From contig CAYZJT010000012.1 of NCBI GenBank assembly GCA_964478845.1, positions 8,173 through 72,172 of the forward strand: a stretch of 64,000 bases of DNA, read 5' to 3'. Source of the stretch: an uncultured Flavobacteriaceae bacterium. GTDB taxonomy: Bacteria; Bacteroidota; Bacteroidia; Flavobacteriales; Flavobacteriaceae. The notes under the pieces are model-generated. The model ran no database searches, was not told the DNA's origin, and saw only the letters and a list, made by a program, of their open reading frames with translations. Both the position numbers and the translations under genes were made by a program. Below are positions 1 to 64,000 of the stretch, piece after piece. The first letter of the stretch is position 1, and every line of letters begins with the position of its first letter.

Positions 1-2
1 TC

Positions 3-965
3 TACACGCAAGGAACCTACTACTCACCAGCCACAGAGTATAAATACGGAATGGGTTTTGATAAGGCACTTACCGATATAGGTTTTGAACAAGGCGATCG
101 ACCGATTCTAATTGATGGTGATAGCCTGGATCGCGCTGCCAGGATGAATCACTTCTTACTGCTGCGCGATGTAGAAACCGTAACCGTCTTGCGCAATGGC
201 AAACAGGTTGACATCAATATTCCAGAGGATATAGGTGATAAGATGTTTAAGTCTGGTGCCAGCCCAGTTCTTCAAGGTCGCTATCCTTTTAAAATAGAAG
301 AAGTCACCGAGGGCGGCTATGCCGATGACCTAGGGATGGAAGCTGGCGGCAAGGTGGTCAGCATTGCTGGCAGACCAGTAAAATACCAAACCGATGTTAC
401 TTATATCATCAATAATTTTCTGGAAGATGATGAGGAGTTTGTGCTTGAGTACGAGCGCAACGGCCAGATCAAGGAATTTAAGTTTTTGAATGATGAAGCG
501 TTCAAAGAAGATGGTTTTGGCATCATGATGCTATCAACAGATAACGATATTGTCAATGAAACCAAACGTGACCTGTCTTTCTCTGAAAGCATCAGCGTGG
601 GGATTTCACAGGGATACTGGACGATGCACGATTATCTTGCGCAGATGAAATATGTGTTTTCAGCAGAGGGCGCAACACAAGTAGGAGGTTTTGGTACGAT
701 TGCGAAATTGTATCCAGACTCTTTTGACTGGATCAAGTTCTGGGGGACGACAGCGTGGATATCCTTTGTTCTAGCCATCATGAATATTCTACCTATTCCG
801 GCTTTAGACGGCGGGCATGTCATGTTCTTGCTTTACGAAATAATTACAGGTCGCCAACCCAATGAAAAGTTCCTAGAGCGTGCGCAAATTGTGGGCTTCG
901 TTCTGTTGGTAGCGCTATTGTTGTGGGCAAATGGGCTAGATGTGTTTAGGGCGATATTTGATTGA
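3..965 (+). CDS. rseP: RIP metalloprotease RseP (site-2 protease), 5' end outside the window
   Basis: Frame is open from the window start; PDZ-like region followed by the C-terminal M50 motif NILPIPALDGGH. Confidence 0.9.
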   Translation, partial: YTQGTYYSPATEYKYGMGFDKALTDIGFEQGDRPILIDGDSLDRAARMNHFLLLRDVETVTVLRNGKQVDINIPEDIGDKMFKSGASPVLQGRYPFKIEEVTEGGYADDLGMEAGGKVVSIAGRPVKYQTDVTYIINNFLEDDEEFVLEYERNGQIKEFKFLNDEAFKEDGFGIMMLSTDNDIVNETKRDLSFSESISVGISQGYWTMHDYLAQMKYVFSAEGATQVGGFGTIAKLYPDSFDWIKFWGTTAWISFVLAIMNILPIPALDGGHVMFLLYEIITGRQPNEKFLERAQIVGFVLLVALLLWANGLDVFRAIFD

Positions 966-971
966 TAACTC

Positions 972-1514
972 ATGAGGGTTAGGAAACTTTTCATCTGGTT
1001 TGGTGCGTTTTGTTTCTTAGCTCTGTTATGCTTTGTTTTTAGATTCGATCTCTTTCATCAATACCACAAGACACACATGGTCTTTTGGAACCCTGAGCAG
1101 CCAGTCAAATACTCTGATTTTGAAGGCGAGATCGACTGGAATTCGACAGATGATATATGGTGTTATCATGGATTGTATCTGAATTCGGGTATGATTGACG
1201 GTCCCAAGGTGTTCGCCATATTTGATAAAAATCTTAGCTGGATTAAAGACACTACAGATCTCAATTTTCAACAGGAGCTAATCTTACAGCAGATGAGATT
1301 TGATCTTTATGAGATTTACGCGCGAGAGTTTAATAAGGCTATTCTCAAATCATGTAAAAGTGGAAAGTCTTCCTTCAAAGATCACGAAAAAATTGGCGAT
1401 AGCATTTATCCATTGTTGCAATCGGAGTTAAAGACTGTTTTCAACAGTGATTTATCGGCTAAACAAAAGATAGAGATTTATAGACCTCAAGTGGATTCAC
1501 TTTTGGCACTTTAG
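972..1514 (+). CDS. Hypothetical membrane-anchored protein, distantly DUF922-like
   Basis: N-terminal hydrophobic helix; W-x5-YSDFEG and FDLYEIYAR segments resemble DUF922 proteins. Confidence 0.5.
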   Translation: MRVRKLFIWFGAFCFLALLCFVFRFDLFHQYHKTHMVFWNPEQPVKYSDFEGEIDWNSTDDIWCYHGLYLNSGMIDGPKVFAIFDKNLSWIKDTTDLNFQQELILQQMRFDLYEIYAREFNKAILKSCKSGKSSFKDHEKIGDSIYPLLQSELKTVFNSDLSAKQKIEIYRPQVDSLLAL

Positions 1515-1582
1515 TCTTCATACCAACCCCTTTACCATTTCCCTAAGAATAAGATGCTCAAATTGCCTATAGTTTTGAATCT

Positions 1583-2467
1583 ATGGCAAATCGCAAGCTT
1601 TTTTCAATTTTAAATTTACTGAGCGTCATCATTCTAATCACATGGAACGGCTATGCGAATACTGGCAACTTTAATGGCAAGACAGTTGGCGAGCTAAGCG
1701 CAGAATACAACAACCTATTCACACCAGCGAGCTACGCATTTTCTATCTGGGGATTGATTTTTATCAGCTTACTGGTCTTTGCGATTTACGGTGTTTATCA
1801 AGCGTTCTCAAAAACAGCTCTTGAGAAAACGCAGTCGTTGGCTAATGAAACTTCGAGAGAATACAATACCTATTCCAGCAGCTATGACCCCAAAATTGAT
1901 ATTGTCAAATCGACAGCGCCGTGGTTCCTCACAGCTAATATTTTCTGTATGTTGTGGGTGGGATTTTGGCTGGAAGAGATGATTTTAATCTCGGTGGTTT
2001 GTATGCTGGGAATATTGATCAGCCTGATCATGTGCTTGCGTAAGTTGGACATGGAAGTCTGGGATGCGCCGTTCCCCATCATCGCATTTGTCTGGTGGCC
2101 GCTATGCTTGTATTCAGGTTGGATAAGTGTCGCGACGATTGCCAATTTTTCTGCGTGGCTCAATAGTTCATTTGAAATTGCCATGGGAACCCAGATCACA
2201 TGGACGATCGTCATAATTGTAGCTGCGGCAGCAATCAATCTACTGATGATCATTTATAGATGCATGCGTGAATTTGCGATTGTAGGAGCATGGGCGCTGG
2301 TTGCAATTTACATGCGTCATTCTGGTGAACTGACTTCAATTGCATACACGGCTCTCGGTGGTGCAATCTTATTACTTGTTGCAGCAGGAATCCACGGATC
2401 TCAGAATACCGACACCAATCCATTCTTCAAAATGCAGGAATGGCTAAAAAGCAGAAAGACGGCATAA
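1583..2467 (+). CDS. Tryptophan-rich sensory (TspO-like) integral membrane protein
   Basis: Multiple TM helices; FTPASYAFSIWGLI and LYSGWISVATIAN motifs typical of this family. Confidence 0.7.
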   Translation: MANRKLFSILNLLSVIILITWNGYANTGNFNGKTVGELSAEYNNLFTPASYAFSIWGLIFISLLVFAIYGVYQAFSKTALEKTQSLANETSREYNTYSSSYDPKIDIVKSTAPWFLTANIFCMLWVGFWLEEMILISVVCMLGILISLIMCLRKLDMEVWDAPFPIIAFVWWPLCLYSGWISVATIANFSAWLNSSFEIAMGTQITWTIVIIVAAAAINLLMIIYRCMREFAIVGAWALVAIYMRHSGELTSIAYTALGGAILLLVAAGIHGSQNTDTNPFFKMQEWLKSRKTA

Positions 2468-2469
2468 AA

Positions 2470-2492
2470 AAGCCCCGCAAACTGCGAGGCTT
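2470..2492. terminator. Probable bidirectional intrinsic terminator
   Basis: AAGCC(C)CGCA-AAC-TGCG(A)GGCTT stem preceded by an A-run, between convergent genes. Confidence 0.6.
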
Positions 2493-2511
2493 GAATGATT
2501 TCTAATTTTTC

Positions 2512-2922
2512 TTAACAATGCTCGTTGTAGGCACCTTTAAGGTTTTCTGCAATCATTTCTGCAGGGCGACCCTCAATGTGGTGACGCTCTAGCATGTGAA
2601 CCAATTCACCATCTTTAAAAAGCGCCATGCTGGGTGAGCTCGGCGGGAAAGGTACCATCTGGCTACGCGCAGCATCTACCGCCTCTCGATCTACACCCGC
2701 AAAAACGGTCACTAGATGATCTGGTTTTTGATTGTTTTCCAAAGACATTTTTGCACCTGGACGTGCATTTGCCGCCGCACATCCACAAACCGAGTTGACC
2801 ACGACTAGAGTAGTTCCTTCGCTTTGGATGGCATTGTTTACTTCTTCTGCGGTATATAGATGTTCAAAACCTGCGTTGCCTAGATCGTCACGCATAGGTT
2901 GTACTAATTCTGGTGGATACAT
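2512..2922 (-). CDS. BrxA/BrxB family bacilliredoxin
   Basis: NSVCGCAA (CGC) motif and PPSSPS-x-ALFKDG. Confidence 0.9.
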
Positions 2923-3118
2923 AATGTTATTTTTTGCAAAGGTAATTTGTCGAGCCTATAATCGAATTACCTTCTATAAGTTGTTCCTATGTCAGACTTT
3001 GATTTGATAATAAGTTTCCAGTTTATGAGAAAATTGTTGATTATGCTGCGTCCTCAGGGGTCAGACCATGCAACTCACGAACGTTAATATTTCTATTTGG
3101 GAAGTTTAAGAGGGAACC

Positions 3119-3424
3119 TTATCTCAAAGAATCAAAAAGTTCTTGAGGATCACGGCGATTATCCTAAAACGCAAGGATAATTATTTGGGGACTTTTGTAA
3201 TGATATAGAAGGCTATAATGTCCTATGATTACTGCCCGAGTATCTTCATGAACGGTAGGCTTTCCCATTTCAGGGAAGTTTCTCAGAAGTTTGAGCCTCT
3301 CACGGATTTCTGAATTCAATTTTCTAGAGTACCTAACATTCCCGTTACGCTTATTCCAGTAATCAAATACGTGGTTTCTTTGTCGTCTTGCTGTCGCAGT
3401 CCATGAAATGGTCAACTCATCCAT
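3119..3424 (-). pseudogene. RelE/ParE family toxin interrupted by an in-frame TAG at 3164-3166
   Basis: ORF stops at ILAF-TAG, but the frame continues DNRRDPQELFDSLR to TAA at 3119-3121; a TGG at that codon would restore the family-typical FWDxRxDP C-terminus. Confidence 0.7.
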
Positions 3425-3645
3425 TCTGCGTCTTCAGCTTGCAGGTCTTCATCTGAAATCAGATTTCCCTCTTGAATGTCTTCTTCACTCAAGGCAAGCA
3501 TTTCAATTTGATAAGAATCCAATTGGATTTTTTCGGGCGACTCCACAGATGTCAGGATGCTTTCCATTGCCATAAGCAGCTTTTCGTTTGTCGCAAGCAT
3601 TATTCGATCAACCAGTCTGCTTTTTAAGCTGTTAATTGTTTCCAT
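3412..3645 (-). CDS. Putative antitoxin of the RelE/ParE pair
   Basis: 77 aa, acidic C-terminus (ALSEEDIQEG), overlaps the toxin start. Confidence 0.7.
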   Translation of the reverse strand: METINSLKSRLVDRIMLATNEKLLMAMESILTSVESPEKIQLDSYQIEMLALSEEDIQEGNLISDEDLQAEDAEWMS

Positions 3646-3699
3646 AATTCAAATTTTTAAATCAAAAATCTGCCCAAGTAACTTTAAATTTTCATCTAA

Positions 3700-4104
3700 T
3701 CACGAGGCAAACATCTCCCGATATCTCTTACTTATCCGCTCTGCCAGCGCTTTCATTTCCTCATCAGTCAGCTTCATTTTTTTGCTGAAACGCATATCGT
3801 CCATCTGATTAATCGGAATCATATGCACGTGTACATGTGGGACTTCCAGCCCTATTACACTCATGCCTACTCGCTTGCATTTTACAGATTCCCTCAATGC
3901 CAGACCAACTTTTCTCGAAAACTCCATCAATCCAGCGTAAGTCTGCTGCGGTAGATCCAGCAGTTTATCAGTTTCTTCTTTTGGGATGCAGAGCGTATGA
4001 CCTGCTGCATTTGGATTAATGTCTAAGAATGCGTAGAACTCTGCGGTTTCTGCAATTTTATAGGAAGGTATTTCTCCAGCTACTATTTTGGTAAATATGC
4101 TCAT
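3700..4104 (-). CDS. HIT family nucleotide hydrolase
   Basis: SIFTKIVAGEIP N-terminus and HVHVH histidine triad. Confidence 0.92.
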   Translation of the reverse strand: MSIFTKIVAGEIPSYKIAETAEFYAFLDINPNAAGHTLCIPKEETDKLLDLPQQTYAGLMEFSRKVGLALRESVKCKRVGMSVIGLEVPHVHVHMIPINQMDDMRFSKKMKLTDEEMKALAERISKRYREMFAS

Positions 4105-4106
4105 GG

Positions 4107-4583
4107 TTAGTCCCTAGTTATATCCAGAATCTCCAATTTTAAAACCCCTACAGGCACCTGTGCTTCTGCAATGTCCCCTACTTCCTTGCCCAGCAATGCC
4201 CTGCCGATAGGTGAATCCACAGAAATGTGTCCCTTGCTCAAATCGGCCTCGCTCTGTGCGACCAGCTTGTAGTTCATCACCATGTTGTTGTTATGGTTTT
4301 TGATCTTGACGGTACTGTGGATTAAAGCCTTGGAAAGATCTAGGCTGTTTTCATCCACAACCCGAGCGTTTGCTACGACTTCTTCCAGTTTTGAAATGCG
4401 CATTTCCAGCATTCCTTGCGCCTCTTTGGCCGCATCGTATTCTGCATTCTCACTCAAGTCACCCTTATCGCGCGCCTCGGCAATGGCTTGTGATGCCGCG
4501 GGCCTTTCTACGTCTTTCAAGTGCTTTAGCTCGTCGCGCAATTTTTGCAGACCCTCTGCCGTGTAATATGAAACTTTACTCAT
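4107..4583 (-). CDS. greA: Transcription elongation factor GreA (start moved to the ATG at 4583)
   Basis: EARDKGDLSENAEYDAAKE and ISVDSPIGRALLGK motifs. Confidence 0.95.
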   Translation of the reverse strand: MSKVSYYTAEGLQKLRDELKHLKDVERPAASQAIAEARDKGDLSENAEYDAAKEAQGMLEMRISKLEEVVANARVVDENSLDLSKALIHSTVKIKNHNNNMVMNYKLVAQSEADLSKGHISVDSPIGRALLGKEVGDIAEAQVPVGVLKLEILDITRD

Positions 4584-4603
4584 GTCAATTGATTTTGGAT
4601 AAT

Positions 4604-4623
4604 TACGCTTTCGCGAAAGCGTA
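4604..4623. repeat. GCTTTCGCGAAAGC palindrome, 20-bp extended form, 20 nt upstream of the greA ATG
   Basis: TACGCTTTCGCGAAAGCGTA read directly. Confidence 0.95.
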
Positions 4624-4762
4624 CAAATAATCATTTTTAAAGAAATGAACTGTATCAGGTAATCCAGATAGACCCACAAATACAAAAATCCCTGCCTGAG
4701 GGATTCATAAACAAATATACTAAAAGCCGATTCAAGCGTTTTAAATTTACAACTTTTAGATC

Positions 4763-5191
4763 ATGCGATACGCCAAATATCTTTTTCTGTTTTTGCTGAT
4801 GGCAGGTTGCTCTGATGACGACGATCAGCGCAGCAATCCGTTCTTGGTAGACGTGGGATTTTCAGTAGAGCTGAACACCAATCTCCCTCAATTTTCCAAC
4901 TTGAACTTCAACAACGGAGTCGTTGAAGTCGACAATGCGGGAATACGCGGCGTGGTAGTTTACAGACTCAACCAAGAAACCTATCTGGCATGGGAACTTA
5001 GCGATCCCAACCGTGCGCCAAACAACTGTTCCCGTCTACGCGTGAACGGTCTTGAGTTAGAAAGCCAATGTCCTGATGATAACAATAGCTACAACCTGAT
5101 TACTGGACAACCAGTGACAGGCGGCGGTAGGTTTAGTCTAAAGCCTTACCGAGCGGTACGTGAGGGAAGTATGGTAAGGGTTTTTAACTGA
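4763..5191 (+). CDS. Conserved Bacteroidetes lipoprotein with Rieske-like fold
   Basis: Lipobox MAGC followed by acidic residues; two internal Cys. Confidence 0.6.
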   Translation: MRYAKYLFLFLLMAGCSDDDDQRSNPFLVDVGFSVELNTNLPQFSNLNFNNGVVEVDNAGIRGVVVYRLNQETYLAWELSDPNRAPNNCSRLRVNGLELESQCPDDNNSYNLITGQPVTGGGRFSLKPYRAVREGSMVRVFN

Positions 5192-5204
5192 TTTGTATAA
5201 AGCT

Positions 5205-5251
5205 CCCCGCCTTAGACAAGGCGGGGATCGTTCAAAACTTTGTTTTGAACG
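5205..5251. repeat. Two adjacent perfect hairpins (REP-like element or bidirectional terminator)
   Basis: CCCCGCCTT-AGAC-AAGGCGGGG (5205-5226) and CGTTCAAAAC-TTT-GTTTTGAACG (5229-5251), between convergent genes. Confidence 0.7.
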
Positions 5252-5291
5252 AGGGGTGGTTGGATAGCTGTTCAGATGTAAATGAACTAAT

Positions 5292-7472
5292 CTAAAACCT
5301 CACCGTCACCCCAGTCAAAAAATTGATCCCTGCCTGCGCGTACAGAAATGCAAAATCATTGGCCACTAGATTCCCCGCATCATTCGGTGCATCAAAACTG
5401 AAAAAGTAGCCGTTGTTCTCGTACTCTAGATCAAAAAAGTTATTCACCTGAAAAGTAAACGTTACATCCCGCGCCCAGCTCATCGTATTCCAGATGTACT
5501 GAGTATTCAGATCCAGTACGCCGTACGCATCCAGTTTTGATGCCTCGGCTTCTATGTTGCTCATGAATTGTTCACCAACGTATTTTGAAAACAAGGTGAT
5601 ATCCAGATTCTCTGTCGCCTCGTAGGTGAATGCACCGCCAGCCACAACGCTAGGCGAGTAGGAAATCTCCGTGTTGCCAAAACTCCTCAGTTCACCATCT
5701 CGCTCCGCGAAAAAGTCACGGTTTTCGTTAATGCTCAAGGCTAGATTGGGTCTTAAAACCAACTGATCTGCAACTCGCCATACGGCATCCAACTCCAGCC
5801 CTAGCCTGTAGCTGCTACCACTATTCTCACGTATCGGGAAACCTACTGCATCGATGGCTCCAGTCAAAACTAACTGGTTTCTGAAATCCATGTAATAAGC
5901 ATTTGCGTTAAGTCTGAAGTTTTGGCTATCGTGACGCCATCCCAACTCAAAATCGTCCAGTTCCTCTGGCTCTGGATTACCATTTTCAAAATCTACTCGA
6001 GCAGGCTCGCGATTTGCACGGGCGTAGGATAAATAAAATCTGTTTTTGTCATCCAATTGATAAGTCAATCCGGCTTTTGGATTGAAGAAAAAGAAATTTT
6101 CATCCACATCCAGCGGCAGGTTGCCTCGCAGAGTCCCTCCTGCCTCGTAGCTTATTCTTCTGATCTGCAAATCACCGTAGGCAGTCAGGTTTTCCGTAAG
6201 GTCGTAAGTCGTTTTCAGGTACAGATTTGCATCGGTCTTGTCGCTGCGATTGTCAAAATACCTAGTCGTCAGATTTGGTGCAGGCACATTAATCACATTG
6301 ATGACATCACCGTACTGCTCACCATCGTAGCGATTCACGCCACCTCCTAAAATAACGTCTATCTCATCCTTTTTAAAGTTCAAGCTGAAAACTGCCCCGT
6401 AAAAGTCGCTGTTCAGATGCCCTTGAGTAACTAGGTCAGATCGTATTTGTGAAACACCATTTACGGTGACTGGTAGCAGTCTAAAATTTAGCAGAAACGC
6501 ATCGTCCATGTACTGCTCAAAAAACCCACGCCCGTAGGTGTAGTGGCCCGAAATATTTCCAGTCCAGTTCTCATTGAATTTATGCGAGACGTGCAGCTGA
6601 TAATGATCCTGATTGTAGTTATCGGTTTCGTTATCGTAGGCTCGCCGATTGCCCTGAGCATCAAAATAAAGTCCATCAGGATTTGCTCGCCTGTCCATCG
6701 CGATTTCCTCTCTGGTCTGACCAGTAAAGGAAAGGCCCGTGCGCTCTTCACCGCCAAAAACCAATGCTTTTATCTGCGTCTTATCTGTTCTATAGATACC
6801 GCTCAGATAGTACGAGCGCAGATCAGCAAATGCTCGATCGATGAACCCGTCCGACTCAATGCGCGATAGTCTGGCGTTGAACATGAATTTGTCATTGAGC
6901 AGACCTGTACCCACTTTCACCGTATTCTTAAACGTATTGAAACTACCAGCACTACTGGCTATTTCTGCGTAGGGAAAGCGATTATTATCATCTGTCAGGA
7001 CATTGATACTCGCGCCAAATGCCCCAGCACCATTAGTCGATGTCCCTACCCCGCGCTGCACTTGGACGTTCTCGACGCTACTGGCAAAATCTTGAAGATT
7101 GACCCAAAAGCTGCCTTGGCTATCGGCATCGTTGTAGGGGATTCCATTCAGAGTCACGTTGATGCGCGAGTTTTCGGCTCCTCTAATTCTGATGTCTGTG
7201 TAACCTATTCCCGTACCGTCAAAGGTGGTGCTGACGACATTCGGCAAGAAATTCAAAAGGATAGGAATGTCCTGACCTAGATTGGTTTTCCGCAGTTCTT
7301 CCTTGCTGATTTCTGAGTAGGATACGGGTGTTTTTTTAGTCGCGCGAGTGGATTTCACCACTACTTCCTCCAGCTTTTCCGCTTTGGTTGAGTCGGCTGG
7401 TTGCGGGTTTTGGGCAATCGCTGCGCCCATGATTGCATTCAAGACAAATCCTAAGTAAAGCTTTCTTTTCAT
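5292..7472 (-). CDS. TonB-dependent receptor, probable thiamine uptake
   Basis: Signal peptide, TonB box LEEVVV, plug domain (VQRGVGTSTNGAGAFGASINV), C-terminal Phe, upstream TPP riboswitch. Confidence 0.9.
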   Translation of the reverse strand: MKRKLYLGFVLNAIMGAAIAQNPQPADSTKAEKLEEVVVKSTRATKKTPVSYSEISKEELRKTNLGQDIPILLNFLPNVVSTTFDGTGIGYTDIRIRGAENSRINVTLNGIPYNDADSQGSFWVNLQDFASSVENVQVQRGVGTSTNGAGAFGASINVLTDDNNRFPYAEIASSAGSFNTFKNTVKVGTGLLNDKFMFNARLSRIESDGFIDRAFADLRSYYLSGIYRTDKTQIKALVFGGEERTGLSFTGQTREEIAMDRRANPDGLYFDAQGNRRAYDNETDNYNQDHYQLHVSHKFNENWTGNISGHYTYGRGFFEQYMDDAFLLNFRLLPVTVNGVSQIRSDLVTQGHLNSDFYGAVFSLNFKKDEIDVILGGGVNRYDGEQYGDVINVINVPAPNLTTRYFDNRSDKTDANLYLKTTYDLTENLTAYGDLQIRRISYEAGGTLRGNLPLDVDENFFFFNPKAGLTYQLDDKNRFYLSYARANREPARVDFENGNPEPEELDDFELGWRHDSQNFRLNANAYYMDFRNQLVLTGAIDAVGFPIRENSGSSYRLGLELDAVWRVADQLVLRPNLALSINENRDFFAERDGELRSFGNTEISYSPSVVAGGAFTYEATENLDITLFSKYVGEQFMSNIEAEASKLDAYGVLDLNTQYIWNTMSWARDVTFTFQVNNFFDLEYENNGYFFSFDAPNDAGNLVANDFAFLYAQAGINFLTGVTVRF

Positions 7473-7559
7473 TGCTTTTTTCTAAGCAGGCAAAAGAGGC
7501 ATTTACCTAAGTGTTATTCAAAATTGTTGAGGTTCCTCAATGCGTTGGATTGATTAGTG

Positions 7560-7614
7560 TTACGCTTTCGTACTTCGGCAAGCTCAGTATAAATTTCCCT
7601 GCGGGAAAGCGTAA
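7560..7614. repeat. Composite hairpin related to the dispersed palindrome, carrying a nested 24-nt insert
   Basis: TTACGC-TTTC-[GTACTTCGGCAAGCTCAGTATAAA]-TTTC-CC-TGC-GGGAAAGCGTAA. Confidence 0.7.
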
Positions 7615-7649
7615 TAAAAACCAACATCTGAATTACCGGTAAGGCAATT

Positions 7650-7722
7650 ATGCATCCCTTGGCAGCATTACCTGCCCAGGTTCCTCGGGTATAATCTCAG
7701 CCGTTGCCAGCACCCCTTGAGA
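7650..7722 (-). ncRNA. TPP (THI-box) riboswitch
   Basis: Minus strand reads AAGGGGTGCTGGCAACGGCTGAGATTATACCCGAGGAACCTGGGCAGGTAATGCTGCCAAGGGA, matching the GGGG..CTGAGA..ATACCC..GAACCTG..GGTAATGC..AGGGA consensus; lies upstream of a TBDR. Confidence 0.92.
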
Positions 7723-7776
7723 CGCGGCAAAATTAAGGGCAAATGCTAATTGTGAAACAAAACAGAGCTACTTTTT

Positions 7777-7784
7777 TAAGTTTG
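7777..7784 (+). promoter_or_regulatory. Bacteroidetes -7 promoter element (TAnnTTTG) for aat
   Basis: TAAGTTTG 7 nt before the ATG; equivalent elements at 9830, 10556, 23551, 34386 and 46464 precede other genes. Confidence 0.6.
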
Positions 7785-7791
7785 TCCGTTC

Positions 7792-8445
7792 ATGGTATTA
7801 CTCGACGACCGCCTCATCTTCCCAGATCCGCTGGACGCGCCAGAGCACGTCTTGCTAGCAGTAGGCGGTGACCTGTCGACAGAGCGGCTGATGCTGGCCT
7901 ATCGGTCTGGAATCTTCCCGTGGTATAGCGATGGCGAGCCTATTTGCTGGTGGTCGCCTGATCCCCGCATGGTGTTTGACCTCACTGCGGATCAGCCTAT
8001 GCGCATCACAAAATCTCTAAAGCAGAGCAGACGCAATCGCGGATATATCGTCAAATTCAACACCGATTTTGAACAAGTCATCGCCAATTGCCGACACTCA
8101 CCGAGAATAGGACAGGACGGCACATGGCTAAATGATGAGATGCAACAAGCCTACTTAAAGTTGAATGAGTTAGGTCACGCAAAATCCGTAGCGGTTTATA
8201 AAAACGATGAGTTAGTAGGCGGACTATACGGCATCGACCTGCCAGAATCAAAGATCTTTTGCGGTGAAAGCATGTTTTCAAAGCATCGGGACGCCAGCAA
8301 GATTGCCCTTTGGTGGCTTGTAGAAAAACTTCAGGCAGATGGCTATCGCTACATCGATGGACAGGTGCAAAATGACCATTTAGAAAGTCTGGGTGGGATT
8401 ACGCTTTCGCGAAAGCGGTTTCTACAACAGCTCTACAACTGGTAA
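7792..8445 (+). CDS. aat: Leucyl/phenylalanyl-tRNA--protein transferase
   Basis: GGDLS..L..AYRSGIFPW, WWSPDPR and FCGESMFS motifs. Confidence 0.95.
   Translation: MVLLDDRLIFPDPLDAPEHVLLAVGGDLSTERLMLAYRSGIFPWYSDGEPICWWSPDPRMVFDLTADQPMRITKSLKQSRRNRGYIVKFNTDFEQVIANCRHSPRIGQDGTWLNDEMQQAYLKLNELGHAKSVAVYKNDELVGGLYGIDLPESKIFCGESMFSKHRDASKIALWWLVEKLQADGYRYIDGQVQNDHLESLGGITLSRKRFLQQLYNW
8403..8416. repeat. Palindrome copy inside aat (LSRK frame)
   Basis: Exact 14-mer. Confidence 0.95.
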
Positions 8446-9095
8446 TACATTCCTAGATTGAGGAACAGTAACCGCTCGCTGCTATCCGTAAAATCCTCGA
8501 TGCGATATTCTGCGGTAAATTGAAGTTTGATGTCCTTGATCAACTGCCTACCTAATCCCAGCGCAAACCGCTGGTCGTAGGCCGGTCGTACATCGTTTTC
8601 TGCAATTAGCAGCGTTTCAAGATTGCCCGTAAGGTAGAATTCCTTGGCATCTGTCACCTCACCATTCAGCGGTATCGATGCAGAAAACCGATACCTCCAT
8701 CGGTGGGTTGTCCGATCCCCCCGCAATCGCTGATCCCATCTGCCTCGGTGCGCGATTTTAAGGCTGTTGTATTTTCTGGTATAAACATACTGCTCGGTAA
8801 ATCGCAGTTCTTCTGGTCTGGCTTCGTCAAACAGCTCACGGTACATGACGCCGGCACCAATTTGGGAATAGAAACCCAGCTCGTAACTCACAAATTGCGC
8901 TGCCTGAATATGCAGCACCTCGGCATCTGGGCTCACCACGTTGCGCTGCTCGACAGTTGTGTTTAGATTCCATCTGGTCTCGCTTTTCCACGATAGGGTG
9001 ATGGACGGCTGCGCCAAAACCTCATCCAGCTGACCTGTTGCAAAAAATGGACATAGCAACAGGATGGGAAGAAACCTAAAACAACAGGAAATCAT
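8433..9095 (-). CDS. DUF2490 family outer-membrane beta-barrel protein
   Basis: Signal peptide; HRGRWDQR and RWRYR strands typical of DUF2490. Confidence 0.75.
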   Translation of the reverse strand: MISCCFRFLPILLLCPFFATGQLDEVLAQPSITLSWKSETRWNLNTTVEQRNVVSPDAEVLHIQAAQFVSYELGFYSQIGAGVMYRELFDEARPEELRFTEQYVYTRKYNSLKIAHRGRWDQRLRGDRTTHRWRYRFSASIPLNGEVTDAKEFYLTGNLETLLIAENDVRPAYDQRFALGLGRQLIKDIKLQFTAEYRIEDFTDSSERLLFLNLGMYYQL

Positions 9096-9660
9096 ACTCC
9101 AGTCGTTTTACTTCTCTAAAACTGATCAATTCGCCAGCATGCGAGAACAAATATTCCCTTCGATAGATCTTGCGCTTGTCCTTGAAGGCCACTACCAGTT
9201 CATAATTCTGAAAGGCGCCTTTTTTTATTTGCTGCTCGATAGACTGTGGATCGCTTTTGATAAAAAGGTATTGCTGCTGGACTTTCTCGATACGGTATTT
9301 TCTTGCGACTGTGTCTAACTGGCTGCGTATTTTAAGCAATGCCGCCTTTTCAATTTCCCGTTTGGAAATTTTGATCTCAACATCTTGGATTTTTCCATTC
9401 TGGTCGAACTCTGCACTAATTCTATTACCAGAGCGTTTAAATTTTGCTTCAAAACTGGAGCGTTCACCATCGATCTCTTTATAGTATTTGATACGTTTAT
9501 CTGCAGAATTGATAAGATCGACAATAGGTAGTGCAGGAGCAGGGAAATCATCTCGTTCAATTCCTGTTTCTTGTTCTTGTTTTGCAACCCCTTTTTGAGC
9601 GTAAAGCTGTCCGCAAAAAAGGAAAATTGTGCTGACTAGTGTAAACAAGAGCCTATTCAT
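9076..9660 (-). CDS. Secreted hypothetical protein (PepSY/BLIP-like repeats)
   Basis: Signal peptide; FEAKFK..ISAEFDQNG pattern. Confidence 0.55.
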   Translation of the reverse strand: MNRLLFTLVSTIFLFCGQLYAQKGVAKQEQETGIERDDFPAPALPIVDLINSADKRIKYYKEIDGERSSFEAKFKRSGNRISAEFDQNGKIQDVEIKISKREIEKAALLKIRSQLDTVARKYRIEKVQQQYLFIKSDPQSIEQQIKKGAFQNYELVVAFKDKRKIYRREYLFSHAGELISFREVKRLEYDFLLF

Positions 9661-9735
9661 GATGCTAAGGTAGTATTACCCATAGTTCATCGATTCTGTT
9701 TTGCTATTATTTAAGTGTGATGTTTTTTGTATTAA

Positions 9736-9749
9736 GCTTTCGCGAAAGC
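9736..9749. repeat. Palindrome copy, intergenic between divergent genes
   Basis: Exact 14-mer. Confidence 0.95.
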
Positions 9750-9841
9750 GTAATCATCAACAATCAAAAACTGCTTTAGAAATGTAGCTTCCTAAACTTT
9801 ATTACGACCTACCAACAAGATGATAGGGCTAAATTTGCAGT

Positions 9842-10534
9842 ATGATCAAAGGATTTTTCAGCAAGCATAAATGGAAGATACTGTTCATGTTGATCCTGTG
9901 TGGGGGAATCATGGCGGCTTTCCAGTATGCGCTTACGCCAGAGAAAACACTTGCTGTCTTGCAGCCTGATCAGTTCGACCCCACCCTAGTGGACGATAGC
10001 AAGCAATTTGTCAAAAAATATCACACCATCGCAGATTTCAAACTGGTCAACCAAAACGGTGATACCATCACCCAAGATTTCTATAAAGACAAAATCTACG
10101 TCGCAGACTTCTTTTTCACCACTTGCCCGTCTATTTGTCCCATGATGACCGAAAACATGATGATGGTACAGGAAGAATTTAAGGACGATCCAGAGGTGCT
10201 GATTCTTTCCCATAGCGTTACACCAGAGCAAGACTCAGTTGAAGTTCTGCGCGCCTACGCAGATAAGAAAGGCATCCTTGACAAAAAGTGGAACCTAGTC
10301 ACCGGGGACCGAAAAGAAATTTATGACCTGGCTCGCAAATCATACCTTGCTGCTAAGAATAAGTCTGGTCGTGAATACGGTTTGGTGCATACCGAAAATT
10401 TCATGCTGGTCGATAAAGAAGGTCGATTGAGAGGAAGATCATACGATGGCACAAATCCAGAGGAAGTTGAGGCACTTATCAAAGACATTTACACCCTAAA
10501 GGACATCTACCGCAGACAGGAAGAGAAGAAGTAG
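9842..10534 (+). CDS. SCO family copper chaperone
   Basis: FFTTCPSICP (CxxxC) and LVHTENFMLVD. Confidence 0.93.
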   Translation: MIKGFFSKHKWKILFMLILCGGIMAAFQYALTPEKTLAVLQPDQFDPTLVDDSKQFVKKYHTIADFKLVNQNGDTITQDFYKDKIYVADFFFTTCPSICPMMTENMMMVQEEFKDDPEVLILSHSVTPEQDSVEVLRAYADKKGILDKKWNLVTGDRKEIYDLARKSYLAAKNKSGREYGLVHTENFMLVDKEGRLRGRSYDGTNPEEVEALIKDIYTLKDIYRRQEEKK

Positions 10535-10581
10535 AGCCTATCCAGCCTAGAAACTTACTTTTGCGGTTTAAATGAACTGTT

Positions 10582-11481
10582 ATGAGAAAACCGCTACTTC
10601 TTTCGGCTTTATTTGCTACCACCCTTTCATTTGCTCAGAATGAGCAAGAAACTGATAGTATTCAAGAGGGCTGGAGCACGGATGGTGTTTTCCAATTCCT
10701 TTTTAATCAAAGTGCCTTTAACGCAGAATGGCAAGGTGGAGGAACCTCAAACATTGCAGGTAACGCTACGCTCAACTATGATGCAAACTACCTGAAAGGC
10801 CGTCACAGTTGGGACAATAAACTGATTTTGGAATACGGTATTACAAAACAGGATGAAGATGTATTCTCTCGTAAGACAAATGATCGTATCGAATTTAATT
10901 CGGTTTATGGGTATAAGATTAGTAAGGACAGCAGTTGGTCATATTCGTTTTTTGTCAATGGTCTGACACAGTTTGCAAAAGGTTACCGATTTAGCGAGGA
11001 TCCAGTAACTGGTGAAGAAATCAGAACCGAGCGAACTCGATTCATGTCTCCAGGCTTCTTCCAGATAGGACCTGGTGTACTTTACCGCCGTGACGAGGAT
11101 CTGACCGTAAACATAGCACCTGCTACATCGCGATTTGTGATCGTGGATAGCGAGTTCACTACTACCCCAGGATACATGGATGGTGATTACTTTGGCGTAG
11201 ATGCAGGCGAGTCCATGCGTTTTGAGCTGGGTGCCAGCATTAATGCACTTTATAACTTCACCATCGCTAAAAGCATCACCATGGACAACGTCCTATTACT
11301 TTACATGAACTATTTAGAAGATGTGGGCAACGTGGATATCAACTACAGCACAAACATCAACATGAAGATCAACGAATGGTTAAGCACAAACTTCATCTTC
11401 CAAGCCATCTACGATGACAATGCGGTAGGTGCATTTCAGGTGCGTCAGGTGTTTGGGTTAGGAGTGAACTATAAGTTTTAG
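10582..11481 (+). CDS. DUF3078 family outer-membrane protein
   Basis: Signal peptide; NQSAFN..WQGGG, RKTNDRIE, FMSPG motifs; terminal Phe. Confidence 0.85.
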   Translation: MRKPLLLSALFATTLSFAQNEQETDSIQEGWSTDGVFQFLFNQSAFNAEWQGGGTSNIAGNATLNYDANYLKGRHSWDNKLILEYGITKQDEDVFSRKTNDRIEFNSVYGYKISKDSSWSYSFFVNGLTQFAKGYRFSEDPVTGEEIRTERTRFMSPGFFQIGPGVLYRRDEDLTVNIAPATSRFVIVDSEFTTTPGYMDGDYFGVDAGESMRFELGASINALYNFTIAKSITMDNVLLLYMNYLEDVGNVDINYSTNINMKINEWLSTNFIFQAIYDDNAVGAFQVRQVFGLGVNYKF

Positions 11482-11500
11482 AAAATACAATTCATCCCTT

Positions 11501-11517
11501 TTACCAAATATTGGTAA
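11501..11517. promoter_or_regulatory. Probable ParD operator overlapping a TAATTTTG promoter element (11515-11522)
   Basis: Perfect inverted repeat TTACCAA-ATA-TTGGTAA about 20 nt upstream of the antitoxin ATG. Confidence 0.6.
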
Positions 11518-11536
11518 TTTTGAAAAAATTGTAGCA

Positions 11537-11785
11537 ATGAAAAATACTTCAGTCTCGCTGGGCACTCATTTTGATGAATTTCTCAAAAATCAAATCGATA
11601 GCGGTCGCTATAAAAACGCGAGTGAAGTGATACGCGCTGCGCTCAGATTGTTAGAAGATGAGGAAAGGTACAATGCGTGGTTGAGAGCTGAAATTCAGAA
11701 AGGTATTGATAGTGAGATAGTCGAGAATTTTGATTTTGAAGAGCATCTCAAAGCTTTGAAAGCAAAAAAGCGTAAGAGTGGTTAA
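11537..11785 (+). CDS. parD: ParD-type (CC2985 family) ribbon-helix-helix antitoxin
   Basis: TSVSLG...GRYKNASEVIRAALRLLE. Confidence 0.88.
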   Translation: MKNTSVSLGTHFDEFLKNQIDSGRYKNASEVIRAALRLLEDEERYNAWLRAEIQKGIDSEIVENFDFEEHLKALKAKKRKSG

Positions 11786-12074
11786 ACTTCACATTCGACA
11801 GGCGGCTATCGATGACCTCGATGAAATCTGGGACTACACAGAATCACAATTTTCTAGTTCACAAGCAGACAAGTATTACTTTCAGATCAAAAGTGTTTGT
11901 CATTCACTGCTTTCAAATCCTAATATTGGAAAATCTTACACTCATTTAGGGGAATCAATAAAGGGAATTGTATCTGGCAGGCACCTAATTTTCTATAAAA
12001 TTCACGAGGATAAAATTGATATATTACGAATTGTACACGGAAATAGAAATTATAGCGGAAAAGATTTGAAATAA
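11778..12074 (+). CDS. parE: ParE family toxin
   Basis: AIDDLDEIWDYT...QADKY...HLIFY...ILRIVH; overlaps the antitoxin. Confidence 0.88.
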   Translation: MVKLHIRQAAIDDLDEIWDYTESQFSSSQADKYYFQIKSVCHSLLSNPNIGKSYTHLGESIKGIVSGRHLIFYKIHEDKIDILRIVHGNRNYSGKDLK

Positions 12075-12091
12075 TCATCTAATCTCTTTGT

Positions 12092-13156
12092 TTACGTTAC
12101 TATTTCACCAAGTCCAGCATCGTGAGTCGGTATCATCCACCCATTTTCAATCCTGAAAAGCCCAGAAAAAGGATCATTGGTGAAATCTAGATGACCATCT
12201 AGATCAGCGTATTGGGTGTTTGGTCTGGCTAGTGCAAAATGCAGTCCTGCGGCTATTCCCAGCATGCTTTCATCCAGACAACCTACCATCACCGGCATTC
12301 CAGCTGCGCTGGCTACAGAGTCGATGTGAACTCCCTGAGTGATCCCTCCCACCTTCTGCAGTTTGATGTTGATCATGTTTGCCCCAGCAGATTTTGACAA
12401 TGAGTGCGCATCGCTGATTGATCGCACGCCCTCGTCTGCCATTACGGGAAGTGGTATTTCTGTGGCGAGTCGCTGTAATGCGATATCATCCTGATAATCC
12501 GTGGGCTGCTCAAGCATCTGGATGTTTAGCTTTTTTGTCCTTTTGGCAAATAGCTTGCTTTTTGCAATGTCATAACCTTGGTTGGCATCAAATCGCAACC
12601 CCAGTTCTAGGCCGTAGACTTCTCTTAGTTTGGCGAGTGCCTTGACATCCTGATCCAGATCTAGTCCACCTTTGATTTTCAAGATTCTGTAGCCTTGTTG
12701 CCAGTACGCTTTCGCGAAAGCGAGAACATCATCCACAGGCATAATCCCGATGGTCACACTCGTGGCGATCTTTCTACGATAACCGCCCAAAAACTTGTAA
12801 AGTGGCACACCGGCAGCCCGCGAAATCAAATCGTATAGCGCGATGTCCACCATCGCCAGCGCAGACCGCTGGTTTTGAAGATGTTTTTTCAACTCGGCAA
12901 TGTGCAGCCTGTATTCCCATGGGTCTTTATTTGACAGGTAGGGCTCGATGGTGGTATTGATGGCATTGACCACGGACTCTGCCGTCTCGCCGGTGATTTC
13001 CATATCGGGCGCCGCACAACCCCATCCAGTCAGTCCGTTGTCTGTATTGAGTTTGAGAACTACGTTTTGGGCGCTGTCGATAGACTCGTAGGCGATCGTG
13101 TAGCCAGACTTCATTTTTAAATCCAGCACTTGATATTCGATACTCGTGATTCTCAC
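12092..13156 (-). CDS. Enolase-superfamily L-Ala-D/L-Glu epimerase family protein (DgcA-like)
   Basis: KIK general-base motif, DANQG / EQP / DE metal ligands, NIKLQKVGG and DLDG. Confidence 0.88.
   Translation of the reverse strand: MRITSIEYQVLDLKMKSGYTIAYESIDSAQNVVLKLNTDNGLTGWGCAAPDMEITGETAESVVNAINTTIEPYLSNKDPWEYRLHIAELKKHLQNQRSALAMVDIALYDLISRAAGVPLYKFLGGYRRKIATSVTIGIMPVDDVLAFAKAYWQQGYRILKIKGGLDLDQDVKALAKLREVYGLELGLRFDANQGYDIAKSKLFAKRTKKLNIQMLEQPTDYQDDIALQRLATEIPLPVMADEGVRSISDAHSLSKSAGANMINIKLQKVGGITQGVHIDSVASAAGMPVMVGCLDESMLGIAAGLHFALARPNTQYADLDGHLDFTNDPFSGLFRIENGWMIPTHDAGLGEIVT
12708..12721. repeat. Palindrome copy inside the epimerase (AFAKA frame)
   Basis: Exact 14-mer. Confidence 0.95.
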
Positions 13157-13159
13157 GGA

Positions 13160-13954
13160 CTAATATCTGTTTTGGTACAGTTTGTCAAGAGGCATGTTTT
13201 TGATGCTTTCGACAAATTCCACCATCTTTCTGATGGAAATATCCCACATCTTTTTGCCTTTCTCCGCGGTGGCTTTTCTTGCGTTGCCCATCACGCCGCT
13301 GTTGGAAATACGATCTGTATGCACATACCAGTTCACTCCACGATCTGAAGTGAAATCTAGATACTCGTTGTCCAGATCAAGGGTTTCATCTACAGCTTTG
13401 TTCATGTCGACAATTTCTGGTCGCAGCGCCAGCGTGGTGCTGGTTTCAATCTCACCGGCGTGGATGTCGTTTGGAGTATCGATCAATCCGTAAAGATCGA
13501 TATCGCTGGTTTCGCCCGTGTCTACACAAACAAAAATCTTTGCATCACGATTGATCATTTGCGCAGCGTAGGTGAGTGTAGGCTTGTTGTCGCCGTGACC
13601 GTTTAGGATGATCAGTTTCTTGATTCCGTTGTGTGCTAGACTCATCCCCAGATCATAGATGATTGCACTCAATGCATTATTGGTCACACTCAACGTTCCC
13701 TTGAAATCGCTGTGATGGTAGGAAACGCCATAGGGAATGGGCGGTAACACAAAAGGTTTGGGGTCAGCGCAATTTTTTGCTACTTCCTGTGCCATGTAAA
13801 CGGCATCGTAGTAATCGATGTCCACAGGTAGATGTGGCCCGTGCTGCTCGATGGCACCGCAAGGTAAAATGGCGGTGTCAATCTTTTTCAGCCTTTCTTC
13901 AATCTCTTGCCAGCTCAAGGTTTCCCAGAGGTAGTCGGTTTTTTTATTCTGCAT
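13160..13954 (-). CDS. Creatininase family amidohydrolase (start moved to the ATG at 13954)
   Basis: GAIEQHGPHLPVDID, NGHGDN and HAGEIETS motifs. Confidence 0.88.
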   Translation of the reverse strand: MQNKKTDYLWETLSWQEIEERLKKIDTAILPCGAIEQHGPHLPVDIDYYDAVYMAQEVAKNCADPKPFVLPPIPYGVSYHHSDFKGTLSVTNNALSAIIYDLGMSLAHNGIKKLIILNGHGDNKPTLTYAAQMINRDAKIFVCVDTGETSDIDLYGLIDTPNDIHAGEIETSTTLALRPEIVDMNKAVDETLDLDNEYLDFTSDRGVNWYVHTDRISNSGVMGNARKATAEKGKKMWDISIRKMVEFVESIKNMPLDKLYQNRY

Positions 13955-15473
13955 TTGCGTATTTGTATTTCTTCTGAGCCAGAAACTCAGGGGTGATTTC
14001 TTGATCTTCCCAGCCATTGTTTTTCCTGATGACCGCACCATCTGCGTATTCATCCAGAATGTTGAAAAGTGGCAGGCGCACGTATTCAGGAAGATCCTCT
14101 AAGTTACTGCGCTGTTCATCAAAACGCAGCTCCATCACACGTGGGTGTGATTTTGCCAATCGTTTGGTGAATTCGTTTTTTTCGATAGCGCCCTTTTCCA
14201 ACAGCATGTGGTAGAGGTGAGCGGCATCGCTGCCTATTTGTTTTATACTGGTATTGGATAGTTTTTGAAGTGCAAGCTCAATCTGCAGGTCGCTGTAGCC
14301 GCAGTTTTTAGGATCGGATTCAAGGGCGGTAATCATTCCTATGATCCGGCGGCACTTCTCGCATTTGCCGCAGGGATACATGCGTTTTTCGTGTTCATGA
14401 GCCGCGTGACAGCTTACCTGTTCTTTTTGCAGATCAGGATAACGCTTGAGTAAGACCTTCATGATTAGCAATTCTGACATGCTGCGCAGCAACGAAAACT
14501 GATATAAGTCCCAGCCTTTCCTTGCATAAAATCTGGTCATCGCATTATCAAAGTATTTGCTCTGATCATATAGTGCCGCGTAATGCGTTATTCCGTTCAA
14601 CGATTTTTTCTCGGTGGTGTCGTACTCGTCGCCTACGATGATGTTTTTCAGGCCTTGTTTCAACGCGATAGGCAAGACGCCAAAAAGAAAAACGGATACC
14701 GTCCACAAACGCACGGGGTAGATATCTGCACGTATACTGGCGTAATTAGGTTTGATGAATTTTAGGTGTCGCAGCATCCAGTTGAAGATTCGGTCGCTGT
14801 TGCACCATACCTTGTTAGTACGTGGTTCGCTTTCGCGAAAGCGTCTAAAAGCATTTACCGCGGTAAACCAATGTCTCCCTGCCTCGTTCACATAAATAGG
14901 ATGCGGATAGCTAAATTCCTTGATCATCCCATAGGAAACTAGGCTGTCCTTTCCGCCGCTGCTCAGGATTGCGTAGGCCTCGGGATTCGCTTTCGCGAAC
15001 CTGCCTGTCGTGCCATGGCAGGCAGGAGCGGAATCAATTTTACACGCTGGCTGTGTGAACTTGATCTCTGCCTGTGTGTATCGTTCACGCTTCTCTGGGA
15101 CTAGACCTGTAAACTCTTCAGTCAAAAATGGATTGTCCACCAGCTTGTTGCATAGGATTTCCCGACTTGTATTCTCGGTCATGTCCTTGATCAATTGCTG
15201 ATCGGTTTTGTCATAATTGCCGTCAAAAATCAGCTCACGGCAAAACAGGCCGTAATTCATCGCGACCTGAGCGACCATCATACTAGCCAAATTCTGATCG
15301 GCTAAATCCTTTTTGTTGAACAGCTTATCGTTGTAAGTGTAGAAAAGCGTATTTGTAAACGTGTTGCCGTCCAGATCGATGATTTCATAAACCGCCTGCA
15401 CCCGTCGAGGGGTGATGATGGGTTTGTGAATCCGCAGGCTGCGCAGTACGACAAAATCCTCGAGTGCAATCAT
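13944..15473 (-). CDS. Uncharacterised PP-loop ATP-utilising enzyme (MurL/QueC-like)
   Basis: SSGGKDS PP-loop and C-terminal Cys cluster CHAAH-x7-PCGKCEKCRR. Confidence 0.65.
   Translation of the reverse strand: MIALEDFVVLRSLRIHKPIITPRRVQAVYEIIDLDGNTFTNTLFYTYNDKLFNKKDLADQNLASMMVAQVAMNYGLFCRELIFDGNYDKTDQQLIKDMTENTSREILCNKLVDNPFLTEEFTGLVPEKRERYTQAEIKFTQPACKIDSAPACHGTTGRFAKANPEAYAILSSGGKDSLVSYGMIKEFSYPHPIYVNEAGRHWFTAVNAFRRFRESEPRTNKVWCNSDRIFNWMLRHLKFIKPNYASIRADIYPVRLWTVSVFLFGVLPIALKQGLKNIIVGDEYDTTEKKSLNGITHYAALYDQSKYFDNAMTRFYARKGWDLYQFSLLRSMSELLIMKVLLKRYPDLQKEQVSCHAAHEHEKRMYPCGKCEKCRRIIGMITALESDPKNCGYSDLQIELALQKLSNTSIKQIGSDAAHLYHMLLEKGAIEKNEFTKRLAKSHPRVMELRFDEQRSNLEDLPEYVRLPLFNILDEYADGAVIRKNNGWEDQEITPEFLAQKKYKYANAE
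14829..14842. repeat. Palindrome copy inside the PP-loop gene (FRES frame)
   Basis: Exact 14-mer; a partial 11-nt copy also lies at 14989-14999. Confidence 0.95.
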
Positions 15474-16528
15474 CTCAAGTGGTTCTTGAGCAAGTTGACC
15501 AGTCCATCTGCACCGTGGGCAAGCACATCAAAAGCCGGAAGCCCAGTTTCCTCAGTAATCTTCTGACAAGCTGATTCAATATCTGCTGGGTCTAGATTTT
15601 CATGGTTAACGGTGACTGCAATTACCTTCTTCCCAGAAATAGTCTCGATGGCATTGATCTGTTCAGGCAACGAATGCAGGCGATAGCCGGGAAAGCCGTC
15701 GTATTCCAGTCGGGTAGGGGCGTGCTGCAGAATGACATAGTCTGGTCTGCCAGCCGCCAAAATCTCAAACCCGCCGGGATAGGCTGGATTCATCAGGCTG
15801 CCCTGACCCTCGATGACTAGGAGGTCTGGATTTTCGTTTTTCCATGCCTCGTGGGTAGCATGCTCTATCTCACCGCTCACAAAATCGTTGATGCAGCTGT
15901 CCATGATCATGCTGTATTTGGCACCCTGCATCCATGCAGTCTGACCTGTTCCCACCATTTCGGCTTTTTTGCCCGCCTTGCGGAAGGCATGAACGATGAT
16001 CCAAGCGGTGGTGCGTTTGCCTATCGCGCTATCGGTGCCCAGTACGGCGATCTTCAGGCAATTGACTTCCTCGATTTTTCCCGTGAAGAAATGCAGCTCA
16101 TCGCGATCTGGTGTTTTGCGTACGTCTTTGATGGTTATATTATTTTCTTTAGCGAGGTTGACCAGTCGCTCATCTTTGGTTAAAAAGTCGTGCAGACCAG
16201 AAACGATGTCCATCCCGCAGCTTATGGCTTGAGCGATGATATCACGCGCCTTGGCAGGTAATCGACCTCCGTCAGGGGCAAGTCCGATCACAAAATTCTC
16301 GACGATATTTTCTTTTGTTGCGCTGTCAAAGTCGGCGTAAATGGGGATTCCGGCATTTTTGCCGTCAAGCACTTCGCCAGCATCTTTCCCAGCGTAGTTG
16401 CTGTCGATGACACCCACCACATCAAAACGTTCCGTAAAACGCACGAGGCCGTGGGCAGTTTTTCCGTTTGGGGTATTGAATGCACCCTCGCAGTAAACCA
16501 GCGCGGTGCCGTTGATGGATTTTTTCAT
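15470..16528 (-). CDS. DUF1611 family protein (DgcN-like N-acetyltransferase)
   Basis: GKTAHGLVR, GLAPDGG, GTDSAIGKRTT, GTGQT and IEGQGSL motifs. Confidence 0.88.
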   Translation of the reverse strand: MKKSINGTALVYCEGAFNTPNGKTAHGLVRFTERFDVVGVIDSNYAGKDAGEVLDGKNAGIPIYADFDSATKENIVENFVIGLAPDGGRLPAKARDIIAQAISCGMDIVSGLHDFLTKDERLVNLAKENNITIKDVRKTPDRDELHFFTGKIEEVNCLKIAVLGTDSAIGKRTTAWIIVHAFRKAGKKAEMVGTGQTAWMQGAKYSMIMDSCINDFVSGEIEHATHEAWKNENPDLLVIEGQGSLMNPAYPGGFEILAAGRPDYVILQHAPTRLEYDGFPGYRLHSLPEQINAIETISGKKVIAVTVNHENLDPADIESACQKITEETGLPAFDVLAHGADGLVNLLKNHLR

Positions 16529-16530
16529 AA

Positions 16531-17604
16531 CTATCTTTTTGCTGTGATGACCGCGACAAAACGATCATTTTCCAGCGGTTGTTTTTTGTGTAATTCCAAC
16601 AAAGCAATCAAGCCAGCGCTAGAACAGGGCAGAATGCGCATACCCTCTTTTTGGTTCAGGTAGCTGCTCATCTCTTTAAGCTTGCGGTCTGAAACGTGTG
16701 CCGCGTAGCCACTGCTTTCGCGCAAAGCGTAGAGGGCTTCTTCGCCATCAAAGCTATGCCAGTTGATCAAAGCCTCATTGACTAATGTCTCTTTGATTTT
16801 GCTTGGTTCCAGATCTTCGCAATGATCCAGTCCTTTTAGATGCGAGCTGATGATAGGATTCTTGTGCGCCGATGATCCAGCGACCATGTATGGAATTCTG
16901 CTTGTCTTCCCCCTTTTATAGAGACTCACGAAACCACGATATATTCCTGCTAGCACGGTACCGTTAGAAACGGGGCAGGCCAGATAGCGTGGTGCGTCTC
17001 GCAGGGTATCGTAGATTTCATTTGCAATTTCAGCGTAAGCTGCGATCTGCATAGGTGTGTTTGCACCGCCGGGGTTGGCATCATACCACGAATTTTCTGC
17101 TGCTTGCTTTGAACTCGACTGAACTACATCCTCATAAGTTCCAGTCAGCCTTATCAGTTCTGCGCCTAGCTGCTCGATCTGTACGGTGCGTTCTGAATGA
17201 TAGCTTTCTGGCATGAATACGTTGCAGTTCAGGCCAGCCAAACTTGCTGCATAAGCACAGGCTACACCATAGTTCCCACAGGTGGCGAGGGCAAGTGTAT
17301 CATAGCCTCTACGTAAGGCATCGAGCACCTGCGCAAAAGCAATGCGGTCTTTTTGGGTGCCAGTAGGATTGTTTCCCTCGTATTTCAGGAAAAGCTGTCT
17401 GATACCATGATCCCTTTCCAGCGTTCTGGCACGAGTAAGATTGGTATCCCCTACTTCTAGGCTGATGATATCTTCAAAAGATTCTATGCGATCTTGTAAA
17501 GAAAATGAATGATTCCTGACCATCGCACTCAGGCGATCAACCTCGGCGGTGTTAGTCACCACTTGACTTTTTACACCGTCCAGAAGATTGTTTTCAGTTA
17601 TCAT
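16531..17604 (-). CDS. Fold-type II PLP-dependent enzyme (threonine-synthase-like)
   Basis: LKYEGNNPTGTQKDR Schiff-base motif, ATCGNYG and CPVSNGT phosphate loop. Confidence 0.85.
   Translation of the reverse strand: MITENNLLDGVKSQVVTNTAEVDRLSAMVRNHSFSLQDRIESFEDIISLEVGDTNLTRARTLERDHGIRQLFLKYEGNNPTGTQKDRIAFAQVLDALRRGYDTLALATCGNYGVACAYAASLAGLNCNVFMPESYHSERTVQIEQLGAELIRLTGTYEDVVQSSSKQAAENSWYDANPGGANTPMQIAAYAEIANEIYDTLRDAPRYLACPVSNGTVLAGIYRGFVSLYKRGKTSRIPYMVAGSSAHKNPIISSHLKGLDHCEDLEPSKIKETLVNEALINWHSFDGEEALYALRESSGYAAHVSDRKLKEMSSYLNQKEGMRILPCSSAGLIALLELHKKQPLENDRFVAVITAKR
16714..16728. repeat. Degenerate palindrome copy (one extra base) inside the PLP gene
   Basis: GCTTTCGCGCAAAGC. Confidence 0.6.
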
Positions 17605-17738
17605 TTTTCAACATCAGACCTATAGAATTAGTAAGTAAATGTATGAGAATGCTATATCTGAAAAAGCGCTTTAAGAATAATTTTGCTAAAGCCTAATTTA
17701 TGTCTAACCCATTAAACTGAAAATAATGAATTAAAAAA

Positions 17739-17756
17739 GCCATCCTTGCGGATGGC
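17739..17756 (-). terminator. Intrinsic terminator of the 17784-18086 gene
   Basis: GCCATCC-GCAA-GGATGGC followed by TTTTTT on the minus strand. Confidence 0.75.
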
Positions 17757-17783
17757 TCTGAAAAATCTAATATGTTATTTTGA

Positions 17784-18086
17784 CTAGTTGTCGTCAGTAC
17801 CGTTGATCTCTTCGTTGATCTCACGGTTCACATCTTTACCTGCGTCTTCAATTTCTTGACCTACCTGACGACCAGCTTCATCGATTTGACGTCCTGCGCG
17901 CTCTGCTGCGCCCTCTACTTCTTCACCTGCATCTTCAAGCTCTTCACCAGCAGCATCGATGTTTCTTTCTGTGTCCTCTGCTGCATTTTCAATAGTCTCT
18001 TCTGCGCTGTTTTCAGTTTCTTCTCTACATGAAGTTGTAGCGATCATTAAACCTGCGACAGCAAAACTTAACAATAATCTTTTCAT
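17784..18086 (-). CDS. Small acidic lipoprotein with amphipathic repeats
   Basis: Lipobox TTSC; repeated (A/D)AG(E/R)(E/Q) units. Confidence 0.75.
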   Translation of the reverse strand: MKRLLLSFAVAGLMIATTSCREETENSAEETIENAAEDTERNIDAAGEELEDAGEEVEGAAERAGRQIDEAGRQVGQEIEDAGKDVNREINEEINGTDDN

Positions 18087-18157
18087 TGTATTGGAATTTA
18101 ATTAAGGACCAAAATTAGATAGGTGCATCACTAATTTGGTTAATATTCTTAGAAATA

Positions 18158-19258
18158 TTAATTGTAGGTACGATTAAATTGTTTAATCTTCAAAGAAACT
18201 AGTGGTCGCATTATACGCTCAATAACTGAATTGTAATCAATTGAGCCCAATAGGACACTTAAAATCATAAATGGAAATACACCTGAGACAATTTGCAGGA
18301 GATCTAAGGATTTACTGAAAAACCGATATAATCCTAATCCTGTAAACGTACCGTACAGAATCACAAAGTGAGCAACATAAATACCTAGCGTATTTCTACC
18401 GATTTTTCCGATCCAGTCAAATTGGATCCACCGCTCTAGAAGATATAATACTGCAATTAATATTAACACCACACCTAGTCGCGGAAACAACCAATTGTAA
18501 TTGGCAATGTCGTGTAGCAATTGCACGCTTGCCAGGTGACCCAAGTCGCTAAAAATCATTGATGATTTTAAAACTAGTACTATCCCCAAACCAGCGAACG
18601 TACCACATAGCCATTTTTTTCTACGTTCCGATGTGGTACTCAATTTAAGTAAGCAAGCAATAGATGAACCAGCAAATAAATAGCCTATCCAAGGCAGCAG
18701 TGTAAAAACCGATCCATTGGTTTTAACCAGCCAGTTGGCTATAACTGCAGGCGTTTCAGTTAGTTCTAAAGTTCTCACGATCGGGTCGATCAAGAAAATC
18801 AATAGGCAAAAAAACGAACTCAGGGAAAAGATGAGGTTTAGCTTTCTTTTCATCAGCCACATAAAAGATGTAAGCAAGAGTATTCCTGCGCCCATCACAT
18901 GCAGTACATCTATCGTAATAGTGTAAGGCCTTATCTCACCTTCAAGAATTCCGTGAATGGAAAATCTGAGCAAGTAGCCTATCAGTATCAACTGCACGCC
19001 GCGCTTTATACCTTTTTTCAGCCTCAGCTTCCGGGCTTCCTCATGTCTTGAAATGAGGATGAGATAAGTGAAAACAAGCCCAGCAATGGTAAAAAACAAC
19101 GGTGCGGTGTTGCCGCGCACATAAGCCCAAGCGCTGTATAGTCCTGAAGTAGTGTCCCTGTATTTAGGTGCCAGTAGCGCATCGATAAAGTGTCCTTCAA
19201 GCATGAGCAAGATCGCCAGACCTCGCAGAGCATCAATAAAATAAAGTCTGTTTTTCAT
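18158..19258 (-). CDS. DUF1624 / acyltransferase-like polytopic membrane protein
   Basis: RLYFIDALRGLAILLMLEGH N-terminus, APLFF motif, many TM helices. Confidence 0.75.
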   Translation of the reverse strand: MKNRLYFIDALRGLAILLMLEGHFIDALLAPKYRDTTSGLYSAWAYVRGNTAPLFFTIAGLVFTYLILISRHEEARKLRLKKGIKRGVQLILIGYLLRFSIHGILEGEIRPYTITIDVLHVMGAGILLLTSFMWLMKRKLNLIFSLSSFFCLLIFLIDPIVRTLELTETPAVIANWLVKTNGSVFTLLPWIGYLFAGSSIACLLKLSTTSERRKKWLCGTFAGLGIVLVLKSSMIFSDLGHLASVQLLHDIANYNWLFPRLGVVLILIAVLYLLERWIQFDWIGKIGRNTLGIYVAHFVILYGTFTGLGLYRFFSKSLDLLQIVSGVFPFMILSVLLGSIDYNSVIERIMRPLVSLKIKQFNRTYN

Positions 19259-19493
19259 CGTCAATCAGCGCGCGAAAGTATCTTAATTCATAAGATTTGA
19301 CCAAAAAAAGGAAACTTAAGTGACAATTCTTTTGGATTATAGATGTAAGAAAACAACCTGGTATCAAAATGTTAGTATAAATTATATCAAATTATCTTAG
19401 CTGTAAAGTTTTCAGAATCTGAAGTCCACTTCGTTTTTTTTTCATTTGTATCGTCATGACAATCAAATATTTATAATTTAAAAAAGAAAAACA

Positions 19494-19925
19494 ATGAAAA
19501 CTTTCAAAAATTCTATTCTAATTCTAATGTTTCTTTTTGCACCTGCTATTTCTTTGACAGCTGAAAATTCAATCGAAAACAACTCGGCAAGTAAAATTGA
19601 TAATACCTTTTCTCTTGAAACGGTCCTTTTCGGTGAGTATAATTTTAGCGGATCCTTCATAATAGACGGTTGTGCTGTCTCTTACGATATAACCGTAATT
19701 GTAGATGATGAAACCAACAAACCCACTAGTGGGAGTGGTGAAGTTAGCTTTTCAGGCTCGGGATGCGAAGAGCTCGATGGAACGACATTTAATTATTCCT
19801 TTGGTATCCAGACAAATTCTGAGGGACAAATTACTGAGATCACCCCTATTGGTGATGCTCATCCTATTTTCTATCAAGAAAACTTTCAAGCAAACTTTAT
19901 TGATTCTTTAAATTCACAATTGTAA
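19494..19925 (+). CDS. Secreted hypothetical protein in an AT-rich islet
   Basis: Sec signal peptide, beta-rich mature part with two Cys. Confidence 0.6.
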   Translation: MKTFKNSILILMFLFAPAISLTAENSIENNSASKIDNTFSLETVLFGEYNFSGSFIIDGCAVSYDITVIVDDETNKPTSGSGEVSFSGSGCEELDGTTFNYSFGIQTNSEGQITEITPIGDAHPIFYQENFQANFIDSLNSQL

Positions 19926-19934
19926 ATAATTTAT

Positions 19935-19964
19935 ACGGCGATATAAATAAGTTTCTATCGCCGT
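19935..19964 (+). terminator. Stem-loop after the 19494-19925 gene
   Basis: ACGGCGATA-(12 nt)-TATCGCCGT followed by a T/A-rich tract. Confidence 0.55.
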
Positions 19965-19981
19965 TATTAAATTTAATAATT

Positions 19982-20683
19982 ATGAAGTTTTTTTTTCAAC
20001 TTTCAACTGTCCTATTACTAACTATCACACCTTTCATTTTTCAGGCAAGTATAGAACCTTCTAAATCCAGTCCAGTTTATATTTCATACTACGATTATCA
20101 TCCTTATAATACTGATGTAAATCAAGACTTACTTGGTGCTTTGCAATTACAAAATTCAGACCTACCACGTATTATTGGTTCGCATCTTAGAACTGCATAT
20201 ATTTCCAATGACGAAGCCTGCCTCCGCCATAAAACCTTCATGTAAGACCCATCAAAAGGAATTGATTTAAGTACTAACAATTCATTATCGCTTTTGAGAT
20301 ATAATGATAACACAGTTATTAAGATGGGAGATTCACCGACTTCTTATAAAGTAAGGACACCAAAATTTTACAAGACGGCTACAGACTCGCTTCCTTCTAG
20401 GCAGCAACTTTTCACCACTAAAGACAAAAAATTCTCAATTATAACAGATTCATCAATTCCACAGTTTATACAACCAGAAATTACAGGTGATCAAATTTTC
20501 GCTCATGGGATATGTAAGTTTATAAATCACGAGAAAGGATTTGAGGTTTACTTGGTTGATTTCGATACGCTAGAACCAGTAGACGATAAGAAAACAGAAT
20601 TTACAGAACTTCTGGAAAAATCAAAAAAATTTAATGTTGAAAACATTGAAGATAATTCGACGAAATGGTTTAGAGTAGATTAA
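19982..20683 (+). pseudogene. Probable single secreted protein (GLPGLI-like) split by an in-frame TAA at 20243-20245
   Basis: ORFs 19982-20245 and 20294-20683 are in the same frame with one stop and 16 open codons between them; signal peptide only on the first part. Confidence 0.55.
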
Positions 20684-20714
20684 GAGATATATTTAGTCAA
20701 TCAAAATTTTCTAC

Positions 20715-23477
20715 TTGAGATTCCAACTTTCCACACTACTGATTTTTTTTTCATTTTCCTCATTTGCCCAGAAATTTGAGATCACAGGTACCGCTCTGGA
20801 CTCGGTGAGCAAAAAGCCCTTGGAAAGTGCCACGGTCTATCTCGAGAGCGAGCAGGACAGCACCTTAATTGCTTATAGCATTACTGGTACGGAAGGCAAG
20901 TATAGTGTGAGTGGGAATACTGCTTTCGCGAAAGCGTACCTCATCATCCACTATCAGGGCTATAAAGACTACCGCAAGTTGCTTGAGATCTCAAAAAGCG
21001 AGCAGCTGAAAATGCCTGACGTGTTCCTTGCACCGGCATCACAGCAACTGGAAGATGTTATAATCACCGCTAAAAAAGCACCCATCACCGTCAAGCAGGA
21101 CACACTTGAATTCAATGCGCAGTCATTTGACACGCAGCCAGACGCAACGCTGGAAGATGTCATGAAACAGCTACCGGGTGTTGAGGTAAGCAAAGATGGC
21201 AAGGTCACGGTAAATGGGCGTGAGGTGAGTAGGATTTTGGTCAATGGGAAAGAGTTCTTTGGGAATGATCCCAAGATCGCTCTTAAAAACCTACCCAAAG
21301 AAATCATCGATAAAATCCAAGTTACCGATAGCAAAACCGACGAGCAAAAAGCCGCAGGCGAGGAGGGTGATCCCAGCGTAAGCGAGATAAACATTACCAT
21401 TGATGAAGACAAAAACCGTGGCTTTTTCTCGCGGCTTACAGCTGGAGCAGGAACCGAGGAACGATATTCCCTAAACGGGATTGCCAACTACTTCAATAAT
21501 GATTTTAAAGTCAGTATTCTCGGGAGCGGCAACAATATCAATAGCGCTGGGTTCTCTTTTGATGAGGTGTTTGACGCTATGGGCGGTAGTGCGTTTTCGA
21601 TCTCGAGTTTTGACGGTGGTGGTTTTGGGATCAATGGGATTTCCTTTGGCGGAAATGGGAACGGCATCACAACCAGCCAAAACGGCGGGATCAATCTCTC
21701 AAACGACTGGGGCGAGACTGTAGAGGCCAGCGCAGATTATTTCTACGGCAACAACGATACTCGCACCGCAACCGATACTCGCCGAACAACCTTTCTGCCT
21801 GATCGTAGTTTCAGTTCTGTGGAAAGTAATGCAGGAAATACACGCGGCACCAGTCACCGTGCAAGCAGTAGGGTAAAAATCAAACCTGATACGCTAACAA
21901 CTATCAATGTGCGCCTGAACGCCAATATCAGGGACAACCGCAACGAGCGCAACAGCAGTTCGACAAGCAGAAACGAGGCGAGCGAATTGATCAATTCAAT
22001 CGTCACCAGAAATGATGGTGTAAGTGACAATCAGGATTACGGTGCAAGCCTATCCTATACACGACGCTTAAAAGAAAAAGGCAGCTACTGGGCCATTAGC
22101 ACAGATCTGGATCGGGATACTGGATCCAGTAACTCGCTGTTTTTTAGCCAGACAGATTTTGCTGACGGTCGTACTGAAATTCAAGACCAAAACATCGACG
22201 AGGAATCTGATAACACCTCGTTCAGCATCAACCCGCGTGCTCGTCAAAAACTGGGAGAGTACTGGTCTATCTCGGCGTCCTATCGAGTGAGAGGAAATGT
22301 GAGGAACAACCAGCGATCTGTTTTTGATAGGAATGGTAGCGCGTCGCCCATTTTTAATGAGCAGCTGAGTACAGATTTCACTACCGAAAATGTATCCCAG
22401 CGACCGCGAGTAGGTTTTAGGTACAAGAAAGACAAATGGACGGTCGAGATGAGCGGCGGAATCCTGCACCAAACGTTGAATAATGAGGACGATCTGCGCG
22501 GAATTTCATTTGATCAAGATTTTACCGATCCATATTTGGAAGCATCCGTACGCAGAAAGATTGGGAAATTTGGTAGATTTTATGTGCGTTATTCCAATAG
22601 CATTAACGTGCCAGGAACCCGACAGTTACAACCATTTGAGGATCGTACAAATCCGCAAAATATTATCACGGGTAATCCAAATCTTGACGCCAGCCAAAAC
22701 CACAATTTCAGATTCAACCTGAGCAACTACAACTGGGAGAAAGGCGCAGGCTTCTACAGCGGCGGGAGTTTTTCATTAAGGGATAGAGCTGTCGCCGCTT
22801 TCTCACTAATTGATGAAGATCTCATCAGGCGCACAAGCTATGTGAATATCAACGGTCAGTACAACGCATCTGCGTATGGGACTTATAGGAAAAAATTTAA
22901 GAGGGATGCCCGTGAGATCACGGTGGGATTGAATATGCGCGCTGCTTATCGATTGAATCGGGCATTCAACAACGGGGTGCAATTTGATACACGAGGGCTC
23001 ACGCTCACCCCGAGGCTTGAGCTGCGCTATTCGCTGGATGAGATCATCGACGTTGAGGCAGAATACGTTTTGAGCAACAATCAGACAACCTTTGAAAACA
23101 TCGACACCGAAGAGCAGGACTTTACCAATCACACCGTGAGTCTTGACTTGACGACTTTCTGGCCTAAAAATGTAGTTTTCGGGATACGCGGAGAGTATCA
23201 GAAATTCGGCAATGTAACCGATGAATTTGATGATGACAGTATCGTGCTGATAGGGAGTCTGGGCTACAAGTTTTCTAAAGATCGCGGCAGCTTGAAATTA
23301 AAGGCCTACGATCTACTCAATGAGATCATCAACACGCGCCGTCGGGTGACTGATGATTTTGTAGCCGATACCAGCAGTTTGGTATTGACACAGTATTTTA
23401 TGTTGAGTCTTACTTATAAGTTCAAGCAATTTGGCGGTAAGGATCCCAATTCTGGGAATAGTATAATTAGGTTTTAG
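20715..23477 (+). CDS. Outer-membrane beta-barrel protein with N-terminal carboxypeptidase-regulatory-like domain (TBDR-like)
   Basis: Signal peptide, KQDTLEFNA, EDVMKQLPGVEV..DG, VNGKEFFG motifs; C-terminal YFMLSLTYKF. Confidence 0.85.
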   Translation: MRFQLSTLLIFFSFSSFAQKFEITGTALDSVSKKPLESATVYLESEQDSTLIAYSITGTEGKYSVSGNTAFAKAYLIIHYQGYKDYRKLLEISKSEQLKMPDVFLAPASQQLEDVIITAKKAPITVKQDTLEFNAQSFDTQPDATLEDVMKQLPGVEVSKDGKVTVNGREVSRILVNGKEFFGNDPKIALKNLPKEIIDKIQVTDSKTDEQKAAGEEGDPSVSEINITIDEDKNRGFFSRLTAGAGTEERYSLNGIANYFNNDFKVSILGSGNNINSAGFSFDEVFDAMGGSAFSISSFDGGGFGINGISFGGNGNGITTSQNGGINLSNDWGETVEASADYFYGNNDTRTATDTRRTTFLPDRSFSSVESNAGNTRGTSHRASSRVKIKPDTLTTINVRLNANIRDNRNERNSSSTSRNEASELINSIVTRNDGVSDNQDYGASLSYTRRLKEKGSYWAISTDLDRDTGSSNSLFFSQTDFADGRTEIQDQNIDEESDNTSFSINPRARQKLGEYWSISASYRVRGNVRNNQRSVFDRNGSASPIFNEQLSTDFTTENVSQRPRVGFRYKKDKWTVEMSGGILHQTLNNEDDLRGISFDQDFTDPYLEASVRRKIGKFGRFYVRYSNSINVPGTRQLQPFEDRTNPQNIITGNPNLDASQNHNFRFNLSNYNWEKGAGFYSGGSFSLRDRAVAAFSLIDEDLIRRTSYVNINGQYNASAYGTYRKKFKRDAREITVGLNMRAAYRLNRAFNNGVQFDTRGLTLTPRLELRYSLDEIIDVEAEYVLSNNQTTFENIDTEEQDFTNHTVSLDLTTFWPKNVVFGIRGEYQKFGNVTDEFDDDSIVLIGSLGYKFSKDRGSLKLKAYDLLNEIINTRRRVTDDFVADTSSLVLTQYFMLSLTYKFKQFGGKDPNSGNSIIRF
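20922..20935. repeat. Palindrome copy inside the beta-barrel gene (AFAKA frame)
   Basis: Exact 14-mer. Confidence 0.95.
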
Positions 23478-23484
23478 GGTTTAC

Positions 23485-23498
23485 GCTTTCGCGAAAGC
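23485..23498. repeat. Palindrome copy, intergenic upstream of der
   Basis: Exact 14-mer. Confidence 0.95.
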
Positions 23499-23577
23499 GA
23501 ACCAATGACAAACAATGCTTAATACAATAGTCTAGCATAACGCAAACCAGTACTTTTGCCAGTTCAATTGAGTGCTT

Positions 23578-24879
23578 ATGAGTATTGTCGCTATCGTAGG
23601 ACGGCCCAACGTTGGAAAATCTACGCTTTTCAATAGATTGATTCAGCGTCGCGAGGCTATTACTGATGCCGTGAGCGGCGTGACACGGGACAGGCATTAT
23701 GGGAAGAGTGATTGGAACGGCAAGGAGTTTTCCATCATCGATACGGGTGGTTATGCCGTAGGGAGCGATGATGAGTTTGAAACTGCCATCGACCAGCAGG
23801 TTGAGCTGGCGATTGAGGAAAGCGACGCCATCTTATTCATGGTAAATGCAGAGGACGGTATTACACCTCAAGATGAGGATGTTGCCAAGTTGCTGCGTAA
23901 AGTCAAAAAACCTACTCTATTAGTTGTCAATAAAGTGGATAATAACCAGCGGGAGCAAGACGCTTTTGAATTCTACAATCTAGGGATGGGTGAGTATCAC
24001 AGCATCTCGAGTATCAATGGAAATGGAACAGGTGACTTGCTGGATGCTCTGGTAGATGTCTTACCCGATACAGTAGAGGAGGATGACGATGATTTACCAA
24101 AATTTGCGGTAGTAGGTCGACCCAATGCGGGTAAAAGTTCGTTTATCAATGCGTTGATTGGCAAAGAGCGTTATATTGTTACTGACATTGCCGGCACCAC
24201 CCGTGACTCCATTCATACGCGCTATAACCGATTTGGTTTTGAATTTAATTTGATTGATACGGCTGGAATACGTCGTAAAAAGAAAGTAAAAGAAGATCTT
24301 GAGTTTTACAGCGTGATGCGCAGCGTGCGTGCTATCGAGCATGCAGATGTCGTGATGCTTGTGCTGGATGCCACCCGTGGATTTGACGGACAGGTTCAGA
24401 ATATCTTTTGGTTAGCAGAACGCAACAGGAAAGGGATTGTCATTCTAGTCAACAAGTGGGATCTAGTCGAGAAGGAAACCAATACCGCCAAAGATTTTGA
24501 AGCACACATCAGGGAACAGATTGCCCCGTTTACTGATGTACCTATCGTTTTTATGAGCGTGCTCAACAAACAGCGCATTTTTAAAGCCATTGAAACTGCG
24601 GTTGAGGTCTACAAAAACCGCTCTCGACGCATCAAGACCAGTCAGCTGAATGAGACGCTTTTACCGCTAATAGAAAATTACCCACCACCATCGCTGAAAG
24701 GGAAATTTGTCAAAATCAAATTCATAACTCAACTACCCACCCCGCAACCGCAGTTTGCATTTTTCTGTAACCTGCCGCAATACGTGCGAGAGCCTTATAA
24801 GCGCTACCTAGAAAACCAGCTGCGTAAGAACTTTGATTTCACGGGTGTTCCTGTGAGTGTTTATATGAGGAAGAAGTAG
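23578..24879 (+). CDS. der: Ribosome biogenesis GTPase Der (EngA)
   Basis: Two G domains: GRPNVGKS..DTGG..NKVD and GRPNAGKS..DTAG..NKWD. Confidence 0.97.
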   Translation: MSIVAIVGRPNVGKSTLFNRLIQRREAITDAVSGVTRDRHYGKSDWNGKEFSIIDTGGYAVGSDDEFETAIDQQVELAIEESDAILFMVNAEDGITPQDEDVAKLLRKVKKPTLLVVNKVDNNQREQDAFEFYNLGMGEYHSISSINGNGTGDLLDALVDVLPDTVEEDDDDLPKFAVVGRPNAGKSSFINALIGKERYIVTDIAGTTRDSIHTRYNRFGFEFNLIDTAGIRRKKKVKEDLEFYSVMRSVRAIEHADVVMLVLDATRGFDGQVQNIFWLAERNRKGIVILVNKWDLVEKETNTAKDFEAHIREQIAPFTDVPIVFMSVLNKQRIFKAIETAVEVYKNRSRRIKTSQLNETLLPLIENYPPPSLKGKFVKIKFITQLPTPQPQFAFFCNLPQYVREPYKRYLENQLRKNFDFTGVPVSVYMRKK

Positions 24880-24891
24880 CTTGTTAAATCC

Positions 24892-24905
24892 GCTTTCGCA
24901 AAAGC
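24892..24905. repeat. Degenerate palindrome copy (one mismatch) downstream of der
   Basis: GCTTTCGCAAAAGC. Confidence 0.7.
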
Positions 24906-24994
24906 AGAAAATTTCAATAGAACTGAAATTTAACACCCTACAAAACAGCTAGTTCAATTAAAAAATCGTTGATTTGCCAAACATATGTTAAGGC

Positions 24995-26332
24995 ATGAAA
25001 CGACTTTACTTTTTATTTGCAGGTCTACTGCTACTTCAATCTTGTCAAAATGATGGATATGAGGTGATCTCACCTCTTGATCAAAATTTGTATGAAGCAG
25101 TTAATGAGGCTTCGGGTGGTGTAGGTTCCAATTATTTCATTTTACCAGATAGTGATGATCTCAATGCGATCCCGCAGGATCCTATGAATCCTCTGACCAG
25201 GGAAAAAGTTCAGCTCGGGAAAATGTTGATGCATGAGACGGCTATGGCCCGCAATCCAAAAGATGCAAATATGGCTGGCACTTACAGCTGTGCCAGCTGT
25301 CACCATGCGGCCGCTGGATTTGCAGCGGGAGTGAGACAGGGAATAGGCGAAGGCGGATCAGGATTTGGATTGATAGGTGAGGGACGTCTGCCTGACACCA
25401 TAGTGCATAGGGATTCTTTAGATATTCAACCCGTAAAATCGCCTACCATTTTGAATGTTGCCTATCAAGACGTCATGTTATGGAATGGACAGTTTGGTGG
25501 AACAGGAACTAATGCAGGAACAGAAGCTTCCTGGACACCGTTCCCAGAAAATTTTGAAGGATGGCAAGGGGTGGAGGTACAAGCGATGGTGGGTCAGAAT
25601 GTCCACCGCCTGAAGGTGGATGAAGATTTTGTTATTGAACACGGATACCGCAATATGTTTGATGCGGCTTTTGGTGAGTTGCCTCAATCAGAACGCTATA
25701 CAAGAGAAACTGCTGCTTTAGCTATCGCCGCCTTTGAGCGTACGGTCATGGCCAATAGGTCTCCGTGGCAAGATTATTTGAAGGGCTATCGTGATGTTAT
25801 GAGTGACGAACAAAAGCGCGGTGCGATTGTATTTCTTACATCTGGGAAATGTGTTGAATGCCATACGGGGCCAGCTTTGAGCAGTAATACCTTTTATGCG
25901 TTTGGCCTCGGTGATTTTGATGACGCGCCTAATGCGGTAATTCAAAGCATGGTGGATATGGACAAAACGGCAAGAGGTCGAGGCGGTTTTACAAATAATC
26001 CAGATGACAACTATAAATTTAAGACGCCCACATTGTACAATTTGGGGCATGGCAATCCTTTGGGACATGGTGGAACAATCGCAACTGTAGAGGATATGAT
26101 CAGGTACAAAGTTGCTGGAAACAAAGAGAACACCATGGTTCCCGATGGACAACTGGCAGAAGAATTTGGTGCTATCTCATTATCGGAGCAAGAAATACTT
26201 GATTTGACTGCATTTGTCGGAATTGCTCTCCAAGATCCTGAACTTTTGCGCTACGTGCCAGAATCACTTCCTTCTGGTGCGTGTTTTCCCAATAGTGATG
26301 TACAGTCTAAAAATGATATGGGGTGTGAGTAA
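24995..26332 (+). CDS. Di-heme cytochrome c peroxidase / MauG family lipoprotein
   Basis: Lipobox LQSC; CASCH and CVECH heme motifs; FKTPTLYN. Confidence 0.88.
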   Translation: MKRLYFLFAGLLLLQSCQNDGYEVISPLDQNLYEAVNEASGGVGSNYFILPDSDDLNAIPQDPMNPLTREKVQLGKMLMHETAMARNPKDANMAGTYSCASCHHAAAGFAAGVRQGIGEGGSGFGLIGEGRLPDTIVHRDSLDIQPVKSPTILNVAYQDVMLWNGQFGGTGTNAGTEASWTPFPENFEGWQGVEVQAMVGQNVHRLKVDEDFVIEHGYRNMFDAAFGELPQSERYTRETAALAIAAFERTVMANRSPWQDYLKGYRDVMSDEQKRGAIVFLTSGKCVECHTGPALSSNTFYAFGLGDFDDAPNAVIQSMVDMDKTARGRGGFTNNPDDNYKFKTPTLYNLGHGNPLGHGGTIATVEDMIRYKVAGNKENTMVPDGQLAEEFGAISLSEQEILDLTAFVGIALQDPELLRYVPESLPSGACFPNSDVQSKNDMGCE

Positions 26333-26518
26333 TCCGTATTGATACACCATTATTGATTGCAGGGTATTGATGCTCTTTTTTGAGATATAGAACCAGTAAG
26401 TTTATTGGTCAGGGTGCAACTATTCATTTTACACTGACATCGTTTTGCTTGTCTGATATTGAGATAGCCTTCCAATGACTAAATTGCGCCGATTCTGTTG
26501 TGAAATTAGATCTTTAGG

Positions 26519-27220
26519 TTGAAGAATCAACCCATCATCCGAGTTATCATTCCCGCTTTCAACGAGGCTGATTCCATCGGCTTAGTCATTGCCGATATTC
26601 CAGTTCTCGTAGAAGAAGTCATTGTAACCAGCAACAATTCTACAGATGCAACCGTGGCTAATGCGCGTGCTGCTGGCGCGACGGTTTTGGAAGAGCCTAG
26701 ATCAGGTTATGGATACGCTTGTCTTAAAGCAGTGGATTATATCTCACAAAATCATCTACAGACTGACATCGTGGTATTCCTAGATGGAGACTACAGCGAT
26801 TATCCAGAGCAGCTGACTCAGATCGTTGAGCCTATCATATCACAAAATATAGATCTAGTTATCGGGGCTCGGGTTCCCCGCTTTCGCGAAAGCGGATCCA
26901 TGACCACACCCCAGATATTTGGAAACTGGCTGGCAACACGACTTATGGGGCTGTTTTTCAATTCCAGATTTACAGACCTAGGACCATTCAGGGCTATCAA
27001 ATATGACAAGTTACTGGAATTGGACATGCAGGACAAAACCTATGGATGGACAGTTGAGATGCAGTTGAAGGCGCTCAAAAAAGACTTTTCTTACACCGAG
27101 GTTCCAGTCAAATATCGCAATAGGATCGGGGTCTCAAAAGTGTCGGGCACTCTTAAAGGTGCTATCTTTGCAGGTGTTAAAATTTTAACATGGATCTTTA
27201 AATACGGCCTTAAAAAGTGA
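26519..27220 (+). CDS. GT2 glycosyltransferase (polyprenol-phosphate sugar synthase-like)
   Basis: IIPAFNE, FLDGDYSD, TDLGPFRAI and YGWTVEMQ motifs. Confidence 0.9.
   Translation: MKNQPIIRVIIPAFNEADSIGLVIADIPVLVEEVIVTSNNSTDATVANARAAGATVLEEPRSGYGYACLKAVDYISQNHLQTDIVVFLDGDYSDYPEQLTQIVEPIISQNIDLVIGARVPRFRESGSMTTPQIFGNWLATRLMGLFFNSRFTDLGPFRAIKYDKLLELDMQDKTYGWTVEMQLKALKKDFSYTEVPVKYRNRIGVSKVSGTLKGAIFAGVKILTWIFKYGLKK
26880..26893. repeat. Palindrome copy inside GT2 (FRES frame)
   Basis: Exact 14-mer. Confidence 0.95.
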
Positions 27221-28704
27221 TCCTAGAATACCTATGCATCTTCATCTATAGTGCCGCGCTGATCATGATTTTATGCTTTGCGCTGGCCCAGCTCAACCTG
27301 CTTTTTAATTATCGATGGGCGAGGCGTCACCGCCAGTCAGAACTGTCTTGGAATGATCTCGATGATGCACAAATCCCGGTGGTGACAGTTCAATTGCCTG
27401 TTTTTAACGAGGCCTATGTGATGGAGCGATTGCTGGACAACATAGCCCTATTGGAATATCCGCGTGATAAATTGGAGATTCAGGTGCTGGATGATTCTAC
27501 TGACGAAACAGTAAAATCTACTGCAGCTCATGTCCAAAAACTTCAGGTACTAGGTCTGGATATTAAACACATCACCCGAACAAATAGACAAGGCTATAAA
27601 GCTGGCGCACTCAAAGAAGGACTAGAAATCGCAAAGGGTAATGTCATCGCCATTTTCGATGCCGATTTTCTTCCAAAAGCTGATTGGCTCAAAAAAACCA
27701 TTCCTTATTTCGTTGACCCATCCATCGGCGTGGTTCAGACGAGATGGTCACATTTGAATAGAGACTTCTCGCTGCTTACCCAAGTCCAAGCCTTTGCTCT
27801 AGATGCACATTTCACACTTGAACAGGTAGGCCGCAATGCCAAGGGGCATTTCATCAACTTCAACGGTACGGCTGGAATCTGGAGGCGGGAAACTATAATT
27901 GACGCAGGCAACTGGGAAGGCGACACGCTCACCGAGGATCTAGATCTGAGCTATCGCGCCCAACTCAAAAAGTGGAAATTCAAATACCTAGAGGAGGTAA
28001 CCACCCCCGCAGAGCTTCCCATCGTGATAAGCGCAGCGCGGTCACAGCAATTCCGCTGGAACAAAGGTGGTGCCGAGAATTTTAGAAAAATGGTGCGCAA
28101 GGTTGTGGGTAGTGATCTGCCCATTAAGAGCAAACTGCACGGGATTATGCATTTGCTAAACAGTACCATGTTTCTGAACGTGTTGATCGTCGCGGTACTC
28201 AGCATTCCTATGCTGTACATCAAAAACGAATATGCCCACCTCAAGGTCTACTTCATCGTGATGAGCTTCTTTGTGTTGAGCACGCTCATCTTTTTCATTT
28301 GTTACTGGTACATGTACCGCAATACTTACGGCGGTGGTTTCAAGAATTTTGTGACTTACATCGGGATGTTCTTTACGTTTTTCTCGGTGGCTATGGGTTT
28401 TTCTCTGCACAACAGCATTGCGGTGATCGAGGGTCATATCGGGAAGCGCAGCGAGTTTGTCCGTACGCCTAAATTCAATCTATCTGCGGTAGGTGGCAAC
28501 TGGCGAGCCAATAAATACCTGCGCAAAAAGCTGAGTCCGCATGTGATTCTGGAGGGTCTGCTCATGCTGTATTTTGCTTTCGGGATGTATTCTGCATTTA
28601 TCGTGGGCGATCAGGGTGGCGATTTTGGACTATTCCCTTTTCACCTGATGCTGTTCGTCGGTTTCGGATTTGTGTTTTTCCGCAGTTTGAGTGATAAGGC
28701 CTAA
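27217..28704 (+). CDS. Membrane GT2 glycosyltransferase (cellulose-synthase-like)
   Basis: QLPVFNE, DDSTD, FDADF, TEDLD and QFRW motifs. Confidence 0.9.
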   Translation: MILEYLCIFIYSAALIMILCFALAQLNLLFNYRWARRHRQSELSWNDLDDAQIPVVTVQLPVFNEAYVMERLLDNIALLEYPRDKLEIQVLDDSTDETVKSTAAHVQKLQVLGLDIKHITRTNRQGYKAGALKEGLEIAKGNVIAIFDADFLPKADWLKKTIPYFVDPSIGVVQTRWSHLNRDFSLLTQVQAFALDAHFTLEQVGRNAKGHFINFNGTAGIWRRETIIDAGNWEGDTLTEDLDLSYRAQLKKWKFKYLEEVTTPAELPIVISAARSQQFRWNKGGAENFRKMVRKVVGSDLPIKSKLHGIMHLLNSTMFLNVLIVAVLSIPMLYIKNEYAHLKVYFIVMSFFVLSTLIFFICYWYMYRNTYGGGFKNFVTYIGMFFTFFSVAMGFSLHNSIAVIEGHIGKRSEFVRTPKFNLSAVGGNWRANKYLRKKLSPHVILEGLLMLYFAFGMYSAFIVGDQGGDFGLFPFHLMLFVGFGFVFFRSLSDKA

Positions 28705-30116
28705 TGCTGTCGCTGCCGCAGATCAAGCTCTCTAATTCTAGGCTATCAAGTGCCTACGGCCTGATTGTCATCTTAAGTGCGGCGGGTTATGTTTTGTTTT
28801 TCTCGCTTTCGCGAAAGCACTTCCTAGACATCACCACGGTTTACTTCACTCTTTTTGGGATATTCCTGCTTTTGCACAAAATCATCAAGGCACTCCCAGA
28901 GCAAATTCATATGTCATGGCTCAATAAGTTCGATGGTAAGCTGATCGCAATTCTATTGGCTGGTTTAATATTCCGATTTGCAATTCTGTTTGAGGTTCCC
29001 AATCTGTCTCAGGATTTCTTCAGATTCATTTGGGACGGACAGCAGCTTCTAGGAGGTTTTAATCCTTATCTCTACCTGCCTGATGACATCATAAAATCAG
29101 GCGTAGACCATATCGCCTACGCAGCGGTTCTGCATGAAAACATGGGCAATCTGTCGGCAACCAATTATACAAACTACCCACCGTTGAATCAATTGTTTTT
29201 TGCGGCAGCTAGCTATCTGGGTGGAGAAAGCCTAGTCAACATCATGGTCTGGATGCGGCTGATGATTATCGCTGCAGATATCGGGATTTTCCTCGTTGGG
29301 ATAAAACTGCTCAGGTTTTTAAAACTGCCGATTACCAATATCGGGCTCTACTTCCTAAATCCTTTCGTCATTATTGAGTTGATGGGCAATCTGCATTGGG
29401 AGGGAATGATGGCGTTCTTTTTACTCTCCGCAATTTATCTTCTATTTAGAAATCAATGGTTCTCAAGCGCAGTTTCTCTTGCCTCTGGAGTTTTGGTCAA
29501 GCTTTTACCTATCATCGCAATTCCAGTCTTTTTCAAAACGATTGGATTGAAAAAGTGGCTGCTCTACGGGATTTTGGTGAGCATCATTATCGCACTAGGA
29601 TTCCTGCCATTTGTCTCGGCTGAATTGGTTGACAAGTACTCTAATTCAGTCGGGATGTGGTTTGGGAAGTTTGAGTTTAATGCGAGTATTTACTACTTGA
29701 TCAGATGGGTTGGGTATCAGATTACAGGATACAATATTATTCAGACGGCCGGTAAGATCTTACCGCTGCTAACTGTGATCGGGGTGTTGTGTATGTCAGC
29801 TTTTCGTGCAAACGAAAAACCAAAAACGCTGCTCATTACTCTGGTATTCTCATATTGCCTTTACCTATTTCTGTCAACGACAGTTCACCCGTGGTATTTG
29901 ACCATCCCATTGCTACTGAGTGTATTCACCAGATATCGATTTCTGCTGCTGTGGTCGCTGCTTGTTTTTCTGAGTTACAGCGCTTATTCAAATGAGAATT
30001 TTCAAGAAAACCTCTGGCTGGTCGCGATTGAATATATCGCTGTGATCGGATTTTTGATCTATGAAATCAAGTCTATTTCTCAGAGAGAACATAAATCTAT
30101 AAGAATAATACCCTAG
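28704..30116 (+). CDS. GT-C type (GT87/DUF2029-like) polytopic glycosyltransferase
   Basis: SQDFFRFIWDG, TNYPP, HWEG and VHPWY motifs in a multi-TM protein. Confidence 0.75.
   Translation: MLSLPQIKLSNSRLSSAYGLIVILSAAGYVLFFSLSRKHFLDITTVYFTLFGIFLLLHKIIKALPEQIHMSWLNKFDGKLIAILLAGLIFRFAILFEVPNLSQDFFRFIWDGQQLLGGFNPYLYLPDDIIKSGVDHIAYAAVLHENMGNLSATNYTNYPPLNQLFFAAASYLGGESLVNIMVWMRLMIIAADIGIFLVGIKLLRFLKLPITNIGLYFLNPFVIIELMGNLHWEGMMAFFLLSAIYLLFRNQWFSSAVSLASGVLVKLLPIIAIPVFFKTIGLKKWLLYGILVSIIIALGFLPFVSAELVDKYSNSVGMWFGKFEFNASIYYLIRWVGYQITGYNIIQTAGKILPLLTVIGVLCMSAFRANEKPKTLLITLVFSYCLYLFLSTTVHPWYLTIPLLLSVFTRYRFLLLWSLLVFLSYSAYSNENFQENLWLVAIEYIAVIGFLIYEIKSISQREHKSIRIIP
28805..28818. repeat. Palindrome copy inside the GT-C gene (LSRK frame)
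   Basis: Exact 14-mer. Confidence 0.95.
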
Positions 30117-30991
30117 AGCATTTTCAAATTGATGATCTCTTGTTGTGATAGCAAACGGTAGTTGCCACGGGGAAGATCTTTTTTTGTCAATCCTGCGAGC
30201 ATCACCCGATCAAGAATCTTGATCTCGTAACCCAGCGTATCAAAAATGTGCAGGATGATATTGTCCTTGCCAGAACTTAATTCTACACCTATTTCATTAT
30301 TGCGTCCGCCCTCGATGTAGTTGGCATCATGGATTTTGACTGGCTTCCCTTCAATCAAAATTCCCTTGCGCAATGCTACCAGATCCTCATGCTTAAAGCT
30401 GCGATCTAGCGCTACCTGATACATCTGGCGGATGGGCCGATTTGGGTTATTTAACTTGTTGGCCATTTCAAGATCATTGGTGAACAACATAAGTCCGAGG
30501 CCGCTGCGGTTCAATGAACCCACAAAATGCAGTTTGCTGGGACTGGCATTTGCCATCAGATCCAGAACGGTCTTGCTGGCACGCTCTCCCTTTTTAGGCG
30601 TAATAAAACCTTTAGCCTTGTTGAGCAAGAAGTATTCTTTACGTGCAGGAGTTAAAAGGCGGTTGTCAAATCGCACTTCATCATTCGGTTGCACCTTGTA
30701 GCCCATCTGTGTAACAGCTTTGCCGTTCACAGTCACGCTGCCTGCTTGTATATAAACATCTGCATCGCGGCGGCTGCATACACCGCTATTGGCAATATAC
30801 TTATTAAGTCTTATGCTATCATCAGCAGATTTTTTCTTGGGCGTAGATTCCGATTTTTTGCGGTCGATGTATTGCTTTTTGGTTACCGGCTTGCCTGTAC
30901 GCGAGGTCCCTACAACCTGATTTTTACCACCGCGCGGTGATTTCTTTTGATCGCCAGAAGTTGACTTCTTTCCACCCTTACTGCTTGCCAT
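30113..30991 (-). CDS. RsuA/RluB family pseudouridine synthase with S4 domain; catalytic GRLD motif altered
   Basis: IRLNKYIANSGVCSRRDAD S4 domain and GLTKKDLPRG; reads VGSLNRSGLGLMLFTND where VGRLD is expected. Confidence 0.85.
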   Translation of the reverse strand: MASSKGGKKSTSGDQKKSPRGGKNQVVGTSRTGKPVTKKQYIDRKKSESTPKKKSADDSIRLNKYIANSGVCSRRDADVYIQAGSVTVNGKAVTQMGYKVQPNDEVRFDNRLLTPARKEYFLLNKAKGFITPKKGERASKTVLDLMANASPSKLHFVGSLNRSGLGLMLFTNDLEMANKLNNPNRPIRQMYQVALDRSFKHEDLVALRKGILIEGKPVKIHDANYIEGGRNNEIGVELSSGKDNIILHIFDTLGYEIKILDRVMLAGLTKKDLPRGNYRLLSQQEIINLKML

Positions 30992-31062
30992 CCTAATTTT
31001 TTTTTGCAAAGATACTGGGTTGCAGGCTGCTGATTTTTAAACTTAATTCTAGACTTACGGAA

Positions 31063-31732
31063 CTATGATGGTTTTGAGTAAAAAGCGAAGGGCACATAAC
31101 ATAAGTCCTCTAGTTCGGTTAGATTTTTAATGCGCCGCGTCCCGCCGTCATGCATCAGGATAAGCTGATTACTCAACTCGATAGTTCTTTCAAAGTCATG
31201 ATCTGAAATCACAATTCCTTTTTTCTGCGCTCTCATTTTGATCCATTGCGCTACTTCATCGCGATAGAGCGGTGCAATGCCGTTGAATGGCTCGTCCAGC
31301 AGAATAAAATGCTGGCGAGCGTGAGTAATCAGCATAACTTCTACGAGCCTTTTTTGCCCGCCTGATAGATCGCCAGCTTTTTGACTGGATACTTCCTTCA
31401 AATACTCGTGTTTTATCAAAAAATCCCTGCTGTCGGCATCACAAATCTTTATCAGTTCAGCGACTTTGTATCTGCTAGTTAAAAATTCTGTTGAGGCAGA
31501 TAGGCGATATGTTTGCGGATTTTCAAATTTGATTTGATGACCGCAACGTCCACAGAGCGATAACAGTAATCACCTTTCAAACACCCAAAAACTATTTTCA
31601 ACAAAGTCGATTTTCCCGATCCATTTCTGCCTAGCAAACCGTCAATCTTCCCGGTCTCGCAGTCAGAAAAACGTCTGTTAGGACTTGTTTCCCGCTAAAT
31701 GACTTTTGTACGCTGTCCACGTGCAGTTTCAT
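31063..31732 (-). pseudogene. ABC transporter ATP-binding gene with two -1 frameshifts
   Basis: ATG 31732 frame (MKLHVDSVQKSF), Walker A GLLGRNGSGKSTL in a second frame, signature LSGGQ and LLDEP in a third; both shifts fall at 5-nt T runs (31667-31671, 31481-31485). Confidence 0.8.
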
Positions 31733-31965
31733 AGCTGGGAGATGACAATTGCGATTACGGAATGACAAACTAACGACCAGATCCACAGTCTCGCCTTTGT
31801 CCAGCCGAGATTGTAGTAGAAGAACAATTCATCTTCGTATATGTACTCGTAGATGATGTAGTGGTTAAAAATCACACCAGTTACTAACAAGGATGCAATT
31901 GCGCCATTAGGGAAATATCCCAAAAAATACCACCAGCTAAAACCTAATAATAATACCAGTATCAA
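31729..31965 (-). CDS. Small membrane protein upstream of the ABC pseudogene; start uncertain
   Basis: Hydrophobic ORF with FFYYNLG motif overlapping the ABC start. Confidence 0.45.
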   Translation of the reverse strand: MILVLLLGFSWWYFLGYFPNGAIASLLVTGVIFNHYIIYEYIYEDELFFYYNLGWTKARLWIWSLVCHSVIAIVISQL

Positions 31966-32029
31966 AACGGGTTTGGCGATGCGCCAGTAGAAATGTAGAA
32001 AATGTTTGATGTTCCAAATTAAGCGAAAT

Positions 32030-32695
32030 TTAGGCTCCTGCGACTACCAACACAAATTCACCTTTTGGTTTTTTCTGTTCAAAATGGGCGATTGCTTCTT
32101 TTACGTATCCGCGAAAATGTTCCTCGTAAAGCTTTGTGATTTCTCGAGAAACGCAGATCTGGCGATCTTCTCCCAAATGTTCGGCCAGGTCTGTTAGTGT
32201 GCGCGGCAATTTGTGAGGCGACTCGTAAAGAATGATGCTGCGGGTTTCTTTTTGCAATGCTTCAAGCCTTTTCTTCCTCCCTTTTTTGACAGGGAGAAAT
32301 CCCTCAAACACAAACCGATCTGATGGCAATCCCGAGACGGTAAGCGCTGGGACAAAGGCGGTGGCGCCTGGTAGCGCTTCTATCGGGATGTTGTGTTCTG
32401 TTAGCTTTCGCGAAAGCAAAAATCCAGGATCACTTATCCCAGGGGAGCCTGCATCTGTTATCAGCGCCATGGTTTCCCCACTCTCGATTAGCCTCACAAT
32501 CTGATCTACCAGTTTGTGCTCGTTATGCATGTGGTAGGAAAGCATGGGTGTGGAAATATCGTAGTGCTTGAATAGCTTTCCTGACGTTCGCGTATCCTCT
32601 GCCAGCACAAGATCCACTTCTTTCAAAACCTCGACCGCCCTGAAGGTCATATCGCCTAGATTGCCGATGGGGGTGGGGACAAGGTAGAGTTTCAT
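32030..32695 (-). CDS. rsmI: 16S rRNA (cytidine1402-2'-O)-methyltransferase
   Basis: LYLVPTPIGNLGD, AEDTR, DAGSPGISDPG and YESPH. Confidence 0.95.
   Translation of the reverse strand: MKLYLVPTPIGNLGDMTFRAVEVLKEVDLVLAEDTRTSGKLFKHYDISTPMLSYHMHNEHKLVDQIVRLIESGETMALITDAGSPGISDPGFLLSRKLTEHNIPIEALPGATAFVPALTVSGLPSDRFVFEGFLPVKKGRKKRLEALQKETRSIILYESPHKLPRTLTDLAEHLGEDRQICVSREITKLYEEHFRGYVKEAIAHFEQKKPKGEFVLVVAGA
32404..32417. repeat. Palindrome copy inside rsmI (LSRK frame)
   Basis: Exact 14-mer. Confidence 0.95.
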
Positions 32696-32707
32696 AGGTT
32701 AAATTTT

Positions 32708-32735
32708 CTAGCGCTTAGCAGTTAGCGCTTAGCTG
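32708..32735. repeat. Short tandem heptamer repeat, 4 copies of (T/C)TAGCNN
   Basis: CTAGCGC TTAGCAG TTAGCGC TTAGCTG upstream of rsmI. Confidence 0.6.
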
Positions 32736-32777
32736 TCAGTTTGCAAATTAATGGTAAATCTTAAGAGGAGGCATCAA

Positions 32778-32811
32778 AAAAGCCCTATGAGAATGGTTCT
32801 CACAGAGCTTT
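32778..32811 (-). terminator. Probable intrinsic terminator of the tetR-SDR unit
   Basis: Imperfect stem AAAGC..TGAGAA-TGG-TTCTCA..GCTTT with an adjacent A-run (T-run on minus). Confidence 0.5.
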
Positions 32812-32870
32812 ATCTGAATTTATGCAACATCAAATCTCAATTTGGGATTTGAAATTTTAGGATTTGTGAT

Positions 32871-33620
32871 TTACACCTGCACCATCCCACCATCAACCTG
32901 GATCTCGTGACCGGTAATGTAGCTGGCGTCGTCGCTTGCAAGGAAAAGGACGGTTTTTGCGATTTCCTCTGGTTTTCCAAAACGATTTAATGGAACCTGA
33001 GAAAGAATCTGCTCTGCCATTTGCTTTTGCTGATCTTCTGGGACATTGGCCTCATTGAAGAAATTTGTATCGATGGGACCAGGGCTTACAGCGTTGACTC
33101 TGATGCCCTGATCTTTGAATTCATTTGCAAAGCTGCTTGTGAAATATTTGACTGCGCTCTTAGCAGCTCCATACATGCTAGCGCCCGGCATACCCATATC
33201 AGTAACTACACTCGTGTTGTAAATGATATTGCTACCTTCCTTCAGATATGGAAGAGTTTTCTGAGTGGTGAAATAGCCACCTTTTACAAGTGCATTAAAC
33301 TGGTCGTCAAACATTTCTTCTGTAGCCTCGCTAAGCGGAGTAAATTTCCCGAAGCCAGCATTGACAAAGAGTACGTCCACGTGGTCGGTATGTTTGCCTA
33401 TGTGATCTCCCAGTTGCTGCAAATCATCCCATTTTCCCGCATCGCTAACAAAACCAACAACATTTTTGCCTAATTCGGCGACGGTCTTGTCGATGTTTTC
33501 CTGCTTGCGGCTGGTGATGATGACCTTTGCGCCCTCATCTGCAAATGCTTTGGCCGTTGCCTTTCCGATACCACTGGTCCCACCAGTAATTAAAACTGTT
33601 TTTCCTTGAAATCTGCTCAT
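32871..33620 (-). CDS. Short-chain dehydrogenase/reductase
   Basis: TGGTSGIG, NAG, YGAAK and VNAVSPGPIDT. Confidence 0.93.
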   Translation of the reverse strand: MSRFQGKTVLITGGTSGIGKATAKAFADEGAKVIITSRKQENIDKTVAELGKNVVGFVSDAGKWDDLQQLGDHIGKHTDHVDVLFVNAGFGKFTPLSEATEEMFDDQFNALVKGGYFTTQKTLPYLKEGSNIIYNTSVVTDMGMPGASMYGAAKSAVKYFTSSFANEFKDQGIRVNAVSPGPIDTNFFNEANVPEDQQKQMAEQILSQVPLNRFGKPEEIAKTVLFLASDDASYITGHEIQVDGGMVQV

Positions 33621-33655
33621 AATAATTGATTTGTGTGGTCTCCCACGATTAAACT

Positions 33656-34228
33656 TTATTTTAAAATTTTCAAACTATTTGTGATGATTGATTCAAGCAC
33701 TTTCTCGTCTTTTTCCAAAATCCCTGTGACACGGTAGCCATGAAGCGAATTCAGAAGATGCCAGGCATATTCCCTTGATTCCGCCTTGTCGTTTATAGAG
33801 CCATCTTGCTGACCCATATTGACAAGCTTTTCAAAGAACTTGAGATTGTCTTCTTGGGTTTCTTTCAACCAAGAATTTAATGATGGCTCATGATGCATTT
33901 CTGTCCGGCAATTGATGTTCATACAGCCGCGTGAGTCGTTTTTTATCTCTGGCAAAAATGACAAAAACAAATTTTTAACCGCTTCAAATCCAGTTCTTGG
34001 TTGATTAACGGATGTTTCAATTTGCTTACTGCTTAAAACCATGTAATTATCCAGCGCCATTCTATAGAGCTGCATCTTATTACCATAGGAGTTGTAAAGG
34101 CTGCTGCGATTGAGGCCAGTCGTTTCTACTAGATCTTGAAGCGACGTACCATTGTAGCCTTTCTTCCAAAAGAGGTGCATCACTTTTTCCAGTATTTCTT
34201 CTCTATTGAATGCCTCCGTTCTTGCCAT
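33656..34228 (-). CDS. TetR/AcrR family regulator (start moved to the ATG at 34228)
   Basis: FWKKGYNGTSLQDLVETTGLNRSSLYNSYGNK helix-turn-helix. Confidence 0.92.
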   Translation of the reverse strand: MARTEAFNREEILEKVMHLFWKKGYNGTSLQDLVETTGLNRSSLYNSYGNKMQLYRMALDNYMVLSSKQIETSVNQPRTGFEAVKNLFLSFLPEIKNDSRGCMNINCRTEMHHEPSLNSWLKETQEDNLKFFEKLVNMGQQDGSINDKAESREYAWHLLNSLHGYRVTGILEKDEKVLESIITNSLKILK

Positions 34229-34244
34229 CGTGAACAAATTTAAA

Positions 34245-34264
34245 TCTGAAACGAACATTCCAGA
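34245..34264. promoter_or_regulatory. Probable TetR operator next to a TAAATTTG promoter element (34235-34242, minus)
   Basis: TCTGAAACGAACATTCCAGA is an imperfect inverted repeat (14 of 20 positions symmetric). Confidence 0.5.
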
Positions 34265-34397
34265 AAGGACTTGAGGTAACTTTAACTAGTTAAAAACTTT
34301 GGATGTGTAAAGTCTGATATTAATCAATCCATTCTAATTTACTGAGATACCGCGGCGAGACCCATCTAAGACTCAGCTCAGTCAGTACTTTTGTTCT

Positions 34398-34754
34398 ATG
34401 GTTAAAGACGATCAGCTTAAAGAGCGATGGGTGCGTACGGTTGCTTTCTTCCAAGAGCATTTTGGAGATGGTGAAGAAATGGATCTGGATGCGATCATAT
34501 TTCTGATAGGCGTGCAGGAGTTGGGACAGCTGCACAGAAAATTCAAAAAGGACGAAAAGCTACAGCTCATGCACATCGCCATATGTAGGTTACTGGAACC
34601 TTATGGCTATTACGAGTTTTCGCATTTTGATGACGATAAGTGGCCGCACTACAAGGTGCGTGAAAAACTTCCACCACTAAAGGCAGGTGAGCAGACTTTA
34701 TTAATGAAAGAAGCCATCGTGAGTTATATGGTTAGAGCTGGCGTGATCGACTAG
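34398..34754 (+). CDS. Conserved Bacteroidetes hypothetical protein
   Basis: LIGVQELG..K.QLMHIAICRLLEPYGYY..D..WPH pattern. Confidence 0.75.
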   Translation: MVKDDQLKERWVRTVAFFQEHFGDGEEMDLDAIIFLIGVQELGQLHRKFKKDEKLQLMHIAICRLLEPYGYYEFSHFDDDKWPHYKVREKLPPLKAGEQTLLMKEAIVSYMVRAGVID

Positions 34755-34755
34755 A

Positions 34756-35550
34756 TCAGCTTAGGCTGGCCCAGATTGCGATGGCACCCACGATAAAACA
34801 GTAGTAAGAAAAGTAGTGGAGCTTTGCTCTTTTGACCAGCGCAATCATCCATGTACATGCCAGAAGACCAGTTAAAAAGGCCGCCCCGAAGCCAATCAAT
34901 AGCGGTGTAAGTTCTGCATTCTGAGCAGACAGATCGCCACTCAAAAGATCCTTGGCGATTTTGCCAAAAATCAATGGCACTACCATCAAAAAGGAAAACC
35001 TCGCTGCTTTTGTGCGATCGTTCCCTAGAAGTACGCTAGTTGATATGGTCGCACCGCTGCGGCTTATCCCGGGCAGCATGGCAATTGCCTGTGCTATACC
35101 TATCATTACCGCATCTACCCAACTCACATTTTTGTTGGTGTTTTTTGCACGTCCCGCTAGAAAAAGCAACAGGCCAGTCACAATTAACATTAGACCTACG
35201 AGCACCAGATTTTTCGAAAAAAGTGATTCCAAATAATCCTCAAAGAAAAGTCCTATGGCAACAGCAGGGATCATGGATAGCGCGATTTTACCAATAAATC
35301 TGGATTCCTCATTATTGCTGAATTTCAGCAAGCCACGCATAAGATCTGAGATGTCCTTCCTAAAAACAATGATGGTACTCAACGCAGTAGCAAAATGAAC
35401 TACGACCGTGAACAGCAAATTTTCCTCAGCAGACTTCATGTCTGCGTCCAGGAATGCCTGTCCCAGCTCGATGTGGCCGCTTGAAGAAACGGGAAGGAAT
35501 TCAGTTAGGCCCTGAATGGTTCCTAAAATCAGGGCGTCCAGCCAGTCCAT
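34756..35550 (-). CDS. uppP: Undecaprenyl-diphosphate phosphatase (start moved to the ATG at 35550)
   Basis: QGLTEFLPVSSSGH and PGISRSGATI motifs. Confidence 0.95.
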   Translation of the reverse strand: MDWLDALILGTIQGLTEFLPVSSSGHIELGQAFLDADMKSAEENLLFTVVVHFATALSTIIVFRKDISDLMRGLLKFSNNEESRFIGKIALSMIPAVAIGLFFEDYLESLFSKNLVLVGLMLIVTGLLLFLAGRAKNTNKNVSWVDAVMIGIAQAIAMLPGISRSGATISTSVLLGNDRTKAARFSFLMVVPLIFGKIAKDLLSGDLSAQNAELTPLLIGFGAAFLTGLLACTWMIALVKRAKLHYFSYYCFIVGAIAIWASLS

Positions 35551-35825
35551 TACTTTTCTGGATCTAGTAAAATAGCATAAATCTCGATCCCAAAACCGAT
35601 CAGCACCACCGCAGGCGCTAGCCTGATGCGACGCCAATGAAAAATGGCTTCATTGAAAACTTCAGGGTCATCGCTGCCACCGCCGGCCATCAACCCAAAA
35701 CCTAGTGCAATCACCACCAGACCGATCACCATCATCAAGTAGTTTTTCCTGCCAAACAGAAATTCATTTCTCGGTTTCACGTTCTCTTCCTGAGTCTTGC
35801 TTGCCTGTTGTTTTTGCTTCTTCAT
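35550..35825 (-). CDS. DUF3098 family membrane protein
   Basis: FGRKNY..GGGSDDP.VFN..RIRLAP; position between ftsX and uppP. Confidence 0.85.
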   Translation of the reverse strand: MKKQKQQASKTQEENVKPRNEFLFGRKNYLMMVIGLVVIALGFGLMAGGGSDDPEVFNEAIFHWRRIRLAPAVVLIGFGIEIYAILLDPEK

Positions 35826-35859
35826 GGTGTCTTTTCTGTTTCCTGCGGGTATTTCTTAA

Positions 35860-35881
35860 TTACGCTTTCGCGAAAGCGTAA
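35860..35881. repeat. Full 22-bp palindrome between ftsX and DUF3098
   Basis: TTACGCTTTCGCGAAAGCGTAA. Confidence 0.95.
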
Positions 35882-35883
35882 CA

Positions 35884-36762
35884 TCAATAATACAACTGGT
35901 CTGTCCTTAAATTTAGATAACGTGTGGTGGCAAAAAAAGTACTGAGCAGGCTGATTAAAATCCCAAAACCGATCACTCCAACAAACAAAATCCCGAGGGT
36001 CTGATAATCCTCTAGGATCGTGAGTTCGGGTATGGCGCGGTCTGCGTAGTAAATCACTACAGCAAGTAAACCTAGCGCTAGCACAGCTGCAATGATACCC
36101 AGTCGCACGCTGGTCAGAATGAACGGCCTGCGTATAAATCCTTTAGTGGCACCTACCATCTGCATGGTCTTGATGGTAAATCGTTTTGCGTAAACGCTTA
36201 ATCGGATGGAACTGTTGATCAATAAGAATGCAATAAGCACAAAAAGTCCAGCCACGATTAGCATGTAGAGCGTTATGCGCTTTACGTTTTTATTAAGGAT
36301 ACTCACCAGCGGCTTGTCGTAATTGACTTCCTGCACATAGCTGCGAGATTCCAGATCATCAGCTATAGCCTGTATTTCTTCGCTAGTGACGTAATCAGCT
36401 TTTAATCTGATGTCAATTGAATTTGGGATGGGATTAAATCCATCTAGCGTAGCGATAAAATCCTCGCCTAGTTCTTCTTTTGTTTTTTCTGCACCCTCCT
36501 CGCTGCTTACAAAAACAGCTTCCTTGACATAGTCTGCCATTTGAAGTGTTTTTTCCAGCTGTCGCATGTCCACTTCCTTTGCGTTATCCTTGAAGTAGAT
36601 GGACATGGGCACCTGCTCACGGAAGAAATTTGCCAATTTTTGGCTATTTAACAAAAAGAATCCCAGCAATCCCATCATGAACAATACGAGAAACAAGCTC
36701 ACCACCACCCAGAAGTAGGAGCTGAAAAGTCGTCGTTTTTGGTAAGCCGATTGGCGAGACAT
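35884..36762 (-). CDS. ftsX: Cell division permease FtsX
   Basis: NPIPNSI loop, LINSSIRL and TMQMVGATKGFIRRPF. Confidence 0.92.
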   Translation of the reverse strand: MSRQSAYQKRRLFSSYFWVVVSLFLVLFMMGLLGFFLLNSQKLANFFREQVPMSIYFKDNAKEVDMRQLEKTLQMADYVKEAVFVSSEEGAEKTKEELGEDFIATLDGFNPIPNSIDIRLKADYVTSEEIQAIADDLESRSYVQEVNYDKPLVSILNKNVKRITLYMLIVAGLFVLIAFLLINSSIRLSVYAKRFTIKTMQMVGATKGFIRRPFILTSVRLGIIAAVLALGLLAVVIYYADRAIPELTILEDYQTLGILFVGVIGFGILISLLSTFFATTRYLNLRTDQLYY

Positions 36763-36827
36763 AGCGCTAATTGATCACGCAAAAATAACGGTTTGTTAGT
36801 GGCATTGTTATGAGCAACCTAGAATGA

Positions 36828-37430
36828 TTAGTGAAGATATCCCCTTTGAGCAAAAATGGGTTCATCACCCCACAGTTTTCGGATCAACTTGATGTCAAGC
36901 GGAACAAAACTAGACGAGCCATCGGCATTAAAATTTTCTGGGCAATAAAGTCTCTCATTCTTGACGTAACACCGATTGGCTTTTTCTGAAACAATAATCA
37001 ATTTCCCTTGCTTGATCTTCTGCTGGATTAGTTTAAGATCCAGAACCACCCACTTTAAAAAATCAGTAAGCGCGGCTCTTTTACTCAGTTCTTTCGTACC
37101 ATTAGTAATTCCATAAACCAGATAATCTGCTTCGATTTTGTAGAATTCAGATTTTACCCGGTCCTGATGTCTATTCTGATCTCTACGAAATCTCAGCGTT
37201 GCATCGGTGTAGTTTTGGTATTTGCTTTCGCGAAAGCGCTCCTGCAACCTAATATCTCTACCATCACGATCGCGCACCACATAGTCAATACCGTGATCCT
37301 GATCGATGCGTTTAAGCAGATCTGCGGGCAGATCCAATTCCTGCCATCCCAATGGCTCATAAATGACGGGTCGCGCAAGATGCACGTGCACATAATCTGT
37401 AAAGCTGCGGTCGCCGCGATAATTAGCCAT
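36828..37430 (-). CDS. Hypothetical protein, probable PD-(D/E)XK-fold nuclease
   Basis: GIDY-x11-QER pattern resembles a restriction-endonuclease active site; overlaps the MTase stop. Confidence 0.5.
   Translation of the reverse strand: MANYRGDRSFTDYVHVHLARPVIYEPLGWQELDLPADLLKRIDQDHGIDYVVRDRDGRDIRLQERFRESKYQNYTDATLRFRRDQNRHQDRVKSEFYKIEADYLVYGITNGTKELSKRAALTDFLKWVVLDLKLIQQKIKQGKLIIVSEKANRCYVKNERLYCPENFNADGSSSFVPLDIKLIRKLWGDEPIFAQRGYLH
37224..37237. repeat. Palindrome copy inside the putative nuclease (FRES frame)
   Basis: Exact 14-mer. Confidence 0.95.
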
Positions 37431-38934
37431 GATGGGTCAGCGGAATTCTGTCAGAGATGAGCGAGTTAATAAATTTTTGTTCAGCATTGTTTAATTGGAA
37501 GTACTGGCACAATTGTTCATCATTCCACGATTTACTCAAATCGACTGCTGGAACGTAGTCATATACTTTGCGCGTGGCGTGCTGCGTGTTTTTGCGCAAC
37601 GTTAGCATGAAATGGAAAAACTTAGTGTTGATGTAACTAATGGCGTTTTGAGCTTCAGCCTTTGAGTCAAAAGGCCCGATGACAAGATAGGTTTCTGTGC
37701 AAGCTGTGCCTGGCGGTGCGAGAATAGGCTTTAGCACATCGGTTTTGGGATTGCCAGAGCCTACGGCATAAGGAACAAGCACTTTGTATTTGCTGATCCA
37801 GTCTGCGTTTTTAAAAATACAATTTGGGTCCGTGTACAGGATTTTATGGTTTGCGTAGATTTTAATTTGGTCAGCATTTTCTCGCTCTGTCGATGCTTGA
37901 AAATTTGTTGCCAGACCAAAAGGTTTTCTGATGCTTACGCTTTCGCGAAAGCTTCCCAACCCCATCTCCTCAACTTTTTCCAAAATCGGTAATGCCAGAT
38001 TGTAGCGTATAAAGATGTCGCGACCAGGCTCCAGCAAAAACCGATTTGCCGTGTTACGTGATCCATTACTATCCACGCTGGTGAACTTGCAAGGCCCGTC
38101 ATGATTTTTATCCCAGAGAAAATAGCAGACTCCGCCTTTGATCTCCACTTCGGGAAAACAATGACGGGCGTTGTGGAAGTCGACCAATTCTTTGAGTCGG
38201 GTGTCGCCCAGCATTTCTTCCCTGAAACCATCCAGCCCTTTACCACTCGTAAACCACCGTGACGGAATAATCAATGAAATGAATTGCGGCTTCAATACAA
38301 CTGCTTGCCTGTGGAACAAGTGATAGATCGGTATGGCGCTGGCGGCTGCGCCGCCGTCGCTTTGCTGGTAAGGTGGATTGCCTACTACGGCATGAAAGAA
38401 TCCTGTTTCAGCACTAGCGGATTGTAGTCTCTCGAGGCTGTGACTGTATTCAATCTTGCTGCCATTCCAACTACAAAACTCAATGGAACCACCAGTCGTA
38501 AAATCCTTATCAGCCAGCGCGTCACCGTGGATAATGTTTTTCCTGAGAATAAAGTTTATATACTTGAGCAAAGCAGCGTCCGATTGCCTCCCGATGCTCA
38601 ATTCAAAAAAATCAGTACACATCTCCAGCAGCCGATTCCTGCTCTCAGCCACGTTATCTTCTTTGATATCGATGGCGTAGATGCTGGCGACTGACTTTAG
38701 AGTGCTGTTGCTGAGATTTTGATTAAGTTCAAAATTACTTTTTACTCTCTCGAACTTGCGACGCAGGATCTCCACCAGAAAATTCCCCGTCCCGCAGGCA
38801 GGCTCAAAAAACCGTTTCTCTATTTCATAACTGGAAGCTGGTAGTAAATCCAGCATCGCATTCACCTCTCTGGGTGCGGTAAATACCTCGCCGTGGTTTG
38901 CGATGCGTTTGCGGGATTTGATTTGGCTAATCAT
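37423..38934 (-). CDS. N6-adenine DNA methyltransferase (Eco57I-like / type IIG-like)
   Basis: HGEVFT, EPACGTGNFL (motif I), GNPPY (motif IV), IIPSRW and Eco57I-like C-terminal region. Confidence 0.85.
   Translation of the reverse strand: MISQIKSRKRIANHGEVFTAPREVNAMLDLLPASSYEIEKRFFEPACGTGNFLVEILRRKFERVKSNFELNQNLSNSTLKSVASIYAIDIKEDNVAESRNRLLEMCTDFFELSIGRQSDAALLKYINFILRKNIIHGDALADKDFTTGGSIEFCSWNGSKIEYSHSLERLQSASAETGFFHAVVGNPPYQQSDGGAAASAIPIYHLFHRQAVVLKPQFISLIIPSRWFTSGKGLDGFREEMLGDTRLKELVDFHNARHCFPEVEIKGGVCYFLWDKNHDGPCKFTSVDSNGSRNTANRFLLEPGRDIFIRYNLALPILEKVEEMGLGSFRESVSIRKPFGLATNFQASTERENADQIKIYANHKILYTDPNCIFKNADWISKYKVLVPYAVGSGNPKTDVLKPILAPPGTACTETYLVIGPFDSKAEAQNAISYINTKFFHFMLTLRKNTQHATRKVYDYVPAVDLSKSWNDEQLCQYFQLNNAEQKFINSLISDRIPLTHHG
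37939..37952. repeat. Palindrome copy inside the methyltransferase (FRES frame)
   Basis: Exact 14-mer. Confidence 0.95.
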
Positions 38935-39409
38935 TCAGGTCTAGGATTTCTTTCCATCGATCTGACTCTGCGTATTCTTTAAGTACTTTGTTTCTCTGTA
39001 GCAGGAAACTTCTCATGTAGTTCTTGAGAAATAACACATCTGCTAATCTTCCTAGCATTCCTAAAGGTGATTTATAGATAAAGACATCTCTCATTTCAGT
39101 ACCATCTTTTCCTTCCGCAAAATGATGCTCGTGCCGAAAACTGTGAAAGGCGCCCTTTTGCATTTCATCAGCAAACAAAACGGGTCGTATTACGTCAGTA
39201 ACTTTTGAAGTCAATGTTTGGGTTATGCCTAGGTGTTTAGCTCGCCATGTAACGGTCTCACCTAAATCAATTAATCCTTGCGTTTTTCCAGCAATGGCTT
39301 TTTCATTTGTGTTTGCCATGGATACCTCGTGCAATTCAATACTGCGTGACAAGTCAAAAACCAACTCAATGGGTGCATGAATTACTGTTGTAAGATCTAT
39401 TCTAGGCAT
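38927..39409 (-). CDS. SRPBCC family protein
   Basis: IHAPIELVFDLSR..H, VTWRAKHLG and HEHHF. Confidence 0.85.
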   Translation of the reverse strand: MPRIDLTTVIHAPIELVFDLSRSIELHEVSMANTNEKAIAGKTQGLIDLGETVTWRAKHLGITQTLTSKVTDVIRPVLFADEMQKGAFHSFRHEHHFAEGKDGTEMRDVFIYKSPLGMLGRLADVLFLKNYMRSFLLQRNKVLKEYAESDRWKEILDLND

Positions 39410-39420
39410 AGTGAGGTTAC

Positions 39421-42294
39421 TTACTCTACCACCAACTCTCGCTCAACCGAAGTCTTTCCCTTACTCAATCTGACCGTGTATTCACCTTCTGGTAAATAAT
39501 AAGATCCATTATCAGCCTTTTTAGGCTTGCTGTCTTTATCAAAACGTTTCAATCCTTTCTTGCTGATTGTTCCCTTGTATTCAAAGAAGTTCAATCCCTT
39601 GTCTGCATTAGTTTCCTCGCTGTATACCTCTTTTCCATCGGCATTCAATACACTTATTTCTACTTCTCCCGCCATGTTTGAATGAAACGCGATCTCAATG
39701 CTTGGCTCGTAGTATTCCTTGCTCCATGTGCGCTTGCTGCCGTAGGAATCTGAACTTTTGATCTTGTCAATCTCAAGCATTTTCAAAGTCGGATGATCTT
39801 TTCCTGCCGCCATGAATTCATCCTGTTTGGTTTTCGCCATGAGCGATATCGCATCAAGATTTACCCTGTAAATACTTCTACCGTGCGTGCCGACCAACAA
39901 ATCATTTGCCTCTGGTTGAATCTTTAAATCATGAACAGCTACAGGCGGCATTCCGTTGTTGAGTAGACTCAGTTTTGCGCCATCATGGATATAAGTTCCG
40001 TTATCTGTACCAATAAACACATTGTTTGAATTTTTAGGATCCTCAATGATTACGTTGACAGAACTAGTAGGAATCGCTGATCCTATATTTTCCCACGTCT
40101 GACCGTAATCGGTGCTTCTGAAAACGTAGGGCGTAAAATCATCCCAGCGGTAGCCATTCAAGGTGACGTAAATTGTACCCTCATCGTGCTGCGATGCCAC
40201 CACGCGACTTACCCAAAGGTTTTCTGGCCAGTTGCCTTTCAGTTTTTTCCAACTTGCACCGCCATCACGGGTCATTTGGACTAATCCGTCATCTGTCCCC
40301 ACGTAGATAAGCCCAAATTGAAATGGCGACTCGCTGATGGTCGTGATCGTACCGTAGGCTACATTTCCGTCTTTCGGACCTTGCGTCAAGTCGGGTGAGA
40401 TGGCCGTCCAATCATCGCCCTGATTCATGGACCGATGCAGTTTGTTCCCAGCTAGATACAGAATGTCCTGATTGTGCGAACTCAGCAAAATCGGGGTTTG
40501 CCAATTGAAACGGTAGGGGATCTCGCCTAGTTCATGTTTTGGCTGAATGTATTTATTGTCACCTGTCTCACGATTGAGTCGATAGTAGTTTCCAAACTGG
40601 TAGCCCGTATAAACGATATCGCTGTTGCGGCTGTCGACCTGAATCTGCATTCCATCACCGCCCATGATAAAGTCCCATGGATACTGCCCATTCTGTCTCC
40701 AGCCGTAATCCTCGCGTGCATTATGAGCACCTACCCAAACACCATTGTCCTGCAGCCCACCATACACATTGTACGGCTCTTCCATATCGTAATTGATGGC
40801 GTAGAACTGTCCCACACGTGGCGTGTTGTTTTTAATCCAAGTCTCACCATCGTCGTAGGAAATGTTGAGTCCGCCATCGTTCCCGTTAATGATGTGCCCG
40901 CGCTTGTCAGGATTGATCCAAAGCGCGTGATGGTCTGCGTGAACATTCTCGCGCGAGATGCTGGTAAACGTCTTTCCGCCATCGGCTGACATGACGATGG
41001 GTACGCCCATTACGTACACATGGTTTTTATCGCTGGGATCCACTCGCACCTGAGCAAAATAATATCCGTAGCTGTAGAATAGATCGTCGATTTGTTTCTC
41101 GTGTGTTTTCTTCCAGCTTTTCCCGCCATCGTCAGAGCGATAAAGTTCGGCGCCTTTTACGGGCGTGTCAAACAGTTGCGTGTTGGCTGTTTCAAGATAT
41201 TTGGTAACATCGGCTGGGGTGGCGTCGCCTGCGCGCACCATGTTTTTGATGTTTTGTGCGCGGTATTTTTCTTGAAAACCGTTGCGTTTCAGGAATGCGT
41301 TTAGCTTTTTATCATCCAAGGCCAGAAAATCCTCCTTGCTCATGGCTTTGAAATCATTTTTGTTGAGGTCGTCGTTATCCGCTTTCGCGAAAGCGGAATC
41401 ATCCTTATCCCTACGAAACTGGGAATCATGAATCGCATAAATGGTGTTGCTGTCGTAGATCGCGAGGCCTATGCGCCCCACGCCGTCACCTGTGGGAAAA
41501 CCGCTGCCCTCAATGCTGATCTTCTCCCAGCTCTGCCCAGCATCCATGCTTTTGTATATGGCGCTGTTTGTGCCGCTTCCGCGAAAATTCCATGCCTTCC
41601 TGTCCTTGTCCCAGCTCGTGGCGTACATGGTGTTGAAATCATCAGGGACCATGGCGAGGTCGATAAAACCAGTTCCAGCAGGCGCTGATTGGGTTTTTTG
41701 CCAGTTCTCGCCGCCATCTTTGGTAATGTAGATCCCGCTAGACTGGCCGATGCTATAAAGTGGGCCGGTTACCGCAACCGCCACATGATCTGGATTTTCT
41801 GGATTGATCAAAATGCGCCCGATGTGGTGGGCATCAGTCAGCATGGGTTCACTCCAGCTTTTACCCCAATCTGCAGATTTTAAAATACCGATGCCGGCAT
41901 AACTGCTGCGTGATGAGTTGTTTTCACCAGTCCCCGCCCAGATGGTCTTGCTTTTCCAGTCCACAGCGATGTCACCCAGATTGACCGTGGGCGCGTTGTC
42001 CATGATGGGTTCAAAACTCGTCCCGTTATTTTGAGTATGGAAGAGTCCACCGCTAGCGTAAGCGACAAGCATTTCGGTAGGATCAGCGGGATTCACATCT
42101 ACATCTACTACGCGTCCAGACATGATGCTAGGTCCGATGTTTTCAAATTTTAGATTTTTAAGAAGAGATGATTTCTCCATCTCTGCTCTTTTCTCAAGCC
42201 CATCGATTATCTCACTTGCGGGTGTGGCAGGCGGGACTTGGGCCAAAGACAAAAAAGGAAGCAGTAAAAGAAGATTGGAAAAGATCGTTTTCAT
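39421..42294 (-). CDS. Secreted BNR/Asp-box (VPS10-like) beta-propeller glycosyl hydrolase-like protein
   Basis: Signal peptide; repeated SxDxGxTW Asp-boxes; C-terminal FlgD-like domain. Confidence 0.85.
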   Translation of the reverse strand: MKTIFSNLLLLLPFLSLAQVPPATPASEIIDGLEKRAEMEKSSLLKNLKFENIGPSIMSGRVVDVDVNPADPTEMLVAYASGGLFHTQNNGTSFEPIMDNAPTVNLGDIAVDWKSKTIWAGTGENNSSRSSYAGIGILKSADWGKSWSEPMLTDAHHIGRILINPENPDHVAVAVTGPLYSIGQSSGIYITKDGGENWQKTQSAPAGTGFIDLAMVPDDFNTMYATSWDKDRKAWNFRGSGTNSAIYKSMDAGQSWEKISIEGSGFPTGDGVGRIGLAIYDSNTIYAIHDSQFRRDKDDSAFAKADNDDLNKNDFKAMSKEDFLALDDKKLNAFLKRNGFQEKYRAQNIKNMVRAGDATPADVTKYLETANTQLFDTPVKGAELYRSDDGGKSWKKTHEKQIDDLFYSYGYYFAQVRVDPSDKNHVYVMGVPIVMSADGGKTFTSISRENVHADHHALWINPDKRGHIINGNDGGLNISYDDGETWIKNNTPRVGQFYAINYDMEEPYNVYGGLQDNGVWVGAHNAREDYGWRQNGQYPWDFIMGGDGMQIQVDSRNSDIVYTGYQFGNYYRLNRETGDNKYIQPKHELGEIPYRFNWQTPILLSSHNQDILYLAGNKLHRSMNQGDDWTAISPDLTQGPKDGNVAYGTITTISESPFQFGLIYVGTDDGLVQMTRDGGASWKKLKGNWPENLWVSRVVASQHDEGTIYVTLNGYRWDDFTPYVFRSTDYGQTWENIGSAIPTSSVNVIIEDPKNSNNVFIGTDNGTYIHDGAKLSLLNNGMPPVAVHDLKIQPEANDLLVGTHGRSIYRVNLDAISLMAKTKQDEFMAAGKDHPTLKMLEIDKIKSSDSYGSKRTWSKEYYEPSIEIAFHSNMAGEVEISVLNADGKEVYSEETNADKGLNFFEYKGTISKKGLKRFDKDSKPKKADNGSYYLPEGEYTVRLSKGKTSVERELVVE
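41381..41394. repeat. Palindrome copy inside the BNR protein (AFAKA frame)
   Basis: Exact 14-mer, extended by TCC/GGA flanks. Confidence 0.95.
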
Positions 42295-42470
42295 GGGGCA
42301 ATTCTATAAGCGAGGCTCAAGATAGGGTAGGATTTTGAGATCTGTGAAAATGTGCTGTAAATGAATTTTTTTTGCTTTTTCTAAATCTGCCAGTCCAGTT
42401 TCATCAAACAGGAGCGAAGTCATCAAGATTGATTGAGAATTTAAAGCTCACTAAACCTTAACTTTGGATA

Positions 42471-42818
42471 ATGGCTTATTCGAAAAACCATGTTATTCTT
42501 GAAAAGATTTTAAAGTCTATTGAAAAAATAGAACGTTATCTGCATGGCAAATCTTATGAGGAGTTTTTAGCGGATGATACTCTTACTGATGCTTTGAAAC
42601 TTCATGTTTTTCTTATCACCGAGCAGATGGGTTTTCTGGATAATAAATCCAAACAAGATTACCTGCAAATAGATTGTCCTGGGCTAAAGTCTACTGGTGA
42701 CAAATTGGCCAACGATGCTAATTCAGTGGATAATGAGATGATATTTTACTCTTGTGCTCCCAATTTTTCGCGGTTGAAGCACCAAATTCAAGAATTTCTG
42801 AATGCAGAACTCAATTAA
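42471..42818 (+). CDS. HepT-like (DUF86/HEPN) protein, orphan and degenerate
   Basis: ILKSIEKIERY..GKSYEEF..D....DA N-terminus; the RxxxxH motif is absent. Confidence 0.6.
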   Translation: MAYSKNHVILEKILKSIEKIERYLHGKSYEEFLADDTLTDALKLHVFLITEQMGFLDNKSKQDYLQIDCPGLKSTGDKLANDANSVDNEMIFYSCAPNFSRLKHQIQEFLNAELN

Positions 42819-43509
42819 TAACCCCTACCTCAACGGCCGCGTCCTCCTATTTGACAAACCGCTCAACTGGACTTCTTTCCAGCTGGTGAATAAAGTCAGG
42901 TGGCTGATAAGAAAACAATACAACATCAAAAAAATCAAGGTAGGTCACGCGGGCACGCTCGACCCGCTGGCGACTGGTTTGATGATCATCTGTACGGGTA
43001 AGGAAACCAAAAACATTCAATCCTATCAGGCGCAACACAAAGAATATACTGGCACCATAACGCTAGGCGCAACTACACCCAGTTACGATTTGGAAACTGA
43101 AATAGATCAGCGATTTGATATTTCTGATTTGACAGAAGAAAAATTACGGTCTGCTACAAATCATTTTAAAGGAAAGATTGATCAGAAACCGCCGATTTTC
43201 TCAGCAATAAAAAAAGAAGGCAAGCGCCTGTATGAGATAGCACGCGAGGGCGGCACGACCGAAATCAAATCTCGACCTGTTGAAGTTATGGAATTTGATT
43301 TAACCCGAATCGACTTGCCAAAAGTCGATTTTAAAATCCAATGCAGCAAAGGAACCTATATCCGATCGATGGCGCATGATTTTGGCGAGGCCTTAAACAA
43401 CGGTGGGCATTTGTCTGCACTGCGTCGTACTGCCATCGGTGAGTACAGGGTTGAAAATGCGTTGACTATAAAAGAGTTTGAGAGTCAGTTATCATTAGAT
43501 TTTAGCTGA
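42802..43509 (+). CDS. truB: tRNA pseudouridine(55) synthase
   Basis: KVGHAGTLDPLATG, QKPPIFSAIK and CSKGTYIRS. Confidence 0.96.
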   Translation: MQNSINNPYLNGRVLLFDKPLNWTSFQLVNKVRWLIRKQYNIKKIKVGHAGTLDPLATGLMIICTGKETKNIQSYQAQHKEYTGTITLGATTPSYDLETEIDQRFDISDLTEEKLRSATNHFKGKIDQKPPIFSAIKKEGKRLYEIAREGGTTEIKSRPVEVMEFDLTRIDLPKVDFKIQCSKGTYIRSMAHDFGEALNNGGHLSALRRTAIGEYRVENALTIKEFESQLSLDFS

Positions 43510-44104
43510 TCAATTTCAACATAGCTACCAGATTATTTATTGTGGTCCTGCCTTTATCCTTGTTGTACCAATTTTGAAGTTCCTGTTTGAAATCTTGGCT
43601 TAGGCTTCCCTTTTCCTTTTTTTCTCGATTTACAAGTGCTGTGGCGATGGATGGCCTAGGTCCCCAGCTGGTAATGGGTTCAAGTGTATTCTTATCCAGG
43701 ACAATTAGCTTGGCAATGGATTTATTGCCGTTAGTCAAGAAGGCGTTCATCAATTCTTCGTTCTCGTCCCTCAGTACCAGTCGATGCTCAATTCCAGCCA
43801 GTTTAGCCACTTTTTCAATCACGGGAACAGTTTGCGCCGCGTCGCCACACCAGCTTTCGGTAATTGTTAGAAATTTGACTGATTTGTCAAACTGACTCAA
43901 AAATTCTCTGGCATCGTCCGAAACCTTTACTGTTTTGTCCAATCGTTTCATGCGCTGGTGATTCAGCGCGGTGTATGCGGCTAGATCCTCGGTGACCTCA
44001 TTTCCTGTGTTGGAATTGTTGGCCACATGGCTTTCAACCAGCACTCTGTACTGTAGGTAGGGGATTGAATTTTCTAGGGCTTTTTTGATGATGGACGATA
44101 CCAT
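43502..44104 (-). CDS. Thioredoxin-family protein
   Basis: ITESWCGDAAQ and LTNGNKSIAKLI; WGPRP. Confidence 0.85.
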   Translation of the reverse strand: MVSSIIKKALENSIPYLQYRVLVESHVANNSNTGNEVTEDLAAYTALNHQRMKRLDKTVKVSDDAREFLSQFDKSVKFLTITESWCGDAAQTVPVIEKVAKLAGIEHRLVLRDENEELMNAFLTNGNKSIAKLIVLDKNTLEPITSWGPRPSIATALVNREKKEKGSLSQDFKQELQNWYNKDKGRTTINNLVAMLKLIS

Positions 44105-44177
44105 TGCATTGAATTTCTGGTCCAAAGGTAGAAGAGTTGCTCATGAGCGACTGTAACAAAAAGCACAAAAGCTAGTT

Positions 44178-45983
44178 CTACTTATCTACGATTCCCATCT
44201 TTCTAAGCAAAAAGCTGGCATTCATATTTGTTGCAACGCCAGCTTTCATGGTATAGTCAAAAGTGAGCTCGTCGTTAGTGATGTCGGCATCAAAATAATA
44301 ATTGCTGATCTGCTCAAATTCATCGGCGACCTCGGTCAGGCTTAAGTCGTGTGTTGCGATGATGCCGGTTGCACGCTTTCGCGAAAGCTTCTCTATCAAC
44401 TCCCTACTGCCATTTGCCTTGTCCTGACTGTTTGTGCCTTTTAAAATTTCATCTAAGACAATGAAGTAAGGTTGCTCTTCAATCCTGTCGATAATGAATT
44501 TCAATCGGGACAGTTCGCTAAAGAAATAGGATGCTTCATCGCTTAGAGAATCACTCGTGCGCATGCTAGTAATGAGGTGAATGGGGGTGTACTGAACATT
44601 TTTGGCGCAAATAGGCAGTCCGATGTTTGATAGCACAATCTGAGTCGAAACCGTACGCAGAAACGTGCTCTTGCCAGCCATGTTAGCACCCGTGATGATA
44701 AAGAACTCACCTCGATCAATTTCAATGGTATTTCCCACCGCTTTTGCCGGATCCAGCAATAAATGATAGGCATTCTGGGCCTGAAATGTGAATTCACCAT
44801 CTTTAAGTCCTGCGTAAGTGTGATCTGGGTGGTTGAAAGCGTGATTTCCGCAAGTTTGTAAAGCCTCGAAATGCGCAACAGCACTTAGCCAGAGCGGCAC
44901 CGATTCCCTATTTTGCTCTAGCCATTGTTCAATCTTTCTGCATTGGTAGAGATCCCAAAGTCCGAGTCCATTAGCCAGTACGCCAAAAAGCATGTTGTTA
45001 CGCTGATCCAGTTTCCCTATCAGCTTACCCAGTTTTGTCAGTCGATGGGAAACAGGCGAGCCATCCTCTAGCAATACTTTTTTAAGATTAACATTTAGCG
45101 AAGCAACAAAATCTTCTTGCTCAATGGCTGCGATCAACTTCCCATACTGTGCAAAAAATTGCTCAAGTTCAGTCACCTGCGCGCTGAATGCGTTGATTTG
45201 TTTTAAGTATTTACCCGTAATAGCGAGTCCCAGAAAAAATCCTGCACCTACCCAGAATCCGGAGATCAGATCAGATGCGTAAAGCGCAATCAACGTAGCG
45301 TTGATCGCTAGAACAATAAATGACAGGTAGTCAAAAACCTTCGGCACAAAATCTTGATAACCAAGTGCCCAGATTTTTACCACAGTAGCTTTATCTGTTT
45401 TCCCAATCTGACTTGCGCTAGCTCTAAAGTCATGCCTGTAATCTGTTTTCCCAGCGAGTTCCTGTATAGCTTCCTGCCGTAGTTTCACATTTTCAGCATT
45501 CAGCGGAATATTCTGCCCGCGCAGATCCTTGAATTCGTTGTTAAGTAACGAAGCAAATTGGCGTGCGCCATCTGCGGTTTGAGTTCGATTGATGTATTGA
45601 TAGATCGATCCCACGCCGAATAAATCAATGTCGTGGCTGTATTCGTGACTTGGATCACTAAACTCGGCACCATCAGGTAGGTGATGAAATTTTCTTGCCA
45701 GTAAATTGATTTCTGTTTCTTGAATGCCAGTGAGCGCTGCGAGGTGATCCCTACGTTTTTTCAAGCCCTCATGGTGGCTCACTAGCAATAGAAAAATCAC
45801 TAATCCCACAAACCCAGCAACACCAGCCCACCAGCCGTAGGGCCAGAGAAAATAGATACTTGCTGCCGCAGCGAGAAACACCAGCAACCTGATCAGGCTG
45901 GATCGCCTGAGCAGCGCACGCTGATGGTCAAATTGCTTTTGGAATTGCTCTTTCCTTTTGGTGTAAAATTGATTGAGATCCAT
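44178..45983 (-). CDS. Membrane-anchored MutS-related ATPase (domain V only)
   Basis: N-terminal TM helices, ITGANMAGKSTFLR, LDEILKGTN and ATHDL. Confidence 0.88.
   Translation of the reverse strand: MDLNQFYTKRKEQFQKQFDHQRALLRRSSLIRLLVFLAAAASIYFLWPYGWWAGVAGFVGLVIFLLLVSHHEGLKKRRDHLAALTGIQETEINLLARKFHHLPDGAEFSDPSHEYSHDIDLFGVGSIYQYINRTQTADGARQFASLLNNEFKDLRGQNIPLNAENVKLRQEAIQELAGKTDYRHDFRASASQIGKTDKATVVKIWALGYQDFVPKVFDYLSFIVLAINATLIALYASDLISGFWVGAGFFLGLAITGKYLKQINAFSAQVTELEQFFAQYGKLIAAIEQEDFVASLNVNLKKVLLEDGSPVSHRLTKLGKLIGKLDQRNNMLFGVLANGLGLWDLYQCRKIEQWLEQNRESVPLWLSAVAHFEALQTCGNHAFNHPDHTYAGLKDGEFTFQAQNAYHLLLDPAKAVGNTIEIDRGEFFIITGANMAGKSTFLRTVSTQIVLSNIGLPICAKNVQYTPIHLITSMRTSDSLSDEASYFFSELSRLKFIIDRIEEQPYFIVLDEILKGTNSQDKANGSRELIEKLSRKRATGIIATHDLSLTEVADEFEQISNYYFDADITNDELTFDYTMKAGVATNMNASFLLRKMGIVDK
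44375..44388. repeat. Palindrome copy inside the MutS-related gene (LSRK frame)
   Basis: Exact 14-mer. Confidence 0.95.
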
Positions 45984-46351
45984 TAAAGCGTTTCAAGTTT
46001 TAGGCGATCTTTTTTCGGTAGGCTTTTGACGATAAGGTCGTAGCTATGGTCGATCCAATGCATGATTTGCTTTTGGTCGAGCGTCCCGTCAATGTAAATA
46101 GAATTCCAATGCTTCTTGCTCATGTGATAGGCGCCTTTTATCGTCTCGGGATATTCCTCACGCAGCTCAATCGCTTTTTCTGGATCGCATTTTACATTAA
46201 TGTAGGGCTCATTCTTTTCCCAAGTGCTCAATCCGGTCAGCAGAAACATCTTATTTATGACTTTGAATACGAGCACATCCTCATCAAATGGGAAGTGTGC
46301 GGTAACGCCTTTCTTGTTTTCGCAATAGTCCTGAATAAATGCGAGGTCCAT
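45983..46351 (-). CDS. MmcQ/YjbR family DNA-binding protein
   Basis: FPFDEDVLVFKV..KMF, NVKCDPE, YHMSKKHWN. Confidence 0.9.
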   Translation of the reverse strand: MDLAFIQDYCENKKGVTAHFPFDEDVLVFKVINKMFLLTGLSTWEKNEPYINVKCDPEKAIELREEYPETIKGAYHMSKKHWNSIYIDGTLDQKQIMHWIDHSYDLIVKSLPKKDRLKLETL

Positions 46352-46488
46352 GGTGGAATTTTACCTCGCAAAAGTAAGTCACCGCTCTAAGGCTGATTGT
46401 TCCAAAATCTACGCAGGCATTTTTGTAAGGATCGGCTTAACGATTGTCAATTTGACAAGCTTTTATCTTTGCGTCAAATCAAGTACAC

Positions 46489-47097
46489 ATGTTTGCACAG
46501 CACGCCACCGAAATATTCAAGCAAGTAATCGCAGATTATCACGAGATCGATAGCGTGGATCAGGAGTTCACAAACCCCTATGATCGCGAGGATAATTTGC
46601 TGGATCATTTGCTGTACCGCAAGGCGTGGATTGACACCGTGCAATGGCATTACGAGGACATCATTAGGGATCCGCAGATCGATCCCGTGGCCGCACTTAA
46701 ACTGAAGCGCCAGATCGATGCCAGCAATCAGGACCGTACCGACATGGTGGAATACATCGACAGCTATTTCCTTGACAAATACAAGGAAGTTCAGGTGCAG
46801 AAAGGCGCAACCATCAATACTGAAAGCCCAGCATGGGCGGTCGACCGTCTTTCCATTCTGGAATTGAAGATCTACCACATGCAAGAGGAGGCCACCCGCC
46901 GCGATGCATCCCAGACCCATCAGGCCAAATGCACCAATAAACTCACCGTCCTACTTGAACAGCGCAAGGATCTGTCTACCGCGCTCAATCAGCTGCTCAA
47001 GGACATTGAAGAAGGCCGCAAATACATGAAAGTCTATAAACAGATGAAGATGTATAACGACGACGAGCTCAACCCAGTCCTGCGCAACCAGAAATAA
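46489..47097 (+). CDS. DUF4254 family protein
   Basis: WIDTVQWHYEDIIR, NQDRTD and NTESPAWAVDRLSIL. Confidence 0.88.
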   Translation: MFAQHATEIFKQVIADYHEIDSVDQEFTNPYDREDNLLDHLLYRKAWIDTVQWHYEDIIRDPQIDPVAALKLKRQIDASNQDRTDMVEYIDSYFLDKYKEVQVQKGATINTESPAWAVDRLSILELKIYHMQEEATRRDASQTHQAKCTNKLTVLLEQRKDLSTALNQLLKDIEEGRKYMKVYKQMKMYNDDELNPVLRNQK

Positions 47098-47101
47098 GTC
47101 A

Positions 47102-48160
47102 ATGAGTTATCCCAAACGACTTGTTATCGCGCGTTTCAGCGCCATGGGAGACGTGGCTCTCATGGTTCCCGTCATTCTCGCGCTCAGGAAAAAGTATCCT
47201 GATGTGGAAGTTTTTACGCTTTCGCGAAAGCGTAACAATGAAATCCTCAAGCAAATCGATGGCGTACGTGTTCTCGAGGCACAACTGGAAACAAATCATC
47301 GCGGCGTCGCCGGAATGTACAGACTGGCAAAAAAACTGAAAGATCTTGAAATCGACGCCCTCGCCGATATGCACAATGTGATCCGTACCAAAATGCTGCG
47401 CACATTTCTGGGCGGCGTCAAAAAGGCGGTGATTGATAAAGGTCGAAAAGAAAAGAAAAAACTGGTCTCTGACAAGGACTTTTTTCGGCCTTTAAAACAT
47501 ACAACTGAACGTTATCTTGAGGTGCTAAGAAATTTAGGCTATGATCTAAAACTGGATGGCGACGAGCAGTTGCCCGAGCTTCCCATGCCTCTGGAACTGG
47601 CGTCAAGATTGCATTTGGACGGTTTTCAATTAGTGGGGCTAGCACCATTTGCCGCGCACAAGACAAAGGCATTCTCAGTAAAAAAAGCCAGACGACTGGT
47701 AGAGGCCCTCAGCGCTGACAAAAACATAACGGTAGTCCTGATAGGAGGCGGAAAGAAAGAATGTAAAAAACTACAGGTAGTTGCTGGAACGACAGCTCAT
47801 GTGGTCAATCTTGCTGGAACGACCACTTTTAATAATGAGCTGGCTGTAATATCAAATCTGGATCTCATGATTGCGATGGACAGCGGTAATGGACACATTG
47901 CAGCAGCTTATGGCGTTCCTGTCATCACGGTTTGGGGGAATACACATCCCTACGCTGGGTTTGCACCATTTGGTCAACCCGAAGAAAACCAGCTAATTGC
48001 CAGCAGGGATAAATATCCATTGATACCTACTTCCATTTACGGTAACAAAAAGGTCAAAGGCTACCAAAAAGTGACCTGCAGCGTAAAAGTCAAGGATATC
48101 TTCAATAGAGTAAACGAGATTCTTTATAATCAACCATCAGCTGAGATTAAGCATGAATAG
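47102..48160 (+). CDS. GT9 (heptosyltransferase-like) glycosyltransferase
   Basis: RFSAMGDV, DMHNVIR, MDSGNGHIAA and WGNTHP. Confidence 0.88.
   Translation: MSYPKRLVIARFSAMGDVALMVPVILALRKKYPDVEVFTLSRKRNNEILKQIDGVRVLEAQLETNHRGVAGMYRLAKKLKDLEIDALADMHNVIRTKMLRTFLGGVKKAVIDKGRKEKKKLVSDKDFFRPLKHTTERYLEVLRNLGYDLKLDGDEQLPELPMPLELASRLHLDGFQLVGLAPFAAHKTKAFSVKKARRLVEALSADKNITVVLIGGGKKECKKLQVVAGTTAHVVNLAGTTTFNNELAVISNLDLMIAMDSGNGHIAAAYGVPVITVWGNTHPYAGFAPFGQPEENQLIASRDKYPLIPTSIYGNKKVKGYQKVTCSVKVKDIFNRVNEILYNQPSAEIKHE
47214..47235. repeat. Full 22-bp palindrome inside GT9 (TLSRKRN frame)
   Basis: TTACGCTTTCGCGAAAGCGTAA. Confidence 0.95.
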
Positions 48161-49270
48161 ATCTGCGGCGATACCGTCACTTAGGAATTTTCCTTTTCGT
48201 GTCACGAACAAATGATCATCATCTAGATAAAGTAAATGGTCATTTAAATATTCTTCTGCTTGTTTGAGTAGGTACTCGCGGTAGTTTTGGCCGTACTCGT
48301 TCTCAATTTTTTCTAGTGAGACACCGTAAATCGTACGCAGGCCTGTCATGATGTACTCGTTGTAGCGATCGGTTGTTGTGAGTTCCTCTACTTCCATGGG
48401 CAGTTTCCCTACTTCGATGCTTTTCATGTATTTCGCATTGTTGTTGATGTTCCACCCACGGCGGTGTCCATCGAAACTGTGTGCGCTGGGCCCTATACCG
48501 ATGTATGGTTTGCCTGTCCAGTAGGCGGTATTATTTTTTGAAAAGTAACCCTGTTTGCCGAAATTCGAAAACTCGTAATTCTCATAGCCGTGCAATTGCA
48601 TGACGTTCAGTAAGATCTTGAAATGCTCATGTGCAGCCTCATCATCCACCTGCGGAATCAGTCCTTTCTCAATAAATGACTTTAGCGGTGTTTTATCCTC
48701 GACGGTAAGCGCGTAACTGGAAATATGCGGTACGCCGAGGTCTATCGCGGTGTAGAGATTCTCACGCCAGCGCTCATTATCCATGTCTGGAATGCCATAG
48801 ATCAGGTCGATGGATAGGTTGTCAAATTTCTGTTTGGCAAGTTTGATACAATTTACGGCTTCATCAGCATTGTGTGCTCGATTCATGAGTTTGAGATCCT
48901 GCTCAAAAAAACTCTGGATGCCTATGGAAAGTCGATTGATTTTTGAATCGGCTAATTCTTCTATTTTCTCTGGTGTCAGATCATCTGGATTTGCTTCGAG
49001 GGTGATCTCGGCATCTGGTATGACGTCGTAGTGTTCGTCGATTGTGTCCAGAATCCGATTGATTTCGTCAAGGCTCAGAATACTCGGCGTCCCTCCACCG
49101 AAGTAGATGGTATGAACTTGTTTTAAAGCATATTCGCTTTCGCGAAAGCGTAATTCCTCACATATTGCCTCAACCATTCTATCTCGATACTTCAAAGAAG
49201 TAGAGAAGTGGAAATCACAATAATGACAGGCCTGTTTGCAAAATGGGATATGGATATAGATGCCGCTCAA
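48137..49270 (-). CDS. hemW: Radical SAM heme chaperone HemW
   Basis: YIHIPFCKQACHYCDF, YFGGGTPS and EITLEANP. Confidence 0.93.
   Translation of the reverse strand: MSGIYIHIPFCKQACHYCDFHFSTSLKYRDRMVEAICEELRFRESEYALKQVHTIYFGGGTPSILSLDEINRILDTIDEHYDVIPDAEITLEANPDDLTPEKIEELADSKINRLSIGIQSFFEQDLKLMNRAHNADEAVNCIKLAKQKFDNLSIDLIYGIPDMDNERWRENLYTAIDLGVPHISSYALTVEDKTPLKSFIEKGLIPQVDDEAAHEHFKILLNVMQLHGYENYEFSNFGKQGYFSKNNTAYWTGKPYIGIGPSAHSFDGHRRGWNINNNAKYMKSIEVGKLPMEVEELTTTDRYNEYIMTGLRTIYGVSLEKIENEYGQNYREYLLKQAEEYLNDHLLYLDDDHLFVTRKGKFLSDGIAADLFMLNLS
49136..49149. repeat. Palindrome copy inside hemW (FRES frame)
   Basis: Exact 14-mer. Confidence 0.95.
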
Positions 49271-49443
49271 AAGTGATCTTTGGACAAAGGTAAGACGGTG
49301 TTAACGGCTCCACTTTACGTTAAAAAAGTGATAGAGAGATTTCTGATGCAATAAATTAAAGAGCAAGCTGTTAAAGTTTTAGGCGATGTCAGTATTTAAA
49401 GTAATTTTGGGAGGACTGGCATAGAGTATGCTGTTAAAGAAAT

Positions 49444-50421
49444 ATGAAAAAGGAACTATTGAATTATCGCATTTGGCCATTAGTGATTGGTCTTTTTTTC
49501 TGTACAATCTCAAACGCAAAGGACAAGCTTAACGCCGATGACGAAGTGTTCTCTCCGGAAGTAACCATGTATCAAGATACAGGCTTGCAGCTAGCTCTTC
49601 AAGATCAGATCATGGCTAACCCGCTATGGAGAAGCCTAAGCAAACAAAAACGCCTTTCTATCAGTCTAGTAGATTTGGGCAGCGACATTGATCCTTCACA
49701 GGTGCACTATGCCAGCATTAATGGCGACCACATGATGTATGCTGCCAGTATGCCTAAAATTGCGGTGCTTTACGCCGCTTTTGATGCAATTGACTCAGGT
49801 GATTTAAAATTAACACCCACTATCCAGAAGGACATGTGGTTGATGATAAGCAAGTCTAACAACGCTGCATCCACTAGAATGATTGATCGCGTAGGTTTCC
49901 AGCGTATTGAAGATTTAATGTGCAATCCAGAAAATCCATTCTATGATAAAAATGGTGTAGGCGGGTTGTGGTGTGGAAAGCGTTACGCCGCTCAAGGAAA
50001 GCGTAATCCAGAGCCCTTAAGAGGTTTGAGTCACGCAGCAACTACTCAATCTGTGGCTAAAATGTATTATCAACTTGCTACTGGGCAGTTGATCAATAAA
50101 AAGCGTAGCAATCAGATGTTGAAGTATCTTCATAATCCTGGATTGCATCACAAATTTGTGAATACCCTAGAACAGATAGCCCCAGATGCAGACTTGTATC
50201 GCAAGAGTGGAAGTTGGAAGAATTGGCATTGCGACAGTGTTCTTGTTAAAGATGAGGCTAGAGGCAAAAATTATATTCTAGTTGCCATGGTAGATAGTCC
50301 AGATGGCGAGAAGATTATAAGAAGTTTAGTACGTCCTGCAGAGCTCGCGCTTGAACGAAGTACTATTTTCACACCGGGACTTGAACCGGAAAATGAAACA
50401 GTTATCACAGCAGGTTCGTAG
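49444..50421 (+). CDS. Class A beta-lactamase-like serine hydrolase, secreted
   Basis: Signal peptide; SxxK (SMPK), SNN and KSG motifs. Confidence 0.8.
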   Translation: MKKELLNYRIWPLVIGLFFCTISNAKDKLNADDEVFSPEVTMYQDTGLQLALQDQIMANPLWRSLSKQKRLSISLVDLGSDIDPSQVHYASINGDHMMYAASMPKIAVLYAAFDAIDSGDLKLTPTIQKDMWLMISKSNNAASTRMIDRVGFQRIEDLMCNPENPFYDKNGVGGLWCGKRYAAQGKRNPEPLRGLSHAATTQSVAKMYYQLATGQLINKKRSNQMLKYLHNPGLHHKFVNTLEQIAPDADLYRKSGSWKNWHCDSVLVKDEARGKNYILVAMVDSPDGEKIIRSLVRPAELALERSTIFTPGLEPENETVITAGS

Positions 50422-53209
50422 GTTTTTTGACATACGGGAGGGTGAGCTATCCATAAGCTTGTGGATGCTGCTTTACTTGTTTTTAATTATTTGCGCGTTA
50501 CTGATAGTTAAGCCTACAGTTAACGCGCTTTTTTTATCAGAACAAGGCGCAGACTCCTTAGCCCTCGCATTCATCATCACGGCAATCGTTGCGGTGGTGG
50601 TTTCCTACTTGTATAACAAATCTCTTGAAAAATACCCACTGAGACGCACAATCAGGGGGACACTCACGCTTTTCAGCGTAGGTTTCTTTGTGATGGGGAT
50701 TTGTGTTACTACCGGCTTTGTACCTGCTTTTCTGGCGTATATCTTTTATATAGGCGTAGGAATGTTTGCTTTGCTGGCCACTTCACAGTTTTGGGTGATG
50801 GCAAATGTTGTGTATAATGTCAGGGAAGCCAAAAGGCTATTTGGGTTTATAGGCGCTGGTGGGATCATAGGTGGAATCGCTGGCGGTTATCTGACTTCTC
50901 TGACGGCACAGTATCTAGGCAACGGCGTGCTGATCATGATCGCAGCTGTAATGATAGCAGGATGCGGCGCAGTGTTCCAGAAAATCTGGAAGGATCGTGT
51001 GTCCAATCTCACTCAGTATAAACGCAAAGAGCGAGCGGGTGTTTCTTCCGAAAGCTCCATGAAATTGATCTGGGATTCGAAACACTTAACCTACCTAGCT
51101 GCACTTATAGGTTTGGGTGTTTTGGTTGCAAAGCTGGTGGACTATCAATTCAGCCTTGTTGCGCATAGGGAAATTCCAGATCCCCAGGAGCTGGCGTCTT
51201 TTTTTGGTTTTTGGTTCAGCACGTTTAATATAGTCTCACTACTCATCCAGTTATTTGTCACCCGACGGATTCTGGAGCGCACAGATGTAGGTGTAGGGCT
51301 CGTACTTTTACCAGTAGGTTTATTTTGCTGCTGTTTCCTGCTGTTGATATTCCCAGAGCTTTGGCTAGTTGTTCTTTTAAAAGGTTTGGATGGGAGCCTT
51401 AAACAATCTTTGCATAAGAGTAGTGTGGAATTACTGTCTCTACCCATACCCAGTACCGTAAAAAACAAGACCAAAACGTTCATTGATGTAGTCGTGGATA
51501 GCGTGGCTACTGGTATAGCTGGGTTTTTTATTGTTTTTATTGTAAAGGGGCTTGATCTGCCCATGACGGCGATAACTGCTCTAACTATTCTACTGTTAGC
51601 GCTTTGGGTTTTTATGGTTTTCAAAGTCAGGGAAACTTACCTGGGAACCTTTAGGGACAGCATTGCAAGTACTGAACACCTTAAACTCTCTAAAGCCTCT
51701 GCAAAACAGATACGCAAAAACATGCGTGTGATTTTTGAAACTGGTTCTGCAAAAGATATTCTTCAAGTGCTTGAACGCCTGCCAGAGGTAGCTCATTCAT
51801 CGCTAGGAAAAAATATTATTGAACTTTTGAACCATCCGGATAATAAGGTGAAAGCGGCCGCTGTGCGTAGTCTGGATCTGGTTACAAAAACTACCCAGCC
51901 ACAAGTTCAAGACCTGATCTATGAGCGGGATGATGATCTCATCGTCGCAGTAATGGAATATCTGATTGCTAGAGAGGCCACAACCTATCAGTTTTTTGAG
52001 CACTATCTGGACGATGAGGATGAGTTCATCTCTACGGCGGCTCTTCTAGCGCTGGCCAAGGACGCCAGAGATAATCCGAAACTTGCCTCAAAATATAACC
52101 TAGGCCTTAGGGTTAACCTGTTCATCCATGAAATAGAAAGCAGCGATAACGACCTTAAAATACCTGAAATAGCACACCTCATCAGGGCATTGGGTTATGT
52201 CACTCGAACCAAATATCACGAGATCATCGGCAGGTACCTCAAACATCCCAATCCCATTCTTAAAACCGCTGCTATCGAAGCTGCGGGTGAGATGGCGCAC
52301 GAAAAATTCCTTCCGCATCTTGTCGCTTGTCTTGAGGAATTTCGCTTTCGCGAAAGCGCAATTAAAGCAATCATCAAATACGGTAACAGCATCATACCGC
52401 TTATAGAAAAGGGAAAGGGTAGCACCACCGAGAATCATGTCCTGCAAATCTATGTGCCAGAAATATTGGCCGGTTTACGTACGCAACGCTCATATCGAGC
52501 GCTACTGAGGGTTGCTCAAAATGGCGGTGCCAGACAACGTACAAAAGCTACCGAGTTACTTTATGACTGGAGAAAGTCGGGCGATGCGTACCCAGTAAGG
52601 ATGAAGAGCCTGAGGCGCAGTATAGAAAATGAGATTTCCACTTACAAGAATTTGCTTTCCTGCTATTATTCACTCAGGATCATACAGCGTTCTGCCAGTA
52701 GGCCTGATAGTAATGTTGTTTCTCTCCCAGAGAAAGAGGCTAGACAACATCTAATCAATCAACTCCATTCATCTATGGAAATGGCTCTCAAAAGGACCTT
52801 TAATCTTCTGGCACTTTATTATGATCCCAACGATGTTTTTATAGCCTACAAAGGTTTAAAGAGCGATGTCCAAGACAGCAAGCTGAATGCGATAGAATAC
52901 ATGGATGGCCTAATCGCCAGAAACCTTAAAACTATTCTTTTCCCTATTCTCGAAAACGGATTTATCCACCCAGAAGAAGTCAAAGATTACCACGCCCACG
53001 TGGATCTGAAAAAGCAGGATGATTGCTACGACTTCCTTACTGACATACCTGATAGAGATGTTCATCTTAGGCTGATCGCATTACTCAAATTAGATCAAGA
53101 ACAGCAAAGTATGCAGCACCTTATTCATTTCAGCGAGGATGTTTCTCAAGAGATTTCTGATGCTGCTAATGAGGCTATACTTTATCGCAACAAGCAGGCT
53201 ACTGCGTGA
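50393..53209 (+). CDS. NTT/TLC-family (ATP:ADP antiporter-like) transporter fused to HEAT repeats (start probably 50393)
   Basis: N-terminal 12-TM domain (SQFW..AN..YN.REAKRLFG, KTKTFID), then HEAT-like helical repeats. Confidence 0.85.
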   Translation: MKQLSQQVRRFFDIREGELSISLWMLLYLFLIICALLIVKPTVNALFLSEQGADSLALAFIITAIVAVVVSYLYNKSLEKYPLRRTIRGTLTLFSVGFFVMGICVTTGFVPAFLAYIFYIGVGMFALLATSQFWVMANVVYNVREAKRLFGFIGAGGIIGGIAGGYLTSLTAQYLGNGVLIMIAAVMIAGCGAVFQKIWKDRVSNLTQYKRKERAGVSSESSMKLIWDSKHLTYLAALIGLGVLVAKLVDYQFSLVAHREIPDPQELASFFGFWFSTFNIVSLLIQLFVTRRILERTDVGVGLVLLPVGLFCCCFLLLIFPELWLVVLLKGLDGSLKQSLHKSSVELLSLPIPSTVKNKTKTFIDVVVDSVATGIAGFFIVFIVKGLDLPMTAITALTILLLALWVFMVFKVRETYLGTFRDSIASTEHLKLSKASAKQIRKNMRVIFETGSAKDILQVLERLPEVAHSSLGKNIIELLNHPDNKVKAAAVRSLDLVTKTTQPQVQDLIYERDDDLIVAVMEYLIAREATTYQFFEHYLDDEDEFISTAALLALAKDARDNPKLASKYNLGLRVNLFIHEIESSDNDLKIPEIAHLIRALGYVTRTKYHEIIGRYLKHPNPILKTAAIEAAGEMAHEKFLPHLVACLEEFRFRESAIKAIIKYGNSIIPLIEKGKGSTTENHVLQIYVPEILAGLRTQRSYRALLRVAQNGGARQRTKATELLYDWRKSGDAYPVRMKSLRRSIENEISTYKNLLSCYYSLRIIQRSASRPDSNVVSLPEKEARQHLINQLHSSMEMALKRTFNLLALYYDPNDVFIAYKGLKSDVQDSKLNAIEYMDGLIARNLKTILFPILENGFIHPEEVKDYHAHVDLKKQDDCYDFLTDIPDRDVHLRLIALLKLDQEQQSMQHLIHFSEDVSQEISDAANEAILYRNKQATA
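52344..52357. repeat. Palindrome copy inside the NTT-HEAT gene (FRES frame)
   Basis: Exact 14-mer. Confidence 0.95.
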
Positions 53210-53280
53210 TTTCAATTTTGTGCTGGAATTACCATGTGCCAATTCTTTTTCTATCTAGTTTTATAGAAAATTCGCACGCA

Positions 53281-53805
53281 ATGGACTGGATATACGCACC
53301 TGATGATCCGCTTTGGGAAACCTTAGTTGGGTCCCTACTTGTTTTCATCATTATTATTCTGTTGACACGCATCATCGGATTACGCTCATTTGCAAAGTTC
53401 ACGGCATATGACTTTGCCTTTACCGTAGCAATAGGTAGCATCATATCATCTACCCTGACGTCAAGTACAAGCATTGCGCAAGGTGGAGTAGCCATCGCTG
53501 GACTATTAGGAGTGACATGGGTTTTCTCCTTTTTGCAGCGTAGGTCAAAAGCCTTGAGTAAAACCATTTCAAACGCACCATTGATGTTAATGGAAGGTTC
53601 TGAAATTCTTGAAGATAATCTTTCCAGCGCTCGGGTGGAAAAAAGCCAACTTATAGCAAAACTGCGCGAGGCTAACGTGTTGAATATGGATCAAGTAGCC
53701 GCCGTAGTGCTAGAATCAACCGGTGATATAAGTGTGCTGCACAAGACCGGTGATGATATTGACCTGCAGGAAGAAATTCTAGAAGGGGTAAGGAGAGAGG
53801 TTTAA
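53281..53805 (+). CDS. DUF421 (YetF-like) membrane protein (start probably 53281)
   Basis: GLRSFAKFTAYDFAFTVAIGS and VLESTGDISV. Confidence 0.85.
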   Translation: MDWIYAPDDPLWETLVGSLLVFIIIILLTRIIGLRSFAKFTAYDFAFTVAIGSIISSTLTSSTSIAQGGVAIAGLLGVTWVFSFLQRRSKALSKTISNAPLMLMEGSEILEDNLSSARVEKSQLIAKLREANVLNMDQVAAVVLESTGDISVLHKTGDDIDLQEEILEGVRREV

Positions 53806-54398
53806 AGCTTATCAAAAATGTTCTGGACGGTCTCAAAATCGCGGCGGCGGTAATTCTGATTATCACGATCATTGATGTAATTGATCAAGTCTTTTTCTGA
53901 GCTCCCGGTCCAGAAACTCCATAAGTCTTTTACTTCATTTTCTGTTTCAATAAAAACACGACCACGTAAATTATCCGTAAATGGGCGATAGCCTGAATCA
54001 TAAACTTTGAACGATTCATTTTTTTCAAATACTAGGCGGGAGAATAATCGACGCCCGGGTAGCTTTTCAAACTGGGTGTAGCCATTCCGTTCATCGTACA
54101 ACTTGATGATGTCAATTTCATCAGGCTCTAATACAATTTCTTCATCTTCTGTTAGGATAATGTTGATCAGATCATTGCCATCTCTGATGTTTATGGCGAT
54201 TTCACCAGTCACTAGCCATCCATCGGCTAGGATCATCTCGCCTGGATAGAAGTAGATTTCCTGTTCTGTAGATTCCAGAATGGAACCTATCGCACCCGTA
54301 ATGTTTAAAATCAGTCCAGCATCTTGAGACATGACTTTTTGATTGCTCGAGATAGCCATGGTTATGGCTAAACAGAAAACCCAGATTTTATTTCTCAT
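53802..54398 (-). CDS. Secreted hypothetical protein
   Basis: Signal-peptide-like N-terminus, no recognised motif. Confidence 0.55.
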   Translation of the reverse strand: MRNKIWVFCLAITMAISSNQKVMSQDAGLILNITGAIGSILESTEQEIYFYPGEMILADGWLVTGEIAINIRDGNDLINIILTEDEEIVLEPDEIDIIKLYDERNGYTQFEKLPGRRLFSRLVFEKNESFKVYDSGYRPFTDNLRGRVFIETENEVKDLWSFWTGSSEKDLINYINDRDNQNYRRRDFETVQNIFDKL

Positions 54399-54418
54399 GC
54401 CTTAAGTATTATCAAAAT

Positions 54419-55462
54419 TTATACCTCATCAAAATTGACCTTCACCCTAGCTGATTCTGGGTAAGCCTGACAAGCTAAAGAATATCCCTCTGAGATCTCG
54501 CTATCGGTCAAGATGGAATTCTTGGCCATTTTTGCGCTGCCTTCTTCAATCAGGCAGATGCAGGAGCTACAGATCCCGCCCTGACAGCTGTACGGCGCAT
54601 CTATTCCCTCGCGCAGCATCGCATCCAGCATGGGCTCATTGCGCTGCATGGTAAAGCTGTGGGTCTCATCATCCAGCAAGACTTCAATCTGGCTTAGGTG
54701 GCCGTCTTCGGTCACCTCGATTTTGTTATCTGTGGTGGTGAAGAGTTCAAATTTGATGTCTTCAGCTTTTAGGTAATCTTTCTCGATAAGGTTCTCTTTT
54801 GCCATATCGATCATTTCCTTGGGGCCGCATAGGTAAGCTTTCGCGAAAGCGTAATTACCACAGTCCTGCTTTAAAAAGTAATTCAGATTGCTCTTGATCA
54901 CCCTACCGAACAGCGCCTCGTCCCGTTCCTCGCGTGAAAACGTATACCGCAGAACGAAACGGTCCCCGTACTCGTCCTTTAGATCGTTGAGCTGCTCGTA
55001 GTAAATGGTCTGGGCGAGGCTCTGGTTGCCGTAGATGAGCGCAAATTTTGCTTCGGGCTCATTTCTGAGTGCGGTCTTGATAATCGACATAATAGGCGTA
55101 ATACCGCTTCCTGCCGCGATGGCCAGATAAGTGGGATTAGATGGTTCTGCCTCATGGATAAAAAGTCCGTCTGGTGCGGCAACATCGATTTGATCACCAG
55201 CACGCAATTTCATGGCGTGGTTGGAAAAAACACCGTTCTCAACTGCCTTGACTACTACCGTCGGGTCTGGATCGCTGGGTGCGCTGGAAAGCGAGTAGGC
55301 ACGGCGCACCTCTTTACCATCGATTTCGGTTTTAAGCGTGAGGTATTGTCCAGCCTGATATTCAAATTCTGACTTCAGGGAATCAGGAATTTCAAAACTG
55401 ATTTCCAGCGCTGCAGGCGTTACTTTAGTGACTTGTTTTATGTTGAGCGTGTGAAAGGTCAT
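54419..55462 (-). CDS. Ferredoxin-NADP+ reductase / PaaE-like flavin reductase with 2Fe-2S domain
   Basis: RRAYSL, AAGSGITP, YLCGP and CQGGICSSC..C 2Fe-2S motif. Confidence 0.9.
   Translation of the reverse strand: MTFHTLNIKQVTKVTPAALEISFEIPDSLKSEFEYQAGQYLTLKTEIDGKEVRRAYSLSSAPSDPDPTVVVKAVENGVFSNHAMKLRAGDQIDVAAPDGLFIHEAEPSNPTYLAIAAGSGITPIMSIIKTALRNEPEAKFALIYGNQSLAQTIYYEQLNDLKDEYGDRFVLRYTFSREERDEALFGRVIKSNLNYFLKQDCGNYAFAKAYLCGPKEMIDMAKENLIEKDYLKAEDIKFELFTTTDNKIEVTEDGHLSQIEVLLDDETHSFTMQRNEPMLDAMLREGIDAPYSCQGGICSSCICLIEEGSAKMAKNSILTDSEISEGYSLACQAYPESARVKVNFDEV
54837..54850. repeat. Palindrome copy inside the ferredoxin reductase (AFAKA frame)
   Basis: Exact 14-mer. Confidence 0.95.
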
Positions 55463-55553
55463 TTGCTATTGACTTAGTACTTAATGTGAATTTTTAAATA
55501 GGCTTGTAACATATTAAGCATGACGCGCACTAACTAGCCAAACCTTTGTTAAT

Positions 55554-57038
55554 ATGGTCAAACATTTTATCAGCCTGCAATGGAAGAGTTTCCTGAGGGC
55601 ATCTGCTTTTAAGGCAAATCTAGCGATCAAGATTATTCTAGGTTTTGTGGTTCTGTTTTACGGTTCGGGACTGCTGGCGATGGGGAGTATCGCATATTTC
55701 GGTCTTGAAAAGGCAATCGAGGAAGGAATTATTGATGCGGCAAATCCAGTCGCCGCTGTCAATAGCTATCTGATTTATTGGTTTGCGTTTGACTTGATTC
55801 TACGCTACTTCTTCCAGAAAATGCCGGTGGCCAATATCAAGCCGCTGCTTTATCTGCCATTCAAAAAAGGGAAGATCGTCAAGTTTGCGCTGGGCAAAAC
55901 GCTGATTTCAATTTTTAATATTCTGCCCGCGCTATTTTTTATCCCGTTCACGATTACGCTTTTTGCTCAGGGATACGATCCGCTCAATGTGATCGGATGG
56001 CATCTCGCGCTGATGGCCATCACTCTATCGTTCAATTTTTTGAATGTATTCGCAAATAACCTGAACAAGGTATTTTATCCCATCGCGGCTGTCGTGATCG
56101 GGCTGGGGTTTGCGCAATATCAGGGATGGTTTGACATCACGCTCTACACGCAGCCTGTTTTTCAGTTTTTTTACGATCAGGCATGGGGCTTTATTCTGCC
56201 TGCCATTGCTGCTGTGGCACTAGGCTATACGGCGTATCACTATTTTCTCGGCCAACTTTATCTGGACGATGCACTTAGCGTTAAGGTAGAAGAAGCGCAG
56301 ACAGAGGATCTGAGTTTCTTGGATCGATTTGGGAACATCGCTACCTATTTGAAAAACGATATCAAGTTGATCAAGCGTAACAAGCGCGCCAAAATCACTT
56401 TCATCATGGGCTTTGCCTTTGTGCTCTACGGTTTCTTTTTCATCAGCGATATCTACTCGAGCATCAATGGGATGAAAGTATTTGCAGGGTTGTTTGTGAC
56501 AGGTGGCTTTTTGTTCAGTTTTGGTGGGCTGGTGCCCAGCTGGGACAGCAGCTATTACAAATTGATGATGTCGCAGAACATTCCGTATCGTGATTTTCTG
56601 CTTAGCAAATGGTGGTTAATGGTCGCGGCGACGGTGGTGAGTTTTATTCTTAGTACGTTTTACATCTACTTTGGGCTGGACTGGTATCTGGCGATGGTTT
56701 GCGGGGCGATCTATAACATCGGATTCAATTCATCGGTGGTGCTGTGGGGTGGCGCGTATGTGAAGACGCCCATTGATCTGACGAGTACAAAAAAAGCTTT
56801 TGGTGACAGTAAGGCATTCAATGCCAAAACCTTGTTGCTTACGATTCCTAAAATTTTGCTTCCAGTGGGCATCTATTACGCCTTTGCGTTACCTTTTGGT
56901 GAGATGGCCGGGTTTGCCGCAATTGCTCTTACAGGCATGCTGGGCTTGTTATTCCGCAACAAGATTTTTAACATTATTGAAGATGTCTACAAAAACGAGA
57001 AATACGATACGATTGCGGCGTATGCCGAAAAGAATTAA
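55554..57038 (+). CDS. DUF5687 family membrane protein (putative ABC permease)
   Basis: KPLLYLP, LIKRNKR and VPSWDSSYY motifs; upstream of an ABC ATPase. Confidence 0.8.
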   Translation: MVKHFISLQWKSFLRASAFKANLAIKIILGFVVLFYGSGLLAMGSIAYFGLEKAIEEGIIDAANPVAAVNSYLIYWFAFDLILRYFFQKMPVANIKPLLYLPFKKGKIVKFALGKTLISIFNILPALFFIPFTITLFAQGYDPLNVIGWHLALMAITLSFNFLNVFANNLNKVFYPIAAVVIGLGFAQYQGWFDITLYTQPVFQFFYDQAWGFILPAIAAVALGYTAYHYFLGQLYLDDALSVKVEEAQTEDLSFLDRFGNIATYLKNDIKLIKRNKRAKITFIMGFAFVLYGFFFISDIYSSINGMKVFAGLFVTGGFLFSFGGLVPSWDSSYYKLMMSQNIPYRDFLLSKWWLMVAATVVSFILSTFYIYFGLDWYLAMVCGAIYNIGFNSSVVLWGGAYVKTPIDLTSTKKAFGDSKAFNAKTLLLTIPKILLPVGIYYAFALPFGEMAGFAAIALTGMLGLLFRNKIFNIIEDVYKNEKYDTIAAYAEKN

Positions 57039-57142
57039 CTGTTTAAGCGCTTTATTATAGCTCAATACTCTATAAAGTAAAAATCAGAGGTTTGTGATAA
57101 TTAAATGAATGCACACATCCTGAAAGCAACGAAGAGTGAATT

Positions 57143-57610
57143 ATGTGCACTGGGAAGAAAAAAATTATGTTTTGTACTTGCTCAAAAGATCATGCTGATG
57201 AAGTACATGATTTGTATTCTGATGAGATGAAAAAATTGAAGAAAAATGACTTTCTACAGATCATCTCATGGACTCTTTTCCGGAGAATGCATGAAATGGA
57301 AAAATTCATCGATGGAATGATTGTTTTCCCCAAACAAAATCTTACTGATATCTTGACAGAAGATGTAGTGTTAGCCACATTAAATAATCAGGATCCTTTC
57401 GATTTTGAATTCAAGCCACAGAACAATGATGAACTTGTGCTTAGAAGCGGAGAACTATTTAATCGAAGGGGTAAAAAAATTGACCGTCATAGAAATTCAG
57501 AATTCGCATTTTTCGTTTATCAAGATGGAATGTGGAGCTCTAGAACTTCACCTTCTGAATATGATGAAATTAATGTTGTCAGAAAAGGTCTGGTTAAAAT
57601 AAAATTATAA
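57143..57610 (+). CDS. AT-rich hypothetical protein with N-terminal C-x9-CTC
   Basis: ORF of 155 aa with visibly AT-rich codon usage. Confidence 0.5.
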   Translation: MCTGKKKIMFCTCSKDHADEVHDLYSDEMKKLKKNDFLQIISWTLFRRMHEMEKFIDGMIVFPKQNLTDILTEDVVLATLNNQDPFDFEFKPQNNDELVLRSGELFNRRGKKIDRHRNSEFAFFVYQDGMWSSRTSPSEYDEINVVRKGLVKIKL

Positions 57611-57628
57611 ACGGATAAATATTCTAAA

Positions 57629-58423
57629 ATGATCAATATAGAAAACCTCTCAAAGAATTACAATGGCCAAACTGTACTTAAGATCGATGAGCTGACCATC
57701 CAGCAGGGTGCAGCGATTGGTCTTGTGGGGAATAATGGAGCTGGAAAAACTACCCTATTCTCTTTGTTGCTGGATTTGATTCAGCCATCAACTGGCCACA
57801 TTGTAAATAACGGCGTTAAGGTTAGCGAGAGTGAGGACTGGAAACCATTTACCAGCGCATTTGTAGACGAAAGCTTTTTAATCGGTTACCTCACCCCTGA
57901 AGAGTATTTCTATTTCATCGGTGAATTGCGCGGGCAGAATAAAGCCGACATCGATAAACTCATTGCCAGCTATTCAGATTTCTTCAATGGAGAAGCCGTG
58001 GGACAGAAAAAATACCTTCGTGACCTGAGTAAGGGAAATCAGAAAAAAGTCGGTATCGTTGCAGCCTTGATCGGTGACCCTAAAGTGGTCATTCTCGACG
58101 AGCCCTTTGCAAATCTTGACCCTTCCACCCAAATCAGGTTAAAGAAAATCATCAAGCAACTAGCTGATGATCCAGAGCGCACCGTACTAGTTTCCAGCCA
58201 CGACCTACAGCACGTCACCGAGGTAGCTCAGAGAGTAGTTCTGTTAGAAAAAGGCGAAGTAGTCAAGGATATGGTAAAAGGCGCCGGAACTTTCGCAGAA
58301 TTAGAGGCTTACTTCAAGGGAATTTCAGAATTGTATGCGCCAGAGGAGGTTAAGGGAGTTGAAGAAATGGTGGCTGTTGAAATTGAGACTGCAATTGATG
58401 AAGCTGAGAATAACCAAGCATAA
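57629..58423 (+). CDS. ABC transporter ATP-binding protein
   Basis: GNNGAGKT, LSKGNQ, LDEP and SSHD. Confidence 0.92.
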   Translation: MINIENLSKNYNGQTVLKIDELTIQQGAAIGLVGNNGAGKTTLFSLLLDLIQPSTGHIVNNGVKVSESEDWKPFTSAFVDESFLIGYLTPEEYFYFIGELRGQNKADIDKLIASYSDFFNGEAVGQKKYLRDLSKGNQKKVGIVAALIGDPKVVILDEPFANLDPSTQIRLKKIIKQLADDPERTVLVSSHDLQHVTEVAQRVVLLEKGEVVKDMVKGAGTFAELEAYFKGISELYAPEEVKGVEEMVAVEIETAIDEAENNQA

Positions 58424-58607
58424 TTTATTCTGGTGGGCACTTTTGATTTATGCAGTTTTAATTGCATTCATCTACCTTTTAATCGACTGGAAATTTACTA
58501 ATCGCTCGCAACTAGATTTAGCCTATTCTGTTTGTATCTCAAGCTTTCTCTGTGGGGGAATTGTATTTTTACTAGATAGAAAACTTACCAAGAAAAATGT
58601 CAGGTAA
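58398..58607 (+). CDS. Small two-TM membrane protein (start probably 58398)
   Basis: Two hydrophobic segments; overlaps both neighbours. Confidence 0.45.
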   Translation: MKLRITKHNLFWWALLIYAVLIAFIYLLIDWKFTNRSQLDLAYSVCISSFLCGGIVFLLDRKLTKKNVR

Positions 58608-58839
58608 ATACAAAGCATTTCTCATCCGATTTGTGACGCTTATCATATTCCTAGCAGGATTCATGTTGCTTGCAAAACGACTTCTTCCCGCAGAAGAATA
58701 TGGAGATTTTCCTCAATTACTAGCTGGAGTTATTCCTGCTTTGTTGCTTTCACCACGAGTTCAGGTGGCAGAACATCAAAGTGGCCGGCGCTATGGCATT
58801 AAATTTCTGTTTTCTTCTAAGATTTGGTGGTTCGATTGA
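58597..58839 (+). CDS. Small membrane protein
   Basis: Two hydrophobic segments, LLSPR motif. Confidence 0.5.
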   Translation: MSGKYKAFLIRFVTLIIFLAGFMLLAKRLLPAEEYGDFPQLLAGVIPALLLSPRVQVAEHQSGRRYGIKFLFSSKIWWFD

Positions 58840-59770
58840 GTTGTAAGTAAACTACATCCTTTGCTTTCAACTCATGCTTGTGGCTGAAGAAGATCGGTTG
58901 TCCATTCTCATACGTTGCTTTAATCAAAAAGCGCGTCCCCAAAAAGAACGAATTTCCTACCATTACTTCTAAGCCTGAATCGGAGACTTTCAATTGGTGA
59001 GGATATAGTAAAAGCGTGCCATTTTTATTGAATAAGCTGCCATCCATCTCAGTCACTTCATCAAAAAGCGATGCTGTGTATCTGGTTTTTGGATCATGGT
59101 AGATCTCATCAGTAGATCTGTGATCCAAGATCTCACCATCGTGCATGACCAGCAATTCATCGGTAAATGGCAACACGTCCTCGCAATCGTGTGTGGCGAC
59201 GATACTGGCAATCCCTTTCTCGTCTAGGTAATTGTAAATGCGTCTGCGCAGATTGTTGCGTCTAAAGTGGTCAATGTGTGAGAATGGCTCATCCAGCAAC
59301 AGCACTTCAGGTTCTTGAGCAAGTGCTTTTGCTATAGCAACCCGCTGTTTCTGCCCACCAGAAAGTGTTTTTACTTTTCGATTACTGAATGCTGCCAAGT
59401 CGACTACTTGAAGCAATTCTGCAATCCGCCGGTCACGTCCATCCAATTGAATGGACAAATGTTCACCTACATTTTCAGCTACGGTGGTGTAGGGCATCAA
59501 ATTAAATTCTTGAGGAACATATTTCATCATGGGATGACCTGGGACCAGATGATCTTGTGCGCCTTTTAGTTCTACGCCGTTGTATGTTACTGTACCAGAT
59601 TGATAATCCAGCAATCCGTAGATATAATTCAGCAATGTGCTTTTACCACAGCCACTTTCACCCATGACGGCGAGATGTTTCCCGCCGTCCAGATGAAATG
59701 AAATGTCCTTGAGTGTGTGGGATTCTGCTTTCGCGAAAGCAAAATCAACATTTTCTAGTCTAAGCATCAA
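58817..59770 (-). CDS. ABC transporter ATP-binding protein (Fe3+/polyamine-like)
   Basis: GESGCGKS, LSGGQKQR, LLLDEPFS and ATHD. Confidence 0.9.
   Translation of the reverse strand: MMLRLENVDFAFAKAESHTLKDISFHLDGGKHLAVMGESGCGKSTLLNYIYGLLDYQSGTVTYNGVELKGAQDHLVPGHPMMKYVPQEFNLMPYTTVAENVGEHLSIQLDGRDRRIAELLQVVDLAAFSNRKVKTLSGGQKQRVAIAKALAQEPEVLLLDEPFSHIDHFRRNNLRRRIYNYLDEKGIASIVATHDCEDVLPFTDELLVMHDGEILDHRSTDEIYHDPKTRYTASLFDEVTEMDGSLFNKNGTLLLYPHQLKVSDSGLEVMVGNSFFLGTRFLIKATYENGQPIFFSHKHELKAKDVVYLQLNRTTKS
59727..59740. repeat. Palindrome copy inside the ABC ATPase (AFAKA frame)
   Basis: Exact 14-mer. Confidence 0.95.
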
Positions 59771-59784
59771 AAAGACAAGAGCTT

Positions 59785-61950
59785 TTACCCCTTAACCCGC
59801 CCCTTAACATCAGGCATTTCTTCAAAGCCCATGTTGTAAAAAGCAAAACCATAGATGTCAGTCCACTCCTGAATTTGTTGTTCGGTAGATTTTCCTGCAC
59901 CGTGACCGGCATCAGTTTCAATGCGTATCAGGGTAGGATTGTTGCCAGCTTGCTTGGACTGCAGCTCTGCGGCAAACTTGAAACTGTGCGCTGGTACCAC
60001 ACGATCATCGTGGTCTCCCGTTGTAACTAGCGTCGCAGGATATTCCACGCCTTCTTTTACATTGTGCAACGGTGAATAACCCTTCAAATATTCAAACATC
60101 TCTGGGCTGTCCTCTGCTGTTCCATAATCGTAAGCCCAACCAGCGCCAGCTGTAAATTTATTGTACCGCAACATATCGAGTACACCTACGGCAGGAAAAG
60201 CTACACCAGCAAGATCAGGTCGCTGGGTCATGGTCGCCCCTACCAGCAGCCCACCGTTGCTCCCACCTTGTATCGCCAAATAATCCGTGCTCGTGTAATT
60301 ATTCTCTTTCAAGTACTCACCAGCAGCGATAAAATCGTCAAAAACATTTTGCTTACTCATCTTAGTTCCTGCATCGTGCCATTTCTTTCCATACTCACCG
60401 CCTCCACGCAGATTTGCTACTGCATAAACACCGCCCATGTCCATCCATGCTGCACGAGTGACAGAAAAGCCAGGATTAAGCGAAATATTAAACCCACCAT
60501 ATCCATATAGAATGGTTGGGTTTTTACCATCTAGTGGCAAGCCTTTTCTGTGTGAGATAATCATCGGGATTTTTGTGCCGTCCTTTGAAGTGTAAAACAC
60601 TTGCTTGCTCTCGTAGTCCTCGCTGTTGAACTTGATCTCAGGCTTGCGGTACAACTCGCTCTTCCCACTTTCTATGTCGTACAGGTAAGTGCTACCTGGT
60701 GTCGTGTAGTTCGTAAAGCTGTAGTAAAGTGTTTTATCCTCTTCCTTTGCGCCAAAACCTCCCACATTACCCACACCCGGTAACTCCACCTCACGCACAA
60801 GCGAGCCATCATAGTTGTATTGCTTCACTTGCGAGACCGCGTCAACCATATATTCTGTAAAGATGTAGCCTCCGCCCGTAGATGGTGACAGGACATGTTC
60901 AGTCTCTGGGATGACGTCCTTCCAAGTGGACTGGACAGGGTTTTTGAAATCTGTCATGACGATGCGCTGATTCGGCGCGTTATAATCAGTCACCAGCCAA
61001 AGTTTTGTTCCCTCATTGTGGAGCAGGTAGGTATTTGTGTCAAAATTGTCCAATACGGTAACCAGCTTTGCATTGGGCTTGTCCAGCTCCATCATGAACA
61101 TCTTGTTCCCATTTGTGGATGTACTTGCCGAGATCACTAGATATTTTTGGTCATCAGTCACACCGCCACCTACGTAACGGTATTTCTGATCTGGCGTACC
61201 GCCAAAAACTACTTTATCCTCACTCTGTGGCGTGCCTAGCTTGTGATAATACAACTTATGCTGGTCAGTCATGGCACTCAGCTCGCTACCCTTTGGCTTG
61301 TCGTAGCTGGAATAATAAAAGCCATCGTTGCCTTTCCAGGACATACCTGAAAACTTGACATCCATAATTGTATCGCCTATTTTTTCCATGCTTTTGGTTT
61401 CCAGCACGATGATCTTGCGCCAGTCACTACCGCCCTCGCTGATGGAATAGGCAAACAGGCTACCGTCCTTGGTAAAACTGGTGCCGCCTAGGCTCGTAGT
61501 TCCTTTTTCGCTAAACGTGTTAGGGTCAAGGAAAACTTCTGCGTCTTCTATAGACTCGTCATTTTTGTGGCGGTAGATAACGTACTGATTTTGTAGGCCG
61601 TCATTTTTATAGAAATAAGTGTAGTCACCCTCGATAAAAGGTGCGCCTATCTTTTCATAATTCCAGAGCTCAGTTAGTTTGTCATTGATTTTTCCACGGT
61701 AATCTATTTGCGAAAGAAAATCTTGAGTCACCTCATTTTGCCGCTTTACCCAGTCTGCAGTTTCTTCGCTCATATCATCCTCCAGCCAGCGGTAAGGATC
61801 TTCTACTTGCTGACCGTGATAGGTGTCGACAGTGTCCACACGTTTGGTTTCGGGGTAGGTCATTGAATTTTCTGCGATTTTTTCTTCTTCATTTTCCTTG
61901 CAGGCGATGAGCGCCAGGCAGGCGGTCAAAATTGCGATCGATTTTTTCAT
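59785..61950 (-). CDS. Prolyl oligopeptidase (S9A), lipoprotein
   Basis: DPYRWLED, GGSNGG nucleophile, DHDDRV and AGHGAG. Confidence 0.95.
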   Translation of the reverse strand: MKKSIAILTACLALIACKENEEEKIAENSMTYPETKRVDTVDTYHGQQVEDPYRWLEDDMSEETADWVKRQNEVTQDFLSQIDYRGKINDKLTELWNYEKIGAPFIEGDYTYFYKNDGLQNQYVIYRHKNDESIEDAEVFLDPNTFSEKGTTSLGGTSFTKDGSLFAYSISEGGSDWRKIIVLETKSMEKIGDTIMDVKFSGMSWKGNDGFYYSSYDKPKGSELSAMTDQHKLYYHKLGTPQSEDKVVFGGTPDQKYRYVGGGVTDDQKYLVISASTSTNGNKMFMMELDKPNAKLVTVLDNFDTNTYLLHNEGTKLWLVTDYNAPNQRIVMTDFKNPVQSTWKDVIPETEHVLSPSTGGGYIFTEYMVDAVSQVKQYNYDGSLVREVELPGVGNVGGFGAKEEDKTLYYSFTNYTTPGSTYLYDIESGKSELYRKPEIKFNSEDYESKQVFYTSKDGTKIPMIISHRKGLPLDGKNPTILYGYGGFNISLNPGFSVTRAAWMDMGGVYAVANLRGGGEYGKKWHDAGTKMSKQNVFDDFIAAGEYLKENNYTSTDYLAIQGGSNGGLLVGATMTQRPDLAGVAFPAVGVLDMLRYNKFTAGAGWAYDYGTAEDSPEMFEYLKGYSPLHNVKEGVEYPATLVTTGDHDDRVVPAHSFKFAAELQSKQAGNNPTLIRIETDAGHGAGKSTEQQIQEWTDIYGFAFYNMGFEEMPDVKGRVKG

Positions 61951-62005
61951 GGTGATTTAATTGGGCATCTAAGATAAGAATGTGCAGGAGGATTTTGATA
62001 ATTAT

Positions 62006-62019
62006 GCTTTCGCGAAAGC
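62006..62019. repeat. Palindrome copy, intergenic between divergent genes
   Basis: Exact 14-mer. Confidence 0.95.
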
Positions 62020-62094
62020 TTAAACATCACTCTACACTAGAAATCTGATTTAGTCAGAATATTCTTTTACATTGCCTAGCACATTTTTAGAATT

Positions 62095-62775
62095 ATGCCT
62101 AAACTGATAACCACGCTTTTTGCGACATATTTACTGCTTACCTCTAGCAGTTGTGAGGAGCCGCCTAAGTTGCTGAGTTCCAGTAGAGGATATTTCTCAG
62201 CTTTTATCGTTGATGCTTCAGACTCACCTATTAGCAATGCAAAAGTTTCTCTTTTTACCCCAAGCACACCACAAAATTTAATACTAGGGACTGGTGTAAC
62301 AGATGCCACAGGATTTGTGGATTTTACAACATTAGCAAGTGACGGTGTATTTAATGTTCTAGAGGTCGAGGATGCTATGGGAAACACCTCTTCAGTAGTT
62401 TATAGCAGTCAAATGAACGTGAATACTAATTTCACGCACATAATCCAAAAGCTTCAAGTTCAACAAGCAACAGAGGTTACCCTAGTCGTAAATGCACCTG
62501 CTAGCGCAACTGGTACTGTTGATCTAAGCATAATTAAAGATAAATTGATATGCGTTGAAGATTGGATACACGGCATTATCCCAGAATCTCTTGATTGTAG
62601 CCAGCGCATAGAGTTAAATGAATTTATTAGGCTTAGTAACACTGTGAGGGAAGAAGTATTTAGCGCGCCGCTTAATACCGAGATAACCGTCGTCTACAGC
62701 GTTGATGGCGGTCCTGAGACAACCCAGAATTTCTTTGTCAATAGTGCAAATCCAGTGTATGAAATTAATCTATAG
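62095..62775 (+). CDS. Hypothetical lipoprotein with Ig/carboxypeptidase-regulatory-like fold
   Basis: Lipobox SSSC; PISNAKVSL..TDATG pattern. Confidence 0.6.
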   Translation: MPKLITTLFATYLLLTSSSCEEPPKLLSSSRGYFSAFIVDASDSPISNAKVSLFTPSTPQNLILGTGVTDATGFVDFTTLASDGVFNVLEVEDAMGNTSSVVYSSQMNVNTNFTHIIQKLQVQQATEVTLVVNAPASATGTVDLSIIKDKLICVEDWIHGIIPESLDCSQRIELNEFIRLSNTVREEVFSAPLNTEITVVYSVDGGPETTQNFFVNSANPVYEINL

Positions 62776-63403
62776 TTTATTTATTACTATGGTTATTGTG
62801 TGGAATATAAAGGCTCAAGATCTTCCCGTGGACACTCTTGATAATGAAAAGTTATTAAAGAAATCTGCGGTTTTAGAAATGTATTATTCCATGGCAGTGC
62901 CTAGTGGTGATAATTTTTTAGGCAATGGTTATGAAGCAGGAACGGGGATCGGTTTCAGGCTTCACATGTATCCCTTGAGGAAGGTTTATGCTGGTCTGGG
63001 AATGGACTTTGTAGGATTAGATGTAAAAAAACCCCAGCTAGTAGGCGCATATTCAAATACCGGTCGCTCACGATACTATGCCTTTCTGGGACATGAGTTT
63101 TATCTTGATGGGAACTTCAATCTTATGGCAGACCTAGCCATTGGCGGTGTTGAATTTAATAATGATCCCATTACGCCCACAACCGAGCGGTTTTCAGAAA
63201 GTGGTACTTTTTACAGTCCATCGGTAAATGTGGATTATGAATTCACTGATGGGTTCAGTGCTTTTGCGAGATTGTCGTATACTTATGTTGACATGGATTT
63301 TCAAAATTTATCCCCAGTAATTGAAGAACAATTTGAAAGTGGATCTTTCATTGATTTTTCTATTGGGCTTCGGTACACCATTAAAACAAGAAACGTCAAG
63401 TAA
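62759..63403 (+). CDS. OmpA/OmpW-like outer-membrane beta-barrel protein (start probably 62759)
   Basis: Signal peptide from MKLIYSLF; alternating beta-strands; ends FSIGLRY. Confidence 0.7.
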   Translation: MKLIYSLFITMVIVWNIKAQDLPVDTLDNEKLLKKSAVLEMYYSMAVPSGDNFLGNGYEAGTGIGFRLHMYPLRKVYAGLGMDFVGLDVKKPQLVGAYSNTGRSRYYAFLGHEFYLDGNFNLMADLAIGGVEFNNDPITPTTERFSESGTFYSPSVNVDYEFTDGFSAFARLSYTYVDMDFQNLSPVIEEQFESGSFIDFSIGLRYTIKTRNVK

Positions 63404-63453
63404 CGTTGTAGGGATTTTTACTGATACTTGACTGTGGTGCGTAATGATTATTC

Positions 63454-63467
63454 GCTTTCGCGAAAGC
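63454..63467. repeat. Palindrome copy, intergenic upstream of the fasciclin gene
   Basis: Exact 14-mer. Confidence 0.95.
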
Positions 63468-63604
63468 GAGATACGTCAAACACTCCCTATTCACCTTACA
63501 GACTTTAAGCAACTTTATGAATATGCGTTAAACCTATGATAGCTAACACTATATATAGATTTCTAAAGAGCGTTGAGTGGCATATTTACAAAAAAGAACA
63601 CAAC

Positions 63605-64000
63605 ATGAAAAGTATCAAAACAATTGTAACAGCATTATTTTTAAGCGTAACAGCTATTTCATTTGCTCAAAAAGACATCGTTTCTACTGCGGTAGGGGCT
63701 GAGAATCTCAGCACTTTAGTAACCGCTGTAAAGGCAGCTGATCTAGTAGAAACTTTACAAGGTGAAGGCCCTTTTACAGTATTTGCACCAGACAACGCCG
63801 CTTTTGCGAAAGTGGATCAGAAAACTCTCAACATGCTATTAGAGCCTAAAAACAAAAAGATGTTGCAGAGTGTACTGACATACCACGTGGTTTCTGGAAA
63901 ATTTAAAGCTGAAGAGGTGATAGCGATGATTAAGGATAAAGGAAACAATCTGAGATTGAAAACCGTAGAAGGTGGTTTTCTTACAGCAATGATTCAAGAC
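63605..64000 (+). CDS. Fasciclin (FAS1) domain protein, 3' end outside the window
   Basis: Not in the ORF track; translates MKSIK..TLVTAVKAADLVETLQGEGPFTVFAPDNAAF..LTYHVVSG. Confidence 0.92.
   Translation, partial: MKSIKTIVTALFLSVTAISFAQKDIVSTAVGAENLSTLVTAVKAADLVETLQGEGPFTVFAPDNAAFAKVDQKTLNMLLEPKNKKMLQSVLTYHVVSGKFKAEEVIAMIKDKGNNLRLKTVEGGFLTAMIQD

Follow-up and report, generated by a model that had tools for sequence, protein, structure and literature searches.

QueC adenylates a carboxylate, which is then attacked by nitrogen, and PP-loop enzymes with the QueC fold were recently shown to act beyond preQ0 synthesis, in protein deazaguanylation in the CBASS and Qat systems. Cap9 of type IV CBASS and QatC of QatABCD are QueC-family protein-deazaguanylating ligases in which the scaffold joins an adenylated carboxylate to an amine. 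The DgcN-DgcA pathway consists of a DUF1611 N-acetyltransferase and an enolase-type N-acetyl-D-Glu racemase. MurL, a peptide epimerase driven by ATP, has been called unprecedented, and its mechanism is still debated. It is ATP- and Mg-dependent and forms AMP, and its proposed reaction involves adenylation of a peptide at the C-terminal carboxylate (PMC5808125, PMC8788868); it occurs in Xanthomonadales, some Alphaproteobacteria and, rarely, in actinobacteria (PMC8788868).

Here we describe a PP-loop protein, P0001, encoded in a 64,000-nucleotide stretch of DNA (the window) from an uncultured Flavobacteriaceae bacterium. The first-pass annotation had listed a 509-aa open reading frame without giving its strand; the frame is there, on the minus strand only, and the plus-strand reading, being full of stops, was rejected. 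Judged from sequence comparisons, the family of P0001 is a large, conserved, uncharacterised branch between QueC-fold enzymes and MurL, with at least 2,939 members and a presence in at least 365 species genomes, the best-matching of which are mostly marine Bacteroidota. The features of the locus are collected in the table.

Table. Features of the P0001 locus (positions in the window).
Feature	Position	Strand	Remarks
Enolase-superfamily dipeptide epimerase	12092..13156	-	KxK, D/E/D, K, DxD conserved
Creatininase-family metallo-amidohydrolase, 264 aa	13160..13954	-	likely start ATG 13954
P0001, 509-aa PP-loop protein	13944..15473	-	member of unnamed MurL/QueC-like family
C-terminal helical/beta-hairpin domain, residues 401-509	13947..14273	-	no fold match
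QueC-fold catalytic domain, residues ~160-400	14274..14996	-	Foldseek of model and alignment with canonical QueC
Cys cluster CHAAHEHEKRMYPCGKCEKCRR, C355-x12-C368-x2-C371-x2-C374-RR, residues 355-376	14346..14411	-	invariant; aligns with QueC Zn ligands
Acidic insertion GDEYDTTEKKSLNG, residues 281-294	14592..14633	-	family-specific; E283, D285, T287 invariant; missing from QueC
PP-loop SSGGKDS, residues 171-177	14943..14963	-	ATP pyrophosphate-binding motif
N-terminal domain, residues 1-147, beta3-alpha-beta-alpha	15033..15473	-	family-specific
DUF1611 (DgcN-like) protein	15470..16528	-	stop overlaps P0001 start by 4 nt
Fold-type-II PLP enzyme, ThrC-like	16531..17604	-	NF004996 394 bits; first cassette gene
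Terminator-like hairpin, 10 bp stem and T-run	17736..17759	-	between upstream lipoprotein gene and cassette

Motifs, fold and relatives of P0001

The two signatures singled out from the sequence at the outset, the PP-loop and the Cys cluster, are both invariant in 28 homologues (57-71% identity). They also remain invariant in a diverse set of 23 family members, where the four cysteines persist at identities down to 20%, and thus the Cys motif is not a matter of chance. Two additional cysteines, C224 and C391, are conserved in the close family, C224 varying among distant members. Structure prediction and a Foldseek search, which the first-pass annotation had suggested, revealed a QueC fold for residues ~160-400: the AlphaFold (AF2) model (pLDDT 87.6, pTM 0.88) is matched best by QueC 3bl5 (TMt 0.71, prob 1.00) and next by Cap9 9nto (prob 0.99), whereas TtuA, GMP synthase, LarE and NAD synthetase match less well. 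SSGGKDS sits after the strand 163-171 of the model and aligns with the SGGxDS of QueC, and P0001 thus has two marks of the PP-loop ATP pyrophosphatase superfamily, an SGGxDS loop after the first strand of a Rossmann-like domain and a fold match to solved members. In a MAFFT alignment of the family with canonical QueC, 19 columns are invariant on both sides, among them SGGxDS, R-H, P, D, the four cysteines that bind Zn in QueC and a trailing R. The QueC/MurL-type architecture proposed from the sequence is borne out computationally by these results together with the homology to MurL described below.

P0001 nevertheless differs from QueC considerably. It was said to be about twice the length of QueC, and indeed it is 2.3 times longer than the canonical proteins of other carrier genomes (218-226 aa), the difference comprising extra N- and C-terminal domains and the acidic insertion. 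The Cys spacing is C-x12-C-x2-C-x2-C versus C-x8-C-x2-C-x2-C in QueC, all four cysteines being alignable. P0001 gives no match to PF06508 even at E<=10, this model matches only 2 of the 23 distant family members (both at E>=0.057), and hhalign of P0001 with QueC (32%) aligned the PP-loop alone. A 2026 survey of PF06508 (PMC13329287) has P0001 in none of its clusters. The long unrecognised N-terminal region amounts to ~165 residues without a Pfam, NCBIfam or fold match; its domain, modelled alone (pLDDT 90), has no PDB match at E<=0.001 (TM<0.4). N73 and F77 of this domain are invariant even in the remotest family members. Searches of Pfam, NCBIfam, PADLOC, PDB sequences and PDB profiles with P0001 returned nothing significant. 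No curated model covers the protein, the large conserved family notwithstanding, and the new subfamily postulated earlier is supported as far as computation goes.

In sequence, the characterised protein nearest to P0001 is MurL, the homology being remote but demonstrable over the catalytic domain with the PP-loop and the Cys cluster. The MurL model NF041275 matches P0001 over residues 306-377 only (13.7 bits, E 0.016; cut-off 700) and 11 of the 23 diverse family members (best E 7e-10). The connection is bridged by protein P0243, which is hit by the family profile at 5e-29 and by the MurL model at 7e-10 over MurL positions 130-354, is 28% identical to P0001 over 312 columns (E 1e-22) and shares its C-terminal domain up to about residue 473. 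Full-length MurL was sought in 401 alphaproteobacterial genomes and one C-terminal fragment was obtained; hhalign of the P0001 family with this gene fragment gave a probability of 78% (E 2e-5), and the Cys cluster aligns with SC...CGKCxKC of the MurL-type gene. The first-to-second Cys spacing, however, is 12 residues in P0001 and ~35 in the MurL type, and the N-terminal domain of P0001 has no detectable match. MurL is also paired with a ligase gene, and a MurD-like one directly follows the fragment, whereas the partners of P0001 are a creatininase-type hydrolase, DUF1611, a PLP enzyme and an enolase-type epimerase.

The five-gene cassette

The operon is the most informative feature of P0001 and was missed in the first-pass annotation. 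The cassette consists of genes for a ThrC-like PLP enzyme, DUF1611, P0001, a creatininase-family hydrolase and a dipeptide epimerase, and about 70 of the 80 genome loci compared keep this order, across several phyla. The hydrolase gene adjoins that of P0001 in 78 of the 80 loci and is fused to it in some lineages; fusions of DUF1611 with the PP-loop protein are also seen, distant family members included. In our locus, the likely start of the hydrolase gene overlaps the end of the P0001 gene by 11 nt, and the overlapping stop and start codons of the cassette suggest translational coupling. A hairpin and a promoter-like site occupy most of the 179-nt gap upstream of the cassette, and the hairpin, which separates the cassette from the lipoprotein gene, suggests that the cassette is a transcription unit of its own. 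No Rfam match (riboswitch or RNA leader) reached the gathering score anywhere in the window, and the flanks of the 80 loci contain no further conserved partner such as a transporter, a regulator or a precursor peptide. The recurrent extra clusters in these loci are small ORFs, mostly antisense inside the cassette. In some genomes only the PLP enzyme, the PP-loop protein and the creatininase homologue are retained, which means that the reaction cannot depend in every genome on a DUF1611-made dipeptide as substrate. A relative from Thorarchaeota adjoins genes for an ATP-grasp ligase, a GNAT protein and a PALP enzyme. In the literature we found no published pathway for the cassette, no paper that joins DUF1611 with the epimerase or creatininase with a dipeptide epimerase, and no paper on a MurL structure.

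As to the partner enzymes, we reject the idea that the PLP gene encodes a housekeeping threonine synthase, because the genome lacks homoserine dehydrogenase. Among NCBIfam models, the hydrolase matches MftE best, with 133 bits against a cut-off of 172. The epimerase retains all catalytic and dipeptide-ammonium-binding residues of YkfB and has an invariant, unusually acidic pocket (E24, D51, D295). As in DgcN-DgcA, DUF1611 and enolase-type epimerase families are paired, and adjacent paralogous pairs of the two occur in other carrier genomes. The cassette proteins score 161.7 and 152.2 bits against the DgcN and DgcA models, the cut-offs of which are 480 and 400, the epimerase differs in its free-dipeptide-type DxD clamp and acidic pocket, and three further enzymes of the cassette, P0001 included, are absent from the DgcN-DgcA pathway.

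Proposed reaction and competing readings

We propose, with a probability of about 0.65, that P0001 is a putative zinc PP-loop ATP pyrophosphatase of a sister family of MurL, which most likely adenylates the carboxylate of a basic amino acid or dipeptide and is coupled to the hydrolase. The four cysteines could hold an Fe-S cluster rather than Zn. A small amino-acid or peptide substrate, suggested earlier from the sequence, now has computational support from the context, i.e., a PLP enzyme, a dipeptide epimerase and a sometimes-fused amidohydrolase in a conserved operon. A basic side chain is most likely in view of the pocket residues of the partner epimerase, rather than those of P0001. Beyond the observed fold, motifs, homology, operon conservation and fusions, we infer the chemistry of adenylation, the kind of substrate and the sequence of steps as follows. 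The ThrC-like enzyme would supply or convert an amino acid, which DUF1611 would acylate or aminoacylate; the epimerase would switch the C-terminal residue between its L and D forms. P0001, by homology to QueC, Cap9 and MurL, would use ATP to form a carboxylate adenylate, with PPi released at this stage and AMP later. The acyl-adenylate may then be captured by an internal or external amine to give an amide or lactam, as in QueC and Cap9, or may lose the alpha-proton, the course suggested for MurL. Next, the creatininase-type amidohydrolase would act on the product, and overall a dipeptide-like molecule would undergo a step that is ATP-driven and irreversible.

Could P0001 instead simply be one of its known relatives? 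An orthologue of MurL, or a replacement of MurI, would agree with the sequence relationship and with the presence in the operon of an epimerase from the family that includes L-Ala-D/L-Glu epimerases. The epimerase, however, carries Glu at the position of YkfB Arg24, a residue that binds the Glu side chain of the substrate, and the very presence of this enzyme makes a purely MurL-like epimerase role of P0001 look redundant. The host has a normal glutamate racemase, MurI (197 bits, above the cut-off), and the taxa named for MurL (PMC8788868) do not overlap with those of the P0001 family. The ORFs that were scanned from 7.8 to 23.5 kb include no que or mur genes, as had been stated before, and no Mur ligase, MurD2-type or other, was seen near P0001. 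Given this and the MurL score far below the cut-off, we reject the idea as extremely improbable. We are equally disinclined to believe in a divergent isofunctional QueC that converts 7-carboxy-7-deazaguanine to preQ0 in place of the canonical enzyme. The QueC fold, the aligned Zn and PP-loop motifs and the absence of canonical QueC from the host and from 16 of 20 other genomes with the family (carriers alone counted) would be in its favor. But the whole host genome (99.99% complete) lacks QueF in addition to QueC, so that preQ0 would have no downstream use, while the TGT that is present fits salvage. Moreover, four carriers hold a full canonical QueC together with a P0001-family protein, and the family is always found in the amino-acid-type operon and never beside que genes. 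With these observations, and with the missing PF06508 match and the extra domains and insertion of P0001, this role was rejected as well.

Two further readings are improbable, too, if less so. P0001 could be an Fe-S-dependent, sulfur-inserting PP-loop enzyme of the TtuA/LarE type that makes a small-molecule thiocarboxylate or thioamide. Both TtuA and LarE are among the weaker fold matches, and besides the four invariant cysteines C224 and C391 are conserved in the close family. Yet the TM-scores to them are just 0.25-0.35, the CxxCxxC pattern aligns exactly with the zinc ligands of QueC, C224 is not invariant in distant members and the cassette has no conserved gene for a sulfur carrier or a cysteine desulfurase; we therefore give this reading little credence. 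About as doubtful is a ligase that modifies proteins or peptides in the manner of Cap9/QatC, or a RiPP-like ligase with the creatininase homologue as an MftE-like peptidase. Cap9 is the second-best fold match, MftE is the top match of the hydrolase and the N-terminal domain could serve recognition; QatC ends in a similar CGxCxxRR (PMC13329287). On the other hand, none of the cassette proteins is matched by the defence models of PADLOC, and the flanks contain no conserved small ORF, partner protein, radical-SAM or defence gene, nor does the upstream gap, filled as described, speak for one. The MftE match is below its cut-off, the epimerase retains the residues that bind free dipeptides and the rest of the operon also encodes small-molecule amino-acid enzymes.

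Within the preferred reading of P0001 as a carboxylate-adenylating enzyme, we can offer a tentative and rather unlikely elaboration, in which P0001 and its creatininase-type partner constitute a two-step machine that adenylates, cyclises and then re-opens or trims a free small molecule. A basic dipeptide or amino acid, provided by DUF1611 and the PLP enzyme, would be adenylated by P0001 at its C-terminal carboxylate, the adenylate would close into a lactam or oxazolone-type ring, and the cyclic-amide hydrolase would open the ring or take off a helper residue.

Significance

Elucidation of the P0001 reaction would uncover a new pathway for amino acids or dipeptides, with a presence in at least 365 species genomes. 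It would also give a function to the DUF1611 and creatininase-family proteins found here, provide insight into the mechanism of MurL, and correct likely mis-annotations, namely the NCBIfam 'threonine synthase' of the first gene and the '7-cyano-7-deazaguanine synthase' assigned to some family members. If the adenylation, cyclisation and re-opening scheme is true, the cassette would be a one-way ATP-driven route by which marine Bacteroidota and sediment bacteria make an amino-acid metabolite, D-configured or of the lactam type, that is not yet known from them, and with the P0001 family MurL-type enzymes would for the first time be seen to act on free small molecules.

A constrained PP-loop gene with a QueC fold

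The first-pass annotation described a 509-aa PP-loop protein with a cysteine cluster, and this description of the target, P0001, proved accurate except that the strand was missing: the ORF is open on the minus strand only and its motifs are invariant. Across 28 aligned homologues (57-71% identity), nothing varies in the PP-loop block ILSSGGKDSL or at C355, H356, H359, C368, C371, C374, R375 and R376. When 23 much more divergent sequences are compared, some with as little as 20% identity, full invariance is left at N73, F77, S327 and the four cysteines alone. Given these invariant columns, the target gene is real and strongly constrained.

Features of the target and its neighbourhood
Feature	Position	Strand	Remarks
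Target ORF	13944-15473	-	509 aa; middle gene of the tight cassette
PP-loop SSGGKDS	residues 171-177 of target		in target ORF
Cys-cluster stretch CHAAHEHEKRMYPCGKCEKCRR	residues 355-376 of target		in target ORF
N-terminal domain	residues 1-147 of target		beta3-alpha-beta-alpha unit; separate model confident (pLDDT 90.2)
ThrC-like PLP enzyme	16531-17604	-	cassette gene
DUF1611	15470-16528	-	cassette gene
Creatininase-family hydrolase	likely start ATG 13954	-	cassette gene; 11-nt overlap with the last codons of the target
Enolase-superfamily dipeptide epimerase	12092-13156	-	cassette gene
ParD antitoxin / ParE toxin pair	11537-12074	+	convergent with the cassette and immediately downstream

The structure prediction and Foldseek comparison that the first-pass annotation had proposed gave a confident AlphaFold2 model from the 28-sequence alignment (mean pLDDT 87.6, pTM 0.88), for which the top PDB match is B. 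subtilis QueC (3bl5; TM 0.71 over the target, probability 1.00), followed by the CBASS QueC homologue Cap9 (9nto; probability 0.99); TtuA, GMP synthase, LarE and NAD synthetase match weakly. The N-terminal domain has no PDB match at E<=0.001, its best TM-scores being below 0.4, to generic RNase-H-like topologies, and these 147 residues are treated as an unassigned, family-specific domain. Since N73 and F77 are invariant in the most distant members, conservation suggests that they are directly involved in function. The C-terminal ~110 residues gave no fold match.

By hhalign, only the PP-loop region of the family aligned with three canonical QueC sequences (54 columns, 32%). When target residues 160-400 were aligned with three canonical QueC by MAFFT, 19 columns were invariant across both families, including S-G-G-x-D-S, R200-H201 (the QRH of QueC), P253, D303, the four cysteines and R376 after the last of them. 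The target family differs from QueC in an extra 14-residue acidic insertion, GDEYDTT...G (281-294), and in its Cys spacing, x12-x2-x2 instead of x8-x2-x2.

An unnamed family related to MurL

Searches with P0001 returned only noise from Pfam even at E<=10, nothing from NCBIfam at E<=0.01 and no match in PADLOC, and neither its sequence nor the family profile matched the PDB. The family is nevertheless large: a 90%-clustered collection contains at least 2,939 members (E<=0.001), almost all of them without a name or labelled "hypothetical", clustering at 50% leaves 497 representatives, and relatives occur in 365 genomes of a species-representative set. No published description of the family or its cassette was found in the literature; a 2026 survey of PF06508, the QueC Pfam family, describes no cluster resembling it (PMC13329287), which is to be expected of a family that falls outside PF06508. 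DUF6395 (PF19932) weakly matches the Cys-cluster region (P0001 residues 330-412) in 9 of 23 diverse members (best E 0.0015) and could represent a further branch of this superfamily.

The curated MurL model NF041275 matches 11 of the 23 diverse members (best E 7e-10) across model positions 230-363. Its best match, P0243 (457 aa; E 7e-10, model positions 130-354), is a bridging protein that also matches the target family profile (E 5e-29) and shares 28% identity with P0001 over 312 columns (E 1e-22), between the PP-loop and residue 473. A recovered MurL gene fragment is followed by a MurD-like ligase with overlapping stop and start codons, the arrangement of the published MurD2/MurL pair, and aligns with the family over FSLLR..SEL..SC..CGKCxKC (hhalign probability 78%, E 2e-5). 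Taken together, these matches make MurL the closest characterised relative by sequence. MurL depends on both ATP and Mg and yields AMP; the step proposed for it is adenylation of the C-terminal carboxylate (PMC5808125, PMC8788868).

Two relatives of the bridging clade have their own contexts. P0272, a 466-aa relative of P0243, lies at L087 2599-3999 on an 11.5-kb metagenome contig with many short same-strand ORFs lacking Pfam matches; given this phage-like look, the enzyme may be virus-encoded. In a Thorarchaeota locus (L088 1837-5981), the gene for the MurL-like P0276 (453 aa) precedes those for an ATP-grasp enzyme of the D-Ala-D-Ala-ligase type and a GNAT protein; a PALP enzyme gene comes next, on the other strand. 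This archaeal cluster thus repeats the theme of ligase, MurL-like enzyme and PLP enzyme with a different ligase family, as MurD2 with MurL likewise does.

The target itself is not a MurL orthologue: it scores only 13.7 bits against NF041275 (E 0.016, cut-off 700), over residues 306-377 and model positions 260-334, MurD2 is absent nearby, and the host encodes its own glutamate racemase. The family is a distant sister of MurL. Replacement of canonical QueC by the target would fit the fact that the host has none and that 16 of 20 further carrier genomes also lack it, but four carriers encode both, and the target never lies in a que context. Moreover, the whole host genome retains TGT and two PTPS/QueD-like genes with neither QueC nor QueF, a pattern suggesting that queuosine precursors are salvaged and not made de novo. 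An Fe-S sulfur transferase would be compatible with the sequence, but the Cys pattern is the zinc pattern of QueC and sulfur-relay genes are not conserved at the loci; for a protein or peptide ligase of the Cap9, QatC or RiPP kind, neither a defence-model match nor a partner protein or precursor gene was found. P0001 has no match to PF06508 even at E<=10. The target represents a new family of PP-loop enzymes, as yet unnamed, that have the QueC fold and are related to MurL. The earlier proposal of a new adenylating subfamily with a small amino-acid or peptide substrate is supported.

Organization and spread of the cassette

The cassette genes are joined by overlaps or 2-3 nt gaps, and all five are single-copy in the host. 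Among the 80 best loci the hydrolase directly follows the target in 78, its orthologues (264-266 aa) overlapping the target gene likewise, and DUF1611, the PLP gene and the epimerase occur in 72, 71 and 70; order and strand are constant wherever partners occur, and the 10-kb flanks hold no further conserved gene. Fusions join target and creatininase (P0121 and the distant members P0168 and P0170) or DUF1611 and target (P0125). In P0124 (825 aa), a C-terminal class-I SAM methyltransferase domain stands in place of the creatininase domain.

Variants with only PLP enzyme, target and hydrolase exist, e.g., in Lewinella cohaerens. The five such genomes have no cassette-type DUF1611 or epimerase genes, and three carry a separate adjacent DUF1611-epimerase pair whose genes are 40-43% and 31-34% identical to those of the cassette. 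Such paralogous pairs, lying elsewhere in carrier genomes (G021:C4:516680-518786, G022:C1:250689-252946 and G023:C346:3611-5806), suggest that the two genes form a widespread module of their own. What stays constant is therefore the target with the hydrolase, in most cases accompanied by the PLP enzyme; DUF1611 and the epimerase form a separable module of DgcN/DgcA type.

Most of the 80 loci belong to marine Bacteroidota (Flavobacteriaceae, Saprospiraceae/Lewinellaceae, Marinilabiliales, Cytophagales), and others to Desulfobacterota, Calditrichota, SAR324 and Marinimicrobia, whose 55-60% identities are not below those inside Bacteroidota. These cross-phylum identities, the GC content of the cassette (48.0% vs 42.7% for the host genome, ~5 points richer), a terminator-like hairpin between it and the upstream gene, and the adjacent ParDE pair suggest horizontal spread. 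An Rfam scan of the window (1-64000) found no family at gathering score.

Partner enzymes and the proposed reaction

The PLP enzyme scores 394 bits against the "threonine synthase" model NF004996, above its cut-off, and falls below the cut-off of TIGR00260. It is the sole ThrC-like gene in a 99.99%-complete host genome that has no homoserine dehydrogenase; on these grounds it cannot act as a threonine synthase there, and the name is probably wrong. Another beta- or gamma-replacement or elimination is its probable reaction, and the host looks unable to make homoserine, hence threonine.

Among solved structures, the epimerase is most closely related to characterised dipeptide epimerases (3rit/3ro6, 1jpm/1tkk (YkfB) and 3jva). 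It retains YkfB K160-x-K162, D191, E219, D244, K268 and D321-x-D323; in YkfB, the last pair clamps the ammonium group at the free N-terminus of the dipeptide. The position of YkfB Arg24, which binds the Glu side chain of the substrate, is Glu in all 70 cassette orthologues, and positions 51 and 295 are Asp in the same 70, matching the acidic residues of the Methylococcus enzyme 3rit, which acts on cationic dipeptides. These residues suggest a dipeptide substrate whose N-terminus is free and whose side chain(s) are basic.

The most probable role of the target is carboxylate adenylation, with an amino acid or a basic dipeptide as substrate, and it would act jointly with the creatininase-type hydrolase inside an orphan operon, with epimerisation, amidation and lactam formation as candidate reaction types.
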